Source: Thermococcus sp. (GTDB taxonomy: Archaea > Methanobacteriota_B > Thermococci > Thermococcales > Thermococcaceae). From it: a stretch of DNA of 64,000 bases. Below the pieces are notes generated by a model. That model was given only the letters and a program-made list of their open reading frames with translations. It was not told the DNA's origin and searched no databases. Positions 1-64,000 of the stretch are shown here, one piece after another. Position 1 is the stretch's first letter. Each line of letters opens with the position of its first letter. The stretch spans positions 21,003 through 85,002 of the forward strand of contig NZ_JALSLB010000059.1 of assembly GCF_026988555.1 (NCBI RefSeq), written 5' to 3'. The translations under genes and the position numbers were made by a program.

Positions 1-600
1 CAAAAAATTCACCTGGTTGAGGACAGGAAGGGCCTCGTCCGATACAGGAGGGGCAACATCGAACGGCTCATAAAAGGGGATGGAGAGGTACTCAAACTGC
101 TCCCCGCCCCTGCTGTGGGCTACGGTGTGTCCCTGCTTATGGTAAAGCTGAGGGAGAGAATAGTGGTTCCGCCGAAGGGCTCCTTCCAGGGTTTTCTAGA
201 TGTGCCGGTGGAGATAGACGTCGAGATAGGGAACCTATCCATAGACCATTTTATCGTCGGCAGGGAAAAATACGCACTCTATGGAACTATAGAGAACGGG
301 AAGATAGCCCGATACCACGTGGGACCATTTTACGTGGATGAACCCGAGGCAATGGGCATTGCAAAGGTCATCCTCTCTAACCCAACGAAGGAATGGAAGG
401 GCCTGGACAGGATCATTTTCCCCATAAGGGGAAGCACGATGTACTACAAGGGGAACAGGGCGTATTATCCACTCATCTTAATCACGTTGAAGGATCATTT
501 TCCAGAGGTCAACAACACGGGGAAGGCCCCTGTTGAGGGGGCGGTTAGGGTCGGAAGCGGGGAGCCCCTGCCCAACTTCAGGATGAGGTGGGAGGGATGA
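1..600 (+). CDS. Hypothetical protein, 5'-partial (frame open to the window edge)
   Basis: Frame 1 has no stop from nt 1, so the GTG at 115 in the ORF track is probably internal. The stop TGA overlaps the next gene's ATG (ATGA at 597-600). It may belong to an archaeal DUF family, but I cannot name one with certainty. Confidence 0.5.
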   Translation, partial: QKIHLVEDRKGLVRYRRGNIERLIKGDGEVLKLLPAPAVGYGVSLLMVKLRERIVVPPKGSFQGFLDVPVEIDVEIGNLSIDHFIVGREKYALYGTIENGKIARYHVGPFYVDEPEAMGIAKVILSNPTKEWKGLDRIIFPIRGSTMYYKGNRAYYPLILITLKDHFPEVNNTGKAPVEGAVRVGSGEPLPNFRMRWEG

Positions 601-1694
601 TCGACATAAACGCGTCGGGGAACGTAACGATCGGCTTCGGTCCAACGAACGTCACCATGAGCGTGGGGAACATAATAACGGCTATCGCTGTTTTCATCGT
701 GGGATTCCTGATCGCAAAGGTAGTGAAGCACTACATCCTGACGCTCTCCAAGAGCACCAAATACGTGTGGGTGCTCAACGAAGACACCGCAAGGACGTTT
801 TACAACATGATCGTTATCATCTCCGCATTCTACGCCCTTCACGTACTCGGCGTCCTGTCCTACAAAGTGAGCGGAACCTCCCTCAGCGATATCTTCACGG
901 CGCTGACGGTCTTCTACTTCTCGTACCTACTCGCCAAGAAATCCAAAGATTACATGGTGATGAGGGCCCCGAAGGAGAAGCTTAACGAGATGCAGGTCAA
1001 AGCAAAACTCTTCTACTACACCGTAGTTACTATAGCGTTCTTTCTCGCGCTCAACATAGCTGGACTCAGTGGCAGGCTCTCAACAATCATGGCAGCCGCG
1101 GGGATAACCGGTGTCGTCCTGGGTATAGCATCCCAGGCTGTCGTGGCCAACTTCCTCGCCGGTATTGCCATGTACTTTGACAAACCGCTCAGGATAGGGG
1201 ACGCGGTCAGGATAGGCAACGTTGAGGGGATAGTCCATGACATAAGGATCCTGTCAACCAGGATAAGGGCCTGGGACGGCACCCTAGTCCGTGTCCCCAA
1301 TGAGAAGCTATTCAACAGTGAGATAGTGAACCTCCAGAAGTACCCTGCTAGAAGGGCCGAGCTAACACTGGGGATAGCCTACAGGGAGGACGCCCAAAGG
1401 GCCATAGATATCATAATGAAGGTTCTCGACGAAGAACCGTACGTCCTTGCAGTACCCGAGCCAAGGGCCTACGTTGAGGAGCTGGGGGATAGCGCGGTCA
1501 ACATCAGGGTATGGGCCTGGGTGCCGAGTTCACTCTGGAGGGGTCAGAACCTCTTAAGGGCGGAGTACGGCCTCCTCCAGAAGATCAGGGACGCTCTCAA
1601 ACGGGAAGGCATTGAAATCCCGTTCCCGCAGCGCGTCAACTGGTTCGCCGAGCCCCTCAGGATAAAGTTTACGGATGACGAACAGGAGAGCTGA
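597..1694 (+). CDS. Small-conductance mechanosensitive channel (MscS family)
   Basis: N-terminal TM helices are followed by the MscS beta-domain signature PLRIGDAVRIGNVEGIVHDIRILSTRIRAWDGTLVRVPNEKLFNSEIVNL. The ATG at 597 follows GGTGGGAGGG and overlaps the upstream stop. The track start at 588 (GTG) lies inside that RBS. Confidence 0.85.
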   Translation: MIDINASGNVTIGFGPTNVTMSVGNIITAIAVFIVGFLIAKVVKHYILTLSKSTKYVWVLNEDTARTFYNMIVIISAFYALHVLGVLSYKVSGTSLSDIFTALTVFYFSYLLAKKSKDYMVMRAPKEKLNEMQVKAKLFYYTVVTIAFFLALNIAGLSGRLSTIMAAAGITGVVLGIASQAVVANFLAGIAMYFDKPLRIGDAVRIGNVEGIVHDIRILSTRIRAWDGTLVRVPNEKLFNSEIVNLQKYPARRAELTLGIAYREDAQRAIDIIMKVLDEEPYVLAVPEPRAYVEELGDSAVNIRVWAWVPSSLWRGQNLLRAEYGLLQKIRDALKREGIEIPFPQRVNWFAEPLRIKFTDDEQES

Positions 1695-1785
1695 GTCTCC
1701 ATTCCCTTTGAACCTCCGGGGCAACTTTATAAGCTGAAGGAAAAACTTTTAGTAATTCCCGTTCAGCTAGAGGTGGTGGTTAAGG

Positions 1786-3666
1786 ATGAGAATGCTTCTG
1801 ATACACTCGGACTACCTTGAGTACGAGGTCAAGGATAAAGCCCTGAAGAACCCGGAGCCGATAGGCGAGGAACAGAAGAAAGGTAGACTCGAGGAGGTCC
1901 TGGCGGTTTTCATGAGCGTTGAGAAGGCCGACGAGACCAACCCCGACGAGATCGTCGAGAAGGCAGTTATTGAGATCAAGGACGTTGCTTCACAGGTAAA
2001 GGCCGACAGGATATTCGTTTACCCCTTCGCCCACCTGAGCAGCGAGCTGGCGAAGCCAGATGTCGCACTCAAGGTTCTCCAGAGGATCGAGGAAAGACTC
2101 AGGGAGGAGAGCTTTGAGGTAAAGCGCGCGCCCTTCGGCTACTACAAGGCCTTCAAGCTCTCCTGTAAGGGCCACCCGCTGGCCGAGCTCAGCAGGACGA
2201 TAGTCCCGAACGGCGAGGCGGTTTTAAAGGAGGAGCGCAACATCGCCCTTGAGAAGGAGGAGGAGCTGAAGAGCTACTGGTACGTGCTCACGCCGGAGGG
2301 TGAGCTGGTCGAGGTCGAGAAGTTCGACTTCACCGGGCACGAGAACCTCAGGAAGTTCGCCAATTACGAGATAAGTAAGAACAGGATAGCCGACAGGGAG
2401 CCGCCGCACGTCAGGTTCATGCTCGAGCACGAGCTGGTTGATTACGAACCGGGAAGCGACGGAGGCAACCTCCGGTATTACCCCAAGGGAAGGCTCATCA
2501 AGGGTCTCCTCGAGCAGTACGTCACCGAAAAGGTCATAGAGTACGGCGCCATGGAGGTCGAGACGCCGATTATGTACGACTTCGAGCATCCGGCGCTCGA
2601 GAAGTACCTCAACCGCTTCCCGGCGAGGCAGTACGTCGTCAAGAGCGGCGACAAGAAGTTCTTCCTCCGCTTCGCTGCCTGCTTCGGCCAGTTCCTCATA
2701 AAGAAGGACGCCACGATAAGCTACCGCAACCTGCCGCTCAGGATGTACGAGCTTACCCGTTACTCCTTCAGGCGCGAGAAGAGCGGTGAGCTTTCCGGCC
2801 TCAGGAGGCTCAGGGCTTTCACGATGCCAGATATGCACACCGTCGCCAAAGACCTCAAGCAGGCCATGGACGAGTTCAAGAAGCAGTACAAACTCAGCAT
2901 GGAGGTTCTTAGGGGCGTTGGGCTAACACCGGAGGACTATGAAGTAGCAATAAGGTTCACACGCGATTTCTGGGAGGAGAACAGGGACTTCGTGATCGGA
3001 CTGACGAACATAATAGGCAAGCCGGTGCTCATCGAGATGTGGGACCAGAGGTTCTTCTACTTCATCCTCAAGTTCGAGTTCAACTTCGTTGACAACCTCG
3101 ACAAGGCGGCTGCGCTGAGCACCGTCCAGATCGACGTCGAGAACGCGGAGCGCTTCGGCATAACCTACTACAACGAGGAGGGTAAGGAGGAGTACCCTCT
3201 CATACTCCACTGCTCACCGAGCGGAGCAATCGAGCGCGTTATGTACGCCATCCTAGAGAAGCAGGCCAAGCTCCAGGCGAAGGGCGTAAAACCGAGCTTC
3301 CCGCTCTGGCTCAGCCCGATACAGGTCCGCGTCATTCCGGTGGGCGAGGACGTCATGGACTACGCACTCTACGTTGCGGGAAAGCTTGAAGGTGCAAAGA
3401 TTCGCGTTGACGTTGACGACACCAACGACAGGCTCAACAAGAAGATAAGGAAGGCCGAGAAGGAGTGGATTCCCTACATCGTCGTCGTTGGCAGGAACGA
3501 GAAGGAGCAGAACACCGTCACCGTCAGGAGAAGGAGCGGCGGAAGGCAAGTAGAGATGCAGCTCGAGGATCTCATCAAAGAGATAAAGGGTCAGATCGAG
3601 GGCTTCCCGTACAGACCGAGGCCTCTGCCGCTGCTCCTCAGCAGAAGACCCAGGTTCAGGGGCTGA
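1786..3666 (+). CDS. thrS: Threonine--tRNA ligase, archaeal type with N-terminal DTD-like editing domain
   Basis: 626 aa. The N-terminus [15 protein letters not shown] is typical of the archaeal ThrRS editing domain. The class II core ([24 protein letters not shown]) and a C-terminal anticodon-binding domain are present. RBS GGTGGTGG lies upstream. Confidence 0.95.
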
Positions 3667-4387
3667 GCTTTTTCACCTTCAGCTTTTCTATTCCCTCGCT
3701 TTTGGTTGTGTGGAGGGAGTACATCGCTGGCTCAAAATCCTTGTAAGGTGCCCTCAAAAGGTAAACCCTTTCCCTAATGCCGTTATCCTCAAGTTTCGAG
3801 TCAGATAAGAGCACATAGTCACTTATCCCAACAACCCAAGCCCGGAATTTGGTGGAGACAACGTCCATGTTGAGTCCTAGAATGAGGATAGAACCAGGCA
3901 GTTGGAGGCTCCTTAAAGCCAGTGTGTGGTTGAGCAGTCTCAGAGTGCTGTCCTCACCAAGAAGAAGTGCCGCCCCGTCCAGGGTGTGTATCAAACGCAC
4001 GACGCAGTGCCCAGTGAGCAGCTCCCGCAGGGGGCCGTAGTATATGCGGTCAATTTTTGGATTGAGGGTCTCGGGTTCCACCTTGTCCAGGTAAAAAACG
4101 TTGTGGATGTTCTCCCGTGCCGTCTGGTACCTGGAATCGAAAGTATCGATGATGGCGAGTCTGTTCTCCTCCAGTGCCTCCCTCACGTTAAAACCAGTCA
4201 CACCAACGTGCCGTACCAAGCCGGAAAACGGGAGGTTATAATTGGAGATAACACCAAAACATCCCCTATCCAGCTCCCTATTCAGAAGCATAAAGGGAAT
4301 CTGCCAGGCCGACGAGTAAGAATCGTAGATGACGCTGACCACCGAACCCGGGAGGAGGGCTTCCTCAAATATGTCGACTGCCCTCAT
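3656..4387 (-). CDS. Hypothetical protein, possibly a P-loop-less RecA/KaiC-like fold (DUF257-like, from memory)
   Basis: 243 aa with RBS GGTGAGGG before the ATG. The N-terminus [19 protein letters not shown] sits where KaiC/RecA-like ATPases carry GxxGxGKT, but there is no Walker A. Codon usage looks native. Confidence 0.55.
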
Positions 4388-4416
4388 CTAACCCTCACCC
4401 CCGAGGCGTAAAGCGT

Positions 4417-5085
4417 TCAGCTAGAACCCGAAAAAACTTCGTTCAGGAATTCCAGGCCCTCCCCACTGAACCGACTCTTTGGAACCTCATCCCCGACACT
4501 GTCGTAAATCTTACCGTCCCGGAAGTTGATCTCAAAGACCTCATAGCGTTCCTCGCTCTTTTCGTGGTGCTTGATCCCGTGGTCTTTGAGGTGCCTCTCG
4601 AGGGAATCGATATCCACGTACTTCCCGCACTCCTCGCATTTGTAGAACTGCCACAGGATGTAGTCCCTGCCCGCGAGCATGTTGCTCTTTATGTGGTTTA
4701 TGAGCGCGCCCCCGAGGTACTCGTAGAAGTCCTCCTGCACGAGCTTCCCGTCCCTCTCAACGACCTTAAACCCGCTCCACACGACGTGGTCGTTTATATC
4801 GGCAAGGGTGGCCTTGATATAGCGATATGTGAGTATGAAGGCGCCGTTGTGGACGTAAAATACGCTCTTATCCGGAACCGCTATGATGTGAATACCGCCC
4901 ACGTCGTTACCGGCCAGCTTCTCGGCATGCTCCTTGTTGTCGGCGACGTCTATAACAACGTTTACGTTGCTCTTCTTATGAATCCCGAGTATGCGGTCAT
5001 CCCTGAGCTCCCAGTGATAATCGTCCAGGTACCTTACCTGAGCGTACACCCTCTTTATCCGCGGGGCAAGCTCCTCGTATCTCAT
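4417..5085 (-). CDS. Hypothetical protein with a C2H2-type zinc-finger motif
   Basis: 222 aa. It carries a C-x2-C-x12-H-x4-H motif ([23 protein letters not shown]). A TATA-like GATTTATTAAG lies about 35 nt upstream on the minus strand. Confidence 0.65.
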
Positions 5086-5160
5086 TGAACACCACCACTG
5101 AAGGGTTAACGACGAACTTAATAAATCTTAGCGGAAAAGTTTAAAAGGGCCCCCAAGCCC

Positions 5161-5958
5161 CTAACGTCCAAAACGGCGCTGCCTTCTCTGGTACTCCCGG
5201 ATTATCCTCAAGAAATCTATTTTTCTGAACTCAGGGAAGTAGACATCTACAAAGAAAAGCTCACTGTACGCGATCTGATACAGAAGAAAATTGCTTATAC
5301 GGATCTCGCCGCCAGTTCGTATCACTATATCAGGGTCGGGCATGCCGGGGTAGTACAGGTACCTCTTGACGAGATCCTCGTCCACGTCCTCCGGTCTCAG
5401 CCTGCCGCCCAGAACGTCTTGAACGATGTCCCTGATGGCGTCCGTTATCTCGCTCCTGCCACCGTACGCCAGTGCTATGTTAAGAGTGTAGTTGGAGTAC
5501 CCCCTGGTGGCCCTCTCCGCATCCTCCGCAGCTTTTCTAACCCTATCCGGCAGAAGCTCCTTCCTCCCGAGTACGTTCACCCGCACCCCGTATTTGTGGA
5601 TCCTCTCGTCATCCACCAGTTCCCTGAACTTCTGCTCAAAGAGGTTCATCAAGGCGTTAACTTCTTCAGGGGAGCGCTTAAAGTTCTCTGTGGAGAAAGC
5701 GTACACGGTGAGGGTTCCTATCCCTAGCTCACGGCACCACTCCATTATCTCCTCCAGCTTGTTGGACCCGAACAGGTGACCGTACCACGGAGGCTTCTCA
5801 AGTTTTTTGGCCCACCTCCTGTTGCCGTCCATTATTATGGCAACGTGACGGGGAAGGTTTCCGGATTTCACCTTGCCCAGGAGATAGTCCTCGTAAACAT
5901 CATATAGGGGCTTAAATAGGATATGGGGGATTTTGGAGACGATCCTGTAAAACATCAT
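5161..5958 (-). CDS. uppS: cis-Prenyltransferase (undecaprenyl/dolichyl diphosphate synthase family)
   Basis: 265 aa with the UPPS family motif HVAIIMDGNRRWAKK and the C-terminal RTGGEIRISNFLLYQ...E motif. Confidence 0.9.
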   Translation of the reverse strand: MMFYRIVSKIPHILFKPLYDVYEDYLLGKVKSGNLPRHVAIIMDGNRRWAKKLEKPPWYGHLFGSNKLEEIMEWCRELGIGTLTVYAFSTENFKRSPEEVNALMNLFEQKFRELVDDERIHKYGVRVNVLGRKELLPDRVRKAAEDAERATRGYSNYTLNIALAYGGRSEITDAIRDIVQDVLGGRLRPEDVDEDLVKRYLYYPGMPDPDIVIRTGGEIRISNFLLYQIAYSELFFVDVYFPEFRKIDFLRIIREYQRRQRRFGR

Positions 5959-5965
5959 CCATCAC

Positions 5966-6487
5966 TCAGAGTTTTCTCCTCGCCGCAAGGTGCTTCTCGG
6001 CGAGCTCCATGTAAATCTCGGCGTTCCTCTTCGTCCACTCAATCTCCTCCTCGTTGAGCTGTCTAATGACTTTGCCTGGAACGCCGACAACGAGGCTGTA
6101 GTCGGGTATCTCTTTGCCCGGTGGAACAAGGGCCCCAGCACCTATAACGACGTGCCTCCCTATCCTGGCCCCGTCGAGAATTATCGCCCCCATTCCTATT
6201 ATGGTGTAGTCACCGATTTGGGCGCCGTGAACGACCGCGTTGTGCCCGATGGTAACGTACCTACCAACTATGGTGGGTTGGCCATGTGATGTGTGTATAC
6301 TGACGTTGTCCTGGACGTTAGAGCAGGGGCCAATGTAGATCCGCTCTATGTCCCCTCTGAGAACGGCGCTTGGCCAGACGCTCGTCTTCTCCTCAAGGAC
6401 GACGTCGCCTATTATTGAAGCCAGTTCATCAACGTAAGCACTCTCGTGAATCTCGGGTTTTTTATCATCAAGCGCGTATACCGCCAT
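5966..6487 (-). CDS. Gamma-class carbonic anhydrase-like / hexapeptide-repeat (LbH) protein
   Basis: Left-handed beta-helix hexapeptide repeats with the His pattern of the gamma-CA/PaaY/YrdA family (SIHTSHG...GHNAVVHG). The ATG at 6487 follows GGTGAT. The track GTG at 6496 lies within that RBS. Confidence 0.85.
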   Translation of the reverse strand: MAVYALDDKKPEIHESAYVDELASIIGDVVLEEKTSVWPSAVLRGDIERIYIGPCSNVQDNVSIHTSHGQPTIVGRYVTIGHNAVVHGAQIGDYTIIGMGAIILDGARIGRHVVIGAGALVPPGKEIPDYSLVVGVPGKVIRQLNEEEIEWTKRNAEIYMELAEKHLAARRKL

Positions 6488-6558
6488 GCGTATCACCGGG
6501 GGTAACTTTCCGACAGAACTTATAAACCTAACCGGACAAGATAGTGTGAGGGAAGTGA

Positions 6559-6960
6559 ATGAGGTACAGAAGGGGCGCCAGTGCTGAACGGGAACTGATT
6601 AAAATGCTGGAAAAAAAGGGGTTTGCCGTGATCAGATCCGCCGGCAGTAAAAAGGTGGACATAATCGCGGGGAGGAGGGGACGGTACCTCTGTATAGAGG
6701 TCAAGAGCACTCACGAAGACCGGCTCTACTTCTCAAGGGAGGACTACGAAAAGCTGACCTCCTTCGCAGGACTCTTCGGTGGAAAGGCGGTTATAGCGGT
6801 CAAGTTCGTAGGTAGAGGGTGGAGGTTTTTCTATCCCGAGGACCTCTCCAACGGAGGCAAAAACTATAAGCTCGACGTCAGAGAAAAGAAATACCGGAGG
6901 TTCGAGGAGGTGATAGGCCTCCAGGCCTCCCTCGATGGGGTGATAAACCGTGAAGGTTAA
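6559..6960 (+). CDS. hjc: Holliday junction resolvase Hjc
   Basis: 133 aa. The sequence RGASAERELIKMLEKKGFAVIRSAGSKKVDIIAG...YLCIEVKST carries the Hjc nuclease motif (E...D...EVK). TATA AACTTATAAACC at 6518-6530. Confidence 0.9.
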   Translation: MRYRRGASAERELIKMLEKKGFAVIRSAGSKKVDIIAGRRGRYLCIEVKSTHEDRLYFSREDYEKLTSFAGLFGGKAVIAVKFVGRGWRFFYPEDLSNGGKNYKLDVREKKYRRFEEVIGLQASLDGVINREG

Positions 6961-8521
6961 GGCCGTGATAATAATCCTCCTGCTGATCCCGCTTTTCCTG
7001 CCCGGAGCGGCGGCTCAGTCACCGATCGTAATAAAGGCCCTTGCCGATAAAGTCTCCGGAAATCCAGGGGACGTTGTGAAGATTCCCTTCCAGCTCGTAA
7101 ACCTCGGCAACACAAACGTCTCCAACATAACCGTGTACGTTACTGGGCCCTCAGTGGGGTTTCTCTACGAGACAAAGGTAATCCCCGGACCAATAAAACC
7201 CAACGAGAGTGTAACGGGCATCATCACAGTCCAGATATCCAACTTAAATCCCGTGAGCCCGGGCGACTACACACTGAAGCTGGTCGCCCAGAGCAACACC
7301 AGCTACTCGGAAACGGAGGTCACGCTCCACGTGGGGACGTACGTGAACTTTGATCTTTCGATAGACGTTGGAAAACGGTACATATACGGCAACAACGTCA
7401 CCGCCCTCCTGAAGATAACCTCAAGGTCAAACGGCGTGGTGATAGGGCGCATAGGCTACACCCTGTACCTGAACGATACGGTTCTTCAGAGCGTTGAAAC
7501 CGTGATATTCCTCCGTCCTGGAGAGAGCTGGTACAAGACCCTCAATTTGAGGAAGCCGGCCGTTGGGCACTACACCCTGCGTCTGTGGGCAAACTTCGGC
7601 GGTCACTCCAAAAGCACCACCGCCGATTTCCTCGTGTACCAGAGACGGCTAAACTATCTGGCGTACTTTGAAAACGGCGCCATCCATGTGGTGGTAACTG
7701 ACAAAAACGGCAACGGCGTTGGGGGGATAACCGTCAAAGTGGCCCGTGCCGGCAGTGGAAAATCCTCAATCCTCGTCACGGCCCCGGACGGAACCGCTAC
7801 GTACCCGGTGGAGACGGCAGGACTTTACCAGCTGACCATCAACCTCGATGGGAAGGTGGTCGTGGACGTGATCACCGTCCGTCAGCTGGCCCTGGACGTC
7901 AGTCAGAACGGGAAAGAACTCTGGGTTAGAGTTAGGGGACCCGAAAAACCTGTTCCTAACATAACAGTCACCGTGTCCGGTCCGCTTGGAAAAAACTACG
8001 CTGTAACAAACTCCAGTGGTGAAGCCGTTATAGACCTCACAAGCGTTGGTTACGGCAGTCTGCTTATATCGGCGGAGAGCACCCAGTACCTGAGCACTCA
8101 CACGACGTTCAACGCTATACCCCCGGTCACGTCCACTCCATCGCCCACCCCAACCAGCAGCACCCCACAGCCAAAACCCAACATCACCCTATCCCCAGCG
8201 AGCCCCCGAAAAAGCGGACAAAGCGGCGTGGGGCACCTGGGTCTTCTATTGATAATCTCAGCAGTAATACTGGCCGGGACATCCTACGTGGCGTTCTTCA
8301 TGCCCACGGTTCACGAAGAGGAGCTCGATCGTCATTATTTTGTAAAGGTGCGCTCCCCTCACCTTAGAGGTCTTAAGAACTTCAGGTACGAGAGGGGAAT
8401 AAGCGCCGTGGAGGCCAAGGCCACCAAGGGCAAAGTCTCCATCAACGACGGAAGGGTTGTGTGGGAGATCAAGAACCTGGAGCCCGGTGAGGAAGCCTAC
8501 CTGCAGATACGGCTTGGATGA
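6950..8521 (+). CDS. Cell-surface protein with Ig-like / carboxypeptidase-regulatory-like beta-sandwich repeats, a C-terminal TM anchor and a short tail
   Basis: The GTG start overlaps the hjc end. It has a signal peptide (MKVKAVIIILLLIPLFLPGAAAQ) and repeated beta-sandwich-like segments (GITVKVARAG...PDGTATYPVETAGLYQLTI; NITVTVSGPLGKNYAVTNSSGEAVIDL). A Thr/Pro/Ser linker (PPVTSTPSPTPTSSTPQPKP) precedes a TM helix (LGLLLIISAVILAGTSYVAFF) and a ~75 aa tail. Confidence 0.7.
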   Translation: MKVKAVIIILLLIPLFLPGAAAQSPIVIKALADKVSGNPGDVVKIPFQLVNLGNTNVSNITVYVTGPSVGFLYETKVIPGPIKPNESVTGIITVQISNLNPVSPGDYTLKLVAQSNTSYSETEVTLHVGTYVNFDLSIDVGKRYIYGNNVTALLKITSRSNGVVIGRIGYTLYLNDTVLQSVETVIFLRPGESWYKTLNLRKPAVGHYTLRLWANFGGHSKSTTADFLVYQRRLNYLAYFENGAIHVVVTDKNGNGVGGITVKVARAGSGKSSILVTAPDGTATYPVETAGLYQLTINLDGKVVVDVITVRQLALDVSQNGKELWVRVRGPEKPVPNITVTVSGPLGKNYAVTNSSGEAVIDLTSVGYGSLLISAESTQYLSTHTTFNAIPPVTSTPSPTPTSSTPQPKPNITLSPASPRKSGQSGVGHLGLLLIISAVILAGTSYVAFFMPTVHEEELDRHYFVKVRSPHLRGLKNFRYERGISAVEAKATKGKVSINDGRVVWEIKNLEPGEEAYLQIRLG

Positions 8522-8647
8522 CCTTTCTTTTTTCAACAGAACGTCCTCGTTCAACTTTTTAGGCCGTTTCGATGAAGGCTGTGACCCAGCAAACCTTTTA
8601 AGGGTGTGACTGTACATTGAGACTGAAATCTAAAGGAGGCGAGAGCC

Positions 8648-9685
8648 ATGGTGGATATAGAACTGCTCAAAAAAGTCGTTGAAGCCCCAGGCGTTTCTGG
8701 GTACGAGTTCCTTGGAATACGGGACGTCGTTATCGAGGCCTTAAAGGACTACGTGGACGAGGTTTATGTTGACAAGCTCGGCAACGTCATAGCCCACAAA
8801 AAGGGCAACGGACCGAAGATAATGATAGCCGCCCACATGGACAAAATAGGTGTCATGGTAAACCACATAGACAAGGAGGGTTACCTCCACCTCGTCCCCA
8901 TCGGCGGTGTTGACCCAAGAACCCTCGTAGCCCAGAAAGTGCGGTTTTTCACGGAGAAGGGCGAGCGCTACGGTGTCGTTGGCCATATACCCCCACACAT
9001 TCAGAAGCCAGAGGACAGGAAGAAGGCCGCGGACTGGGATACTATAGTCGTTGACGTTGGCGCCGACAGCAAGGAGGAAGCCGAAGGAATGGGCTTCCGC
9101 GTTGGAACCGTCGGAGAGTTCGCCCCGGCCTTTGTCCAGCTCAACGAGAACCGCATTGCCAGCCCATATCTGGACGACCGTATCTGCCTTTACACCCTGA
9201 TAGAGGCCGCCAGGCGCGTTGAAGACCATGAAGCGGACATATACTTTGTCGCGAGCGTTCAGGAGGAAGTGGGCCTCCGCGGTGCGAGGGTCGCGAGCTA
9301 CGCTATAGAACCGGAGATAGGGATAGCCATGGACGTCACCTTCGCCAAGCAGGTCGGCGACAAGGGCAAGATAGTTCCGAAGCTCGGCGGCGGACCAGTC
9401 ATGGACGTCGGCCCGAACATCAACCCTAAGGTTCGCTCCTTCGCCGACGAAGTTGCTGGGAAGTACGGCATAGAGCTTCAGGTCGAGGCCAGTCCGAGAC
9501 CGACTGGAACCGACGCCAATATCATGCAGATAAACCGCGAGGGAGTCGCGACCGCCGTCCTGAGCGTCCCGATACGCTACATGCACAGCCAAGTCGAGAC
9601 GGCAGACCTTAGGGACGTCGAGAAGACCATTGAGTTCGCCAGACGCTTCCTCGAAGAGCTCCGCCCGATGGATCTCACCCCGTGA
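8648..9685 (+). CDS. M42 family metallo-aminopeptidase (TET / FrvX-type)
   Basis: 345 aa with RBS AAGGAGG. M42 motifs are present ([30 protein letters not shown] at the C-terminus). It resembles the Pyrococcus TET aminopeptidases. Confidence 0.9.
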
Positions 9686-9781
9686 GTCACGTCCCAACCA
9701 TAGGTTCAATCCACACAACACGTCCCTACTTTCCCCTTTTTCGCGAAAACTTTATTTTGTTTTGCTCCCAGCTTATGTTCG

Positions 9782-9973
9782 GTGCAGGCCGTGGACGCTG
9801 GGTACATCAACGAAAGTACCAAACTCCGGGATATAGCAACACTACGTTCTGAGGGGATCTTCCACAGATTTGGGTTGCCATATTGTTCGAACGCTCGTTG
9901 CGTGATGCACTTCTCAAACTCAGTCCTCAATACCGGCATGAAAGGGCCTTCACTACCGCGAGAGTTGTTTTAG
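9782..9973 (+). pseudogene. Archaemetzincin (AmzA) C-terminal relic
   Basis: The 63-aa ORF ends ...SEGIFHRFGLPYCSNARCVMHFSNSVLNTGMKGPSLPRELF. This fits the archaemetzincin signature H-x2-G-x3-C-x4-C-x-M-x17. The first His of HExxH is missing or shifted, the terminal CxxC is replaced by RELF-stop, and about 100 N-terminal residues have no coding counterpart upstream. Confidence 0.5.
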
Positions 9974-10005
9974 AAGGTTAAAACGAAATATGGAGGTGTG
10001 CTCAT

Positions 10006-10560
10006 GTGATCGAAGTGGAGATAAAAGGGTACGCAGATGATGAGGTGTTTGAAAAGGTCAGAAAGAATTTCCAGCTGATAAGAAAAGAGTATCATGAGGA
10101 CACGTACTACTCCCACCCCTGCAGGGACTTCTCAAGCACGGACGAGGCCCTTAGGATAAGAATCCGACGTTTCGACGGCCATTTCGAAGCATTCCTCACT
10201 TACAAGGGACCGAAGATCGATCAGCATTCCAAGAGCCGTGTGGAGATAGAGGTCCCAGTAAACGACCCGGATAAGCACGCTGAGATACTCAGGAACCTGG
10301 GGTTCAGCGAAGTCCTGACCCTCGACAAAGTCAGAGAGAAGTACTACGTCGACAAAGGTGTTGTGATAGCGCTCGACGAGGTCTCCGGCATCGGGAAGTT
10401 CGTGGAGATCGAGACGTTCACCGAGAGGGAGGAAGAAGTGCCCCGGAAGGTATCGTTCCTCAAGGAGGTGCTGAGTGATCTAGGGGTCAAGCAGTTTGAG
10501 AGGAGGTCGTACCTGGAACTCCTGCTCGAAAAGGATGGGAACCATGGGAAAACTGGATGA
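10006..10560 (+). CDS. CYTH-domain protein (class IV adenylate cyclase / triphosphate tunnel metalloenzyme family)
   Basis: 184 aa with a GTG start 6 nt after GGAGGTG. The N-terminal EVEIKG (ExExK) CYTH signature is present, with alternating charged beta-strands (LRIRI, VEIEV, FVEIE). Confidence 0.8.
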   Translation: MIEVEIKGYADDEVFEKVRKNFQLIRKEYHEDTYYSHPCRDFSSTDEALRIRIRRFDGHFEAFLTYKGPKIDQHSKSRVEIEVPVNDPDKHAEILRNLGFSEVLTLDKVREKYYVDKGVVIALDEVSGIGKFVEIETFTEREEEVPRKVSFLKEVLSDLGVKQFERRSYLELLLEKDGNHGKTG

Positions 10561-11356
10561 GTTCTTCAAACCACTGAAACGTGAAAGGGAAAAATCGGAG
10601 ATAGAGGTACTTGAGGACATAGAGGGATACCTGCGTTCAGGGGACATCACCTCCGCCATTGATGCTATCAACGACCTGGAAAAGGAAGCCAACGTGTACC
10701 TCGCACTGAGGATGGTGCTTGGGGCGATCAGAAAGAGGTTAAATACGGGGCTATCCCCGGAAGAAGCCAAGGATCTCCAGGCGATCGTCAAGGAAGTGAT
10801 ACCACTTATAAACGGCATATTCAACGGCAGGTTTAAGGCCATTTTACTGGCCGACCTGGCGATAATACTCTACTCACTAGACGACGAACTCAACGCTGAC
10901 ATAGCACTGCGCACGGCGATCAACCTCGCCGGAGAGGAAGGTGACCTTCTGAGGGACATCCTCAGGGGGTTGATACACAGCGGCCTGCTGGACAAGGCGG
11001 GCTACGCCATGAAGATGGTGAGAGAGGGGCGCAAGCTCGATGTCATTCTCTCGGAGCTGGCGGAGATGTTCTACAGGGCGGGCGATGTTAGGAGGGCCAC
11101 GACGATAATCAAACACATATCAAGCCCGTTCCACAGGGCGATGGCACTGGCAAACATAGCCGAGCTTGAAGCCAGTCGTAACAGGGAAAAGGCACTTGAA
11201 CTCCTGGATGCAGCCATGAAACTGGCCGAGGGCATCGATGATGATGAAACCCGTGTTGAGCTTGGGATGAAGCTGTACTCACTCCGACAGGAGGTAGAGG
11301 GGAGCGGTTTCAGTCTCAGGAGGATCTTAGCTCGGAAAGGAGCTCCTCCGGATTGA
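10544..11356 (+). CDS. Hypothetical alpha-helical repeat protein (TPR/HEAT-like)
   Basis: The ORF overlaps the CYTH gene end. The start is probably ATG 10535 or 10544 (MGKLDEFF...). The sequence is strongly helical and repetitive. I recognise no catalytic motif. Confidence 0.6.
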   Translation: MGKLDEFFKPLKREREKSEIEVLEDIEGYLRSGDITSAIDAINDLEKEANVYLALRMVLGAIRKRLNTGLSPEEAKDLQAIVKEVIPLINGIFNGRFKAILLADLAIILYSLDDELNADIALRTAINLAGEEGDLLRDILRGLIHSGLLDKAGYAMKMVREGRKLDVILSELAEMFYRAGDVRRATTIIKHISSPFHRAMALANIAELEASRNREKALELLDAAMKLAEGIDDDETRVELGMKLYSLRQEVEGSGFSLRRILARKGAPPD

Positions 11357-12167
11357 TGAAAAGCCTTCTGAGCTTTCCCCTTTTCCTGAGCTCATGGGAC
11401 ACCTCCAGGCTTGCTGGAATCCTGACACCGAGCCTCTCCAAGAGTTCGACCTCCTCCATGACTTCAGCGGGGGTTCCTTCAAGGACCACCCTGCCCGCGT
11501 CCATCACAAGAACCCGGTCGGCGTGTCTAAGGATGTAATCGGTGTGGTGCTCCACAAGGACGATGGTTATCCCGTGCTCCCTCCTCAAAAGCGAGAGAAG
11601 GCCCAGCACTTCATTCTTGCCCAGAGGGTCAAGTTGTGAGGTTGGTTCATCCAGAACAAGTACCTGCGGCCTCATGGCGAAGGCCGCGGCTATTGCAAGC
11701 CTCTGTTTCTGGCCCCCACTCAGGTTCGGAGGGAATTCATTTTCAAGCCCTTCAAGCCCCGAGACCTTCAGTGCCCACCTGACCCGTCGCCATATTTCAT
11801 TGGGATCAAGACCCAGGTTCTCTAGGCCGAAAGCAACCTCCTCCTCAACGGTCATGTTGAACAGCTGACTGTCCGGGTTTTGGAGTACAAGCCCCACTAG
11901 TGAGGAGATTCTTGAAACGGGGGCCTCCCTGGTGTCCAGCTCTTCCCCATTGATGCCCCTAACGACCACGCGTCCCTCGAATTCTCCTTTTATGGAGTTC
12001 GGGATAATACCGTTGAGGGTCAGACAGAGGGTCGATTTACCGCTACCGCTTGGACCGATCACACCCAGAAACTCGCCCTTCTTAACATTAAAGCTCACGT
12101 CTCTGAGGGCGTAATCGCTGGCTCGCCGGTATTTGAAGCTCAGGTTCTCCACGGAGATAACGTTCAT
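11316..12167 (-). CDS. ABC transporter ATP-binding protein, ECF/CbiO-like, with no cognate permease nearby
   Basis: Walker A GPSGSGKST, Q-loop region QNPDSQLF, signature LSGGQKQR and Walker B VLVLDEPT are all present. Its ATG overlaps the TrkH stop (ATGA at 12164-12167). Confidence 0.9.
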   Translation of the reverse strand: MNVISVENLSFKYRRASDYALRDVSFNVKKGEFLGVIGPSGSGKSTLCLTLNGIIPNSIKGEFEGRVVVRGINGEELDTREAPVSRISSLVGLVLQNPDSQLFNMTVEEEVAFGLENLGLDPNEIWRRVRWALKVSGLEGLENEFPPNLSGGQKQRLAIAAAFAMRPQVLVLDEPTSQLDPLGKNEVLGLLSLLRREHGITIVLVEHHTDYILRHADRVLVMDAGRVVLEGTPAEVMEEVELLERLGVRIPASLEVSHELRKRGKLRRLFINPEELLSELRSS

Positions 12168-13645
12168 CTCCTCTTCACCACCCGTGGGGCCAGGAAGAAG
12201 ACGCTGAGTATGAAAACCAGTGTAGAGAATACCTCAAGCCTCCCGACCCACATGTGCATTATCAGGAGCAGCTTCATGTCCAGAGGAAGGGAAGGAGAAG
12301 TGATTCCAACGCTCAATCCAACGTTGCCTTGAGCGGAGGCGATCTCAAAGAAGGCATCCACCAGTTTAACGTGCAGACGGAGCATCGTGTAAACGGTTCC
12401 AAGGAGGAGGATCGCGAGGTACGTCATCGTAAAGCCCATGACCTCCTGGACGTCCGACTCCGTGAAGACGTAGTTGCCGACCTTTCTTTTGATGACCGCA
12501 CCCTTGGGAAGTATCGCCTGCTCCAAGGTCCATTTAAGACTCTCATACATAAGGGTGATGCGGATGAGCTTTATACCGCCTGCGGTGCTTCCAGCACCCC
12601 CTCCTATGACCATCAGGATACCCAGCATGAACTTCGCGAGCTCCGGGTAGTGGGAGAGGTTCGCGATTCCAAAACCGGTACACGTTATAGCCGATACCGA
12701 ATGGAACACCGCCTGTCTCAGCGCCTGGGACACCGTATCACCGGACTGAAAGAGGGAGAAGGAGATTATAGCAATGGTCGGGATCAGGAAGAGGAACATG
12801 TACCTGACCTGGATGTCATCGAAGAAAGGCTTCAGGTGTTTGTCCCTGAAAACACGGTAGTGAACCGTGAAGTTGACGGCGCCCATTATCATAAGGAATA
12901 TTGTCACGGCCTCAATGGCGGTGCTGTGGAAATAGCCGATACTCTGGTCGTGACTGCTCATACCACCGGTCCCAAGACCCGTCATTGAGTGGACCACGGC
13001 ATCGAAGAGGTTCATACCGTTTATGTAGTAGAGGTACACACCAAGCACCGTGAGGACGGCGTATATCGCAAATATGGCCTTGGCGGTGTTCACAAGGTTC
13101 GGGAGGATCCGCTCGGTTCTCGCCTCTGCCTTGTAAAGTCTGGCGGCCGCCACCCCTGGCCGGATGAGTATCGTGAGTGCCACAAGCACGATGCCGACCC
13201 CACCAAGCCACTGCATCCACGCCCTCCAAAACAGCAGGATATGGGGATAGCTCTCAAGATGGCTCATCATTGTCAAACCGGTTCCGGTCCATGCACTCAT
13301 GCTCTCAAAATACGAGTCTATAAATGACATCTTGGCTATCTTCATGAAGGGAACGACGCTTACGGCGGATGCGGTGAGCCATACGAAGGCCGCGGATATC
13401 ATCGCCTGTCGGAGGTTGACGTCCTCCACCTTGCCCATGTGTCTTGAGAGCCACGCCCCGAAGAGTATGCTTAGGACACCGGGTACCGCAAAGTAAACGG
13501 AGTACCTGATTTCATCGGGGTAGAACCACGTGAGGAGCACCGGGAACAGGTAAGCGATGCCAACACCTTGAAGTATGACACCTATCAGGTTCTTCACGAC
13601 AAACAGGTCGTCCGCTATGTTGATGTACTTTCCAAGCTCCCGCAT
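12164..13645 (-). CDS. trkH: TrkH/KtrB-family potassium uptake membrane protein
   Basis: About 493 aa from the ATG at 13645 (MRELGKYINIADD...), polytopic, with repeated selectivity-filter-like motifs (SAWTGTGL, MTGLGTGGM, AITCTGFG, SAQGNVGLS). The track start at 13810 would run across the map promoter region. Confidence 0.85.
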   Translation of the reverse strand: MRELGKYINIADDLFVVKNLIGVILQGVGIAYLFPVLLTWFYPDEIRYSVYFAVPGVLSILFGAWLSRHMGKVEDVNLRQAMISAAFVWLTASAVSVVPFMKIAKMSFIDSYFESMSAWTGTGLTMMSHLESYPHILLFWRAWMQWLGGVGIVLVALTILIRPGVAAARLYKAEARTERILPNLVNTAKAIFAIYAVLTVLGVYLYYINGMNLFDAVVHSMTGLGTGGMSSHDQSIGYFHSTAIEAVTIFLMIMGAVNFTVHYRVFRDKHLKPFFDDIQVRYMFLFLIPTIAIISFSLFQSGDTVSQALRQAVFHSVSAITCTGFGIANLSHYPELAKFMLGILMVIGGGAGSTAGGIKLIRITLMYESLKWTLEQAILPKGAVIKRKVGNYVFTESDVQEVMGFTMTYLAILLLGTVYTMLRLHVKLVDAFFEIASAQGNVGLSVGITSPSLPLDMKLLLIMHMWVGRLEVFSTLVFILSVFFLAPRVVKRR

Positions 13646-13674
13646 GGACCCACCGTAGGTTAAGGGTCTCACCG

Positions 13675-13685
13675 TAATATAAAGG
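13675..13685. promoter_or_regulatory. Candidate shared TATA element for divergent trkH (-) and map (+)
   Basis: TAATATAAAGG lies about 30 nt upstream of the trkH ATG (13645). It lies about 60 nt upstream of the map GTG (13743, RBS GGTGAT at 13732). Confidence 0.35.
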
Positions 13686-13739
13686 TTTTCTCCCATGGAA
13701 AGGTTTAAGGGGTTCTGGAAAATCCCCCTTTGGTGATAG

Positions 13740-14630
<891 letters not shown>

Positions 14631-14744
14631 CCCCTCTTCTTCTATTGATATCCCTCTGAAGGGCGCGTAAACGTGGGGTGGAAGGGAGGGAATTGGACAA
14701 CCCTTCCGGGCTCGGCAGGTTGCAGGGAAGACGCAAACTTTGAG

Positions 14745-14830
14745 TGGCGCCGGGGCAGGGATTTGAACCCTGGTGGGCAGAGCCCACTGGATCTCGAGTC
14801 CAGCGCCTTCCCAAGCTAGGCTACCCCGGC
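14745..14830 (-). tRNA. tRNA-Ser (anticodon CGA), CCA encoded
   Basis: Hand fold: acceptor GCCGGGG/CCCCGGC, D stem GCCT/AGGC, anticodon stem CTGGA/TCCAG with loop CTCGAGA. It has a long variable arm (GGGC/GCCC), T arm CAGGG-TTCAAAT-CCCTG, discriminator G and CCA. Confidence 0.92.
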
Positions 14831-14854
14831 ACGTCAAGGGCAGTACCTCGCGGG

Positions 14855-14870
14855 CTTTATATCCTTTTTG
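14855..14870 (-). promoter_or_regulatory. BRE/TATA promoter of tRNA-Ser
   Basis: The minus strand reads CAAAAAGGATATAAAG. The TATA is centred about 27 nt upstream of the mature tRNA 5' end. Confidence 0.6.
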
Positions 14871-15015
14871 TTAAGCATTTATATTTAACATGTCGAGTAT
14901 ACAGGCTACATAGAACCCGCGTACAGCCCAAGTGTCCAACAACCACATTATAAAGACCACTGCAAAGGTTTAAATCCACCAGTGCCGTAGTATACTAACG
15001 AAGGAGGTGGCAGGA

Positions 15016-16191
15016 ATGGTCGGTATTCCGGTGCAGGAGGTTATGACCGAAGGCTACAGAAAAGTGGACATCGAGGCACCGCTTTCTGAGGCGATAGGAA
15101 TCTTCGAGAAGGAAGACCCTGACCTGATTCTTGTGTTTGAAGGGAAAAACTACAAAGGTGTCCTGACCCAGGACCTCATAATTCGCTCCCACCTGAAGTG
15201 GGACCCGACCAAAGCCAAGGTTAAAGACGTTTACAAGCCAGCCCCCGTTATCGGGCCGGAAGAAGACGTTAGCAAGGCGGCCAAACTGATGATGGAGGTT
15301 GACCTCAGATCCCTGCCGGTTGGCCCGGACAGGAATAAAATAAGGGGAGTTATAAGCGATGTGGCCCTCCTGGCAAAAGCGGCCGAGAAGGAGTTTGGAA
15401 AGAAGAGCATATCCGAGTACATGACGCAGGACGTCATAACCCTCGGACCCGGCGACACAGTGGCGAAGGCATTTGCAACGATGAGGGACCACGCAATATC
15501 CAGGATACCAGTGGTCAACGGGGAGGGACGGCTTGAAGGACTCGTTACGCTACACGACCTCATAATACGGTTCATCAGGCCACGCTTCAAAGCCCAGCTC
15601 GGAGAAGTCGTCGGGGAAAAGGTTCCCCCCTTCAGCACGCCCCTGAGGGACGTCATGATACGGGGGGTAATAACCGCCCGCCCGGACTCCACGGTTAGGG
15701 AAGCCATAGAGGTAATGAGGGATAACGACATAGACGGCTTAGTGGTGGTAGATGAGAGTGACCGCGTTAAGGGTGTGCTAACCGTTAAGGACCTCCTGCT
15801 CCCGATATCAAGGATGGTCGAGAAGGAGGCGAAGTTCTACCTGCAGCTCGGAGGAGATGCGGCGATCCTGAGCGATTTCACGCGGGAGCGGATTATAGAG
15901 GATGTTAAACGTTTCGTGAAGGGGTACGAGGACATGCTGGGAAACGAGGGGATCATCTACCTTTACATACGGCGCTTCAACGAAAAGTTCCGTGGCGTGC
16001 ACCTGTACCAAGCAAGGATGCGCGTGGTTACAGATAAGGGAATCTACATAGCCACGGGAGAAACGTGGGGGGCCATACAGGCTGTTCATGACGGTCTACG
16101 GGCAATAGAGAGGCAGATACTCCAGAAGGTGGAGCTGGAAAAGGACAAAAGGTACTACAAGCGGTTCCTTGAGAGGATGGAGCTCGGGTGA
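15016..16191 (+). CDS. Four-CBS-domain protein with a C-terminal HPF/RaiA (S30AE)-like domain
   Basis: The ATG at 15016 lies 6 nt after AGGAGGTG. Four CBS motifs cover residues ~5-270. The C-terminal ~120 aa resembles ribosome hibernation factors (see finding). TATA AAAGGTTTAAATCC at ~14964. Confidence 0.85.
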   Translation: MVGIPVQEVMTEGYRKVDIEAPLSEAIGIFEKEDPDLILVFEGKNYKGVLTQDLIIRSHLKWDPTKAKVKDVYKPAPVIGPEEDVSKAAKLMMEVDLRSLPVGPDRNKIRGVISDVALLAKAAEKEFGKKSISEYMTQDVITLGPGDTVAKAFATMRDHAISRIPVVNGEGRLEGLVTLHDLIIRFIRPRFKAQLGEVVGEKVPPFSTPLRDVMIRGVITARPDSTVREAIEVMRDNDIDGLVVVDESDRVKGVLTVKDLLLPISRMVEKEAKFYLQLGGDAAILSDFTRERIIEDVKRFVKGYEDMLGNEGIIYLYIRRFNEKFRGVHLYQARMRVVTDKGIYIATGETWGAIQAVHDGLRAIERQILQKVELEKDKRYYKRFLERMELG

Positions 16192-16197
16192 GGGGGC

Positions 16198-17301
16198 TCA
16201 GCCCCTTATGAACTCCCTTTCTAGGAGTTTTTCCTGCCTGGGATCCAGTGAATCCGGGTTTATCGTCAGTATCACACTTCCACCCCGCGCCATGAGCAAA
16301 TCCTTCAGGGTGGTCAGAAATTTAAAGGCGGAGTCAAACCCGTTTTCCACCGCCATGTACTCGAATGCATCAACGCACAGTATCCTGTACCCCTTGTTTA
16401 CTGCCTTGGCGACCAGATCAAGCAGTATCCCGATGTTCGTCGGGCTCACGGCATAAATAGCCGGTTTCTCGTTTATAAGCCCCTCTCTAGCCCTCGTAAC
16501 CCAGAAAACGAGAGCATCAGGGTGGAGCTGGGCTTTCAAAACCTCTGGATCCTCCCTGGTTACCATCACAAGGGCAGGGTCCACCATCAGGCTTCCAAGG
16601 CGCTTTCTGATCCCCTCCCTGCTCGGAAACATGTACGCACCGGGTGTTATGTCCACGATACGTGCGCTCTCCGGTTCCCCGATGGGATAGAATATGAACT
16701 TTAAAGCTCCAAGGGCCGCCGCCAGCCTGAAGAGAGCCGCCGCGAAGAACGCCATGGTGGAGTACCACTGTACTGAACGGCCCACAGGGTAGGTGAGGTT
16801 GAGTGCACCCAGGAGCATCAAACCCCAGGGGAACAGCTCCTCGATATGGTGCCTGGGCACCACATAGTCGCGGAGGACAAACCCAAGATATATGAGCGAG
16901 AGCCCCAGGGCCAGAGACGGGAAGGAGGACTTAATGGCAAAGTTGTCCTCACCAAAGGCGTTGGCAGCAAGGAGGAACAGCCATACGTAAGAGGCAACCG
17001 CAAGAACCCCAAACAGCACCACGTGCCGAAACTCACTCTTCTTGTACTTCAGGTGAAGCGCACCCCATGACAGGAGGAGGGCTATGGCGAAGTTTGGTAT
17101 CTTGGAGGCCACATCGTAGGCCCCCTTCACGATATGGATCCCCAGAGGGTTAAGGATGTAGCTTTCAATGTTCAGACCGTCAATAAAGAACGCCATTGAG
17201 AGGAGAGCCCAGCTCTTCTCGTGGGTTTTTGCGGCCTTGTATGCAACGGCCATGAAGAGAATCCATCTGGAGACCAGGTTAAGGAGGGAAATTGGATTCA
17301 A
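16198..17301 (-). CDS. Membrane protein with a C-terminal DUF835-like cytoplasmic domain
   Basis: 367 aa. About 7 N-terminal TM helices are followed by a soluble domain (VFWVTRAREG...GYRILCVDAFEYMAVENGFDSAFKFLTTLKDLLMARGGSVILTINPDSL). From memory this is typical of Thermococcales DUF835. Confidence 0.75.
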   Translation of the reverse strand: MNPISLLNLVSRWILFMAVAYKAAKTHEKSWALLSMAFFIDGLNIESYILNPLGIHIVKGAYDVASKIPNFAIALLLSWGALHLKYKKSEFRHVVLFGVLAVASYVWLFLLAANAFGEDNFAIKSSFPSLALGLSLIYLGFVLRDYVVPRHHIEELFPWGLMLLGALNLTYPVGRSVQWYSTMAFFAAALFRLAAALGALKFIFYPIGEPESARIVDITPGAYMFPSREGIRKRLGSLMVDPALVMVTREDPEVLKAQLHPDALVFWVTRAREGLINEKPAIYAVSPTNIGILLDLVAKAVNKGYRILCVDAFEYMAVENGFDSAFKFLTTLKDLLMARGGSVILTINPDSLDPRQEKLLEREFIRG

Positions 17302-18584
17302 CCCTTCATCCCCCTCAAGATCTTTTCCTGTTTCACAACGACGAGCGTGCCTGAGGGCACGTTCTCATCAACGATCACACCCGGCCCGATAAAGGAGCCG
17401 CTCCCTATCTTCCTGCCGGGGTAAATCGTAACGTTTATCCCAACTTTGACGCCATGCCCTATTATTGCCCCCAGCTTGTGCCTGCCACTATCCTCAAGTC
17501 TGCCCTTCACCTCAACCCGAATGTTGCCCCTGTCGTGCCTGAGGTTGGCGGTTATAGTTCCAGCTCCCAGGTTGGTGTTCTCCCCTACTATTGAGTCGCC
17601 GACGTAGTTCAGGTGCGGTGCATTGCTACCGTCCATTATGATGGAATTCTTGACCTCCACCGCGTTGCCCACGTGGCAGTTGTCCCCGATGCTCGTGTAC
17701 GGGCGGATAAAGCAGTTGGGTCCAATCTTGGAGTTCCTTCCTATCTTAACAGGACCCACGATGTATGCTCCGCTCCTGACAACCGTGCCCTCCCCGATCT
17801 CAACCGGCGGGACTATTGTGACTCCCTCCTCCACGGTGCCCATGACTCTGTGTTCCAGTTTGTTCTTCAGAAGGTACTCGTTAAGCCCCAGGAGGTCCCA
17901 CGGCCGTCCTATGTCGTTCCAGTATCCTCCGTACAGGGCGTGGACAACCTTTCTACCCGCCCCTATCATGAGGTTAAGGGTGTCCGTTATCTCGTACTCC
18001 CCCCGCTCGCTCAAGCCAGTTCTTTTAATGAACTCAAAAACAGCGGGTCTGAACGCGTATATCCCTAGGTTGGCGTAGCCGGGTACTTTTCCAGGTTTCT
18101 CCTTGACACCTTTAACGAGATCCCCCTCAACATTGACCTCCCCGAAATGGCTGAGATCATCAAAGTGCTTCAGAACGAGGGCCACATCGGCATTCTCCCT
18201 CCTGAAAACGGATATCAGCTCTTTAATTGCTTCGATCTCAAAGTAGATATCCCCGTTAACCACGATAAAGTTTTCATCTCCAACGTGGCCCTCCGCGGAT
18301 TCTATAGCCTTTGCCGTCCCGTTACCCGGGAGCTGTTCAACGTACGTTATCGGTTTTCCGTTGAATTCGTCCCCAAGGGTTTCCACAAGCTTTTCCTTCT
18401 CGTACCTGACTACCATCACAAATTCATCTACAAAGGGGTCAAGATTCTCAAGGACGTACTCCACTACGGGCCTGTTGGCGACCTTCAAAACCACCTTAGG
18501 CCTGTCATCGGTAAGGGGTCTAAGTCTTTCCCCCCTTCCAGCTGCGAGGATCACTCCCTTCAAATTATCACCCCCACTACGCAC
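17298..18584 (-). CDS. Bifunctional sugar-1-phosphate nucleotidylyltransferase / acetyltransferase (GlmU/ST0452-like)
   Basis: N-terminal NTP-transferase motif GVILAAGRGERLRPLT, with C-terminal left-handed beta-helix hexapeptide repeats. The start is uncertain: GTG 18584, or TTG 18563 (TTGA overlap with the upstream stop, preceded by GGGGGTGA). Confidence 0.85.
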   Translation of the reverse strand: MRSGGDNLKGVILAAGRGERLRPLTDDRPKVVLKVANRPVVEYVLENLDPFVDEFVMVVRYEKEKLVETLGDEFNGKPITYVEQLPGNGTAKAIESAEGHVGDENFIVVNGDIYFEIEAIKELISVFRRENADVALVLKHFDDLSHFGEVNVEGDLVKGVKEKPGKVPGYANLGIYAFRPAVFEFIKRTGLSERGEYEITDTLNLMIGAGRKVVHALYGGYWNDIGRPWDLLGLNEYLLKNKLEHRVMGTVEEGVTIVPPVEIGEGTVVRSGAYIVGPVKIGRNSKIGPNCFIRPYTSIGDNCHVGNAVEVKNSIIMDGSNAPHLNYVGDSIVGENTNLGAGTITANLRHDRGNIRVEVKGRLEDSGRHKLGAIIGHGVKVGINVTIYPGRKIGSGSFIGPGVIVDENVPSGTLVVVKQEKILRGMKG

Positions 18585-19360
18585 ACTAAAACGGCGGTTC
18601 CACCAAACAGCAGGGAAAACCTCCTATTTCCAAGCTTCTCCGCCAGCATAAGAAGACCGTTCATCAGCAGCAGGCTCACCACAAAGGCGGTAAGGAAGGC
18701 GGAAAAGGCGACCGGCATGGGAGGAGTGGGTGGACTCCCAGTGAACAGAAGGCGGAGAGTCATGAAAACTGGGGCCATCATAAAGCTTAGCTCCAATGCC
18801 CTCTTGGCACGAAGGCCACCGGCTAACAGCGAACCCACTGTCAGGACAGGCCTTGATAGACCGCCCACCGCAGCAAAGCCCTGGGCAATCCCCGACACAA
18901 TGGCGTCCATAAGGGACGGATCATCGGGATGCCCCTTCATTTCAACGTTGATATTGCCCGCCAAGGGACCAGCGAAGGCACAGAGCATTATAAGGAGACC
19001 TACAACCGCGTTAACGGCGTCAGCCATCACGGGGGATAACCGTGCCTTCAGACCGGCGTAGAGAACGAAGCCCACGAGAATGGTGAACATCGAGGAATAG
19101 AACAGGAACTTCATCTCCACCCGGACGTCCCTGAAAAGAAGCCTCCGCAAGCCCTCTGAGATCTCGTTTCTAAAATGGTACAGGGCAGCCATCAGGGCGC
19201 CGAGGTACGCTGGGATAAAATATCCCCCGTATCCAGTGAAGCCGGAGAGTAATGAGGTTGCAAAATTACCAGAGTCGCTTACGGGAAGCCATGGTGTCAG
19301 GCCCCAGAGAATTCCAGCTATCAGTGCGGCACCGTACCCCATAGTAACCACGAAAGACAC
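18560..19360 (-). CDS. UppP/BacA-like polyprenyl-diphosphate phosphatase homologue, divergent motifs
   Basis: 266 aa, polytopic. GLTPWLPVSDSGN aligns with the canonical GLTEFLPVSSTGH, and GFAAVGGLSRPVLT aligns with the canonical PGxSRSGxT. Several catalytic positions are substituted (see finding). Confidence 0.65.
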   Translation of the reverse strand: MSFVVTMGYGAALIAGILWGLTPWLPVSDSGNFATSLLSGFTGYGGYFIPAYLGALMAALYHFRNEISEGLRRLLFRDVRVEMKFLFYSSMFTILVGFVLYAGLKARLSPVMADAVNAVVGLLIMLCAFAGPLAGNINVEMKGHPDDPSLMDAIVSGIAQGFAAVGGLSRPVLTVGSLLAGGLRAKRALELSFMMAPVFMTLRLLFTGSPPTPPMPVAFSAFLTAFVVSLLLMNGLLMLAEKLGNRRFSLLFGGTAVLVCVVGVII

Positions 19361-19458
19361 CTCAACACCAGAAAAGATAAAGTTTTCGAAGGTGCTGGCG
19401 AACCTTTAAATACTCGCCCGAAAAGCTAATCACCGCGAGAAAACAAGAGGTGAGAGAG

Positions 19459-20538
19459 ATGAAGAATCCATTCGAGAAGATGCCGACGGTGCTTACCGCT
19501 GATGAGCTCATCGACAAGGCGTTTCGAAGGGCTGAGAAGGCGGCCTCAGCTTTCACACCTAAGGGAGGACCCAAGGCCAAGGCAAGGGGGAGGGAAGAGT
19601 TAAGGGTTAGAACGGTCTCAAACGTGCTGCGCGACAACCTGAAAAAGCTCTTAGACCGGACACCAGGCGTCTCTGAGCTTCCGGAGTTCTACCGTGAGTT
19701 GGTTGATACCCTCGTCAATAGGGGCCAGTTTCACCGCTCGCTGGGAAGGGTCAACTGGGCCATAAAAACAATCCGAACCCTTGAACAGAGGTACGTGGAG
19801 AAAATCCGGTACTCGAGGGATCCGATGGAGATATCCAAGCTGAGGCGGGCGTACTACGGGAGGATAGCCAGCATTATCAAGGACATAGCAGATGACCTTG
19901 AGTACCTCAATCAGGCGAGGAACGCACTCAAAAACCTACCCGTCATTGACCTGGAACTTCCTACGGTCGTCATAGCGGGCCATCCGAACGTGGGCAAGAG
20001 CACCCTCCTGCGTGCCTTAACGAACGCTAAGCCGGAGATCGCCACGTATCCCTTCACCACCAAAGGCATAAACGTCGGCCAGTTCGAGGAGCACTACCTG
20101 AAATACCAGGTCATAGACACACCGGGTTTGCTCGACAGGCCGCTGAGCGAGAGGAACGAGGTCGAGAGGCAGGCCGTTCTTGCCCTGAAACACCTCGGCA
20201 GGGTCATCGTCTACATCTTCGACCCCAGCGAGTACTGCGGGTACCCCGTGAGTGAGCAGACCCACCTGTTCGAGGAAATCTACGCCGAGTTCGGCGAGTT
20301 CCCCTTCATCGTTGTCCTCAACAAGGTGGACATAGCGGACGAGGGGCACATTAAGGCCGTTGAAGAATTCGTCCGCTCCAAGGGGCTCGAACCCCTCAGA
20401 ATCTCGGCTCTGAACGGTGAGGGTCTGGATGAGCTGAAGAGACATGTCATTGAGCTGGTCAAACCGATGGTTGAGGAGCAGGCAAGGAAAATAATGGAGA
20501 AAGAGCTGCGGAAGTATAGGGACGAGCTGGAGCTCTGA
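19459..20538 (+). CDS. NOG1-family GTP-binding protein
   Basis: The ATG at 19459 follows GAGGTGA. G1 GHPNVGKST, G3 DTPG and G4 NKVD are present. The N-terminal NOG1-type helical domain begins MKNPFEKMPTVLTADELIDKAF. Confidence 0.85.
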   Translation: MKNPFEKMPTVLTADELIDKAFRRAEKAASAFTPKGGPKAKARGREELRVRTVSNVLRDNLKKLLDRTPGVSELPEFYRELVDTLVNRGQFHRSLGRVNWAIKTIRTLEQRYVEKIRYSRDPMEISKLRRAYYGRIASIIKDIADDLEYLNQARNALKNLPVIDLELPTVVIAGHPNVGKSTLLRALTNAKPEIATYPFTTKGINVGQFEEHYLKYQVIDTPGLLDRPLSERNEVERQAVLALKHLGRVIVYIFDPSEYCGYPVSEQTHLFEEIYAEFGEFPFIVVLNKVDIADEGHIKAVEEFVRSKGLEPLRISALNGEGLDELKRHVIELVKPMVEEQARKIMEKELRKYRDELEL

Positions 20539-20649
20539 CAGCTCTTCTTTTATATCGTTAACCCCCGTAAAGTCAGAGAAGTTAACGGTAGCGTAAAGTT
20601 TTTAGGGTGAACTGTACTTAACGATGACATTTAAAAGGAGATAAAGAAT

Positions 20650-21042
20650 TCAGGCGTTCTCTCCCCTGATTAGGACCGCATTGACGATGCCGTCCTGGCC
20701 GGGCCTGCTGGTGACGATGGCCTTGCCGGCCTCAGTCTCGATGATGGCGCCCCTGGTGACGATGTTTCTCCTGACGTACTGCCTGTTGGCCGGGTTCTTA
20801 AGGACGTTGAGGATCTTGACCTTCTTGCCCTTTCCGTCCTCGAAAACGTTGGCGTAGAGGGCCTCGATGAGACGGACTTTTCTGTTTCCACCGTAGGTCC
20901 TGATGATCTTCTTCTTTTCCCTCTCCTCGCCAACCTTGGTGAAGGCCGGCTCTCTGCCGAGCTCGTACTTCCTCTTTTTCCTCGCGAAGATTATCCTTCC
21001 GCCTGAAGGCTTCCTAAGTGACCTTCCCTGCCAGATAGCCAT
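20650..21042 (-). CDS. rps8e: 30S ribosomal protein S8e
   Basis: 130 aa. The sequence [17 protein letters not shown]...[12 protein letters not shown] is the characteristic S8e N-terminus. Confidence 0.95.
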
Positions 21043-21167
21043 TTATCTCACCTCATGACACCGATGTATTACCAATTCTTAACCTATCGCCCCTTCCGGC
21101 TAGCCGTTTATAAGCTTTTCTGGAATAGTTTTTAAATTCTCCGGGGTTTACCCTCTTAGGTGGTTCC

Positions 21168-23674
<2,507 letters not shown>

Positions 23675-23836
23675 TCATGTTATGTCGTTGGTTGATTGGG
23701 AGATGCTTAAAAGCTTTGTTGGTACGGAATGAAAAGCTCGAAATGCTCAATTTAGCGGTACCCCAAAGTGCAAACCAGAGCGAGATCACGCGTCCGGGGA
23801 CAGGAGAACAGGCTGGGGGGAGGGCGGAAAGCGTCA

Positions 23837-24217
23837 TCAACCCTCCAGCTCCACTCCGTCCCCTTCCTCCTCTTCGCTGAGCTCCCTTATCTCGTATATC
23901 TTCAATGGCACTTTCTTAAGGGCCTTACCCACGACTGCCTTGGCTATCCTCTCGGCGTGCTCAACGGTCTGAGCGTTGTAGACCTTGATTGTAAGGTACA
24001 TTCCGACGAGACCCACGTTGCCTATAACGAAGGCACTCTCAAAGTGAGCACCGCAAACAGGACACTGAGAATATCCTATCTCAACCCTCACGAAGTCGAG
24101 CTTCTCCTTGTTAAGAGCCTTGGCAACCTTTGAAACAGCAACGTTTATCGCATCATCAGAGGTTTCAACATCCCTAACGATTATCGGCGCTTCCAAAACA
24201 ACAACGTAGTCACCCAT
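23837..24217 (-). CDS. UPF0212/DUF555 family protein with a CxxC zinc-knuckle
   Basis: The ATG at 24217 follows GGGGTGA. The sequence MGDYVVVLEAPIIVRDVETSDDAINVAVSKV...CPVCG is typical of this archaeal family (from memory). Confidence 0.8.
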   Translation of the reverse strand: MGDYVVVLEAPIIVRDVETSDDAINVAVSKVAKALNKEKLDFVRVEIGYSQCPVCGAHFESAFVIGNVGLVGMYLTIKVYNAQTVEHAERIAKAVVGKALKKVPLKIYEIRELSEEEEGDGVELEG

Positions 24218-24229
24218 AGTTCTCACCCC

Positions 24230-24517
24230 TCATCCGAAGGCAAACAGTCTGTCGTCTTCTCCGTTAAACACTCCCAGCCTCACTCCCGCATCAATGAAAC
24301 CGTGGGCGTAGTTGAGCGCAGCAAACGCAGTAACGTAGTCCCCCTTGGAATAGTAGTACCTTGCATCCTCAAAATAGCTCCTGGCCATTGTTAGAAAATC
24401 GTCGGCGACCGCCTTTAGGAGGCTCTTCTCATGAACGGCAATTTCCAGAGTCTTAAGAGCTTCTTCAGTTATTTTAAAATATCTCTGGAGCTTTTCCTCG
24501 GTTATCTCTCGCTCCAC
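24230..24517 (-). CDS. DUF357 family protein
   Basis: 95 aa. [38 protein letters not shown] matches the DUF357 pattern as I recall it. Its stop lies 12 nt upstream of the DUF555 gene's ATG, suggesting one operon. Confidence 0.75.
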
Positions 24518-24632
24518 CGGTCTCGCCTCGGCCTAAGCTTGTGCCTTTCTTTTATAAAACTTGCCCCGTTCGGAAGGGAGGATCCTCAACGGGGATGCGA
24601 TATCCAATGAGCCGCCGGCTGTTTGCTCAAAG

Positions 24633-24648
24633 CGAAAAGCTTAATAAG
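24633..24648 (+). promoter_or_regulatory. BRE/TATA promoter of tRNA-Pro
   Basis: CGAAAAGC-TTAATAAG. The TATA ends 28 nt before the tRNA 5' end. Confidence 0.6.
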
Positions 24649-24675
24649 GAAGGTGTCATTGCACTACCGCAGGAC

Positions 24676-24753
24676 GGGGCCGTGGGGTAGCTTGGCCTAT
24701 CCTGCGGGCTTTGGGAGCCCGTGACCCGAGTTCGAATCTCGGCGGCCCCACCA
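24676..24753 (+). tRNA. tRNA-Pro (anticodon UGG), CCA encoded
   Basis: Hand fold: acceptor GGGGCCG/CGGCCCC, anticodon stem CGGGC/GCCCG with loop TTTGGGA. T arm CCGAG-TTCGAAT-CTCGG, discriminator A and CCA. Confidence 0.9.
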
Positions 24754-25009
24754 TAACAGCCCTTTCTGATGAAAGCGCTGGCGGAAAGTGATAAACTGTT
24801 CTAAGGCACCTGCACATAAGTTGTTTTATTCCAAATAGGAGTATATAGAAGAGCACTTCTCAATGATTGGAATGGAAGGGTTTTGCCTCCAGAGAGACGC
24901 CCTTCAGGCTCTGAAAGGAAAGTAAAAAGGAGGCATGCAATATTTAGTGCCTGCTTAAGCCGCAATTCAAAAACGATTTGATCAAACTTTTCTGGCGAAA
25001 AGTTTGTTG

Positions 25010-25086
25010 TGGAGCCCCGGGCGGGGTTTGAACCCGCGGCCTGCCGCTTACCAAGCGGCCGCTCCACCAGGCTGAGCCACCGGGGC
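25010..25086 (-). tRNA. tRNA-Thr (anticodon GGU), CCA encoded
   Basis: Hand fold: acceptor GCCCCGG/CCGGGGC, D stem GCTC/GAGC, anticodon stem GCCGC/GCGGC with loop TTGGTAA. T arm GCGGG-TTCAAAC-CCCGC, discriminator T and CCA. Confidence 0.92.
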
Positions 25087-25110
25087 GTCGATGATAGCAT
25101 GCCGGTCGGC

Positions 25111-25126
25111 ATTTATAAATTTTTCC
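25111..25126 (-). promoter_or_regulatory. BRE/TATA promoter of tRNA-Thr (overlaps the stop codon of the upstream PIN gene)
   Basis: The minus strand reads GAAAAATTTATAAAT. The TATA is centred about 27 nt upstream of the tRNA 5' end. Confidence 0.6.
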
Positions 25127-25712
25127 CCCCACCCAGTTTGACGGTGAGCCCCTCCAAAACCTCACGAAAGTTCGCGGCGTCGATCCATTTTATCCCCATC
25201 TTCTGGGCCCACGTCAGTATGCCCACGTCGGCCGATACTATGGTGGCGTCCAGTTCCTTGGCAAGGAGAATCAGCTCGAAATCCTCTTTGCTATCCACTA
25301 TGCCCTCCCGAAGGGCTTTCCGGTAGTTCCTTCTGAGCTTCTGGATTATCCTGTCTATGTTGTCGGTCTCGATTACCCCCTCCCTAACGGCCTTCTCCGC
25401 CACCCCCAGCCCCTTATCTATACGCCGTCTTATGTCCTCCACCAGCTCATAGACGACGAACGCAGGTATCTTTATATCATGGACGTTGGGGGGCTTCTTG
25501 ATTATATAAAGCTCAAGGTCAGGGAGAACCTCCTCGACGTCAACGAAGTGCACCACTTCCCGGTATATACCCGGCGGCATATAAAACTCCACCCGACCAA
25601 ACAGGGTTTCCGCATGCTTCAAAAACGTTTTCATTGCCTCGGTAGGGTTCTCACCGAATTTATCCCTGATATCTGGGTTTACGAAGATACTAGTATCGAG
25701 GACAAACCTCAT
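25113..25712 (-). CDS. PIN-domain protein of the UPF0278 / HARP (RNA-free RNase P homologue) family
   Basis: 200 aa from the ATG at 25712 (MRFVLDTSIFVNPDIRDKFGENPTEAMKTFL...IVSADVGILTWAQKMGIKWIDA). It has a PIN-like acidic N-terminus (LDTS) and the family-typical length. The 58-aa N-terminal extension in the ORF track looks non-coding. Confidence 0.75.
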   Translation of the reverse strand: MRFVLDTSIFVNPDIRDKFGENPTEAMKTFLKHAETLFGRVEFYMPPGIYREVVHFVDVEEVLPDLELYIIKKPPNVHDIKIPAFVVYELVEDIRRRIDKGLGVAEKAVREGVIETDNIDRIIQKLRRNYRKALREGIVDSKEDFELILLAKELDATIVSADVGILTWAQKMGIKWIDAANFREVLEGLTVKLGGGKNL

Positions 25713-25764
25713 GACCACCACAACTTTATTTAGGCTTCTCCGTTTAAAACGGTTAGGTGGAACC

Positions 25765-26973
25765 ATGAAAGTCGGAGTGGCTTTTGGTGTAAGTGAACTT
25801 GCAGATCCTAAGGGATTCGAGAAGAAAGCGTCAAAGTTCCTGACGAACCTCGTGCGGGAGTTTGAGGTCTCCGGAGGGTTCCTCATATCAACGAAGGCAG
25901 ATTTTAAGAGGGCAAAGGGGGAGGTTGATTTTAACAGAGTGGACGTAATAGTAATCTATCCTCTAACCGGTGGCACAGAAAGTGCGCTTAAGGAGTTTGC
26001 GATGTACAGGAAACCCATAATAGTGTACGGCGATGAGTTCAACAATTCGCTGGCTGCCGGGATCGAACTCAGGGAGTACTTCAGGGAAAGGTTGCTCCCG
26101 GCGACCCTCGTTAAAAATCCCGCCGAGTTAAAGGCGGCACTACTTGGGTACGAAGACATGCGGGATAACCTTGAGAAGTTCCTACGTATGAGGATCGGCC
26201 TTATAGGACGTGTTTCCCCCTGGCTGATAAACGAGAAGTTTGACCTCCCATACACCCACATAAGCCTGAAGAGGTTCTACGAGTACTACGAGCAGGTTGA
26301 TGAAGGGGAGGGTTGGGAAGCCGTTGCGGAGGTCGTGGAGAAAGCAGAAGTCATAAAAGAACCTGACAAAGAAGACCTCCTCAAAGCGGGGAGGATATAC
26401 CTGGCTATAAAGCATATCCTTGAGGACTACCACCTGGATGGTTTTACGATAGGCTGCTTTGACCTGATAGGTAAGATCAAGGGGACGCCGTGCCTTGCAC
26501 TTGCTATGTTCAACGCCCAGGGCATTCCAGCGGCGTGTGAGGGTGAACTGAACTCCCTTCTCGCCATGATGGTGGTGAGACGCTTCTTTAACAAACCCTC
26601 CTTCATGGGCAACATAGCCGATTACGGTGAGGATTACCTGATCCTGGCCCACTGTACGGCCCCGATTACGGCCCCTTACACGCTGAGAACCCACTTTGAG
26701 AGTGGTATGGGGGTGGGGGTTGAGGTAAAGCTTCCGAAGGGCAGGGCGTCCCTCCTAAAGATAAGGGGTAGAAAGGCTGTTGTGGCGGACGTTGAGGTTG
26801 TAGGACGTGAACACAGCGAGAACCGGTGCAGAACCCAGTTAAAGCTCCGCGTTGAGGACGCTATGGACTTCATCGACGGTACCATGGGAAACCATCACCT
26901 GCTCGCCTACGTGGATGCTGAGGAGCTGGCAGACCTTCTCAGCGAACTCGGGTTTGAGGTGATGCTGTACTGA
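25765..26973 (+). CDS. Sugar isomerase-like protein (L-fucose/L-arabinose isomerase superfamily, tentative)
   Basis: 402 aa from the ATG at 25765, which follows AGGTGG. Coding is clear. The family call rests only on my recollection of similar Thermococcales proteins and the overall pattern (GTPCLALAMFNAQGIPAACEGELNS...ILAHCT). Confidence 0.55.
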   Translation: MKVGVAFGVSELADPKGFEKKASKFLTNLVREFEVSGGFLISTKADFKRAKGEVDFNRVDVIVIYPLTGGTESALKEFAMYRKPIIVYGDEFNNSLAAGIELREYFRERLLPATLVKNPAELKAALLGYEDMRDNLEKFLRMRIGLIGRVSPWLINEKFDLPYTHISLKRFYEYYEQVDEGEGWEAVAEVVEKAEVIKEPDKEDLLKAGRIYLAIKHILEDYHLDGFTIGCFDLIGKIKGTPCLALAMFNAQGIPAACEGELNSLLAMMVVRRFFNKPSFMGNIADYGEDYLILAHCTAPITAPYTLRTHFESGMGVGVEVKLPKGRASLLKIRGRKAVVADVEVVGREHSENRCRTQLKLRVEDAMDFIDGTMGNHHLLAYVDAEELADLLSELGFEVMLY

Positions 26974-27035
26974 AACCACACACTTCTCTATCATCTTTAG
27001 TTTGATGCCGCTTCTACCACCGGTGGGGTGGTGAT

Positions 27036-27119
27036 TCATCCCCCGCCACCTGTACAGCCCGCCGCGATAATGGCGATCAACATAACGACCACGAGGGCCG
27101 CGGTAGCAAACCCTTTCAT
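27036..27119 (-). CDS. Candidate 27-aa micro-ORF resembling a lipoprotein signal peptide
   Basis: GGAGGTG lies 7 nt upstream of the ATG. It encodes MKGFATAALVVVMLIAIIAAGCTGGGG-stop, with a lipobox-like AAGC. It is not in the ORF track because it is under 60 aa. Confidence 0.3.
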   Translation of the reverse strand: MKGFATAALVVVMLIAIIAAGCTGGGG

Positions 27120-27343
27120 CCAAAGACACCTCCAAATATGAATGTTCAAATATAATCAAATTGCCATATTAAGATATTGCTGCACATCTCTAGGTGTATA
27201 TAATTTGCGTTACTTTTTCGTAAAACTTTCTTTGAAAGAGCCCATTTTACCGGATCTTAATCGGAACATACTTGATAAACATACATATTTCGAACCTAGA
27301 AAACTCTTTTAATAGACGGGTTTATGTAACATGGGGGATCGAG

Positions 27344-28162
27344 ATGAAGGTAATAATGACAACAAAGGTTGACCCGGCATCGATGAACATTTTGGACAAG
27401 CTCGTGGAATACTTCGGCTTCAGGGAGGTTGAAATTCACTTCGACGGCAACCCCGTCTTCAAGAGTGGGGATACCCTCATACTGACCACCAACGACGAGA
27501 TGATATACTACGACGGGCTTGACAAGGCCATCGCGAAGACACTTGGAACAAAGCCAGAGATAATAGCATTTGCCTCGCGCCATTCAAGCAAACAGAACCT
27601 TCCCGCCCTAACCACTCACGTCACGGGCAACTGGGGCAAGGCGGTGTACGGGGGAAGGGACGAAGATCTGGCGGTAGCTCAGCCAAACGCAATGAAACTT
27701 GCCCTTCTAAAGATGTACGAGCTGAACGACCTCGGGTGGACTGTGTGCTACGAGGCCACGCACCATGGCCCAAGTGTTTTAAGCGTTCCAAGTTTTTTCA
27801 TAGAGATCGGATCAAGCAGGGAAGAATGGACGAACGAGAGGGCGGGTGAGATAATCGCAGAAATCATAATCCATACCCTCAAGAACTACGGGAAGAAAAA
27901 ATTCAAAACGGCACTTGGAATAGGCGGAGGGCACTACGCCCCCAAAGAGACCAAGAGGGCCCTTGAATGGGATTTGGCTTTCGGTCACATAGCGCCGAAG
28001 TACACCCATCCCCTCAGTAGGGAGATCATAATACATGCCCTGGACAGGACGGAAGGCGAAGTTGAGGCCATTTATGTTGATTGGAAGGGCACCAAGAGGG
28101 AGACCCGGGAGACGGCCAAGCTGGTAGCGGATGAGCTGGGCTTGGAGTTCATTAAAGACTGA
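27344..28162 (+). CDS. dtdA: D-aminoacyl-tRNA deacylase, archaeal type (DtdA)
   Basis: 272 aa from the ATG at 27344 ([16 protein letters not shown]...SRHSS...THHGPS...GGGHYAP). This matches my recollection of the archaeal DTD family and its usual length. Confidence 0.8.
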
Positions 28163-28280
28163 TAATCGAAATCTTTAAAGGTGTTAAGCGGCATTTTAAA
28201 ATCAGCACTCGGTTTAGCTAAATTTATATACCACTTGAGTACAAAGTGAAACAGATGTTAAATTGCCTGGAGGGTGGAAA

Positions 28281-29405
28281 ATGCTGAAGCTGATTGAAGA
28301 TGCCATCGAAAGAACTTCCTCCGACATAGAAAAGGTCCCGGAGGCTCAGGCTCCCCAAACCGATGTAGATGAGGAACTTAAGAAGATCCTCGAACAGATA
28401 CAGGCCAAGATATACGTGGTTGGTGTTGGTGGTGCCGGCTGTAACACGATTAACAGGATGATGCAGGTTGGTATTCAGGGTGCTAAGATAATCGCCGTGA
28501 ACACTGATGCTCAGGACCTCCTCAAGGTGAGGTCTCACAAGAAGATACTCATTGGTAAGGAGCTTACGCGGGGTCTTGGGGCCGGAAACAACCCCAAGAT
28601 GGGGGAAGAAGCGGCTAAGGAGAATGAGAGAGATATAAGAGAGGCCCTTGAGGGAGCGGACATGGTCTTCATAACCTGTGGTCTCGGTGGGGGAACCGGA
28701 ACCGGTGCCGCTCCGGTCGTTGCTGAGATGGCCAAGAAGATGGGAGCTCTGACAGTCTCAGTGGTGACCCTCCCATTCACAGTTGAAGGCATTAGGAGGA
28801 TAAAGAACGCCGAATACGGCCTGGAAAGGCTCAGGAAGAACAGTGACACCGTTATAGTAATCCCGAACGACAAGCTTATGGAAGTGGCTCCGAACCTGCC
28901 GATTCACATGGCCTTCAAGGTCGCCGATGAGATACTCGTCCAGGCGGTCAAGGGTATAACCGAGCTCATCACCCGGCCGGGCCTCATTAACCTTGACTTC
29001 AACGACGTTAGAGCAGTCATGAAGGACGGCGGCGTTGCAATGATAGGCATCGGCGAGAGCGACAGCGAGAAGAGGGCTTTAGAGGCTGCCCAGCAGGCCC
29101 TCAACAGTCCGCTCCTCGACGTGGACATAAGCGGCGCTAGGGGGGCACTGATAGCAATCAGCGGCAGCGACGTAAAGCTTGAGGAGGCTCAGCAGATAAT
29201 TGAAGTTGTCACGAGCAAACTCGACCCGGAGGCCCAGGTAATCTGGGGAATACAGATAGATGAAGAGCTCGGCAAGACCATAAGAATCCTCATAGTGGTC
29301 ACAGGAGTCAGTTCCCCCTACGCGGTTACCGAAGAGGAAACTCCCGAATACCTCGGTGAGGAGGGCGAGAGAAAAGTTATTAAGCTGGACCTTGAGGAGC
29401 TTTAA
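28281..29405 (+). CDS. ftsZ: Cell division protein FtsZ
   Basis: The ATG at 28281 follows GGAGGGTGG. The tubulin signature [10 protein letters not shown] is present, with [15 protein letters not shown] and NTDAQDL. Confidence 0.95.
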
Positions 29406-29435
29406 AGGCTTTCATTTTCCACAAATTTACGCGAG

Positions 29436-29630
29436 GTGACGAGCGTGGTAACAAACATGGAAAAACTTAAAAGCTTCTTCACGGAGTCGCGGAGGGTTTT
29501 GATGGTCACCAAGAAGCCCGGGTGGAAGGAATTCAAGATGGCGGTCAAAATAACCGGCATCGGAATGATTTTAATCGGAACCATCGGGCTCATAATCCGT
29601 ATGATTGGCTACCTAACAACCGGCTCCTGA
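29436..29630 (+). CDS. secE: Protein translocase subunit SecE / Sec61-gamma
   Basis: [17 protein letters not shown] is followed by a single TM helix ([22 protein letters not shown]). The start is ambiguous: GTG 29436, GTG 29445 or ATG 29457. Confidence 0.8.
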
Positions 29631-29649
29631 ACTGTCTGTGGTGAGGAAC

Positions 29650-30108
29650 ATGAGCGATAGCAGAATATTCACAGTAAGGGTCACCGTGGGCCAGGAAGAG
29701 ACCACGGCAAAACTGATATACAGCAAAGTCAAAACGTACAACCTGCCAATATACGCCGTGCTCGCACCGTCAAAAGTCAAGGGGTACATATTCGTAGAAG
29801 CACCCAACAAGAGTGCCGTGGACGAAGCCATCAAAGGGATACGCCACGCCAAAGGTACGCTACCCGGAGAGGTTGAATTCGAGGAGATCGAACACTTCCT
29901 TGAAGAGAAGCCCGCGGTCAGTGGCTTCGAGCCGGGTGATATAATTGAACTCATTTCAGGCCCGTTCAAGGGAGAAAAAGCAAAAGTCGTCCGTGTGGAC
30001 GAAGGCAAGGACGAAATCGTGGTGGAGCTCATAGGCTCAATAGTTCCAATCCCCGTTACGGTGAGGGGAGAATACGTTAGGCTTATAAGCAAACGCCAGA
30101 AGGAGTGA
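29650..30108 (+). CDS. spt5: Transcription elongation factor Spt5 (NusG)
   Basis: 152 aa with an NGN domain ([15 protein letters not shown]...GYIFVEA) and a KOW motif ([22 protein letters not shown]). Confidence 0.9.
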
Positions 30109-30137
30109 AAGAAACCAGATAAAGAGAGGTGAGAACA

Positions 30138-30629
30138 ATGCCACAGGTCGTTGAAGTCCTCGTTGAGGGAGGAAAGGCATCTCCAGGCCCTCCACTCGGA
30201 CCGGCAATCGGCCCGCTTGGGCTTAACGTTAAACAGGTAGTTGACGAAATAAACAAAGCCACCAAGGACTTTGAGGGGATGCAGGTTCCCGTTAAGATCA
30301 TAGTCACCGACCCCAAGAAGAAAACCTTTGAGATTGAGGTCGGTGTTCCCCCGGTCAGCCAGCTCATCAAGAAGGAAATCGGTGCCACAAAGGGTTCAAG
30401 TGAGGCCGGACACAGCCCAGTTGGGGACCTGAGCATGGAAGGCGTCATCAGGATCGCCAAGGCCAAGGTCGAGCAGATGCTCTCTGCCGATCTTAAGGCT
30501 GCGGCAAAGGAAGTCGTGGGCACGGCCCTCAGCATGGGCGTAACCGTTGAGGGCAAGGATCCGCGTGAGGTTCAGCGCGAAATCGACGAAGGCGTCTACG
30601 ACGAAGTTTTTGCAGGCGCCGGAGAGTGA
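30138..30629 (+). CDS. rpl11: 50S ribosomal protein L11
   Basis: The ATG at 30138 follows GAGGTGA. It contains [20 protein letters not shown]. Confidence 0.95.
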
Positions 30630-30709
30630 GGGAAAATTTTAAAAATCTCTCTTTTTAGCATTTTTGACTTTTTAAGGCTTAAATCAAAAAAGAAAAGGAG
30701 GGGCTGTAA

Positions 30710-31360
30710 ATGGCCTTTGACAGGCAGAAAATCTTGGAAGCGGTGAAGGAGGCGAAGGCCCGGGCCAAGCCGCGGCACTTCACACAGACCGTCGAACTGG
30801 CAGTCAACCTCAGGGACATCGACCTGAAGAAACCTGAGAACAGGTTCAAGCTTGAGGTTGTGCTGCCCCACGGTCGTGGGAAGGAGCCCAAAATCGCGGT
30901 CATCGCTGATAGTGCCGTTGCCGAGGCGGCTAAGAAGCTCGGGCTTGATGTGATTAGTGGGGAGCAGCTTGAGGAGCTCGCTAAGAACCCAAGGGAAGCC
31001 AGAAAAGTTGCGAAGAGGTACGATTCTTTCATTGCCGCAGCACCACTGATGCCAAAGATAGGTAAGTACTTGGGTAGGTACCTAGGTCCAAGGAACAAGA
31101 TGCCTCAAGTAGTCCCACCGACAATGACCAACCTTGAACCGATACTCAACAGGCTCAAGAGGACGATCAGGGTCCAGCTCAAGAACAACCCGGTAGTTCA
31201 CGCACCGGTTGGCACCGAAGACATGGACGAGGAGAAGCTCGCCGAGAACGCTGAGACGGTTCTAAACGCCGTGCTGGGCAAGCTTGAGAGGGGAGAGAAC
31301 CAAGTGAAGTCAGTGTACATCAAGACCACCATGGGTCCAGCCGTTAAGGTGGAGAGGTGA
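30710..31360 (+). CDS. rpl1: 50S ribosomal protein L1
   Basis: 216 aa with RBS AAGGAGGGG. The L1 family pattern is present ([25 protein letters not shown]...). Confidence 0.95.
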
Positions 31361-31365
31361 GGAAG

Positions 31366-32385
31366 ATGGCCCACGTCGCTGAGTGGAAGAAGAAGGAAGT
31401 TGAAGAGCTCGCCAACGTCATCAAGGGGTATCCAGTGATAGCCCTCGTGGATGTTGCCGGCGTTCCGGCCTACCCACTCTCCAGAATGAGGGAGAAGCTT
31501 AGGGGGAAGGCCCTCCTCAGAGTTTCCAGGAACACTCTCATAGAGCTTGCCCTCAAGAGGGCTGCCCAGGAGCTCGGAAAACCAGAACTCGAAAAGCTCA
31601 TCGAGCACATAGAAGGAGGCGCTGGGATCCTGGCAACTGATATGAACCCATTTAAGCTCTACAAATTGCTTGAGGAGAGCAAAACCCCTGCCCCTGCCAA
31701 AGCCGGTGCAGTAGTTCCACACGATGTTATCATACCTGCTGGCCCAACTTCGCTGGCCCCGGGTCCGCTTGTTGGTGAGATGCAGTCCCTAGGGATTCCA
31801 GCGAGGATCGAGAAAGGCAAGGTCAATATACAGAAGGACTACACCGCCCTTAAGGCCGGCGAGGTCATCACCGACCAGCTCGCGAGGATACTTAACGCCC
31901 TCGGTATCGAGCCCCTTGAGGTCGGTCTCAACCTGCTCGCGGCCTACGAGGACGGACTCGTCTACACTCCAGAGGTCCTTGCCATCGATGAGAGCGAGTA
32001 TATCAACATGCTTCAGCGGGCCTATACCCATGCGTTCAACCTGTCGGTCAACACGGCGTACCCGACGAGCCAGACCATCGAGGCAATCATCCAGAAAGCC
32101 TTCCTCGGAGCAAAGAACGTCGCTGTAGAGGCTGGTTACATCACCCCAGAGACAATCGAGGACGTCTTTGGCAGGGCCCTGCGTGCGGTCCTGCTCATAG
32201 CAGGGGAGCTACCTGAGGAGCTGCTCGACGAGAGGACCAAAGAGCTTTTAAACCAAGGGGCACAAATAGCCGTTGCCGCTCAGCCTCAGCAGGAAGAACA
32301 GGTTGAGGAGGCTGAGGAAGAGGAGGAAGAAGAGGAAGCCTCCGAAGAGGAAGCACTCTCAGGACTGGGTGCGCTCTTCGGCTGA
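31366..32385 (+). CDS. rplP0: 50S ribosomal stalk protein P0 (L10)
   Basis: The ATG at 31366 follows [25 protein letters not shown] is the P0 N-terminus. It ends in an acidic tail, [22 protein letters not shown]. Confidence 0.95.
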
Positions 32386-32462
32386 ACTTTCCATTTCCCT
32401 CGTATCCCTGAACAGATCCGTGTGAAATGAATGAAAAATGAAGATGATTGGAGGTGCGAAAA

Positions 32463-32768
32463 ATGGAGTACGTATATGCCGCTCTGCTGCTCCACGCCGC
32501 TGGCAAGGAGATAACCGAGGAGAACATAAAGGCGGTCCTTGAGGCTGCCGGTGTTAGCGTCGATGAGGCAAGGATCAAGGCCCTCGTTGCAGCGCTTGAG
32601 GGTGTCAACATCGACGAGGTCATAGAGAAGGCCGCCATGCCGGTCGCCGCCCCGGTGGCCGTTGCTGCAGCCCCGACCCCGGCTTCAGAGGAGGCCCCGG
32701 TTGAGGAGGAAGAAGAGGAAGAGAAGGAAGAGGAGGCCCTCGCAGGTCTCGGCGCCCTCTTCGGCTGA
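32463..32768 (+). CDS. rpl12: 50S ribosomal stalk protein P1 (L12)
   Basis: The ATG at 32463 follows [37 protein letters not shown] is the N-terminus, and the tail is [20 protein letters not shown]. Confidence 0.95.
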
Positions 32769-32785
32769 AATCCCTTTCTCTCTGT

Positions 32786-32819
32786 CCGCCCCCTGGCGGG
32801 CATCGCTTAATTTTCTTTA
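32786..32819 (+). terminator. Candidate terminator of the stalk operon
   Basis: A hairpin CCGCC-ccct-GGCGG (32786-32799) is followed by the T-rich TTAATTTTCTTT. Confidence 0.4.
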
Positions 32820-32911
32820 CAATTCAAACATCTTCTGGGCATGAGGCATTCATAACCTCAGAGTAGAATAGGGTTAAATAATTTGACCACCATACTTATC
32901 CGGTGGTCACC

Positions 32912-33199
32912 ATGCCCATAACCCTTGAGAAGATCGGGGGCAAACCCCTGGATAAAGCCCTTGAGGGAGCGACCCTCGCCACAAAGGTGCAAATCTTAGA
33001 AGAACTGATGGCCATCTACACGGAATGGGTAAGCATGGTGAGCGAGGTTCTCGTGGGGTCGTACGGAGTTAAAGGAGACATCAGTGCATACCGCGTTGAT
33101 GCCCATTACAAGATCATGAAAACAATGGAAAAGGTATACGCCACCAGCGAAGCTTACAAAGTTCTGGACGACCTGATACACGGCCTAACGCAGGAGTAA
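32912..33199 (+). CDS. Hypothetical small helical protein
   Basis: 95 aa from the ATG at 32912, preceded by GGTGGT. It sits in a lower-GC stretch, and I recognise no family. Confidence 0.45.
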   Translation: MPITLEKIGGKPLDKALEGATLATKVQILEELMAIYTEWVSMVSEVLVGSYGVKGDISAYRVDAHYKIMKTMEKVYATSEAYKVLDDLIHGLTQE

Positions 33200-33595
33200 A
33201 GTTCCCTTGTACCAATGGTCCTCTTTTAACCTCATTTTCATGGGGGGATACTCTGAAAGAGGCACTTCTATGATTACCCACATCTTTCCGCCAGCACTGA
33301 AGCTTTTGAGAAAAGCTTCACCAAAAGTTCGTAGCTCTTCTTAAACTGTCTAAGGGAGGAATTTCACTCATAATCCCTCATCTTTCAGACAAAGGTAAAC
33401 TTAAGCAACCCCCACACGGATTTATTCTCCTCTTGACGCCCTTCGGGCGTCGATTTAAAGTTAAACCCTCACTCACGGAGCAACTTGAACAGTTCCCACA
33501 GTCAAACGGCCCTTGAATAGGGAAATCACACGAAATTTAAGTCCTCACTAAGGAGCTACCAACTTTGATGAAACTTTGCGAAGGCAAAGTTTATG

Positions 33596-33671
33596 TGGCG
33601 GGCCCGGCGGGATTCGAACCCGCGGAGACCGGCTCCGAAGGCCGGCGCCATATCCCCTAGGCCACGGGCCC
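33596..33671 (-). tRNA. tRNA-Arg (anticodon UCG), CCA encoded
   Basis: Hand fold: acceptor GGGCCCG/CGGGCCC, anticodon stem CCGGC/GCCGG with loop CTTCGGA. T arm GCGGG-TTCGAAT-CCCGC, discriminator G and CCA. TATA TTTATTTT lies 24-31 nt upstream (33695-33702). Confidence 0.92.
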
Positions 33672-33718
33672 TCGGAAATGTTTTAAGGGTTGCCAAAATA
33701 AACCTTGCGGTGGTTTTT

Positions 33719-34210
33719 ATGATGCTGCCCGACTGGAAAATCAGAAAAGAGATCATGATCGAACCATTTAACGAGGGGTCCCTTCAGCCGGCGGGCTACG
33801 ACCTGAGCGTTGGGAAGGAAGCCTACATGAACGGGGAACTAATCGACGTTGAGGGGACTGGAAAAGTAGTGATCCCTCCAAAGACACACGCCCTCATCCT
33901 CACCCTCGAGCGCCTCAAGCTCCCAGATAACATCATGGGAGATATGAAGCTAAGGAGCAGCCTCGCCAGGGAGGGTTTACTCGGCTCGTTCGCGTGGGTT
34001 GATCCCGGATGGGATGGGAGACTGACACTCGCAGTATTCAACTCCGGGAACGAACCAGTGGAGCTCTTCCATGGTGAACGTTTTGTTCAGATAGCGTTTA
34101 TTCGCCTGGAGGGACCGTCAAAGCATCCCTACCGCGGAAGGTATCAGGGCAGTCAGGGGATAGCACATTCAAAAAGGCGCCTTCCTTCCCAAGATGCTGG
34201 AGCGAAGTAA
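33719..34210 (+). CDS. dUTP diphosphatase / dCTP deaminase-family protein
   Basis: 163 aa from the ATG at 33719 (MMLPDWKIRKEIMIEPFNEGSLQPAGYDLSVG...). This is the trimeric dUTPase-fold family. The track's N-terminal extension runs antisense through tRNA-Arg and is not credible. Confidence 0.85.
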   Translation: MMLPDWKIRKEIMIEPFNEGSLQPAGYDLSVGKEAYMNGELIDVEGTGKVVIPPKTHALILTLERLKLPDNIMGDMKLRSSLAREGLLGSFAWVDPGWDGRLTLAVFNSGNEPVELFHGERFVQIAFIRLEGPSKHPYRGRYQGSQGIAHSKRRLPSQDAGAK

Positions 34211-34472
34211 ACCATTTCATTTTCCAGTCCCATATGTTACATCGGAGGAATATACCCACAGATGGTGTATAAAGCCGCTGTTAAGAGAAGAAGATGCTTC
34301 CTAAATTTAACAGTGATTTATGTGTCCCATCTGGATAGGGGCTTTTATCAAGAAACATCCAATTCCCTTAAGTTAGATTTTGGTTAGGGTCACAGAAGAA
34401 GGTTCAATGGTCAAGTTAGTTCCCTATGCGGGAGATGAAAGCGTAGAAAGGAAGGAAATGGCCCCGTTTTAC

Positions 34473-34488
34473 CGAAAGGTTTATATAT
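34473..34488 (+). promoter_or_regulatory. BRE/TATA promoter of the histone gene
   Basis: CGAAAGG-TTTATATAT lies about 50 nt upstream of the ATG. RBS GGAGGTG lies before 34538. Confidence 0.5.
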
Positions 34489-34537
34489 CTTCAATTGCCT
34501 AAAGGATTATGAAAAACCCTTCCTGGAGGTGTTGTGA

Positions 34538-34741
34538 ATGGCTGAGTTGCCGATTGCCCCTATTGACAGGCTGATTAGGAAGGCCGGTGCTGAGAGGGTC
34601 AGTGAGGAGGCCGCCAAGGTCCTCGCCGAATACCTCGAGGAATACACCATCGAGCTTGCCAAGAAGTCAACCGAGTACGCCAGGCACGCCGGCAGAAAGA
34701 CCGTCAAGGCCGAGGACATCAAGCTCGCCATCAAGGCTTGA
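34538..34741 (+). CDS. Archaeal histone (HMf family)
   Basis: 67 aa. [36 protein letters not shown]...[17 protein letters not shown] is a canonical archaeal histone fold. Confidence 0.95.
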
Positions 34742-34814
34742 AGGCCGTTTTTGCCTCTTTTGCTTCATATTTCCCAGCCGTTAAGATTTTAAGTCCATTC
34801 TTCAGGTTTCAGAC

Positions 34815-36089
34815 ATGCCCGAGATAGTCGTCCGAATGACCAAACGCAACCACAACGCCTTCGTCCATCTCCTCGGTGCCCTGGAGAGCCAGGGTTTTGA
34901 CCTAAGTGAGCTTCTAGTAACCAAGGACTTCGGGGAGATACTCCAGGCAAAACCGAGGGTGGTTCTCTACTCCTTCTTCACGGAGGAGATATGGGGAGAC
35001 CTGCCCAAGGAGGTCCAGCTGTTAAAGAAGGAGGGGGCCCTTTTAATAGCCGGAGGCTACCACGCAATAGCCATGCCGAAGCACACCCTGAACCAGCTCG
35101 GCTTTGATATCGCCGTTATAGGGGAGGGCGAGGAGGTTCTCTACCAGCTCCTCACCGTGCTGAAAAAGACCGGATACAAGATCACAGGGGAGCTCCTCGA
35201 CATCAGGGGGCTCGCTTTTCACATCAACGGCGAGTTCATCTTTACGGGCTTCGCTAAGGTCGAAGATTTCTGGCGCTTCCCGCCGTATCCCGAGAGCGTT
35301 CGCTTGATATCCCCCATCGAGATAACAAGGGGCTGTCCCTTCGGTTGCTACTACTGCCAGACACCGTACATCAAGGGGCTCCGGATGAGACACAGGCCAA
35401 TAGACCAAGTGGTAAAGTACTCAAGGAGAATGAAAGACATGCGCTATATAACCCCCAACGCCTTCGCCTATGGAAGCCCCGGGGCAATAATGAAGCTGGA
35501 TAAGCTTGAGGCCCTTCTCAGGGCACTCCAACCCCTCCGGAAAGAGGGCAGGAGGCTCTTCTACGGGACGTTCCCTAGTGAGGTCAGACCGGAGTTTGTT
35601 CTGCCTGAGACCCTTGAACTGCTCGTAGACTACGCAGACAACAGGCGTTTGGCCATAGGCGCCCAGAGCGGCGACGATGCCATGCTGAGGGCCATGCACA
35701 GGATTCACAGGGTCGAGCACGTCCAGCGGGCGGTGGAATACATGCTTGAGTACGGCTTTGAGCCGGTCGTTGACTTCATAGTAGGCCTCCCAAACGAGAG
35801 CGAGGAGAGCCAGCGCAAAAGTATCGAGCTGATGAAATGGATCTTGAGGAGGGGAGGAAAGGTCCGTGCTCATTACTTCATGCCACTTCCCGGAACGCCC
35901 TGGGCACGTTGCAGGCCGAGCCCGTTGAGTGAGGAGATGAAGCGCTTTTTGGGAAGAATGGCCGCTAAGGGGAAGATAGAGGGCTCGTGGGGGGTTCAGA
36001 TAGAGCTCTCAAAGAGGCTCCAGAGGCTCATTGAGGAGTTCTACGAGGAGCCGATGAGCCACACGATTCCAGTGAGGGACGTCTGCTGA
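34815..36089 (+). CDS. Radical SAM protein with an N-terminal B12-binding-like domain
   Basis: 424 aa with the CxxxCxxC cluster motif GCPFGCYYCQ. The N-terminal Rossmann-like segment is typical of the B12-binding/radical SAM class. Confidence 0.85.
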   Translation: MPEIVVRMTKRNHNAFVHLLGALESQGFDLSELLVTKDFGEILQAKPRVVLYSFFTEEIWGDLPKEVQLLKKEGALLIAGGYHAIAMPKHTLNQLGFDIAVIGEGEEVLYQLLTVLKKTGYKITGELLDIRGLAFHINGEFIFTGFAKVEDFWRFPPYPESVRLISPIEITRGCPFGCYYCQTPYIKGLRMRHRPIDQVVKYSRRMKDMRYITPNAFAYGSPGAIMKLDKLEALLRALQPLRKEGRRLFYGTFPSEVRPEFVLPETLELLVDYADNRRLAIGAQSGDDAMLRAMHRIHRVEHVQRAVEYMLEYGFEPVVDFIVGLPNESEESQRKSIELMKWILRRGGKVRAHYFMPLPGTPWARCRPSPLSEEMKRFLGRMAAKGKIEGSWGVQIELSKRLQRLIEEFYEEPMSHTIPVRDVC

Positions 36090-36137
36090 GCGAAAGGTTT
36101 TGGAGCCCCATCGTACAACACAAAATCGAGTGGTGGT

Positions 36138-36359
36138 ATGAAAGATCCCTGGACTTTTTTTCTCGATAGCGGTCTTCCTGGCGTTCTCATATATTGCCTG
36201 GGAACAGCAGGGATAGTATCAGCCCTGATAATATCCTCCGTTATCCTATTCACGGTTTCAAGCCCCAAGCGTGCTGGAGCCCTGTTCTTCTTCACTGGAT
36301 TCCTTGTGGGATTTGTTGTAGCAGTGACCATAGCGCACTATATAAAACCCAAGGTATAG
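36138..36359 (+). CDS. Small two-TM membrane protein
   Basis: 73 aa with two hydrophobic helices (GVLIYCLGTAGIVSALIISSVILF; ALFFFTGFLVGFVVAVTIA). GGTGGT lies immediately upstream. Confidence 0.5.
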   Translation: MKDPWTFFLDSGLPGVLIYCLGTAGIVSALIISSVILFTVSSPKRAGALFFFTGFLVGFVVAVTIAHYIKPKV

Positions 36360-36518
36360 AAAGCGTCCTTCTTTTTGCTTTTCCAGCTGGAGATGCCCTC
36401 TTTTCCCTCTGGTACGTGAGCAGGAGAGATTACATGAGATGGCCCATCTTTGGACACAGATACGGACTGTAGCAATAGGCTTATAACCCCTTAACGCCGT
36501 TATCGACACGACGGCGAA

Positions 36519-36956
36519 ATGTACGCCGAAAACTATAAAAGATTCCTCGAACTTATAGACGAAGTGCGAGAGTTTGAGGGGGCCATCGTAGTTGAAGGCC
36601 CGCGAGACGAGGTGGCCTTGAGGAATCTGGGGGTCAGGGTGGAGATAATAAGGCTCTCACGCTTACCGCTCTCCGAAACAGCTCTCATCGCATCATCATT
36701 TGGGAATGTAATGATCCTTACCGACTTCGACAGTGCTGGGGAGGAACTCGCGGGGAAGCTGCTCCGGTACCTGGAGGGTTTCCCGTGCAGGGTTGACTCA
36801 AAGACGCGCAGGGAGCTTAGGAGGATAGTCAAGAAGGACATAAAGGGCGTTGAGGATCTGTACAGGCTGTACCTGAAAACAGCCTCCGTTTCTGACCCCC
36901 AATGGAGGGGATACAATGAAGCGAAAAAAGACCGTGCTTCACCACATTTTAGCTGA
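36519..36956 (+). CDS. Small Toprim-domain protein (UPF0292-like)
   Basis: 145 aa. IVVEGPRDEVALRNLG...VMILTDFDSAGEEL carries the Toprim E and DxD motifs. It sits immediately upstream of dnaG. Confidence 0.8.
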   Translation: MYAENYKRFLELIDEVREFEGAIVVEGPRDEVALRNLGVRVEIIRLSRLPLSETALIASSFGNVMILTDFDSAGEELAGKLLRYLEGFPCRVDSKTRRELRRIVKKDIKGVEDLYRLYLKTASVSDPQWRGYNEAKKDRASPHFS

Positions 36957-36993
36957 AAAGCAGAAGTTTGAAAAAAGGAAGGAAGGTGATGGT

Positions 36994-38322
36994 ATGTCAG
37001 CCAAGGATGAATTCGGAACGACTAAATATGTTGTCTACGCCGAGTTCGAGGCAAGTGGAATCGTTGAAAGGCCTGACGTCGTCGGGGCAATTTTCGGTCA
37101 AACTGAGGGCCTTCTGGGTGACGATCTCGACCTCAGGGAACTCCAGAAGACTGGAAGGATTGGAAGGATAAAAGTTGAAGTTCACACAAAGGGCGGAAAG
37201 ACCTACGGCACTATAACCGTCCCATCGAGCCTTGACAGGGTTGAGACCGCCATCCTGGCGGCCGCATTGGAGACCATCGACAGAGTAGGACCCGCCGAGG
37301 CCCACATCAAGGTTCTCAGGATTGAAGACGTTCGTGCCACCAAGAGGAAGTACATCATAGAGAGGGCAAAACAGATACTTGAAAACCTCATGGAGCAGGA
37401 GATACCCGAGACCCAGGAGCTTACCGAGGAAGTCAAGAAAGCGGTCCGCGCCAAGGAACTCATAGAGTACGGCCCTGAAAAGCTTCCATCCGGTCCGCAC
37501 GTTCCGTTCTCGGACTCCATCATAGTCGTTGAGGGAAGGGCGGACGTCCTTAACCTGCTCAAACACGGCATAAAGAACGCCATAGCCGTGGAAGGGACGT
37601 CGATTCCGGAAACGATAATCAAGCTCAGCAAGGAGAGAATAGTTACAACCTTCACCGACGGCGACCGCGGCGGTGAGCTCATCCTCAAGGAGCTCCTTCA
37701 GGTGGCGGATGTTGACTACGTGGCAAGGGCACCGGAGGGCAAGGAGGTCGAGGAGCTTACCAAGAAGGAGATAGTCAAGTCCCTCAGGAGCAAGGTTCCG
37801 GCCGAGCAGGTCATAACCGAAATATTCTACAAAGGCAGAAACTTCTATGAAGTGATAAGGGAAAAGGAAAGGGCTGAAAGTGAAAAGAAAGAGACAAAGG
37901 GCCATGTTGCCCCGACTAGGGTTCAAGTTCAGAGATCAGAAAACCGTCCCGCGACGGAGGCAAGATCACACGAAAAACCCGAACCGAAACGAGAAGAGAG
38001 GATAGTAAGGCCGATTCAGAAGGGGGCAGCCAGTGAACTGGAGCCCTTTAAGGAGTACGTTGAAAAGGTCAAGGGAGCCAAGGACTCCATTGCACTCCTG
38101 CTGGACAGGGACAAGAAGGTTATAGCAGAGGTACCTGTGAGAGAACTCACAAACAGGATAAAAGAAGAGAAAGGCGCCTATGCAGTTGTCTTCAACGGCG
38201 TCATAACCCAGAGACTAATAGACAACGTCAGCGAGAGCGGTATCAAGTACCTCGTCGGTGCAAGGAAGTACAACGTCGTAAGGCGCCCGATAAACCTCAA
38301 GATAGTCACCTTCGCAGAGTGA
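36994..38322 (+). CDS. dnaG: Archaeal DnaG primase-like protein (exosome-associated)
   Basis: 442 aa from the ATG at 36994, which follows GGTGAT. The sequence includes YAEFEASGIVERPDVVGAIFGQTEGLLG. The Toprim motifs are IIVVEGRADVLNLLKHG and FTDGDRGGE. Confidence 0.9.
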   Translation: MSAKDEFGTTKYVVYAEFEASGIVERPDVVGAIFGQTEGLLGDDLDLRELQKTGRIGRIKVEVHTKGGKTYGTITVPSSLDRVETAILAAALETIDRVGPAEAHIKVLRIEDVRATKRKYIIERAKQILENLMEQEIPETQELTEEVKKAVRAKELIEYGPEKLPSGPHVPFSDSIIVVEGRADVLNLLKHGIKNAIAVEGTSIPETIIKLSKERIVTTFTDGDRGGELILKELLQVADVDYVARAPEGKEVEELTKKEIVKSLRSKVPAEQVITEIFYKGRNFYEVIREKERAESEKKETKGHVAPTRVQVQRSENRPATEARSHEKPEPKREERIVRPIQKGAASELEPFKEYVEKVKGAKDSIALLLDRDKKVIAEVPVRELTNRIKEEKGAYAVVFNGVITQRLIDNVSESGIKYLVGARKYNVVRRPINLKIVTFAE

Positions 38323-38423
38323 CTCCCTTTTTCTTATACCTCTTCTTTTCCTATACCTCTTCCGGGAACTTCAGGCAAAACGTTCTTAAACTTCCAGAGT
38401 AACAACTTATCCGGTGCATCTAC

Positions 38424-38600
38424 GTGGGGATTAAAGTCGCACTTCTGGGTATCGGTCTGCTGCTGTGGGGAATTCTACTAGCTATTACGGGTTTTGGAAC
38501 GGCAGGCCTCATCTCAGGAGGTGTTGGTATTGTCCTTGTGTTCTACGAGGCCGTGAGGTGGGACGAAGGGAGCGAGGAGATATACAAAGACCAAGACTAA
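38424..38600 (+). CDS. Candidate 58-aa two-TM membrane protein
   Basis: A GTG start with GGTG 7 nt upstream. It encodes MGIKVALLGIGLLLWGILLAITGFGTAGLISGGVGIVLVFYEAVRWDEGSEEIYKDQD. It falls below the ORF-track cutoff, and the listed ORF in another frame (38465..38743) looks spurious. Confidence 0.4.
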   Translation: MGIKVALLGIGLLLWGILLAITGFGTAGLISGGVGIVLVFYEAVRWDEGSEEIYKDQD

Positions 38601-38642
38601 ACTTTATAACGTCCCCCCATCTTCTTTTCCCGGTGGTGAAAA

Positions 38643-40364
38643 ATGGAGACAGAGATGGTTATCTGGAAATACGCGCTCATCAACGCATACAGGCACGGAG
38701 GAAAGGCAAACCCCAAAGCCGTCATCGGGAAGGCCCTGGGTGAGAACCCCGAGCTCAGGCCAAGGGCAAAGGAGATAATACCCCTCGTGAACGAAATTGT
38801 GGAGAAGGTTAACGCGCTCCCCTCTGAGGAGCAGGAGGCCAAGCTGCGGGAGATTTACCCTGAGTTCTTTGATGAGAAGAAGACCAAGACGGAAGAAAAG
38901 AAGGGTCTTCCACCGCTCTCCAAAGCGGAAAAAGGAAAGGTCGTTACCCGCTTCGCCCCAAACCCAGATGGTGCCTTCCATCTGGGAAACGCCCGCGCCG
39001 CAATTTTGAGCCACGAGTACGCGAGGCTCTACGGCGGCAGGTTCATACTCCGCTTCGACGACACCGATCCGAAGGTCAAGAGACCCGAGCCCAAGTTCTA
39101 CGAGTGGATCAAGGAGGACCTCGAGTGGCTTGGCTTCAAGGTCGATGAGGTTCACATCGCCAGCGATAGGCTGGAGATATACTACAGGTACGCGGAGGAG
39201 CTCATAAAGGGCGGAAAGGCCTACGTCTGCACCTGCCCGCCGGAGAAGTTCCGCGAGCTTCGCGACAGGGGCATCGCCTGTCCGCACAGAGAAGAGCCGC
39301 CGGAGGTCCAGCTCGAGCGCTGGAGGAAGATGCTGAACGGAGAGTACCGGGAAGGCGAAGCCGTCGTCAGGATAAAGACTGACCTTAAGCACCCCAACCC
39401 CGCCGTCCGCGACTGGCCGGCGCTGAGAATAATCGATAACGCGGACCACCCGCGTGTCGGCGACAGGTACCGTGTCTGGCCGCTCTACAACTTTGCCTCG
39501 GCCATAGATGACCACGAACTTGGCGTCACCCACATCTTCCGCGGACAGGAGCACGCGGAGAACGAGACAAGACAGCGCTACCTCTACGACTACTTCGGCT
39601 GGGAATACCCGCAGACGGTTCACCACGGAAGGCTCAGCATCGAGGGTGTCATCCTCAGCAAGTCCAAAACCAGAAAGGGAATAGAAGAGGGCAGGTACCT
39701 CGGCTGGGACGACCCCAGGCTCGGCACCATAAGGGCCCTCAGGAGGCGCGGCATAAGGCCTGAGGCAATAAGGGAACTCATCATCGAGGTCGGCCTCAAG
39801 AGGAGCGACACCACGATAAGCTGGGACAATTTAGCCGCGATAAACAGGAAGATAATCGAGCCGATAGCAAACCGCTACTTCTTCGTCGCTGACCCGATTC
39901 CGATGTACATCGAGGGCTATGACGAGGAATTCATTGCCGAGATTCCGCTCCACCCGGACCACCCGGAGAGGGGCGTTAGAAAGCTCAAGTTCGTGCCCGG
40001 AAAACCCATCTACGTCTCGAAGGATGACATGGAGCTGTTCAAGCCAGGCAACTTCGTCCGCCTGAAGGACCTCTTCAACGTTGAGATAGTCGAGGTCTCC
40101 GATGGGGGCATAAAAGCGAGGTTCCACAGCGTCGACTACGAAGTCGCCAGGGAGAACCGCTGGAGGATGGTTCACTGGATCACCGCTAGGAAGCCCTGTG
40201 AGGTCCTTGTCCCGGAGGGGGACGAGCTGGTGGTCAGAAAAGGCATCCTCGAGGGAGACGCTGACGTTAAGGCAGATGACATCGTCCAGTTCGAGCGCTT
40301 TGGCTTCGTCAGAATAGACGAGGTAAAAGATGGAAAGGTTCGGGCGATCTTCGCTCACAGATGA
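38643..40364 (+). CDS. gltX: Glutamate--tRNA ligase (archaeal type)
   Basis: 573 aa with a class I HIGH-type motif (RFAPNPDGAFHLGNARAA) and a KMSKS-type motif (ILSKSK). Confidence 0.95.
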   Translation: METEMVIWKYALINAYRHGGKANPKAVIGKALGENPELRPRAKEIIPLVNEIVEKVNALPSEEQEAKLREIYPEFFDEKKTKTEEKKGLPPLSKAEKGKVVTRFAPNPDGAFHLGNARAAILSHEYARLYGGRFILRFDDTDPKVKRPEPKFYEWIKEDLEWLGFKVDEVHIASDRLEIYYRYAEELIKGGKAYVCTCPPEKFRELRDRGIACPHREEPPEVQLERWRKMLNGEYREGEAVVRIKTDLKHPNPAVRDWPALRIIDNADHPRVGDRYRVWPLYNFASAIDDHELGVTHIFRGQEHAENETRQRYLYDYFGWEYPQTVHHGRLSIEGVILSKSKTRKGIEEGRYLGWDDPRLGTIRALRRRGIRPEAIRELIIEVGLKRSDTTISWDNLAAINRKIIEPIANRYFFVADPIPMYIEGYDEEFIAEIPLHPDHPERGVRKLKFVPGKPIYVSKDDMELFKPGNFVRLKDLFNVEIVEVSDGGIKARFHSVDYEVARENRWRMVHWITARKPCEVLVPEGDELVVRKGILEGDADVKADDIVQFERFGFVRIDEVKDGKVRAIFAHR

Positions 40365-40452
40365 CACCCATTATTCCTTTGCTTTATAAGGACGTACCCC
40401 CACGCGAGCTAAAGGGCGGGACTAAAAACGAAAATTAAAAAGAGAAGGGAAA

Positions 40453-41745
40453 TTACTCAGAAGCTGGGGATGCAACGAGATTGCTGCCGAAGATACCAAA
40501 GAGCACGACAACTAAGGCAAGCACAACCGAACCTATGTATATACCGCCCGCTTTACCGACCACGTACAGTGCATAAATACCCCCTATGATAAAGAGTGAT
40601 ATCACCACGGCAGCAACGGCGAGCACCGCAGAGGAGGGCTTTTCTCTGCCCCCGATAACCGGGTAGAGCTCAAAGATCGCGGTGAAGAACGTTGCTATGG
40701 TGACGGCCTTCAGTGTCATCTCTGCAAGACTGGCGGGGGAGTCAAGGATCCCAATTGCAAAGGCCGCTAGAGTGATGTAGAGGGCCGCTTTGTTTCTCCC
40801 TGTATGCAGGAAAGCCTCCACCGACTGCAGGCCTACCTCTGCGGCTGGCAGGATGCTGGTGAGACCGGCCATGAATATGGACAGTGCGAAGAGGGCAAGC
40901 AGAGCCGGGTGCCCAGACAGTATTGTGGGCAGATCCTTCATTAGGTTTATGGCCCCCTCCTCACCACCGTAGACGTACTTGAGGAACCTGGCCGGGGTTG
41001 ATGGGGCGAGTGCGTAGATAACTATGAACGTTGATACGATGCTGACGATAAACTGGACCAGGATACCAACGCCTATAATGACCTTCGCGTTGAAGCGCTC
41101 GTTCATGAAGCTTCCGAGCATCAAATAGAAGGCAAAACCCAGGCCGACACCATAGATCGCCCGTGATGCGGCGTCCTTTATCATGGAAAGGCTGACACCC
41201 ACGTGAGCAGACATCATGTGCTTACCCATGCCCAGAAAAGTTGCACCCTGGGGAATCTGCATCCTGAAGACTATCGCCGTGAGGAATATCACCACCAGGA
41301 AGAACACCGAACCGGTGGCCATCACCAGGAAGGTCTTCTCCTTCGCCCTCGTTATAACCAGGTACACCAGAGCCAGCATCAGAACCTTTGCGATCAGCCT
41401 GCCAGCGGCACCGATTCCAACCAGGGGCGCTATAAGGGACAGCATAACGTTGGCCGTGTAATAGGACAGGAAGAGCACTATGGTAACCACTATTGCCATC
41501 AACAGGGCTGGCTTCTGAAGGACCTTGTTGTAAAGTTCGGCGAAGTAGTAACCCGATTTCATGACTTTCTCCGCCTCAAGGATTGCCACGTACGTGAACA
41601 GCGCCAGGAACACCACGTGCACCGCAAGTCCCGTCACTCCGTACCGAAGCCAGAACTGAGGGAAAAGACCTATACTCCCGATTCCAGTTGCAAAACCTGC
41701 AACCAGGAACATTAGGTATATTGACCACTTGTTTATTTCATTCAT
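40453..41745 (-). CDS. Sodium-dependent transporter (NSS/SNF family-like)
   Basis: 430 aa from the ATG at 41745, which follows GGGGGTGA. It has about 11-12 TM helices. The N-terminal GFATGIGSIGLFPQF resembles the NSS motif G-x-A-V-G-L-G-N-x-W-R-F-P. Confidence 0.7.
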   Translation of the reverse strand: MNEINKWSIYLMFLVAGFATGIGSIGLFPQFWLRYGVTGLAVHVVFLALFTYVAILEAEKVMKSGYYFAELYNKVLQKPALLMAIVVTIVLFLSYYTANVMLSLIAPLVGIGAAGRLIAKVLMLALVYLVITRAKEKTFLVMATGSVFFLVVIFLTAIVFRMQIPQGATFLGMGKHMMSAHVGVSLSMIKDAASRAIYGVGLGFAFYLMLGSFMNERFNAKVIIGVGILVQFIVSIVSTFIVIYALAPSTPARFLKYVYGGEEGAINLMKDLPTILSGHPALLALFALSIFMAGLTSILPAAEVGLQSVEAFLHTGRNKAALYITLAAFAIGILDSPASLAEMTLKAVTIATFFTAIFELYPVIGGREKPSSAVLAVAAVVISLFIIGGIYALYVVGKAGGIYIGSVVLALVVVLFGIFGSNLVASPASE

Positions 41746-41869
41746 AATTTCACCCCCAAAGTATAGTCTAAGATAGAGGGAGTTTATCCTTAAAAAATTA
41801 ACCCATACAACATCAGAAAAAGCTAACAGAACGTTACTTTTGTCCAAAATAGTTAAAAAAAGTGTAAAA

Positions 41870-44389
41870 CTAACCTTTCAGGTCCCGCCATTTGATCAGA
41901 CCGAGGAGGAACCTATGGGGCAGCTTCTCGTGGTGCGGATAGATCCTAAGGGAACACGACCAGCACGGGTCTCCCAGATGCTTGAGGGCGTTGCCCCGAT
42001 AGTGGTAAAGCCAGCGACCATTTTCAAGCTTCTCCGGGTGCCGGAGTTCTATTACGTGAGGAGTCTCAATGCCGTAGCCCCCCTTGTACACCCCGCAGTA
42101 GAGCTCCAGTTTAACGTCCTCGGGGTTCAAGCCGTCCAGGTACACCGTCGCCTCCAGACCGCTCCTGTCCTCTACGTCCACACTTTCTATAACCACTCCT
42201 CCCCAGGATGCAGTCACACGATCCTTCCAGGCCGCTATGTCCTTTGCACCGCGATAATTCTCCCTTGTAAGCCAGATGTGGTTGCTCATGGCCTTTGAGT
42301 AGAACTTGTCCATGTACTCCTTCACCATCCGGTGGGTGCTGAAGCGCGGGGCCACACTCTTTATGCTCTCCTTCATCATGTATATCCAGCGTTCGCGGTT
42401 GTCGTAGTAAGTTGGGACTACCTCCCGCTCCAAGAGGGTGTAAAGGCTTTCCGCGTCATTGACATCGTCCGCCTCAATCTCAGGTTCGGTGCTCTCGTCA
42501 CCGATCACCCAGCCGTTCTTGCCGTTGTACCCCTCGACCCACCAGCCGTCGTAGATGCTAACGTTCAGAACACCGTTAAGACCGGCCTTCATGCCGCTTG
42601 TTCCACTGGCTTCCATGGGTCTGCGCGGGTTGTTGAGCCACACATCAACGCCAGCCACCATCAGCCTGGCGCTGCCCATGTCGTAGTTCTCCATGACGAA
42701 TATCTTGCCCCTGAACTCCGGCATCTGGGAGACCTCGTAGACCCTGCGGAGGAACTCCTTGCCGGCCTCGTCGCGCGGGTGGGCCTTCCCACCGAACACA
42801 ATGTACACCGGTCTATCTGGATCGTTGAGGATCTTCTTCAGCCGCTCAAGGTTGGTCAGCAACAGCGTTGCCCGCTTGTAAGTGGCGAAACGCCTCGCAA
42901 ACCCAATGATTAAGGCGTTCTCGTCTACGGCGGGTATAGGATCTTCTATCCCCAGTCGTTTATTCCTCTCGATGGCTTTCCTCCTGAGAAGTTCAAGGAA
43001 CCTCCTCTTGGCCTCCAGGTGGGCCTCCCAGAGCTCTCCGTCCGGTATCCTCTCAACCGCGTACCATATGCCCTCGATGTTGGTGTGCTCACGCCATACC
43101 TTCCCTATGTAACGGTCGAAGAGCTTCCTCATCTCGTTGTGGACCCAGGTCATCGTGTGAACGCCGTTTGTGATGCCCTCGATGGGTATCTCGCTTATCG
43201 GAACGTCCGGCCAGAGGTCCTTCCACATCCTCTTGCTAACCTCTGCATGAAGCCGGCTGACACCGTTTACGTAGCTGGATGTCCTGATTGCAAGTAGGGT
43301 CATGTTTATCTGATCCTTCTCTCTTCCGAGTTCCATGAGCTTTTCATCCTGTCCCTCCAAGAACCTGGCGAGACGCCGTTTGACCTCCCCCACAGGGAAC
43401 CTGTCGTGACCGGCAGGAACCGGCGTATGGGTCGTGAAAACGGTCGTGCCCCTAACGATGCTCAACGCCTCCGTGAAGGTCAGCCCACCTTCCATGTACC
43501 AGACAATCCTCTGAAGGTTGGCGAAGGCTGGGTGTCCCTCATTGAGATGTACAACACTAGGCTCAACCCCCATAGCCCTGAGGAGCCTCATCCCACCAAT
43601 ACCGAGGAGAATCTCCTGCTTTATACGTTTGTCCATTTCAGCGTTGTAGAGGTGATCGCAGATGGTCCTGTCATCGTCCTGGTTCTCAGGTACATCCGTA
43701 TCGAGAAGGTACAGTTTGATCCTACCAACGTTGACCTCAAAGGCCCTGGCGTAGACAATCCTGCCCTCAATCGGGATCTCCATCAGAAGCTTCTTGCCCT
43801 CTCTGTTGAGAACCGGTTTAATGGGCATTTCTTCGGGCCGATACTCCGGGAACACCTCTCTCTGCCTTCCCTCTGCATCAATCTCCTGGCGGAAGTAGCC
43901 GTGTTTGTACAGGAGCCCAACGGCTATGAAGGGCAACCCAAGGTCGCTGGCGGTCTTAACGTGGTCACCCGCAAGAATTCCAAGTCCACCTGAGTAAATC
44001 GGAAGGCTCCTGCTTATCCCGTATTCCATGCAGAGGTAGACGATCGGTTTGTCCCACTTTGGATAGTTGGTCGAGAACCAGGTGGATTCCGGCTTCATAT
44101 ATCTCTCAAACTGATCCATGACCAGCTCGTAAAGGTTCATGAAGTTGTCGTCCCGCAGGAGTTCAAGGAGACGATCCTCTGGAAGGTCCAGAAGGAGCTT
44201 GACCGGGTTTTTGTATTCCCTCCAGTGCTCGGGGTCCATGTACTCCCAGAGCTTGGTGGCACGCCTGTTCCAGCTCCACCAGTAATTATAAGCCAGATCC
44301 ACAAGCCCCCTGAGGGGATGCGGCAGTTTCATCTTGATCGCATCGTACACGCCGGTATCGGTTTCCGCCATTGGGATCACCTGTATCAT
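41870..44389 (-). CDS. malP: Alpha-glucan (maltodextrin/glycogen) phosphorylase, GT35
   Basis: 839 aa, with SGGLGILAGDH and the PLP-site region EASGTSGMKAGLNG. The start may instead be the ATG at 44371 (MAETDTG...), because a regulatory palindrome covers 44384-44400. Confidence 0.93.
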   Translation of the reverse strand: MIQVIPMAETDTGVYDAIKMKLPHPLRGLVDLAYNYWWSWNRRATKLWEYMDPEHWREYKNPVKLLLDLPEDRLLELLRDDNFMNLYELVMDQFERYMKPESTWFSTNYPKWDKPIVYLCMEYGISRSLPIYSGGLGILAGDHVKTASDLGLPFIAVGLLYKHGYFRQEIDAEGRQREVFPEYRPEEMPIKPVLNREGKKLLMEIPIEGRIVYARAFEVNVGRIKLYLLDTDVPENQDDDRTICDHLYNAEMDKRIKQEILLGIGGMRLLRAMGVEPSVVHLNEGHPAFANLQRIVWYMEGGLTFTEALSIVRGTTVFTTHTPVPAGHDRFPVGEVKRRLARFLEGQDEKLMELGREKDQINMTLLAIRTSSYVNGVSRLHAEVSKRMWKDLWPDVPISEIPIEGITNGVHTMTWVHNEMRKLFDRYIGKVWREHTNIEGIWYAVERIPDGELWEAHLEAKRRFLELLRRKAIERNKRLGIEDPIPAVDENALIIGFARRFATYKRATLLLTNLERLKKILNDPDRPVYIVFGGKAHPRDEAGKEFLRRVYEVSQMPEFRGKIFVMENYDMGSARLMVAGVDVWLNNPRRPMEASGTSGMKAGLNGVLNVSIYDGWWVEGYNGKNGWVIGDESTEPEIEADDVNDAESLYTLLEREVVPTYYDNRERWIYMMKESIKSVAPRFSTHRMVKEYMDKFYSKAMSNHIWLTRENYRGAKDIAAWKDRVTASWGGVVIESVDVEDRSGLEATVYLDGLNPEDVKLELYCGVYKGGYGIETPHVIELRHPEKLENGRWLYHYRGNALKHLGDPCWSCSLRIYPHHEKLPHRFLLGLIKWRDLKG

Positions 44390-44400
44390 TATGGGTGATA
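44384..44400. promoter_or_regulatory. Thermococcales glycolytic motif (TGM; Tgr/TrmBL1 operator) at the malP start
   Basis: TATCAT-tatgg-GTGATA matches the consensus TATCAC-N5-GTGATA at 11 of 12 positions. It lies about 20 nt downstream of the TATA-like CTTTTTAAGG (minus strand, 44416-44427). Confidence 0.6.
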
Positions 44401-44473
44401 CTAAAATGGAACCGTCCTTAAAAAGCCTTGCCGCTCGTCAGATGACGAAAGTGAGAGTAGATAGAAAGGGCCA

Positions 44474-46348
44474 TCAGGCACCTTCAAGAACGAAAGGACT
44501 GATGTAGTCACCGTGCCTCTCCCTGGCCTCAAGGAGGCGTTTCCTTTCCTCTTCAAGGATGGTGAACAGCTCCTCTGGAACGTTATCGAGCTCTCTGTAG
44601 ATTCTCTCGATGCGGTCTATCTTGGCTAGAAGCTCAGGGACTCGTATGGTGAACTGCTTCTCGTAGGCCTCCCTGCTGTAATCTTTGTTAAGAACCTCCT
44701 TGAAGAGTCTCCTGAGGTCCTCGTACTTCGGAACGTAACCTATCGGGGTCTCTACCGCACCAACGTCGCCGTGAACACGGAGCTCCATCCACTTGAGCCA
44801 TACCCCTTTGTCCAGCTTGTGGTTGAGCCAGTTGCCGTTTTCGTCGCGGAGGAAATAGTTCACGGCGAATACCTTCGGTGTCCGCCTAACCCTCCCCTCG
44901 AAGTCTAGGTAGTTCCTTATGTAGTCACCGAGGTGAACGCTCATGAAGTCCAGAATGGCCATCGGATTGAAGGCACGAACCCCCTCTTTGCCGAGGGTTG
45001 CCGCCGTGGTCTCGCTCTCAAGTGAGGCACCCATAGTTACCACGCCGTGCTTCCAGTCGAAGGCCTCCCTGACCGGTGGCCAGGTGTCCTTGTCGCGACC
45101 GCCGAAAATCATTCCACCTATTTCGACGCCGCAGGGGTTCTCCAAGGCCTCAACGTCGGCGTTTGGGAAATGTTCGAGCGAAACGGTGAAGCGCGCGTTC
45201 TTGTGGCTCGGGGGTATCTCATTTCCTTCCGCATCTTTCTTACCCTTCCACCACTTCCCGCTGTGGTTCTCCCCCTCGTCTGGAATCTTAATCCCCATCT
45301 CGTTCCAGTAGGGCTTGCCGTCCTTGACGAGAACGTTAGAGAAGATTATCTCGACGGGGGAATGGAGTATACCCCATATTATCGGGTCATCCTCCGGGTT
45401 GACACCCTGAATGATGCCGAAGACACCCTTCTCGACGTTGGCACCCCTGGCGACGCCGTTGACGGGCAGGATGAAGCTCAGATCGTCACCAACGATGTTT
45501 TCCCAGCTTATCATGGCTGTGGAAGTCTTCCCACACATGCTCGGGTAAGCACCGGTGAAGTAGGTTTTCCTGCCGTTCGGACCGTTCACACGCATCAGGA
45601 ACATGTGTTCGCTGAGCCAGCCCTCCCTGACGGCCCTGTTAATTGTGAGACGAAAAGCCGGCTTCTTGAGGCCTATAGTGTTCCCACCATACTGGGTGTT
45701 GACGGAGTAGACAGTCTCGTCCTCCAAGTCTATGTAGACCCTCCTTCTATCGAGGTTCTTGCTGGTTTTTCTCCCGTCGAGCTTGCCCTCGCTGTGGACG
45801 AATCGGAAGAACCTCGCGCTCCTTCCCAGCCTTCTAAACTCCTCATAGCCCTTCCGATACAGGAGAAACTCCGAGTGGGCGACATAGGCGGAATCTGTGA
45901 GCTGAACTGCTGGAATAGAAAATACCGAATTCCTTGGTCCAAGGACAAAAAAACACACAAAGAGTTCCTTGTCCACCATTATACCTTTCATGAGCTCCTT
46001 TATCTCCCTAAGTCCCTCCTCCCTGCCCTTAGTGTTGAGGTACGGGAGTGGTTCTCCACCGGGTGTCAGGATAGCCGTGTTGGCCTTATCTCTGGCCTGA
46101 TCGTAGTAGTTGTCGTAGTGGACAGTGTGGTTAGGTGTTTCAAGGAGCTTTTCCTCCCCGTAGTAGAGGGCCTTCCACTTAACGTACTCCTCATCCTCCG
46201 CACTGTCTGTGCAGACGAAGACCCTGCTAGGTCCGAGCCATTCAATCCACTCCGCCAAGAAAGTGTGAAGCTCGGGGTTGTCTATCGCCTTTATCTTCTC
46301 AAATTGCGCCTCGTCCAGGAGATTCTTAAGCCTCTCAAGAGGTTCCAT
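44474..46348 (-). CDS. pckG: Phosphoenolpyruvate carboxykinase (GTP)
   Basis: 624 aa from the ATG at 46348, which follows GGAGGCGG. It contains the GTP-PEPCK kinase-1a motif GAYPSMCGKTS and FGGRDKD, and the length fits the family. Confidence 0.93.
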   Translation of the reverse strand: MEPLERLKNLLDEAQFEKIKAIDNPELHTFLAEWIEWLGPSRVFVCTDSAEDEEYVKWKALYYGEEKLLETPNHTVHYDNYYDQARDKANTAILTPGGEPLPYLNTKGREEGLREIKELMKGIMVDKELFVCFFVLGPRNSVFSIPAVQLTDSAYVAHSEFLLYRKGYEEFRRLGRSARFFRFVHSEGKLDGRKTSKNLDRRRVYIDLEDETVYSVNTQYGGNTIGLKKPAFRLTINRAVREGWLSEHMFLMRVNGPNGRKTYFTGAYPSMCGKTSTAMISWENIVGDDLSFILPVNGVARGANVEKGVFGIIQGVNPEDDPIIWGILHSPVEIIFSNVLVKDGKPYWNEMGIKIPDEGENHSGKWWKGKKDAEGNEIPPSHKNARFTVSLEHFPNADVEALENPCGVEIGGMIFGGRDKDTWPPVREAFDWKHGVVTMGASLESETTAATLGKEGVRAFNPMAILDFMSVHLGDYIRNYLDFEGRVRRTPKVFAVNYFLRDENGNWLNHKLDKGVWLKWMELRVHGDVGAVETPIGYVPKYEDLRRLFKEVLNKDYSREAYEKQFTIRVPELLAKIDRIERIYRELDNVPEELFTILEEERKRLLEARERHGDYISPFVLEGA

Positions 46349-46555
46349 GTTACCGCCTCCGCTAAGCCTAGGTCGATGTATTAAAATAGTTTGCCGTGAT
46401 AACAATGGACATCCATGGACCTAAATGGCCATCTCACGAGACCACCCGACCGATGCCAAAGGCTAAAGGGTCATGAATGCACTGATTTATCCACAAGAGC
46501 GCAAAAGATATTAATAGGAAGAGCCCTAAAGAAAAGATGAACTGGCACAATCTTT

Positions 46556-46572
46556 AAACACTAACGGTGATA
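46556..46572. promoter_or_regulatory. TGM-like palindrome upstream of the phosphohexomutase-like gene
   Basis: AAACAC-taacg-GTGATA matches the TGM consensus at 10 of 12 positions. It overlaps the 3' edge of the TATA-like TCTTTAAAC (46551-46559), 21 nt before the ATG. Confidence 0.35.
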
Positions 46573-46592
46573 CATTGATGGAGGTGCAGTGA

Positions 46593-47297
46593 ATGGAGGT
46601 ATATTACTCAGAGCGTTTCAACCCCGAAGAACTGGCACTTCTGGGGCGGGCTATAGGAACCGTTTCCCACGGCACGATAATCGTTGGGAGAGATGGGCGG
46701 GCTATATCAAGGTATGGGAAACGTGCGATGGTGGTCGGTATAGTGAGCACCGGTTCAACCATAATGGACGTTCGTCTGATCCCCCTGATAGCACTCAAAG
46801 ACTTCGCTCACAGAAAAGGGCTTCCCCTGGCGTACGTCTACTACGACGGAGGTATCAGGGTGTTCGTGAGTGGCATTGACAGCGATGAGATAGACGCCAT
46901 ACTTGAAAGCAGGAGTTTCATAGAGGCGCATCCCAACGACATAGGGGCGACGGTCTACTATCCCAACGCCATGGACGACTTCATCCACGAACTGCTCAAG
47001 CACTACAACTTTAAAATGAAGGGAAAAGCCCTCGTTGATGCCATGAACACCCCCGCAGTCCTCTTCTTCCCAAGGCTAAACGAGCACCTGGGGTTTGAGG
47101 TTGAGCTGCTGAACGATATGATGACGAGCTATATACCACCGAAGCCGAAGCAGGTGTTTCTGCAGAAGATGCACAAGGGTGACTACAGTCTCGGACTGCG
47201 GTTCAGACCGGATGGGATAGTGGAACTGCACAGAGAGGGCGGGGAAGAAGAGTTCGGGAGCATGTGGGCGCTGATCGACCGCCTAAAGAAGCTCTAG
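46593..47297 (+). CDS. Phosphoglucomutase/phosphomannomutase-related protein, short form lacking the catalytic Ser loop
   Basis: 234 aa with RBS GGAGGTG. IVGRDGRAISRYGKRAMVVGIVSTGSTIMDVRLIPLIAL aligns with PGM/PMM domain I, but the TASHNP-type loop is replaced by VYYDGGIRVF. Confidence 0.65.
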   Translation: MEVYYSERFNPEELALLGRAIGTVSHGTIIVGRDGRAISRYGKRAMVVGIVSTGSTIMDVRLIPLIALKDFAHRKGLPLAYVYYDGGIRVFVSGIDSDEIDAILESRSFIEAHPNDIGATVYYPNAMDDFIHELLKHYNFKMKGKALVDAMNTPAVLFFPRLNEHLGFEVELLNDMMTSYIPPKPKQVFLQKMHKGDYSLGLRFRPDGIVELHREGGEEEFGSMWALIDRLKKL

Positions 47298-47398
47298 ACC
47301 TCTTGTTTATTTAAACCCCCTAAAATTTTTAATGGAAAAGCATTAAAAAGGAGCCCGTTTAATAACTCCGATTCCTTTTGGGGGTGGCATCTGTGGGA

Positions 47399-48016
47399 AT
47401 GTTCATTGTGATGGAAGGCATCGATGGGGCAGGTAAATCAACTCAGGCAAGACTTCTGGCAGAATGGTTTGAGGAACAGGGGTATGAAACAGTTTTAACC
47501 AAGGAACCCACTGACACCGCCTTCGGAAAATTAATAAGGCGGCTTGTACTAACCGGGGGACGAGAGGGGATAATCGACGGTGCTCGAATAAGTCACGAAG
47601 CTGAGGCCCTCCTTTTTGCCGCCGACAGGGCGGAGCACGTTCACAAACTGATAAAACCCTCGGTGGAATCCGGTAAGGTTGTGATCTCGGACCGTTATTT
47701 TTACTCCTCGCTCGCATACCAGTGGGCGAGGGGCCTGGACCTAGAATGGCTGGTGGATCTGAACCGGTTTGCGATTCGCCCGGACCTCACCGTACTGCTC
47801 GACCTCCCCGTTAAGGAGAGCATGAAGCGAATAAACGGCAGGAGCATAAAGACAGAATTCGATAAGATAGCGGAGCTTCAAAAGAAGGTTAGGGAGAACT
47901 ACCTACAGCTTGCAAAACGCTTTCCAGAGGTTAGGATAGTCAACGCCTTAGCGGACGTAGAGGACATACACAACGACATAGTGGCACTGGTTGAGCATGA
48001 GGTTCTCAAAAAATAA
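47399..48016 (+). CDS. tmk: Thymidylate kinase
   Basis: 205 aa from the ATG at 47399. P-loop [15 protein letters not shown], with the [11 protein letters not shown] motif. Confidence 0.9.
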
Positions 48017-48017
48017 C

Positions 48018-48082
48018 GGGGTCGGCCAGTGCCAGTCTCTTCATCCGGTAGCTATCAGACCGGTAAACGTTCTTCATCCCCC
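48018..48082 (-). ncRNA. Candidate C/D box sRNA (2'-O-methylation guide)
   Basis: The minus strand reads GGGG-g-ATGAAGA(C)-acgtttaccggt(12 nt)-CTGA(D')-tagctaccgg-ATGAAGA(C')-gactggcactgg(12 nt)-CCGA(D)-CCCC, then GTTATTTTTT. The terminal 4-bp stem (GGGG/CCCC) is placed correctly for a K-turn. The TATA lies about 25 nt upstream. Confidence 0.55.
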
Positions 48083-48100
48083 ACCCCTCATTCGTCGGTT

Positions 48101-48113
48101 GCTTTTTAAAAGG
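48101..48113. promoter_or_regulatory. Near-palindromic TATA element apparently serving both divergent sRNAs
   Basis: GCTTTTTAAAAGG is centred at about 48107. That is 24-25 nt from the predicted 5' ends of both sRNA candidates (48082 on the minus strand, 48131/48132 on the plus strand). Confidence 0.5.
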
Positions 48114-48131
48114 TTCCCACGAAAGGTATCC

Positions 48132-48189
48132 GGCCGATGACGAGCGTTAGCCACGCTGAGCGGTGAGGAGAAGAGGGGTAGCGGAGGCC
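48132..48189 (+). ncRNA. Candidate C/D box sRNA (2'-O-methylation guide)
   Basis: GGCC-g-ATGACGA(C)-gcgttagccacg(12 nt)-CTGA(D')-gcg-GTGAGGA(C')-gaagaggggtag(12 nt)-CGGA(D)-GGCC, followed by a T5 tract at 48201-48205. C-box position 5 (U to C) and D-box position 2 (U to G) change together, turning the usual U.U pair into C-G. Confidence 0.6.
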
Positions 48190-48322
48190 TCAAATTGAAA
48201 TTTTTGGAGGGTGTTGACCTTCAAAAAACCGAAACAAAATGTCGCCAAAGGGAGGTACTCTGAACCTCAGAATTCCATGGGGGTTTAAATGCCCAACACC
48301 GCCTTCACCAGTGGGTGGTGAG

Positions 48323-49207
48323 ATGAAGGCACTGATGGTCAAAAACCTGAGTAAGAGCTACGGCGAGATCGAAGTCCTGAAAGGAATAACCCTTGAGGTT
48401 GAGGAGGGGGAGGTCTTCGCGCTCCTCGGGCCGAACGGGGCCGGAAAAACGACCCTCATCCGGATCCTGGCCGAGGGGCTTGGGTACGACTCCGGTGAGG
48501 TCCTCGTTTTTGAAAGGCCTATTTCAAAGGAAACTTCGGCACTTGTGGGATACGTCCCACAGGAGAGCATAGCCTACGACGTTCTAACAGTCAGAGAAAA
48601 CCTCAGATTTTACGCTGATCTCTACGACGCCCCACAGACGGGAATCGATGAGCTGGTCGAAGAGTTCAACCTCCCAGAGGGAAAGAAAGCTAAGGAATTA
48701 AGCGGTGGGCAGAGGAAAAAGCTCAACCTGGCCATAGCGCTCCTTCACGAGCCCAGGATTCTAATCCTCGACGAACCCTCAAACGGCCTCGACGTTCCAG
48801 CTAGGAGGGAACTGTGGGAGATAATCCTCGGCTTCAAGAGAGCCGGGAGGACGGTAATTATAGCGACCCACTACATGGAGGAGGCAGAGAGACTGGCCGA
48901 CAGGGTGGCCATAATGGACGGGGGGAACGTCATAGCGGTTGGAACCGTCAAGGGGCTCAAAGAGCTGGTTGGGGATGGAAGCGTCATCCACGTTGAGGGC
49001 GTTCTGAGGGTTGAGGGGCTACCGGAGAGCGTTGAGGTTCTCGAAAACGCAGAGGGTTTAAGACTCAGAGTGAACGACCCTCGGCAGGAACTTCCCGGGA
49101 TAATAGAAGCCCTTGTGAAAGCGGGGAGCAGAATTAAGCTCCTCAGGATTGAAGAGCCGACACTTGAAGATGTCTTCGTGAAACTGACTGGGAGGGAATT
49201 GGAATGA
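48323..49207 (+). CDS. ABC transporter ATP-binding protein (ABC-2 / DrrA-like exporter type)
   Basis: 294 aa from the ATG at 48323, which follows GGTGGTGAG. Walker A GPNGAGKTT, signature LSGGQRKK and Walker B ILILDEPS are present. TATA-like GGTTTAAATG at about 48286. Confidence 0.9.
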   Translation: MKALMVKNLSKSYGEIEVLKGITLEVEEGEVFALLGPNGAGKTTLIRILAEGLGYDSGEVLVFERPISKETSALVGYVPQESIAYDVLTVRENLRFYADLYDAPQTGIDELVEEFNLPEGKKAKELSGGQRKKLNLAIALLHEPRILILDEPSNGLDVPARRELWEIILGFKRAGRTVIIATHYMEEAERLADRVAIMDGGNVIAVGTVKGLKELVGDGSVIHVEGVLRVEGLPESVEVLENAEGLRLRVNDPRQELPGIIEALVKAGSRIKLLRIEEPTLEDVFVKLTGRELE

Positions 49208-50406
49208 AGCTCCGGGCCATTAATGGGATCCTCTGGAAGGACCTGAAGGAGATAAGCAGGGAGAAAATGACGGTCTTCTGGCTCCTCGTCTTTCCGATGA
49301 TGTGGCTCCTCATCATGGGCGGAATCTGGGGACATACAAGCCCACCTGTGACGATCAAGGCTGGGGTCGTTCCACAGGATGAGGGGGCACTGGATGTTGT
49401 GACGTACATGTCCAACGTTACCCTCAACGGGAGACACCTCTTCAAAGTCACCACATTCGATGGGGAGAATAAAGCCATCAAAACCCTCAAATCTGGAGGG
49501 CTCGATGCGGTGATAATCTTTCCCAAAGGGTTCGGGAGGAACTTAACGGCGGGCCTATCGACGAGGGTCATAGTTTACTACGACAGGAGCGATCCGCAGG
49601 AGTATCAAATAGCTAGGGGTGCCGTTGACGGCTTTTTCTCGGGCTTCTCCGGGGAGGTGGGGAGTGAACGGATGAAAGCCCTCGCAGAAACCCTAAAGAA
49701 CATCCTCCCGGAGAACGTCTCCATAAGGATCGTGCCCCTTGTTGAGGGGACTGCGAAGCCGGTGTCGGTCGAGGAGAAAACCGTGAGCGGGAAAAATACC
49801 CAGCCGGTTCTCTTCTTCCTTGCAGGCGTCATGGGGATACAGTTCCTCTTCGCGACTATGAGCCTCATAGGAAACGGTACGCTGAGGGAAGTTGAGAAGG
49901 GAACTTTAAGGAGAATAGCAGCATCACCCGCGACGGCCTGGGATTTCCTCCTCGGGAAGTTCCTCTCGACAACGGTTGTAATCTTCGGGAGCATAATCGG
50001 CCTTATAATCCTCTCCAGGTTGGTTTTTGGAGCCACAATCTGGCCAAGTCCCCTAGGCTGGGCCTTCTTGCTCACGGCCGGTTTCTTCTCGATGGGACTC
50101 GGACTGGCCATAGCCATGGCAACGAGGAGCATAAGAACCACGAGCGCGGCCATAAACCTAATCTCCTGGCCCCTGATGTTCCTGGCGGGGATAGTCGTTC
50201 CACCGAGTACGCTTCCCGACTGGGCGGGGCCCTTCGTGAACTACTTCCCGGTTGGGAGAGCCCTTAAAGACTTTCGCCTGCTCGAGATTTACCACGTCTC
50301 CCCCGCGAGCGTTGCCGGGGATCTGATATCCCTCGCGGGGACGAGCCTAGCGGTTATCCTCGTGGCGATAGCGGTCTACGGATGGACGGTCAAGCAGCTC
50401 GAATGA
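49204..50406 (+). CDS. ABC-2 type transporter permease
   Basis: 400 aa. Its ATG overlaps the ATPase stop (ATGA). One N-terminal TM helix and a large extracytoplasmic loop are followed by 5 C-terminal TM helices, which is the typical ABC-2 topology. Confidence 0.8.
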   Translation: MKLRAINGILWKDLKEISREKMTVFWLLVFPMMWLLIMGGIWGHTSPPVTIKAGVVPQDEGALDVVTYMSNVTLNGRHLFKVTTFDGENKAIKTLKSGGLDAVIIFPKGFGRNLTAGLSTRVIVYYDRSDPQEYQIARGAVDGFFSGFSGEVGSERMKALAETLKNILPENVSIRIVPLVEGTAKPVSVEEKTVSGKNTQPVLFFLAGVMGIQFLFATMSLIGNGTLREVEKGTLRRIAASPATAWDFLLGKFLSTTVVIFGSIIGLIILSRLVFGATIWPSPLGWAFLLTAGFFSMGLGLAIAMATRSIRTTSAAINLISWPLMFLAGIVVPPSTLPDWAGPFVNYFPVGRALKDFRLLEIYHVSPASVAGDLISLAGTSLAVILVAIAVYGWTVKQLE

Positions 50407-50915
50407 GCCTCCCCCTCTTTTACAAACATCAAAAATTCCTTCAGGAAGAGCATCCCTGCTCCACTGTTAACCGCCTTTGGGTGCACTGAGAGGTAGAAAG
50501 TACCCCTCGTGTTTTTGAAGTCCCATTCGGCCCTCCACAGCTCCACGGGAAGCTTCCAGTAGGGGAGATACCAGGTGTACTCATGGTTTGAAATCGTGTA
50601 CTCCATGCCATTCGGCAGGTAGAGCCTGGTACCGTTGATGACGGTGAGGTTACTGGTAAGGAGAACCTCCAGTGCTCCTCTGGATATCGCGTACCTGGGC
50701 GGTATGAAGAGCTTTGGAGGACTCAGGTTCGCCGAGGTCATCAACCTAAGGGCCATTTCAAGCCGATATCTGACCTCAACGGGACTGCAGTAGAACTCCC
50801 TACCCGTGTGAGTATAAGCGTGGAGCTCTATATGATACCCTTCTTTCTCCATGGTTTTGAGGTACGCCAAAAACTGGGGATATTCCGTTATAGGATGCCT
50901 GCCGGCGTGGTCCAT
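50376..50915 (-). CDS. DUF2334 / polysaccharide-deacetylase-like protein, probably N-terminally truncated
   Basis: 179 aa. GYHIELHAYTHTGREF and KLFIPPRYAIS match the DUF2334 pattern as I recall it. The frame stays open for 41 more codons upstream (EFNPYKFFIFYSDFYSDNLREITDVISEYGFQNETYLFLI) without any ATG, GTG or TTG, back to a TAG at about 51041. Confidence 0.5.
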   Translation of the reverse strand: MDHAGRHPITEYPQFLAYLKTMEKEGYHIELHAYTHTGREFYCSPVEVRYRLEMALRLMTSANLSPPKLFIPPRYAISRGALEVLLTSNLTVINGTRLYLPNGMEYTISNHEYTWYLPYWKLPVELWRAEWDFKNTRGTFYLSVHPKAVNSGAGMLFLKEFLMFVKEGEAHSSCLTVHP

Positions 50916-51073
50916 GATCAGAAACAGGTAAGTCTCGTTTTGGAAGCCGTACTCCGATATAACATCAGTTATCTCACGAAGATTGTCGGAGTAAAATCAC
51001 TATAGAATATAAAAAACTTATAAGGATTAAATTCCTATATTTCAATATCAAAACATCGTAAGGAGGCTCCACA

Positions 51074-52462
51074 ATGTGGAGGAAGGTGCTTGGGCTGATG
51101 CTGGTTTTAGTGGTTGGAACGGCACTCGCTCAGACAGCCTCAGATTATTTAAGCGTCGAGCGGGTTAACGTTCAGGGAAATGCAAAAGTCTTTATTTTCC
51201 AGCCGCGACCGGAAGGGGGAATTAAACTCCTAAAACAAGGCTCCGTCATGGGGATTTTATCATTACAGACTGAAACAAAAACCTGGGAAAGTGTTCTTAA
51301 AGGAGAAGGGCTGAAAGCACCGCCAACGCCCGTAGCAATTTACTTTACAAAGGATGGGAAGATTGGAATCAAAAGCATAATCAAAGACAGACCTCTGCAG
51401 CTTGAAGGCATGGTAAGCATTGAGAAGGTTTTTAAGCCATCACAAAAGCCGCAACTGGAAATTCCCATAATTCTAAGAATAAGGAATACGATGAAATCGC
51501 TCCTCACGGGCAGCTCGTGTCCAAATGGCTATGAGGAGCTCAATTCCAGATACTGCATAATAGAGAACTGGGAGTATTTAAAGGACTCTTATTATGCCGA
51601 TTCAAAAACATTCACTGAGTATGTGCCCTTCATGGGGATGAAAGTCAGAACAGAAAGTTATAAGACAATTGATAAGATGGGAGCTTCATGGGGAATACAG
51701 CTGACCTCAAACACGAGAGCAATGTGGACTTTTAACCTTGATGGGGTACCGGTTATTGATTTTGGAAACTCTTACGGGAGCTCAACACTGAGAGTAAGCT
51801 ACGCTCCAAGCCCGAGCATTCCAACCGACAACGGCTACCTTGACAGGTACATAAACCTGCCTTTAAAATACGTCATCGCAACGTATAACATTCCAGTTTA
51901 CGACAAATGGAACCAACAGTATGGTACAATCCCAATTACAAGCGTTTATCCTGTACAGGTGATGCTGACCGGGAACTACAATCTCGATGAAAACAATGTG
52001 AACAGCGGATTACTGCTGACGGATTACCTTTTATCCTCCCACTTCCCAACCAGAGAAACAACAACAGAAGAAGAAGTGGTGAGAACTGATGGCGATGGGA
52101 CATACAACAATATAGTATTTGATTTCCAGGGCTCGTTTGGTTATGATTTTTACTCGACTCCCCTTGGAGGCAGCGGTTTCAACTGGATATGGAGTAAAAT
52201 TCCGGTAGTTGGAGCACTCTCAATAACCTTTGGTTACTCAGAAGGCTCAGAATCGGTAATAGCCTATAATGTAGATATTGTCCATGGAGCACCCAACCAG
52301 TACTACTACGTGACAGTTATTAAGAGAAACATAAATCTTGTGGACTCTAATAATGTTGATGTAGGGATGTACTTCACCACGGTAGATGATGGACTTGGTT
52401 CATCTCCCCCATGTATTGGAAACATCTGTCCAACCTCCATCGGGAGAGACAACACCAAGTGA
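51074..52462 (+). CDS. Orphan secreted protein (signal peptide, beta-rich, Asn/Tyr/Ser-rich)
   Basis: 462 aa with RBS AAGGAGG and signal peptide MWRKVLGLMLVLVVGTALAQ. There is no TM anchor, and four Cys fall in two close pairs. Codon usage is A/T3-rich (AAA, ATT, TTA, AGA), unlike neighbouring genes. A T-tract terminator lies at 52498-52509. Confidence 0.7.
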   Translation: MWRKVLGLMLVLVVGTALAQTASDYLSVERVNVQGNAKVFIFQPRPEGGIKLLKQGSVMGILSLQTETKTWESVLKGEGLKAPPTPVAIYFTKDGKIGIKSIIKDRPLQLEGMVSIEKVFKPSQKPQLEIPIILRIRNTMKSLLTGSSCPNGYEELNSRYCIIENWEYLKDSYYADSKTFTEYVPFMGMKVRTESYKTIDKMGASWGIQLTSNTRAMWTFNLDGVPVIDFGNSYGSSTLRVSYAPSPSIPTDNGYLDRYINLPLKYVIATYNIPVYDKWNQQYGTIPITSVYPVQVMLTGNYNLDENNVNSGLLLTDYLLSSHFPTRETTTEEEVVRTDGDGTYNNIVFDFQGSFGYDFYSTPLGGSGFNWIWSKIPVVGALSITFGYSEGSESVIAYNVDIVHGAPNQYYYVTVIKRNINLVDSNNVDVGMYFTTVDDGLGSSPPCIGNICPTSIGRDNTK

Positions 52463-52551
52463 TATAAGTGAAGGCTATGAGGAAGCGGGACATTCTGTTT
52501 TTATTTTTTAGGTTAGTTTATTCAATTTAGTTACCCGGCAAATTCTCTAGT

Positions 52552-52743
52552 TCAGAGGAGGGGATTATGGGTTCCAGGAAAAGTAAAAGATGACCCCGTC
52601 GACAGTAGAACGGAAACATCGGGACTCACGGAGGTGCCTCCGCTTGAAACCTCCCACGAAGGGGGGCAGATCAGAGTCGAGTGAACGGTGAGGACCAGAA
52701 GGAGAACCGCACCCACGGCAGCAACCGCAGTCTTTATCTTCAC
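52552..52743 (-). CDS. Candidate small secreted or membrane protein
   Basis: 63 aa with a GTG start, 38 nt downstream of the hydrolase gene on the same strand. N-terminal hydrophobic segment MKIKTAVAAVGAVLLLVLTV. Its composition looks native. Confidence 0.35.
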   Translation of the reverse strand: MKIKTAVAAVGAVLLLVLTVHSTLICPPSWEVSSGGTSVSPDVSVLLSTGSSFTFPGTHNPLL

Positions 52744-52780
52744 GGGCCACCATCTTCAGTAAAATAAAAAATTAAAAAGG

Positions 52781-53653
52781 TTACGATATCCAGCGTTCAA
52801 GGAATGCCTTAACCCGTGATTTCCACTCGTCCGGGTGGAACTTCAGGGTTCTGACGTGGGGTGCGTCGGTGACCCAGAGTTCAACGTTTGGGTTCGCTTC
52901 CCTGTTCCGCTCGTAGAACTCTTTGGCCTCCTCTGGCTTGACAAGGGGATCCTTCTCACCCGCTATGAGGAGTAGGGGTTTATTGACGTTATCGGCGTAC
53001 TCCAGCATGTTGAGTTCCCTGGCTCCGCTGAAAAGCTTCATAAACGGCTTGGCAAAGTGGTAGAGCCACTCCGGCAGGTTGGCGAAGTACTTCAGACCCC
53101 TGGCCCCCGTCCTGTCCAAGTACATGGGGGGGCTATCGGCAACACCGCAGCAGGCCCTGTCATCCTCCGCAAGCACCCTTATGGTCAGCATAGCTCCCAT
53201 TGAGAACCCGATGAAGGCAATCCGCCTGGAGTGCTCCGGCTGCTGGACCTTCAGCCAGTCCAGCGCGGAGAGAACGTCGACAATCTCGTCGATGCCTACG
53301 GTCGTGTATTTACCCTCGCTCTCCCCGTGTGCGCGGAAGTCAAAGGTAAGGACGTTGTAGCCCTCCTTAAGGAGGAACTCAGTGGTTTCCTTCATGTAGA
53401 CGTCGTCCCATCTGCTTCTGGTGTATCCGTGCAGGGGAATCACGGTTTTGTCGCTTCCGTTGGGAATCCACCATCCGCTGAGCTTCAGCCCGTCCCGAGT
53501 TTTGATAGTTACTTCCTCGTAATCGTAGCCGAGGTCTCTGGGGGTCCATCCGCCAAGAACGCGGGGGGGCTTAATCATTTTATAAGCTATGAAGGCTGTG
53601 AATCCCAGGAACAGGACAACGATTAGAATAAAGAAAAAAAGCACCCATCCCAT
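52781..53653 (-). CDS. Membrane-anchored alpha/beta hydrolase (S9 / dienelactone-hydrolase-like)
   Basis: 290 aa with an N-terminal TM helix (WVLFFFILIVVLFLGFTAFIAY). Nucleophile elbow GFSMGA, a late Asp (GEKDPLV) and a late His (APH). Confidence 0.8.
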   Translation of the reverse strand: MGWVLFFFILIVVLFLGFTAFIAYKMIKPPRVLGGWTPRDLGYDYEEVTIKTRDGLKLSGWWIPNGSDKTVIPLHGYTRSRWDDVYMKETTEFLLKEGYNVLTFDFRAHGESEGKYTTVGIDEIVDVLSALDWLKVQQPEHSRRIAFIGFSMGAMLTIRVLAEDDRACCGVADSPPMYLDRTGARGLKYFANLPEWLYHFAKPFMKLFSGARELNMLEYADNVNKPLLLIAGEKDPLVKPEEAKEFYERNREANPNVELWVTDAPHVRTLKFHPDEWKSRVKAFLERWIS

Positions 53654-53659
53654 TCCAGA

Positions 53660-54955
53660 TCACTCTCCCGTGGAAGCTTTTACCACGTCAAGGTGCTTCA
53701 TGCTCCAGATAAGCGGCAGGGCCACGAGGACGAATATGGCTCCTACGGGGAAGAGAATCTTATAGTTGCCGCCGGCGAGCTGTACTATACCACCTCCCAC
53801 CAGACCCGCTATAAGGATCGGGAAAGACTTGGTGGCTTCAAAGAATCCATAGTAGCGGCCGTTGAAGGCCTCCTTCTCGTATTTGGTTAGGAGATCGCCT
53901 ATAACCGGCCAGGAAGTGGCCATGAGCATTCCCCAGCCGATGCCCGCAAATCCTATGAGAGCGGTTACCTGAAGCTTGGTGCTGATGAACCAGCCGAAGA
54001 TGAAGGGTATCAGGAACATGATGCCGCCTAGGATTATCGATTTTCTCCTGCCGATCTTATCGTACAGGGGGCCGCCGACAACAGCACCGATTAGCACCGT
54101 GATGTTGAAGAGCGCCATGATAGCGTTTCCAAGGGCCGTGACGTTTTTCGTACCAAGCACCGATTCCAGAATCCCAAAGAGGAACACCGCTATGAACTCA
54201 AAGCTGAGCCACCAGAGCATCTGGGCAACGTAGAAGCTCAGGAAATCCCTGTCAGAGATTATGGCGCGCAGATAGTCCCAGAGGTTTTCCTCGGGGAGTT
54301 CCCCCTCAACGGTGGGTTCCCGAATGCGGAGATAGACGTAGAGGGCAGATCCAATAAGGAACACGGCAACGACGATAAACGGAATCCACAGGTAGCCCGC
54401 ATTCGCCATAGCCTTGATCCCGTTGTTTACCCCCGTAACCTTCGTGGCCTTTGCGGCCAGTATTGCTATCATCCCGAAGAGGAACAGGTTCCCCATCCAC
54501 TCGAAAAGCGTTATCACGCCGCTGGCCTTTCCGCGCTCACCGCTCCTTATAACATCCGGCATTAACGAGCGGTACTGGGCCACGAAGAAGTACATGAAGA
54601 AATAGAACATGCTCAGCACGATCGCAAAGGCCAAAAGGCGTATCTTGGCAACGTAGCTCAGGTAGATAACCAGAGCGGTGAGACCAGCGAATACCCCTCC
54701 GACAAGGATAAACGGGGTTCTCCTGCCCCGTCCTGACGAGCGAATATCACTGTAATAACCCATCAACGGGGGCACTATCAATCCCATGAGTCCCTGGAGT
54801 GACAGCACCGCACCTATCACCGCTGGTGCGTTCGTGTAGCCATTCTGGAGCAATTTAAAGGTCAGTCCCTTGTTTATTGCCCACCCTGTGCTCATACTGA
54901 AGCCCAAAAGGGCCAAACTCAGTATCATTCCCCAGCTGAACTTTCGGTCTCCCAT
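53660..54955 (-). CDS. MFS / GPH-family (glycoside-pentoside-hexuronide-like) transporter
   Basis: About 12 TM helices. The loop 2-3 motif GYYSDIRSSGRGRRTPFILVG is typical of the GPH/MFS_2 family. The start is ATG 54955 or 54964. Confidence 0.85.
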   Translation of the reverse strand: MGDRKFSWGMILSLALLGFSMSTGWAINKGLTFKLLQNGYTNAPAVIGAVLSLQGLMGLIVPPLMGYYSDIRSSGRGRRTPFILVGGVFAGLTALVIYLSYVAKIRLLAFAIVLSMFYFFMYFFVAQYRSLMPDVIRSGERGKASGVITLFEWMGNLFLFGMIAILAAKATKVTGVNNGIKAMANAGYLWIPFIVVAVFLIGSALYVYLRIREPTVEGELPEENLWDYLRAIISDRDFLSFYVAQMLWWLSFEFIAVFLFGILESVLGTKNVTALGNAIMALFNITVLIGAVVGGPLYDKIGRRKSIILGGIMFLIPFIFGWFISTKLQVTALIGFAGIGWGMLMATSWPVIGDLLTKYEKEAFNGRYYGFFEATKSFPILIAGLVGGGIVQLAGGNYKILFPVGAIFVLVALPLIWSMKHLDVVKASTGE

Positions 54956-55063
54956 CTGAACCACCTATTTACACTATATAGTCTATGTAGTCAGTAGCGG
55001 AGTTATGAACCGTGGCTTTTTTACTCTTTCGGTTTACCTTATTTTAACGGGATGCGTATATCC

Positions 55064-55086
55064 ATGGCAATCGCAAGAATTGCCAT
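55064..55086. promoter_or_regulatory. Perfect 8-bp inverted repeat (ATGGCAAT-N7-ATTGCCAT), candidate operator
   Basis: It lies in the divergent MFS / GDPD intergenic region. It sits 35-45 nt upstream of the TATA-like TCTTTATACC (55123-55132) that precedes the first GDPD gene. Confidence 0.3.
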
Positions 55087-55156
55087 ATCGATGAAGGGTA
55101 GCGGACACAAAGTTTTAAGTGGTCTTTATACCATCCAGCAGGACGTGATGGTGAAT

Positions 55157-55867
55157 ATGAAAAAGCCGATGCTGATAGGACATCGGGGCATCCGCGGCCG
55201 ACTTGAAAACACGCTTCCCGCCTTCAGGAGGGCAGTCCAGTACGCGGACGGGATAGAGTTCGATATCAGGTCCACCGAGGACGGAAGACTCGTGGTACAT
55301 CACGACCCGGTATTTCACTCCAATGGAAGGGGATACCAGATTCGTGAACTGACACTTCTGGAGATACGGCGTCTGCATCCCAACGGAAAGATAATCCCCA
55401 CGGTGAAAGAGATCTTCAGGAGGTTTCCGAGGATGTTCCTGGACGCGGACATAAAAGAGACCTCCGCCGTGGAGCCCGCACTCCGAATAGCAGAAATAAC
55501 AAAGAGCACTGAGAGAACGGTTTTCTCGTCTGAAAACCCTGAAATCGCCAAGAGACTTTTGAAGGAATGTCCAGATTGTAAAGTTGGATTCTCTATTGTG
55601 GGTTACTCTTCGTCCCTTCGCCTCCCCAGGATAAAAGGTCTCTACTCTGTACACGTGCCGATAGACGCTGTTTCCTACATCGGATACCACCAGCTTGCTG
55701 TTCTTCTGAAAACCCTCAGAAAGCGCGGGCTTAGGATCTACCTGTGGAACTACAAGATGGACGAGCTCTACTGGGTTCCCCGGCTTTTCCAGCTAGTCGA
55801 CGCCGTCATCTCAGACAACCCGGCCAGGTTGAGAAAGGTTTTTACGGGTTCATGGGGCATGAGGTGA
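55157..55867 (+). CDS. Glycerophosphodiester phosphodiesterase (GDPD) 1
   Basis: 236 aa from the ATG at 55157. GDPD motifs are present: [18 protein letters not shown] and [19 protein letters not shown]. Confidence 0.85.
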
Positions 55868-55880
55868 GGGTGATTCAGCG

Positions 55881-56621
55881 GTGGAGAAGAAGGTCCTAGT
55901 GCTAGGCCATAGAGGATATTCAGCCAAGTACCCTGAGAACACACTTCTGGCTTTCAGAAAGGCTATTGAGGCAGGTGCAGACGGAATCGAGCTGGACGTA
56001 TGGATGAGCAGAGACGGAGAGGTCGTGGTCATTCACGATGGAACCGTCGACCGAACCAGCAATAGGAGTGGTAAGGTAAAGGAGATGACCCTGGAGGAGC
56101 TGAGGGAACTTGACTTTGGGAACGGGGAGAGGATCCCAACCCTTGAGGAGGTCTTCGATGCGGTTCCTGAAAACGCCGTGGTGAACGTTGAGATCAAAGA
56201 CGTCGACGCCGTCAAGAGAACCGCCGAGATCATAGGGAACAACGACCCATCGAGGGTTGTGGTATCTTCGTTTCTACTCGATGCCCTGAGGGAGTACAGG
56301 AAGCATGACCGCGAGACCAGGCTCGGGATACTGATCGACAGGGAGGAGGCACTCGTCCAGCTTCCAACCCTCATCTGGGAACTCAGGCCATGGTCCCTCA
56401 ACCCGCCTATAGACGCGATGCCCATACTGGGTGTCGATAAGACCATCAGAGCGCTTCGGATGGCAAAAGGTGCGGGACTTGAGGTCATACTCTGGCCCCT
56501 CAACGACGATGCCTACTACACCAACGACAATCTGGTTCGCCTCGGTGGGCTCTTTGACGGGGTCATAACCAACGACATCGAGAGGATGACATCCTACCTC
56601 AAGGGACTTGGACTCCGGTGA
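55881..56621 (+). CDS. Glycerophosphodiester phosphodiesterase (GDPD) 2
   Basis: 246 aa with a GTG start. GDPD motifs are present: [19 protein letters not shown] and [19 protein letters not shown]. Confidence 0.9.
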
Positions 56622-56670
56622 AACCGAATCCCTAATATACCTCTTGCTTTTTCTTCATCCTTGGTGGGTG

Positions 56671-58155
56671 ATGATGGACAGGTACATCCTTTCCCTCGAC
56701 GAGGGAACGACCTCCGCAAGGGCCATAATCTTCGACAGGAACAGTGAGGTTCTCGGAGTTGGTCAGTACGAATTCCCCCAGTACTATCCAAAGCCGGGCT
56801 GGGTGGAGCACAACCCAGGGAAAATCTGGGACGCCCAGCTCAGGGCCATAAAGACAGCCATTGAACGCGCTAACGTAGAACCGGGCCAGATAGCGGCAAT
56901 TGGGATAACCAACCAGCGAGAGACCACGATGATCTGGGACAAACGCGGTAAGCCACTCCACAACGCCATAGTGTGGCAGTGCCGGAGAACGGCGGAGATG
57001 ATCGAGGAGATAAAGCTGGAATACGGGGACGTGATAAAGGAGAAGACCGGCCTCATTCCGGACGCCTACTTCTCGGCCAGCAAGCTGAAGTGGCTCCTCG
57101 ATAACGTTCCGGGCCTGAGGGAGAAGGCGGAAAAGGGGGAAGTGCTCTTCGGAACGGTCGATACGTTTCTAATATACCTGCTTACCGGTGAGCACGTAAC
57201 CGATTACTCCAACGCCTCAAGGACAATGCTGTTCAACATAAAGAAGCTTGAGTGGGACGACGAGTTACTTGAGATCTTCGGTATTCCCGAGGGCGTCCTT
57301 CCGGAGGTGAGAGGATCAAGTGAAATCTACGGCTACACCAAGAAGGATCTCCTCGGTGCGGAGATCCCAGTGAGCGGGGACGCCGGCGATCAACAGGCGG
57401 CGCTGTTCGGTCAGGCTGCCTTTGAAACCGGTATGGTCAAAACCACCTACGGAACCGGAAACTTCATCCTCGCCAACACCGGAAAGATGCTCCTCTACTC
57501 CGACAACCTCCTAACAACCATCGCATGGGGTCTGAAAGGGAAGGTAAGCTACGCCCTCGAAGGGAGCATCTTCATCACGGGAGCGGCCGTTCAGTGGCTC
57601 CGTGATGGGATAAAGGTTATCAAGAGGGCACCGGATACTGAGGAGTTAGCCGCAAGTCTAGAAAGTAACGAAGGGGTCTACTTTGTGCCGGCATTTGTGG
57701 GGCTGGGTGCCCCCTACTGGGACCAGTTCGCGCGCGGACTGATAATTGGGATAACACGCGGAACGGGGAGAGAACACCTAGCGAGGGCAACGCTTGAAGC
57801 CATAGCCTACCTGACCAGAGACGTCGTCGAGGAGATGGAGAGACTCGTGAGTATAAAGGAGCTCCGTGTTGACGGTGGAGCAACCGCGAACGACTTTCTC
57901 ATGGGCTTCCAAGCAGATATACTCAACAGACGTGTTGTCAGACCCGTAGTGAAGGAGACAACGGCCCTCGGTGCGGCTTATCTGGCGGGGCTGGCCGTCG
58001 ATTACTGGGAGAGCCTGAGCGAGATAAAGAACCTGTGGAGGGCGGAGAGAGTCTTCGAACCAAAGATGGACAAAGAAACGCGGGATAGACTCTATCACGG
58101 CTGGAAGGAAGCGGTGAATAGAGCGATGGGCTGGGCAAAGGTTGTCAATACTTGA
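56671..58155 (+). CDS. glpK: Glycerol kinase
   Basis: The start follows GGTGGGTGATG ([22 protein letters not shown]). FGGY family motifs are present ([30 protein letters not shown]). Confidence 0.95.
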
Positions 58156-58333
58156 CACTCCCACCCCTTATTTTCAAGTTGATGTACATTACAGCACATT
58201 AAAACCATGATCATGTCTGTCCTACCCCCTAATGTCCAAATCGGTTCTCTCATTTCCCTAAAGGCAAACTAAAGGCAGGGGAAAGCTTTAAAACGGATAA
58301 AACTCTTTCTCGATATGAATTGGAGGGAGAAAA

Positions 58334-59821
58334 ATGAAGACCAAAGTCGCCATCATAGGCGCCGGAATAAGCGGCGCGAGTATAGCACGCGTTTTGAGCA
58401 AGTACGAGAACCTTGAGGTGCATCTAATAGAGAAGGCCCCCGATGTTGGCTGGGGCGTCAGCAAGGCAAACACCGCGTTAATCCACGGCGGTTACGACGA
58501 TGACCCGGAGAAGTACCCGACGAGGGCAAAGCTGTGCATAAGGGGAAATCGGCTCTGGCACCAGTGGGTCAAGGAACTTGAGATTCCGCACGTCTGGAAC
58601 GGTGCCCTGATAGTTGCGTTCAAGGATGAGGACTTTGATGAGCTTGAAAGGCTCTTGGAGCGCGGAAGGAAGAACGGCGTTCCCGAGATGAGAATCGTCG
58701 GTAAGGATGAACTCTTCCACCTCGAGCCTAACCTCACCAAGGACGCGATTGGAGCGCTGTGGGTTCCAATAGTGGGGCAGATTGGACCGATTCCGGCGGT
58801 TATTGCGATAACCGAGAACGCGGTCGCTAACGGAGTCAAGACCCACCTTGAGACCGAGGTCACAGGCATAAAGGTTGAGAACGGTGAGGTCAGGGGGGTT
58901 AAGACCGGTGATGGCTTCCTCGAGGCAGATATAGTGATCAACGCCGCTGGACTTTACGCGGACGAGATAGCAAGAATGGCGGGTATAGACTACTTCGAGA
59001 TTCACCCAAGGAAGGGTGAATACTGGTTGTTCGACGATGATGTCCAGGGACCAAGGAGAGTTCTCTTCCCGACGCCTACGCCAGTGAGCAAGGGAATCGT
59101 CGTCACCAGCGAGGTCAGCGGGCACCTCATGATAGGACCGAACGCTCAGGACCTACCACCGGAGGAAAAAGGGAACCTGGCCACAACGGAGGAGGGTCTC
59201 GAAAAGGTATGGGAAGGAGCCAAGAGGCTCTGGCCTCAGCTACCACCCCGGAGCAGGGTCATCAGAACATTTGCAGGTCTAAGGCCGGAGCCGACCGGAG
59301 GGGACTTTATAATCAGGGCCGAAGGGGAGGTTCAGGGCTTCATCAACGTCGCCGGAATACGCTCACCCGGACTTACGAGCGCCCCAGCTATAGCCTACGA
59401 GGTCGTCAAGATAATCCAGCGCGACCTCGGGGTAAAACTGGTCGAGAAATCCAAGTGGAACCCCCACAGGAAGGAAATTAACCACTTCTTCATGATGAGT
59501 CCTGAGGGGGTGAACGAGGCGGTAAAGAAGAGCCCTGCCCACGGAAAGATAGTGTGTCGCTGCAACTCGGTCAGTGAGGGAGACATCTTGGAGGCCATAG
59601 AGAGGATGAAATTCATCGGCGTGAAAACGCCGAGCGTTGATTCAGTGAAGTTCAGGACGAAAGCCACAACTGGAACGTGTCAGGGTAGCTTCTGCAGGCC
59701 CAAAATTGTACAGCTCCTGGGAAGGGAATACGGGGTCGAGCCATGGAGGGTTACGTTGAAAGGCAGAGGAAGCGAGATTGGCGTAGGAGACGTCAAGGTT
59801 CTCCTCAGGGGGGATGCCTGA
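58334..59821 (+). CDS. FAD-dependent glycerol-3-phosphate dehydrogenase (GlpA-like) with a BFD-like [2Fe-2S] domain
   Basis: Dinucleotide fold VAIIGAGISGASIA at the N-terminus. The C-terminal Cys pattern CRCNSVSEGD...TGTCQGSFC is BFD-like. RBS GGAGGGAG; TATA at about 58285. Confidence 0.85.
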   Translation: MKTKVAIIGAGISGASIARVLSKYENLEVHLIEKAPDVGWGVSKANTALIHGGYDDDPEKYPTRAKLCIRGNRLWHQWVKELEIPHVWNGALIVAFKDEDFDELERLLERGRKNGVPEMRIVGKDELFHLEPNLTKDAIGALWVPIVGQIGPIPAVIAITENAVANGVKTHLETEVTGIKVENGEVRGVKTGDGFLEADIVINAAGLYADEIARMAGIDYFEIHPRKGEYWLFDDDVQGPRRVLFPTPTPVSKGIVVTSEVSGHLMIGPNAQDLPPEEKGNLATTEEGLEKVWEGAKRLWPQLPPRSRVIRTFAGLRPEPTGGDFIIRAEGEVQGFINVAGIRSPGLTSAPAIAYEVVKIIQRDLGVKLVEKSKWNPHRKEINHFFMMSPEGVNEAVKKSPAHGKIVCRCNSVSEGDILEAIERMKFIGVKTPSVDSVKFRTKATTGTCQGSFCRPKIVQLLGREYGVEPWRVTLKGRGSEIGVGDVKVLLRGDA

Positions 59822-61080
59822 TGTTCCCGAGGATTCCGATGTTGAGCTACGACGTGGTTGTTGTCGGCGGTGGGCCGGCAGGGATGGCGGCCGCCGTGAA
59901 GGCAAAGGAACTCGGTTTAAGCGTCCTCCTGCTGGACGAGAATGACTACCTCGGCGGGATACTCCCCCAGTGTATCCACCCAGGTTTCGGCCTGCACTAT
60001 TACAGAGAGGAGCTAACAGGGCCCGAGTTTGCGGCGAGACTGGCGAAGAGGCTGGTTGAGGTGGGCGTCGAGTATAGAACGGCCGCGAGGGTCATTGAAA
60101 TCAAAAACTACTCGGACCGTGAAAAGGTCGTAGTCTTCACCTCCCCGAGCGGTGCCTACGGGATCTGGGCGAAGGCAGTAATCTACGCCGCCGGTGCCCG
60201 TGAGAGGCACGCCTTCGAGATTGGAATCGTCGGCGACAGAGTTTCGGGAATTTATACCGCCGGAGAGGCCCAGACACTCATGGACATCTACGGAATAATG
60301 CCGGGTAGGGAGATAGTCATCGTCGGTTCCGGCGACGTGGGCTTGATAATGGCGCGCCGGTTCGCCCTCGAAGGGGCAAAGGTGAAGGCGGTCGTTGAGC
60401 TGATGCCCTATCCTGGGGGACTGGCGAGAAACGTCATGATCCTCAGAGACTTCAACATTCCCCTCTACTTGGGCCACAAGGTCATGGAAGTTCGCGGAAG
60501 GGGCCGCGTTGAGAGAGTCAAGGTCGTGAAGGTTGACGAAAACCTCAAAGAGATTCCTGGAAGTGAGTTCTGGATCGAGGCCGACACCCTGGTGATCTCA
60601 GCTGGATTAGTGCCGAGTGTCAAGAAGCTTAAGAGAATAGGGGTCGAGATCGACCCTGCGACCGGTGGGCCGGTCGTGAACGAGAAATTGGAGACCAGCG
60701 TTCCGGGGATCTTCGTAGCGGGCAACTCTCTCGTTATCAACGACCTCGTGGACTACGTTGCGGAGCAGGGTGAACTGGCCGCAAGAAGTGCAAAGGAATT
60801 CATCGATGGGGGAGGAACCGAGAGCAGAAGGTGGGTGAAGGTTGAGAAGGGCGAGAACGTCCGGCTGGTTGTTCCCCATTATCTGAGCGGTGACCGCGAT
60901 GTTTACCTGTATCTTAGGGTTTCGAGACCGATGGAGGACGTCGAAGTGAGGATTCCCGAGGTGGGAAAGAAACTTCGCCTGCCTGTTGTCAAGCCTGCCG
61001 AGATGGTGAGGGTGAAACTCCGGGCTGAGGAGATACGAAAAGAGGGGAAAAAGCTCACGGTGGAGGTGATCAGGGCATGA
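59821..61080 (+). CDS. Pyridine nucleotide-disulfide / FAD-dependent oxidoreductase (NOX-like subunit of the G3P dehydrogenase complex)
   Basis: Its ATG overlaps the upstream stop (TGATG). Two Rossmann motifs are present: VVVVGGGPAGMAAA and IVIVGSGDVGLIMA. Confidence 0.8.
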   Translation: MFPRIPMLSYDVVVVGGGPAGMAAAVKAKELGLSVLLLDENDYLGGILPQCIHPGFGLHYYREELTGPEFAARLAKRLVEVGVEYRTAARVIEIKNYSDREKVVVFTSPSGAYGIWAKAVIYAAGARERHAFEIGIVGDRVSGIYTAGEAQTLMDIYGIMPGREIVIVGSGDVGLIMARRFALEGAKVKAVVELMPYPGGLARNVMILRDFNIPLYLGHKVMEVRGRGRVERVKVVKVDENLKEIPGSEFWIEADTLVISAGLVPSVKKLKRIGVEIDPATGGPVVNEKLETSVPGIFVAGNSLVINDLVDYVAEQGELAARSAKEFIDGGGTESRRWVKVEKGENVRLVVPHYLSGDRDVYLYLRVSRPMEDVEVRIPEVGKKLRLPVVKPAEMVRVKLRAEEIRKEGKKLTVEVIRA

Positions 61081-61424
61081 CAACTTACCGCTTCACATGC
61101 ATCGTCTGCCCCCTCGGCTGTTCTATAGAGGTGGACGTGGAAAAGGGTAGGGTGAAGGATGTCAAAGGATGTACATGTCCAAGGGGGGCAGAGTGGGCGG
61201 TTCAAGAGGTCACCAACCCCCAACGCATCGTCATGAGCGTCGTTCCCGTCGATAATGGTGCCCTACCCACGGTAAGCGTCAAGACGGAGAAGCCCGTTTC
61301 TAAGGACAGGATTCCCGAGCTTATGGAGTTCCTGGCGGAACTGCGACTGGAGGCGCCCGTGAATATAGGAGACACTGTGGCCGAATGGGAAGGGGTAAAA
61401 ATAGTGGCGACGAGGGGTGCCTAA
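61077..61424 (+). CDS. DUF1667-domain Cys-rich protein (third subunit of the G3P dehydrogenase complex)
   Basis: 115 aa with an ATGA overlap to the upstream gene. The CIVCPLGCSIEV...GCTCPRG Cys pattern is typical of DUF1667 as I recall it. Confidence 0.8.
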   Translation: MTTYRFTCIVCPLGCSIEVDVEKGRVKDVKGCTCPRGAEWAVQEVTNPQRIVMSVVPVDNGALPTVSVKTEKPVSKDRIPELMEFLAELRLEAPVNIGDTVAEWEGVKIVATRGA

Positions 61425-61428
61425 CCCC

Positions 61429-62232
61429 TCACCAGAAGATATCTTCGAAGTTCCCAGCACTTTTTATTTCCTTCGGGGATTTTATATTGACCTCTCCGTT
61501 CACATCGGTGAGCGCCGTGGATTGATGGATGGTTAAGTGCGCCACGACAGTTTCTCCGGGGGAGAATCCGAGCGTCATGGTGAGGTCCATGTACACCTCA
61601 ATGAAAGTCGGGGTCCCATCTTTCCGAAGATGAACCTCCACCCACCCGGAGTTTGTGGTCACGTTTATCCTGTCGGAGGCCGAACCCCAGGTCTCGTTTA
61701 GATACCCAGTCTGATTGGTTGCGTTTATGAATTCCCAGAACGTAACGTTGACGCGGAAAGCGTAACCGTCAGCCAGCTTTTTGATGGTCACGTTCTTGCT
61801 CCTGAGGAGGTTTTCAATGTAGTTCACGTTGAGGGAGCCCTTGGCCTGCCTGTAGAGGTCATCGTTACGGGGAACGTTATACCATTTCCCATCGACCTTG
61901 AAATATGCGCTGGTGCCGTTGATGAAGTAGGGCCAGTTCACGTTGATGTTCATTCCCATGGTGTGCATCTTGAGGCTTATGTTGCCCGCCTCAATGCCGG
62001 CGCTCTTGTTGAATGCCCCAACTGCTCGGCCGGACATCGTCATGTTAACAGTCCTGTTCGTTGAAGGATCCGTGAAGTACATGCTCATAGAAAAGTTCTG
62101 ATCGTATCTGGCAGTTTCAATGTTTCCCAGGGCCGTTAGGACTTTCTCCTTCGTTAGCCCAACACCGTTTCCTATACATCCACTCGCCGCGATCACAATG
62201 CCTAGCAGGAAAAGTGCTATCAGCTTCTTCAT
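61429..62232 (-). CDS. Lipoprotein of unknown function, densely N-glycosylation-sequon-rich
   Basis: Signal peptide plus lipobox MKKLIALFLLGIVIAASGC. I count about 12 N-x-S/T sequons in 267 aa. The sequence looks beta-rich. Confidence 0.7.
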   Translation of the reverse strand: MKKLIALFLLGIVIAASGCIGNGVGLTKEKVLTALGNIETARYDQNFSMSMYFTDPSTNRTVNMTMSGRAVGAFNKSAGIEAGNISLKMHTMGMNINVNWPYFINGTSAYFKVDGKWYNVPRNDDLYRQAKGSLNVNYIENLLRSKNVTIKKLADGYAFRVNVTFWEFINATNQTGYLNETWGSASDRINVTTNSGWVEVHLRKDGTPTFIEVYMDLTMTLGFSPGETVVAHLTIHQSTALTDVNGEVNIKSPKEIKSAGNFEDIFW

Positions 62233-62337
62233 GGCACTACCCCCAATAGTTTCACAAAAAGAATCACAGCCTCGCCTTAAATACTTTTTCTATTCAAATT
62301 TTGCATACTATCAAACAAAGTTAGCAAAAAATGGATA

Positions 62338-62553
62338 TTACAACCCTCCAAATTTCTGAAGGAGTATGCGAAGGTCCGTCCTAAGGGGCTCGCTGGCTTT
62401 CTTAATCTCTTCCTCAAGGAGGGTGAGGAATTCTCCCTCATCCGCGGCTTTGTCCCAAATACCTCTAACGAGCTTTTCCACCTCCTCGTAGTACTCTAGA
62501 TAAGGCCTCGCCTCAAATAGGGCATTTTTCAGCTTTTCATTCACGTCCACCAC
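62338..62553 (-). CDS. Small acidic helical protein
   Basis: 71 aa. Its start overlaps the 3' end of the PrsW-like gene by 17 nt on the same strand. Confidence 0.5.
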   Translation of the reverse strand: MVDVNEKLKNALFEARPYLEYYEEVEKLVRGIWDKAADEGEFLTLLEEEIKKASEPLRTDLRILLQKFGGL

Positions 62554-63244
62554 CCCTCATCCAGTAGTACCAGAACTTCATGGCATCCTCTTCAAGACCC
62601 ACTATCATTAAATACCTGATTATCGCCACATTTATGAGCAACAGGAGAATCAGGAGAATGTTATACGCGGGTATCGCATAGCTCAGGAAAGCAAAGTAGT
62701 CCCACATAAAGTGAAGAACAATAGCCATGAGAAAAAATGAACCCAGATTAACTTGTTTCCCTTCAGCCTTCAGCCCGTAGCCAACGCCGATAACCGCGGT
62801 CCATGCAGCGTGGGCAAAGGGTGTTAAAAACGCCCGCATTATGGTGACGTGAACCCCGTAACCCAGTCCGTATAGAAAGTTCTCGGTCGCGGCAAACCCG
62901 AGGCCTGCGGCAGCGCCGTAAACCAGACCATCCATTATACCGTCCATTTGCCCCATCCTAAAGGGCAGACGAATGGCGAGGGCCTTGGCAGGTTCCTCTA
63001 CAACACCAGCAATCAGTGCAACGTAGAACGCGCTCACAGGGAGAAGCGGCCTGAGTGTACCTCCGAGGGTCAGCACACTCTCCACCAGATAAGCTACTCC
63101 AGCCGAGAGCGTAGCACCCAGTAGGAAGGTCCCTATGACGTATCTCTTCGGCTCCGGTTCGAAGCGGTCCTCATGATAGAAGTACCACAGGAGTGCCAGT
63201 GCCGGCCCGTAAGCGAAGAACACGAGTGCACTGAGTACGTTCAT
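62537..63244 (-). CDS. PrsW-family intramembrane metalloprotease-like protein
   Basis: About 235 aa from the ATG at 63244, polytopic. It carries the EExxK-type motif (GVVEEPAKALA) and later His-containing helices (FAHAAWTAVIG; HFMWD). Confidence 0.7.
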   Translation of the reverse strand: MNVLSALVFFAYGPALALLWYFYHEDRFEPEPKRYVIGTFLLGATLSAGVAYLVESVLTLGGTLRPLLPVSAFYVALIAGVVEEPAKALAIRLPFRMGQMDGIMDGLVYGAAAGLGFAATENFLYGLGYGVHVTIMRAFLTPFAHAAWTAVIGVGYGLKAEGKQVNLGSFFLMAIVLHFMWDYFAFLSYAIPAYNILLILLLLINVAIIRYLMIVGLEEDAMKFWYYWMRGGGRE

Positions 63245-63308
63245 ATCCTCACCACCGAACATACGCCCTCAGGGTTTAAAGCTTAACTCATCATAAAAAG
63301 TTCCCCAT

Positions 63309-63983
63309 TCAGGCCCTCTCCATTTTGATCCTCTCAATAACATCAAGGATGCTCCATAGGTCCCGTATCACGTGCAGATGCGGGATCAGTGCTAGGTGCT
63401 CCCGCTTCTTCTCTATGAACCTCGCCGTGAACGGGAAGTAATACCAGACATACTCGGTGTTCCCATCACCGTGCCCGATGAAGCGCCAGGGCTTGTCGTC
63501 CACCCATACAAAAGTCTCGTCCCCATACCTCTCCCGGACGGCATTGAAGGCCTCATCAAGTGTTATCCCGTGACCAAAGACCACCACGTCATCGAAGAGA
63601 TCGTAGACCCCCATCTCCCTCAACCTTCTGATCTTCATGCCCTCTATGAAGTCCTCCGCCGAGAATGAGATGACCGTGTGGCCCTCCTCCTTGAGCTTTC
63701 TGAGCAGTGCGGGAGCGTCGTCTATCGGCCTCGTCAGCTTCGTCCTCTCCTCGAACCAAGTCTCAAAGAACTTCGTCCTGAGAAAGAACGGTGGCTTTGA
63801 CCTCCCCCTGTGGCTCCCAAATGCGGGCCTCTCAAACTGGAGCTCTATTCCGGTTAGCATCTTCGCCCACAGGCCCTTACCTGGGAGCCAGCGGGAGCGT
63901 CTCTGAAGAGCACGCTTAAAGGCCTCCTCGATGCACCAGTAGGTATCCGCTATCGTTCCATCGAAATCGAACGCTATTATCAC
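63309..63983 (-). CDS. HAD-superfamily hydrolase
   Basis: 224 aa with a GTG start after GGGGGTGG. HAD motif I is IIAFDFDGTIADT, and a late acidic motif is VWVDDKP. Confidence 0.8.
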   Translation of the reverse strand: MIIAFDFDGTIADTYWCIEEAFKRALQRRSRWLPGKGLWAKMLTGIELQFERPAFGSHRGRSKPPFFLRTKFFETWFEERTKLTRPIDDAPALLRKLKEEGHTVISFSAEDFIEGMKIRRLREMGVYDLFDDVVVFGHGITLDEAFNAVRERYGDETFVWVDDKPWRFIGHGDGNTEYVWYYFPFTARFIEKKREHLALIPHLHVIRDLWSILDVIERIKMERA

Positions 63984-64000
63984 CTTGAACCACCCCCAAA

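Follow-up and report, generated by a model that had tools for sequence, protein, structure and literature searches.

A Thermococcus protein joining four CBS motifs to an HPF/RaiA-like domain is an orthologue of the archaeal ribosome hibernation factor HibA

Archaeal ribosome hibernation was an open question until 2024-2026, and one ORF in a 64-kb stretch of Thermococcus sp. DNA (the whole of this stretch is called the window here) bears on it: does this ORF encode a ribosome hibernation factor or a metabolic protein? A preliminary description, made by eye from the sequence, had read the product as four CBS motifs fused to a domain of the bacterial HPF/RaiA type. We conclude that it very probably encodes the HibA of this Thermococcus, HibA being an archaeal factor of two modules that acts in ribosome hibernation, and that hibA is the right annotation in place of 'CBS domain protein' or 'IMP dehydrogenase'. 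The combined CBS and HPF architecture is already known, having been characterised since October 2025, and the locus adds no new biology save a possible lineage-specific change of an upstream regulatory box. The ORF (15016..16191, forward strand) comprises 391 codons plus the stop and encodes 391 aa. Its ATG at 15016 agrees with the MVGI start common to all HibA orthologues compared, and its product is 100% identical to P0001 of Thermococcus sp. Both the ORF and the C-terminal peptide quoted in the preliminary description were present exactly, the peptide starting at K273, whose codon is at position 15832. The features of the locus are collected in Table 1.

Table 1. Features of the hibA gene, its product and its upstream region. 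Positions refer to the window; for the secondary structure elements domain residues are given, domain residue 1 being protein residue 269.
Feature	Position	Strand	Residues or sequence	Basis and remarks
TATA-box-like element	14966..14975	+	AGGTTTAAAT	50 nt 5' of the ATG; read from sequence
Shine-Dalgarno-like element	15003..15009	+	GGAGGTG	6 nt 5' of the ATG; read from sequence
hibA coding sequence	15016..16191	+		ORF and translation
N-terminal CBS module	15016..15819	+	residues 1-268	Pfam PF00571
Loop between CBS3 and CBS4	15583..15636	+	residues 190-207	counterpart of the 'PTC loop' of P. abyssi HibA
Flexible hinge joining both modules	15820..15831	+	residues 269-272	pLDDT of the full-length model
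C-terminal HPF/RaiA-like domain	15832..16176	+		AF2 topology, Foldseek and profile; putative plug of the 30S channel, by analogy
beta1	domain residues 5-12		KFYLQLGG	AF2 model
alpha1	domain residues 19-35		DFTRERIIEDVKRFVKG	AF2 model
beta2	domain residues 43-57		includes IYLYIRR	AF2 model
beta3	domain residues 60-71		includes ARMRVV	AF2 model
beta4	domain residues 75-83		IYIATGETW	AF2 model
alpha2	domain residues 85-119		begins GAIQAVHDGLRAIERQ	AF2 model

Based on sequence searches, the window protein matched PDB chain 9sr9_H, the HibA of Pyrococcus abyssi, with E=6.8e-199 along residues 1-390 and 75.7% identity over 391 aa; identity rose to 80.5% in the C-terminal domain, and Thermococcus barophilus HibA (F0LKU5) was 76.7% identical to the whole protein. 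An exhaustive search with the C-terminal domain gave a single 50%-identity cluster scoring below 1e-30, which indicates one orthologous group in Thermococcales, and a word-indexed homologue search restricted to the same domain found five Thermococcales fragments and nothing else. Within the 64-kb window no hibA or CBS paralogues were found. The gene order ABC-TrkH-MAP-hibA-DUF835-NTP transferase-BacA is common to the window, T. barophilus and the loci L005 and L006, so that orthology is established by position as well as by sequence. The P. abyssi and T. barophilus proteins have the same length and a collinear architecture, with CBS module, PTC loop, hinge and HPF/RaiA-like domain alike, whereas about 24% of the residues are changed, mostly in the CBS module. 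A second PDB chain, 9l96_a (406 aa, 'CBS domain-containing protein'), a more distant archaeal homologue that likewise carries the CBS fusion and is related to AHA of Haloferax (see below), matched the whole protein at E=2.6e-35, through query residues 6-200 and 195-375, and the C-terminal domain alone at E=4e-9.

The AF2 model of the C-terminal domain (pLDDT 90.6) bore out the order of strands and helices that had been drawn by eye. When this model was compared with the PDB by Foldseek (library ending 2026-04-08, with 9sr9 not among its matches), the top 25 matches were all bacterial or chloroplast HPF/RaiA/YfiA/pY chains with a probability of 1.00. The fold likeness anticipated in the preliminary description was thus found. 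The best matches to HPF chains had target-normalised TM scores of 0.61-0.80 and rmsd values of 2.3-4.5 A, with 8-19% identity over the Foldseek alignments. Direct sequence comparison gave a different result. The HPF 'signature' that had been pointed out by eye returned no match to Ribosomal_S30AE (PF02482) at E<=10 in a Pfam hmmscan of either the whole protein or the C-terminal 123 aa, a check that the preliminary description had itself proposed. NCBIfam had no match for the domain, and phmmer of the domain against PDB sequences gave no HPF chain at E<=10, 9sr9_H and 9l96_a being the only homologues. Matches to Rab21, GCN2 and an M20 peptidase in that phmmer search (E ~0.4) were judged to be chance, and the weak hmmscan matches to Hrs_helical and E217_gp28, below the cut-off, to be coiled-helix noise.

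A profile (A3) built from the window domain and 31 short relatives, standalone archaeal ones included, recovered the relationship. Searched against the PDB, it matched 9sr9_H at 5.7e-35 and also 9l96_a, and its other 14 matches were all HPF-family chains, with T. thermophilus HPF at 8e-4 and E. coli HPF at 3.4e-3 and 4.9e-3, followed by RaiA/YfiA. In addition, PF02482 was matched by 19 of the 32 family members, the best at 4.2e-5. The resemblance of the C-terminal domain to HPF is therefore real at the levels of fold and profile, both established here, and its sequence link to HPF/RaiA, as judged from the profile, is weak but specific. A by-eye reading of the raw sequence had recovered a true remote homology that the standard Pfam scan missed.

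The N-terminal part also turned out as first described. Residues 1-268 matched Pfam PF00571 (E=1.9e-43) in four stretches, the CBS repeats, which form two Bateman pairs. The full-length AF2 model and its Foldseek matches to CBS tetrads agree with a four-CBS module, these matches being SriA (1.5e-22), MJ1225 (2e-19), AMPK-gamma (~1e-18) and Dri (4.6e-18), and SriD too. The two-module architecture is hereby established in the window protein. Across 28 Thermococcales the G-h-h-T-x-x-D motif does not vary in either CBS3 (G175/T178/D181) or CBS4 (G253/T256/D259). By analogy with the P. abyssi orthologue, the module would be the putative 50S-binding and adenine-nucleotide-binding part of the protein. 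Its loop at residues 190-207, RFKAQLGEVVGEKVPPFS, is identical at 14 of 18 positions to the P. abyssi sequence RFKAQYGELAGEKIPPFS, which enters the peptidyl-transferase centre (Madru et al., PMC13324472). Twelve loop positions (R190, F191, A193, G196, E197, G200, E201, K202, P204, P205, F206 and S207) are invariant in the 28 Thermococcales. No regular secondary structure was predicted for residues 195-208 in the full-length model, and confidence was low there, with a mean pLDDT of 61 for residues 191-200. The hinge is the sole segment of that model with pLDDT below 50, in agreement with the three orientations that the CBS module adopts on the P. abyssi ribosome.

What the orthologues do is known from structures and genetics. 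P. abyssi HibA (UniProt Q9UYR4) is represented by PDB 9sr9 chain H and seven more entries (Madru et al., Nat Commun 2026, PMC13324472); 9sr9_H comes from cryo-EM on hibernating 70S ribosomes, where the C-terminal domain occupies the 30S mRNA/tRNA channel, as bacterial HPF does, and the CBS module lies on the 50S subunit in three conformations (PMC13324472). HibA inhibits translation in vitro, and deletion of hibA in T. barophilus delays regrowth and lowers the 70S pool by ~60% (PMC13324472). A homologue, AHA (HVO_2384), was found independently in Haloferax volcanii (Souza et al. preprint 2026, PMC12934967). It places its HPF domain in the 30S A/P region and its CBS tetrad on the 50S subunit with a loop in the PTC, and in its ribosome-bound form it carries two AMP at AMPK-gamma-like sites (PMC12934967). 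AHA shares the two-module design, although its sequence is only distantly similar to that of the window protein. On the ribosome, the AHA tetrad sits at the A/P-tRNA sites and the PTC with its two AMP, whereas P. abyssi HibA shows its three conformations and no native nucleotide.

The HPF/RaiA-CBS fusion has been reported in ~47% of archaeal genomes. As the most widespread archaeal answer to hibernation, it ties bacterial hibernation to CBS-based energy sensing. P. abyssi HibA occupies the 30S mRNA/tRNA channel at the site used by the bacterial and plastid HPF/RaiA proteins (YfiA, pY), and most of the rRNA contacts are conserved. However, the HibA domain, that of the window protein included, has two archaeal-specific insertions (between beta1 and alpha1 and in the beta2-beta3 hairpin), its terminal helix is longer, and a CBS tetrad is fused to its N-terminal side, whereas HPF stands alone or with the C-terminal dimerisation domain of long HPF. 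HibA stabilises 70S ribosomes, and 100S dimers have not been reported for it. On the side of the CBS module, the hibernation factors Dri (Pyrobaculum), SriA-D (Methanosarcina) and ARC-A/P (Methanolobus), together with the CBS tetrads of AMPK-gamma and MJ1225, have the same four-CBS disc fold and bind adenine nucleotides, but lack the HPF/RaiA domain. Dri has a long CBS3/CBS4 insertion as HibA does, yet its CBS module is bound to the PTC the other way round. Archaeal genomes that encode HibA mostly lack the standalone CBS families, and the converse holds as well.

By analogy with these orthologues, the window protein probably acts in ribosome hibernation as they do, a reading supported by its fold, its profile matches, its orthology to 9sr9_H and the literature just cited, and contradicted by none of the observations. 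In stress or stationary phase, the C-terminal domain (residues ~273-387) would bind the 30S subunit in its mRNA channel and decoding region, where it would overlap the tRNA sites at their anticodon ends. The four-CBS disc, tethered by the hinge, would fill vacant tRNA positions on the 50S subunit, at the PTC (through the 190-207 loop), at uL5 or at the L1 stalk. Because one polypeptide would grip both subunits, inactive 70S ribosomes would be held together, translation blocked and functional sites shielded from degradation. When growth resumes, mRNA and tRNA would displace HibA. The CBS3/CBS4 interface is expected to bind adenine nucleotides, with AMP preferred.

Other readings of the gene have been considered. 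Several orthologues carry the source names 'inosine-5-monophosphate dehydrogenase' or 'Dehydrogenase', and weak NCBIfam matches to IMP dehydrogenase (68.1 bits) and to HhpR (62.5 bits) could be taken to mean a metabolic enzyme or a CBS-only transcription regulator. Both matches, however, cover the CBS region only and fall far below the curated cut-offs of 481.5 (TIGR01302) and 520 bits (HhpR); that to TIGR01302 spans only the CBS insert, at model positions 85-198. Pfam finds neither a catalytic IMPDH barrel nor a DNA-binding domain, HhpR is a member of CM-3, another CBS-module family, in which the HPF domain is absent, and the chain labelled 'Dehydrogenase' in the PDB, 9sr9_H, is described in its paper as ribosome-bound HibA. 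Domain content rules out the IMP dehydrogenase and HhpR-type readings, and we give them practically no chance. A function in DNA replication or recombination, besides or instead of hibernation, or sequestration by partners from these processes with the nucleotide state setting how much HibA is free, is suggested by pull-downs and mass spectrometry of the orthologues Pab0961 and TK1186, whose partners were recombination and replication-initiation proteins (PMC13324472). The HibA authors themselves propose such sequestration (PMC13324472), and a few kb separate hibA from MCM in Pyrococcus. These pull-downs imply that a second role may exist. Yet they are interaction-screen evidence, replication genes are missing from the Thermococcus hibA neighbourhood, the window included, and the ribosome role has been shown directly in orthologues. 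A replication-related role of either kind thus appears improbable.

More weight attaches to the question of whether HibA is truly energy-gated, AMP or a low-energy state engaging the ribosome and ATP at CBS3/CBS4 driving release. The preliminary description had suggested that the fusion is ligand- or energy-gated. Ligand binding stands for P. abyssi HibA, whose CBS module binds AMP more tightly (Kd 12 uM) than ADP (65 uM) or ATP (113 uM) and leaves GTP and GMP unbound (PMC13324472). Gating is further favoured by the two AMP on ribosome-bound Haloferax AHA, the AMPK-gamma-like fold of the CBS module, the ribose-binding motifs of CBS3 and CBS4, whose invariance in Thermococcales extends to the window protein, and the related standalone-CBS ARC complex, which ATP mobilises and for which energy gating is reported. 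The gating itself fared less well: native P. abyssi HibA-ribosome complexes showed no nucleotide, 5 mM AMP or ATP left the set and distribution of conformations the same, except that ATP gave a single additional minor state, and the HibA authors report no clear effect of nucleotides on ribosome binding. The P. abyssi tests are not decisive, because they were equilibrium measurements in which no mRNA or tRNA competed, and energy gating of HibA can be held only tentatively.

The 5' region of the gene differs from that of its orthologues in one respect. In six other Thermococcales, P. abyssi and T. barophilus among them, hibA is preceded by a palindromic box that is a candidate Phr operator. A statement in the HibA paper (PMC13324472) points to this conserved palindrome as a putative Phr site. 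In contrast, neither of two versions of the box was found in the 64-kb window at up to three mismatches, and control of hibA expression may therefore differ in this lineage. The box is also missing in the closest relative. Two more novel readings seem to us rather unlikely: that HibA acts as a true adenylate-charge switch, toward the ribosome or a sequestering partner, and, separately, that its gene has come under different, possibly constitutive, control in this lineage through loss of the box. The sequence AGGTTTAAAT at 14966..14975 is a putative hibA promoter element, and AGGTTTAWAT occurs at -47..-53 in seven of the eight Thermococcales hibA loci compared. The GGAGGTG motif is invariant in a five-species alignment and is placed at -12..-14 in 7/8 hibA loci.

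The hibA product of the window belongs to the HibA/AHA group of archaeal ribosome hibernation factors and displays all the defining features of the group that can be tested in sequence. Its residues 1-390 matched chain H of PDB entry 9sr9, the P. abyssi HibA chain, with an E value of 6.8e-199 (75.7% identity over the whole protein, 73.5% for the CBS module, 80.5% for the C-terminal domain), and the same sequence as this chain is carried by entries 9sra-9srf and 9t7h. The ORF announced in the preliminary description was present, with position 15832 in the codon for K273 and an exact match to the quoted peptide. A GTG at 15007 is in frame and could be an alternative start, but ATG 15016 was preferred because all the orthologues compared begin with MVGI and a GGAGGTG sequence lies 6 nt upstream. 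The four CBS motifs proposed for the N-terminal part were found as four stretches in residues 1-268 (Pfam PF00571, E=1.9e-43), a module whose fold is nearest to those of SriA, MJ1225, AMPK-gamma, SriD and Dri in Foldseek comparisons. Residues 269-391 gave no credible Pfam match. In the full-length AlphaFold2 model, the hinge at residues 269-272 was of low confidence and the 190s loop was disordered, as would be expected for a tethered two-module protein.

An NCBIfam scan of HibA returned CBS-containing families alone, all below threshold. The names "IMP dehydrogenase" and "dehydrogenase" were rejected, the match being confined to the CBS region and reaching 68 bits where the cut-off is 481.5; the older labels are a misannotation that goes back to the CBS pair of IMPDH. 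This misnaming of HibA orthologues occurs in many database records. Chain H of 9sr9, whose sequence is that of the P. abyssi record P0109, is labelled "Dehydrogenase", and "inosine-5-monophosphate dehydrogenase" or "Dehydrogenase" is still found on P0005, P0006, P0075, P0109 and 9sr9_H (as PDB molecule name).

The C-terminal domain is a remote but specific relative of HPF/RaiA. The direct match to PF02482 (Ribosomal_S30AE) suggested as a check failed even at E<=10, and no HPF chain was retrieved from all PDB sequences at the same threshold. Modelling of residues 269-391 with AlphaFold2 from an alignment of 30 Thermococcales sequences was confident (mean pLDDT 90.6) and gave a beta1, alpha1, beta2, beta3, beta4 topology followed by a long alpha2. 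The elements in order are KFYLQLGG, the DFTRERIIEDVKRF helix, IYLYIRR, ARMRVV, IYIATGE and the GAIQAVHDGLRAIERQ helix, each in agreement with the placement made by eye. The structural test for the HPF/RaiA fold was clearly positive: the top 25 PDB matches in Foldseek were HPF, RaiA/YfiA/protein Y and plastid pY chains (probability 1.00, E down to 3.2e-6, target-normalised TM up to 0.80), at 8-19% sequence identity, and the first unrelated fold, PelC, was ranked 26. An exhaustive phmmer search of 1.84 billion cluster representatives gave 97 relatives of the domain at E<=1e-3, some of them proteins of ~370-400 aa that carry the domain at ~270-390, others standalone forms of 105-140 aa. A family profile built from the window domain and 31 short relatives matched, among PDB sequences, 9sr9_H (5.7e-35), the distant archaeal CBS-fused homologue 9l96_a (6.7e-28) and otherwise only HPF/RaiA-family chains (14 of 14), the best being T. 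thermophilus HPF (E=8e-4) and E. coli HPF (3.4e-3 and 4.9e-3). Scanned singly, 19 of the 32 profile members touched PF02482 (best 4.2e-5). These profile and individual matches are the reason to regard the relationship as remote yet specific; the HPF "signature" read by eye thus reflects real homology, although it is not significant in pairwise comparison. HibA shares with bacterial HPF/RaiA its way of working, its fold and a remote ancestry. It falls below the PF02482 threshold and differs by two insertions, a longer terminal helix and its fusion to a CBS tetrad; it is therefore better filed as the archaeal HibA branch than as canonical S30AE.

The reading of this protein as a four-CBS, HPF/RaiA-like hibernation factor is supported, and the object is already known: at least two groups described it in 2025-2026, and its structures are in the PDB. 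Under the name HibA it was identified by cryo-EM on 70S ribosomes of cold- and oxygen-stressed P. abyssi, where it is present in some three quarters of the "hibernating-like" particles and contacts h44, h28, h24 and h23 and proteins uS12, uS9, uS19, uS11, uS7 and eS28, while its CBS module took three positions on the 50S (PTC, uL5 and L1 stalk); in the PTC state, loop 190-207 enters the peptidyl-transferase centre (PMC13324472). Recombinant HibA reproduced the ribosome-bound states, also bound the 30S alone, and inhibited translation in P. abyssi extract, which the lone CBS module did not; T. barophilus without hibA showed a doubled regrowth lag from stationary phase and a ~60% lower 70S pool (PMC13324472). 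The Haloferax volcanii homologue AHA, found independently by a second group, binds in the same two-module manner, and its HPF homology was backed by HHpred and Foldseek (PMC12934967). What is left of value concerns annotation, gating and a possible regulatory difference in this lineage.

The present analysis shows the architecture, fold and orthology of the window protein, while ribosome binding, inhibition and the phenotype are those of its orthologues. By orthology, it most probably works as a ribosome clamp made of one polypeptide. The HPF-like domain would plug the 30S decoding channel and the hinged CBS disc would occupy vacant tRNA positions on the 50S, both modules jointly holding the 70S inactive and shielding its active sites; displacement of HibA by mRNA and tRNA would end this hold.

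The further proposal of ligand or energy gating is half supported: adenine-nucleotide binding holds for the orthologues, but no clear effect of AMP or ATP on ribosome binding was found in P. abyssi. The P. abyssi CBS module binds AMP, ADP and ATP at the CBS3/CBS4 interface (Kd 12, 65 and 113 uM) and does not bind guanine nucleotides (PMC13324472). Ribosome-bound AHA holds two AMP molecules at AMPK-gamma-like sites (PMC12934967), and the G-h-h-T-x-x-D motifs matching the adenine-nucleotide sites are invariant, the window protein included. However, no nucleotide was seen in native P. abyssi HibA complexes, and AMP or ATP at saturation had no clear effect on binding (PMC13324472). ATP-triggered release is reported for the related ARC complex, which is of the standalone-CBS type.

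Several lines of evidence place the window gene in the same orthologous group as HibA. The two proteins are collinear and highly identical, their PTC loops correspond (RFKAQLGEVVGEKVPPFS in the window, conserved as RFKAQYGELAGEKIPPFS in P. abyssi), and the archaeal-specific residues of the beta2-beta3 hairpin are invariant in 28 Thermococcales. With the C-terminal domain as query, a single 50%-identity cluster fell below 1e-30, the next relative having 38% identity, and Thermococcales therefore have one HibA orthologous group. No paralogue was found in the 64-kb window, and the "Thermococcus sp." record P0001 is identical to the window protein. The window order (ABC ATPase, TrkH, methionine aminopeptidase, tRNA-Ser, hibA, DUF835, NTP-transferase/hexapeptide, BacA) is the same in T. 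barophilus, T. cleftensis and a 92%-identical relative and partly common to T. kodakarensis and T. siculi, whereas the Pyrococcus neighbourhood differs.

Features of the hibA region
Feature	Position	Strand	Remarks
TrkH ORF, mechanical call	12164-13810	-	548 aa from TTG; overlaps start of divergent aminopeptidase gene
Methionine aminopeptidase (Peptidase_M24)	13743-14630	+	translation-related, near hibA
tRNA-Ser(CGA) gene	14745-14830	-	between methionine aminopeptidase and hibA; divergent from hibA
Inverted repeat GTTAAGCATTTATATTTAAC	14871-14890		window, upstream of hibA (region 14831-15015)
Inverted repeat GTTAAGCA-CAGA-TGCTTAAC			92%-identical relative, upstream of hibA
GGAGGTG, Shine-Dalgarno-like	15003-15009	+	6 nt 5' of hibA ATG
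hibA ORF	ATG 15016 to stop 16189-16191	+	391 codons (translation of window)
DUF835 membrane protein gene	16198-17301	-	convergent; ends 6 nt past hibA stop
NOG1-type ribosome-biogenesis GTPase	19450-20538	+	translation-related, near hibA

Since TrkH orthologues have 492-494 aa, its true start is probably ~55 codons downstream, judging from these lengths, with no overlap with the aminopeptidase gene. No evidence in the window was found for co-transcription of the methionine aminopeptidase or the NOG1-type GTPase with hibA; adjacency of the former to hibA is kept in Thermococcus and not in Pyrococcus. The divergent tRNA-Ser(CGA) and hibA have a 185-nt promoter region in common; T. barophilus, T. 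cleftensis and T. siculi have this tRNA ahead of hibA too, and T. kodakarensis has a PIN-domain gene pair in its place. The convergent gene downstream of hibA extends ~25-45 nt into the hibA 3' end in P. abyssi, P. furiosus and T. kodakarensis, which leaves no space for a separate terminator.

The hibA gene of Thermococcales is stated to be under the heat-shock repressor Phr (PMC13324472). We aligned 340 nt upstream of the orthologues in search of a common element. This located a palindrome, TTTAnTAAC-N5-GTTAnTAAA (one mismatch in each case), 86-99 nt 5' of the start codon in P. abyssi, P. furiosus, T. barophilus, T. kodakarensis, T. cleftensis and T. siculi; we infer that it is a candidate Phr operator. 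In the window, it was found neither in the 340 nt before hibA with up to 4 mismatches allowed nor, with up to 3, anywhere in the 64 kb, and the 92%-identical relative lacks it as well. At the corresponding site, both loci have an inverted repeat of another kind (GTTAAGCATTTATATTTAAC in the window, GTTAAGCA-CAGA-TGCTTAAC in the relative), followed downstream by a TATA-like AGGTTTAAAT and the GGAGGTG, both kept in the two sequences. Regulation of hibA may possibly differ in the lineage of the window, as this upstream comparison suggests.
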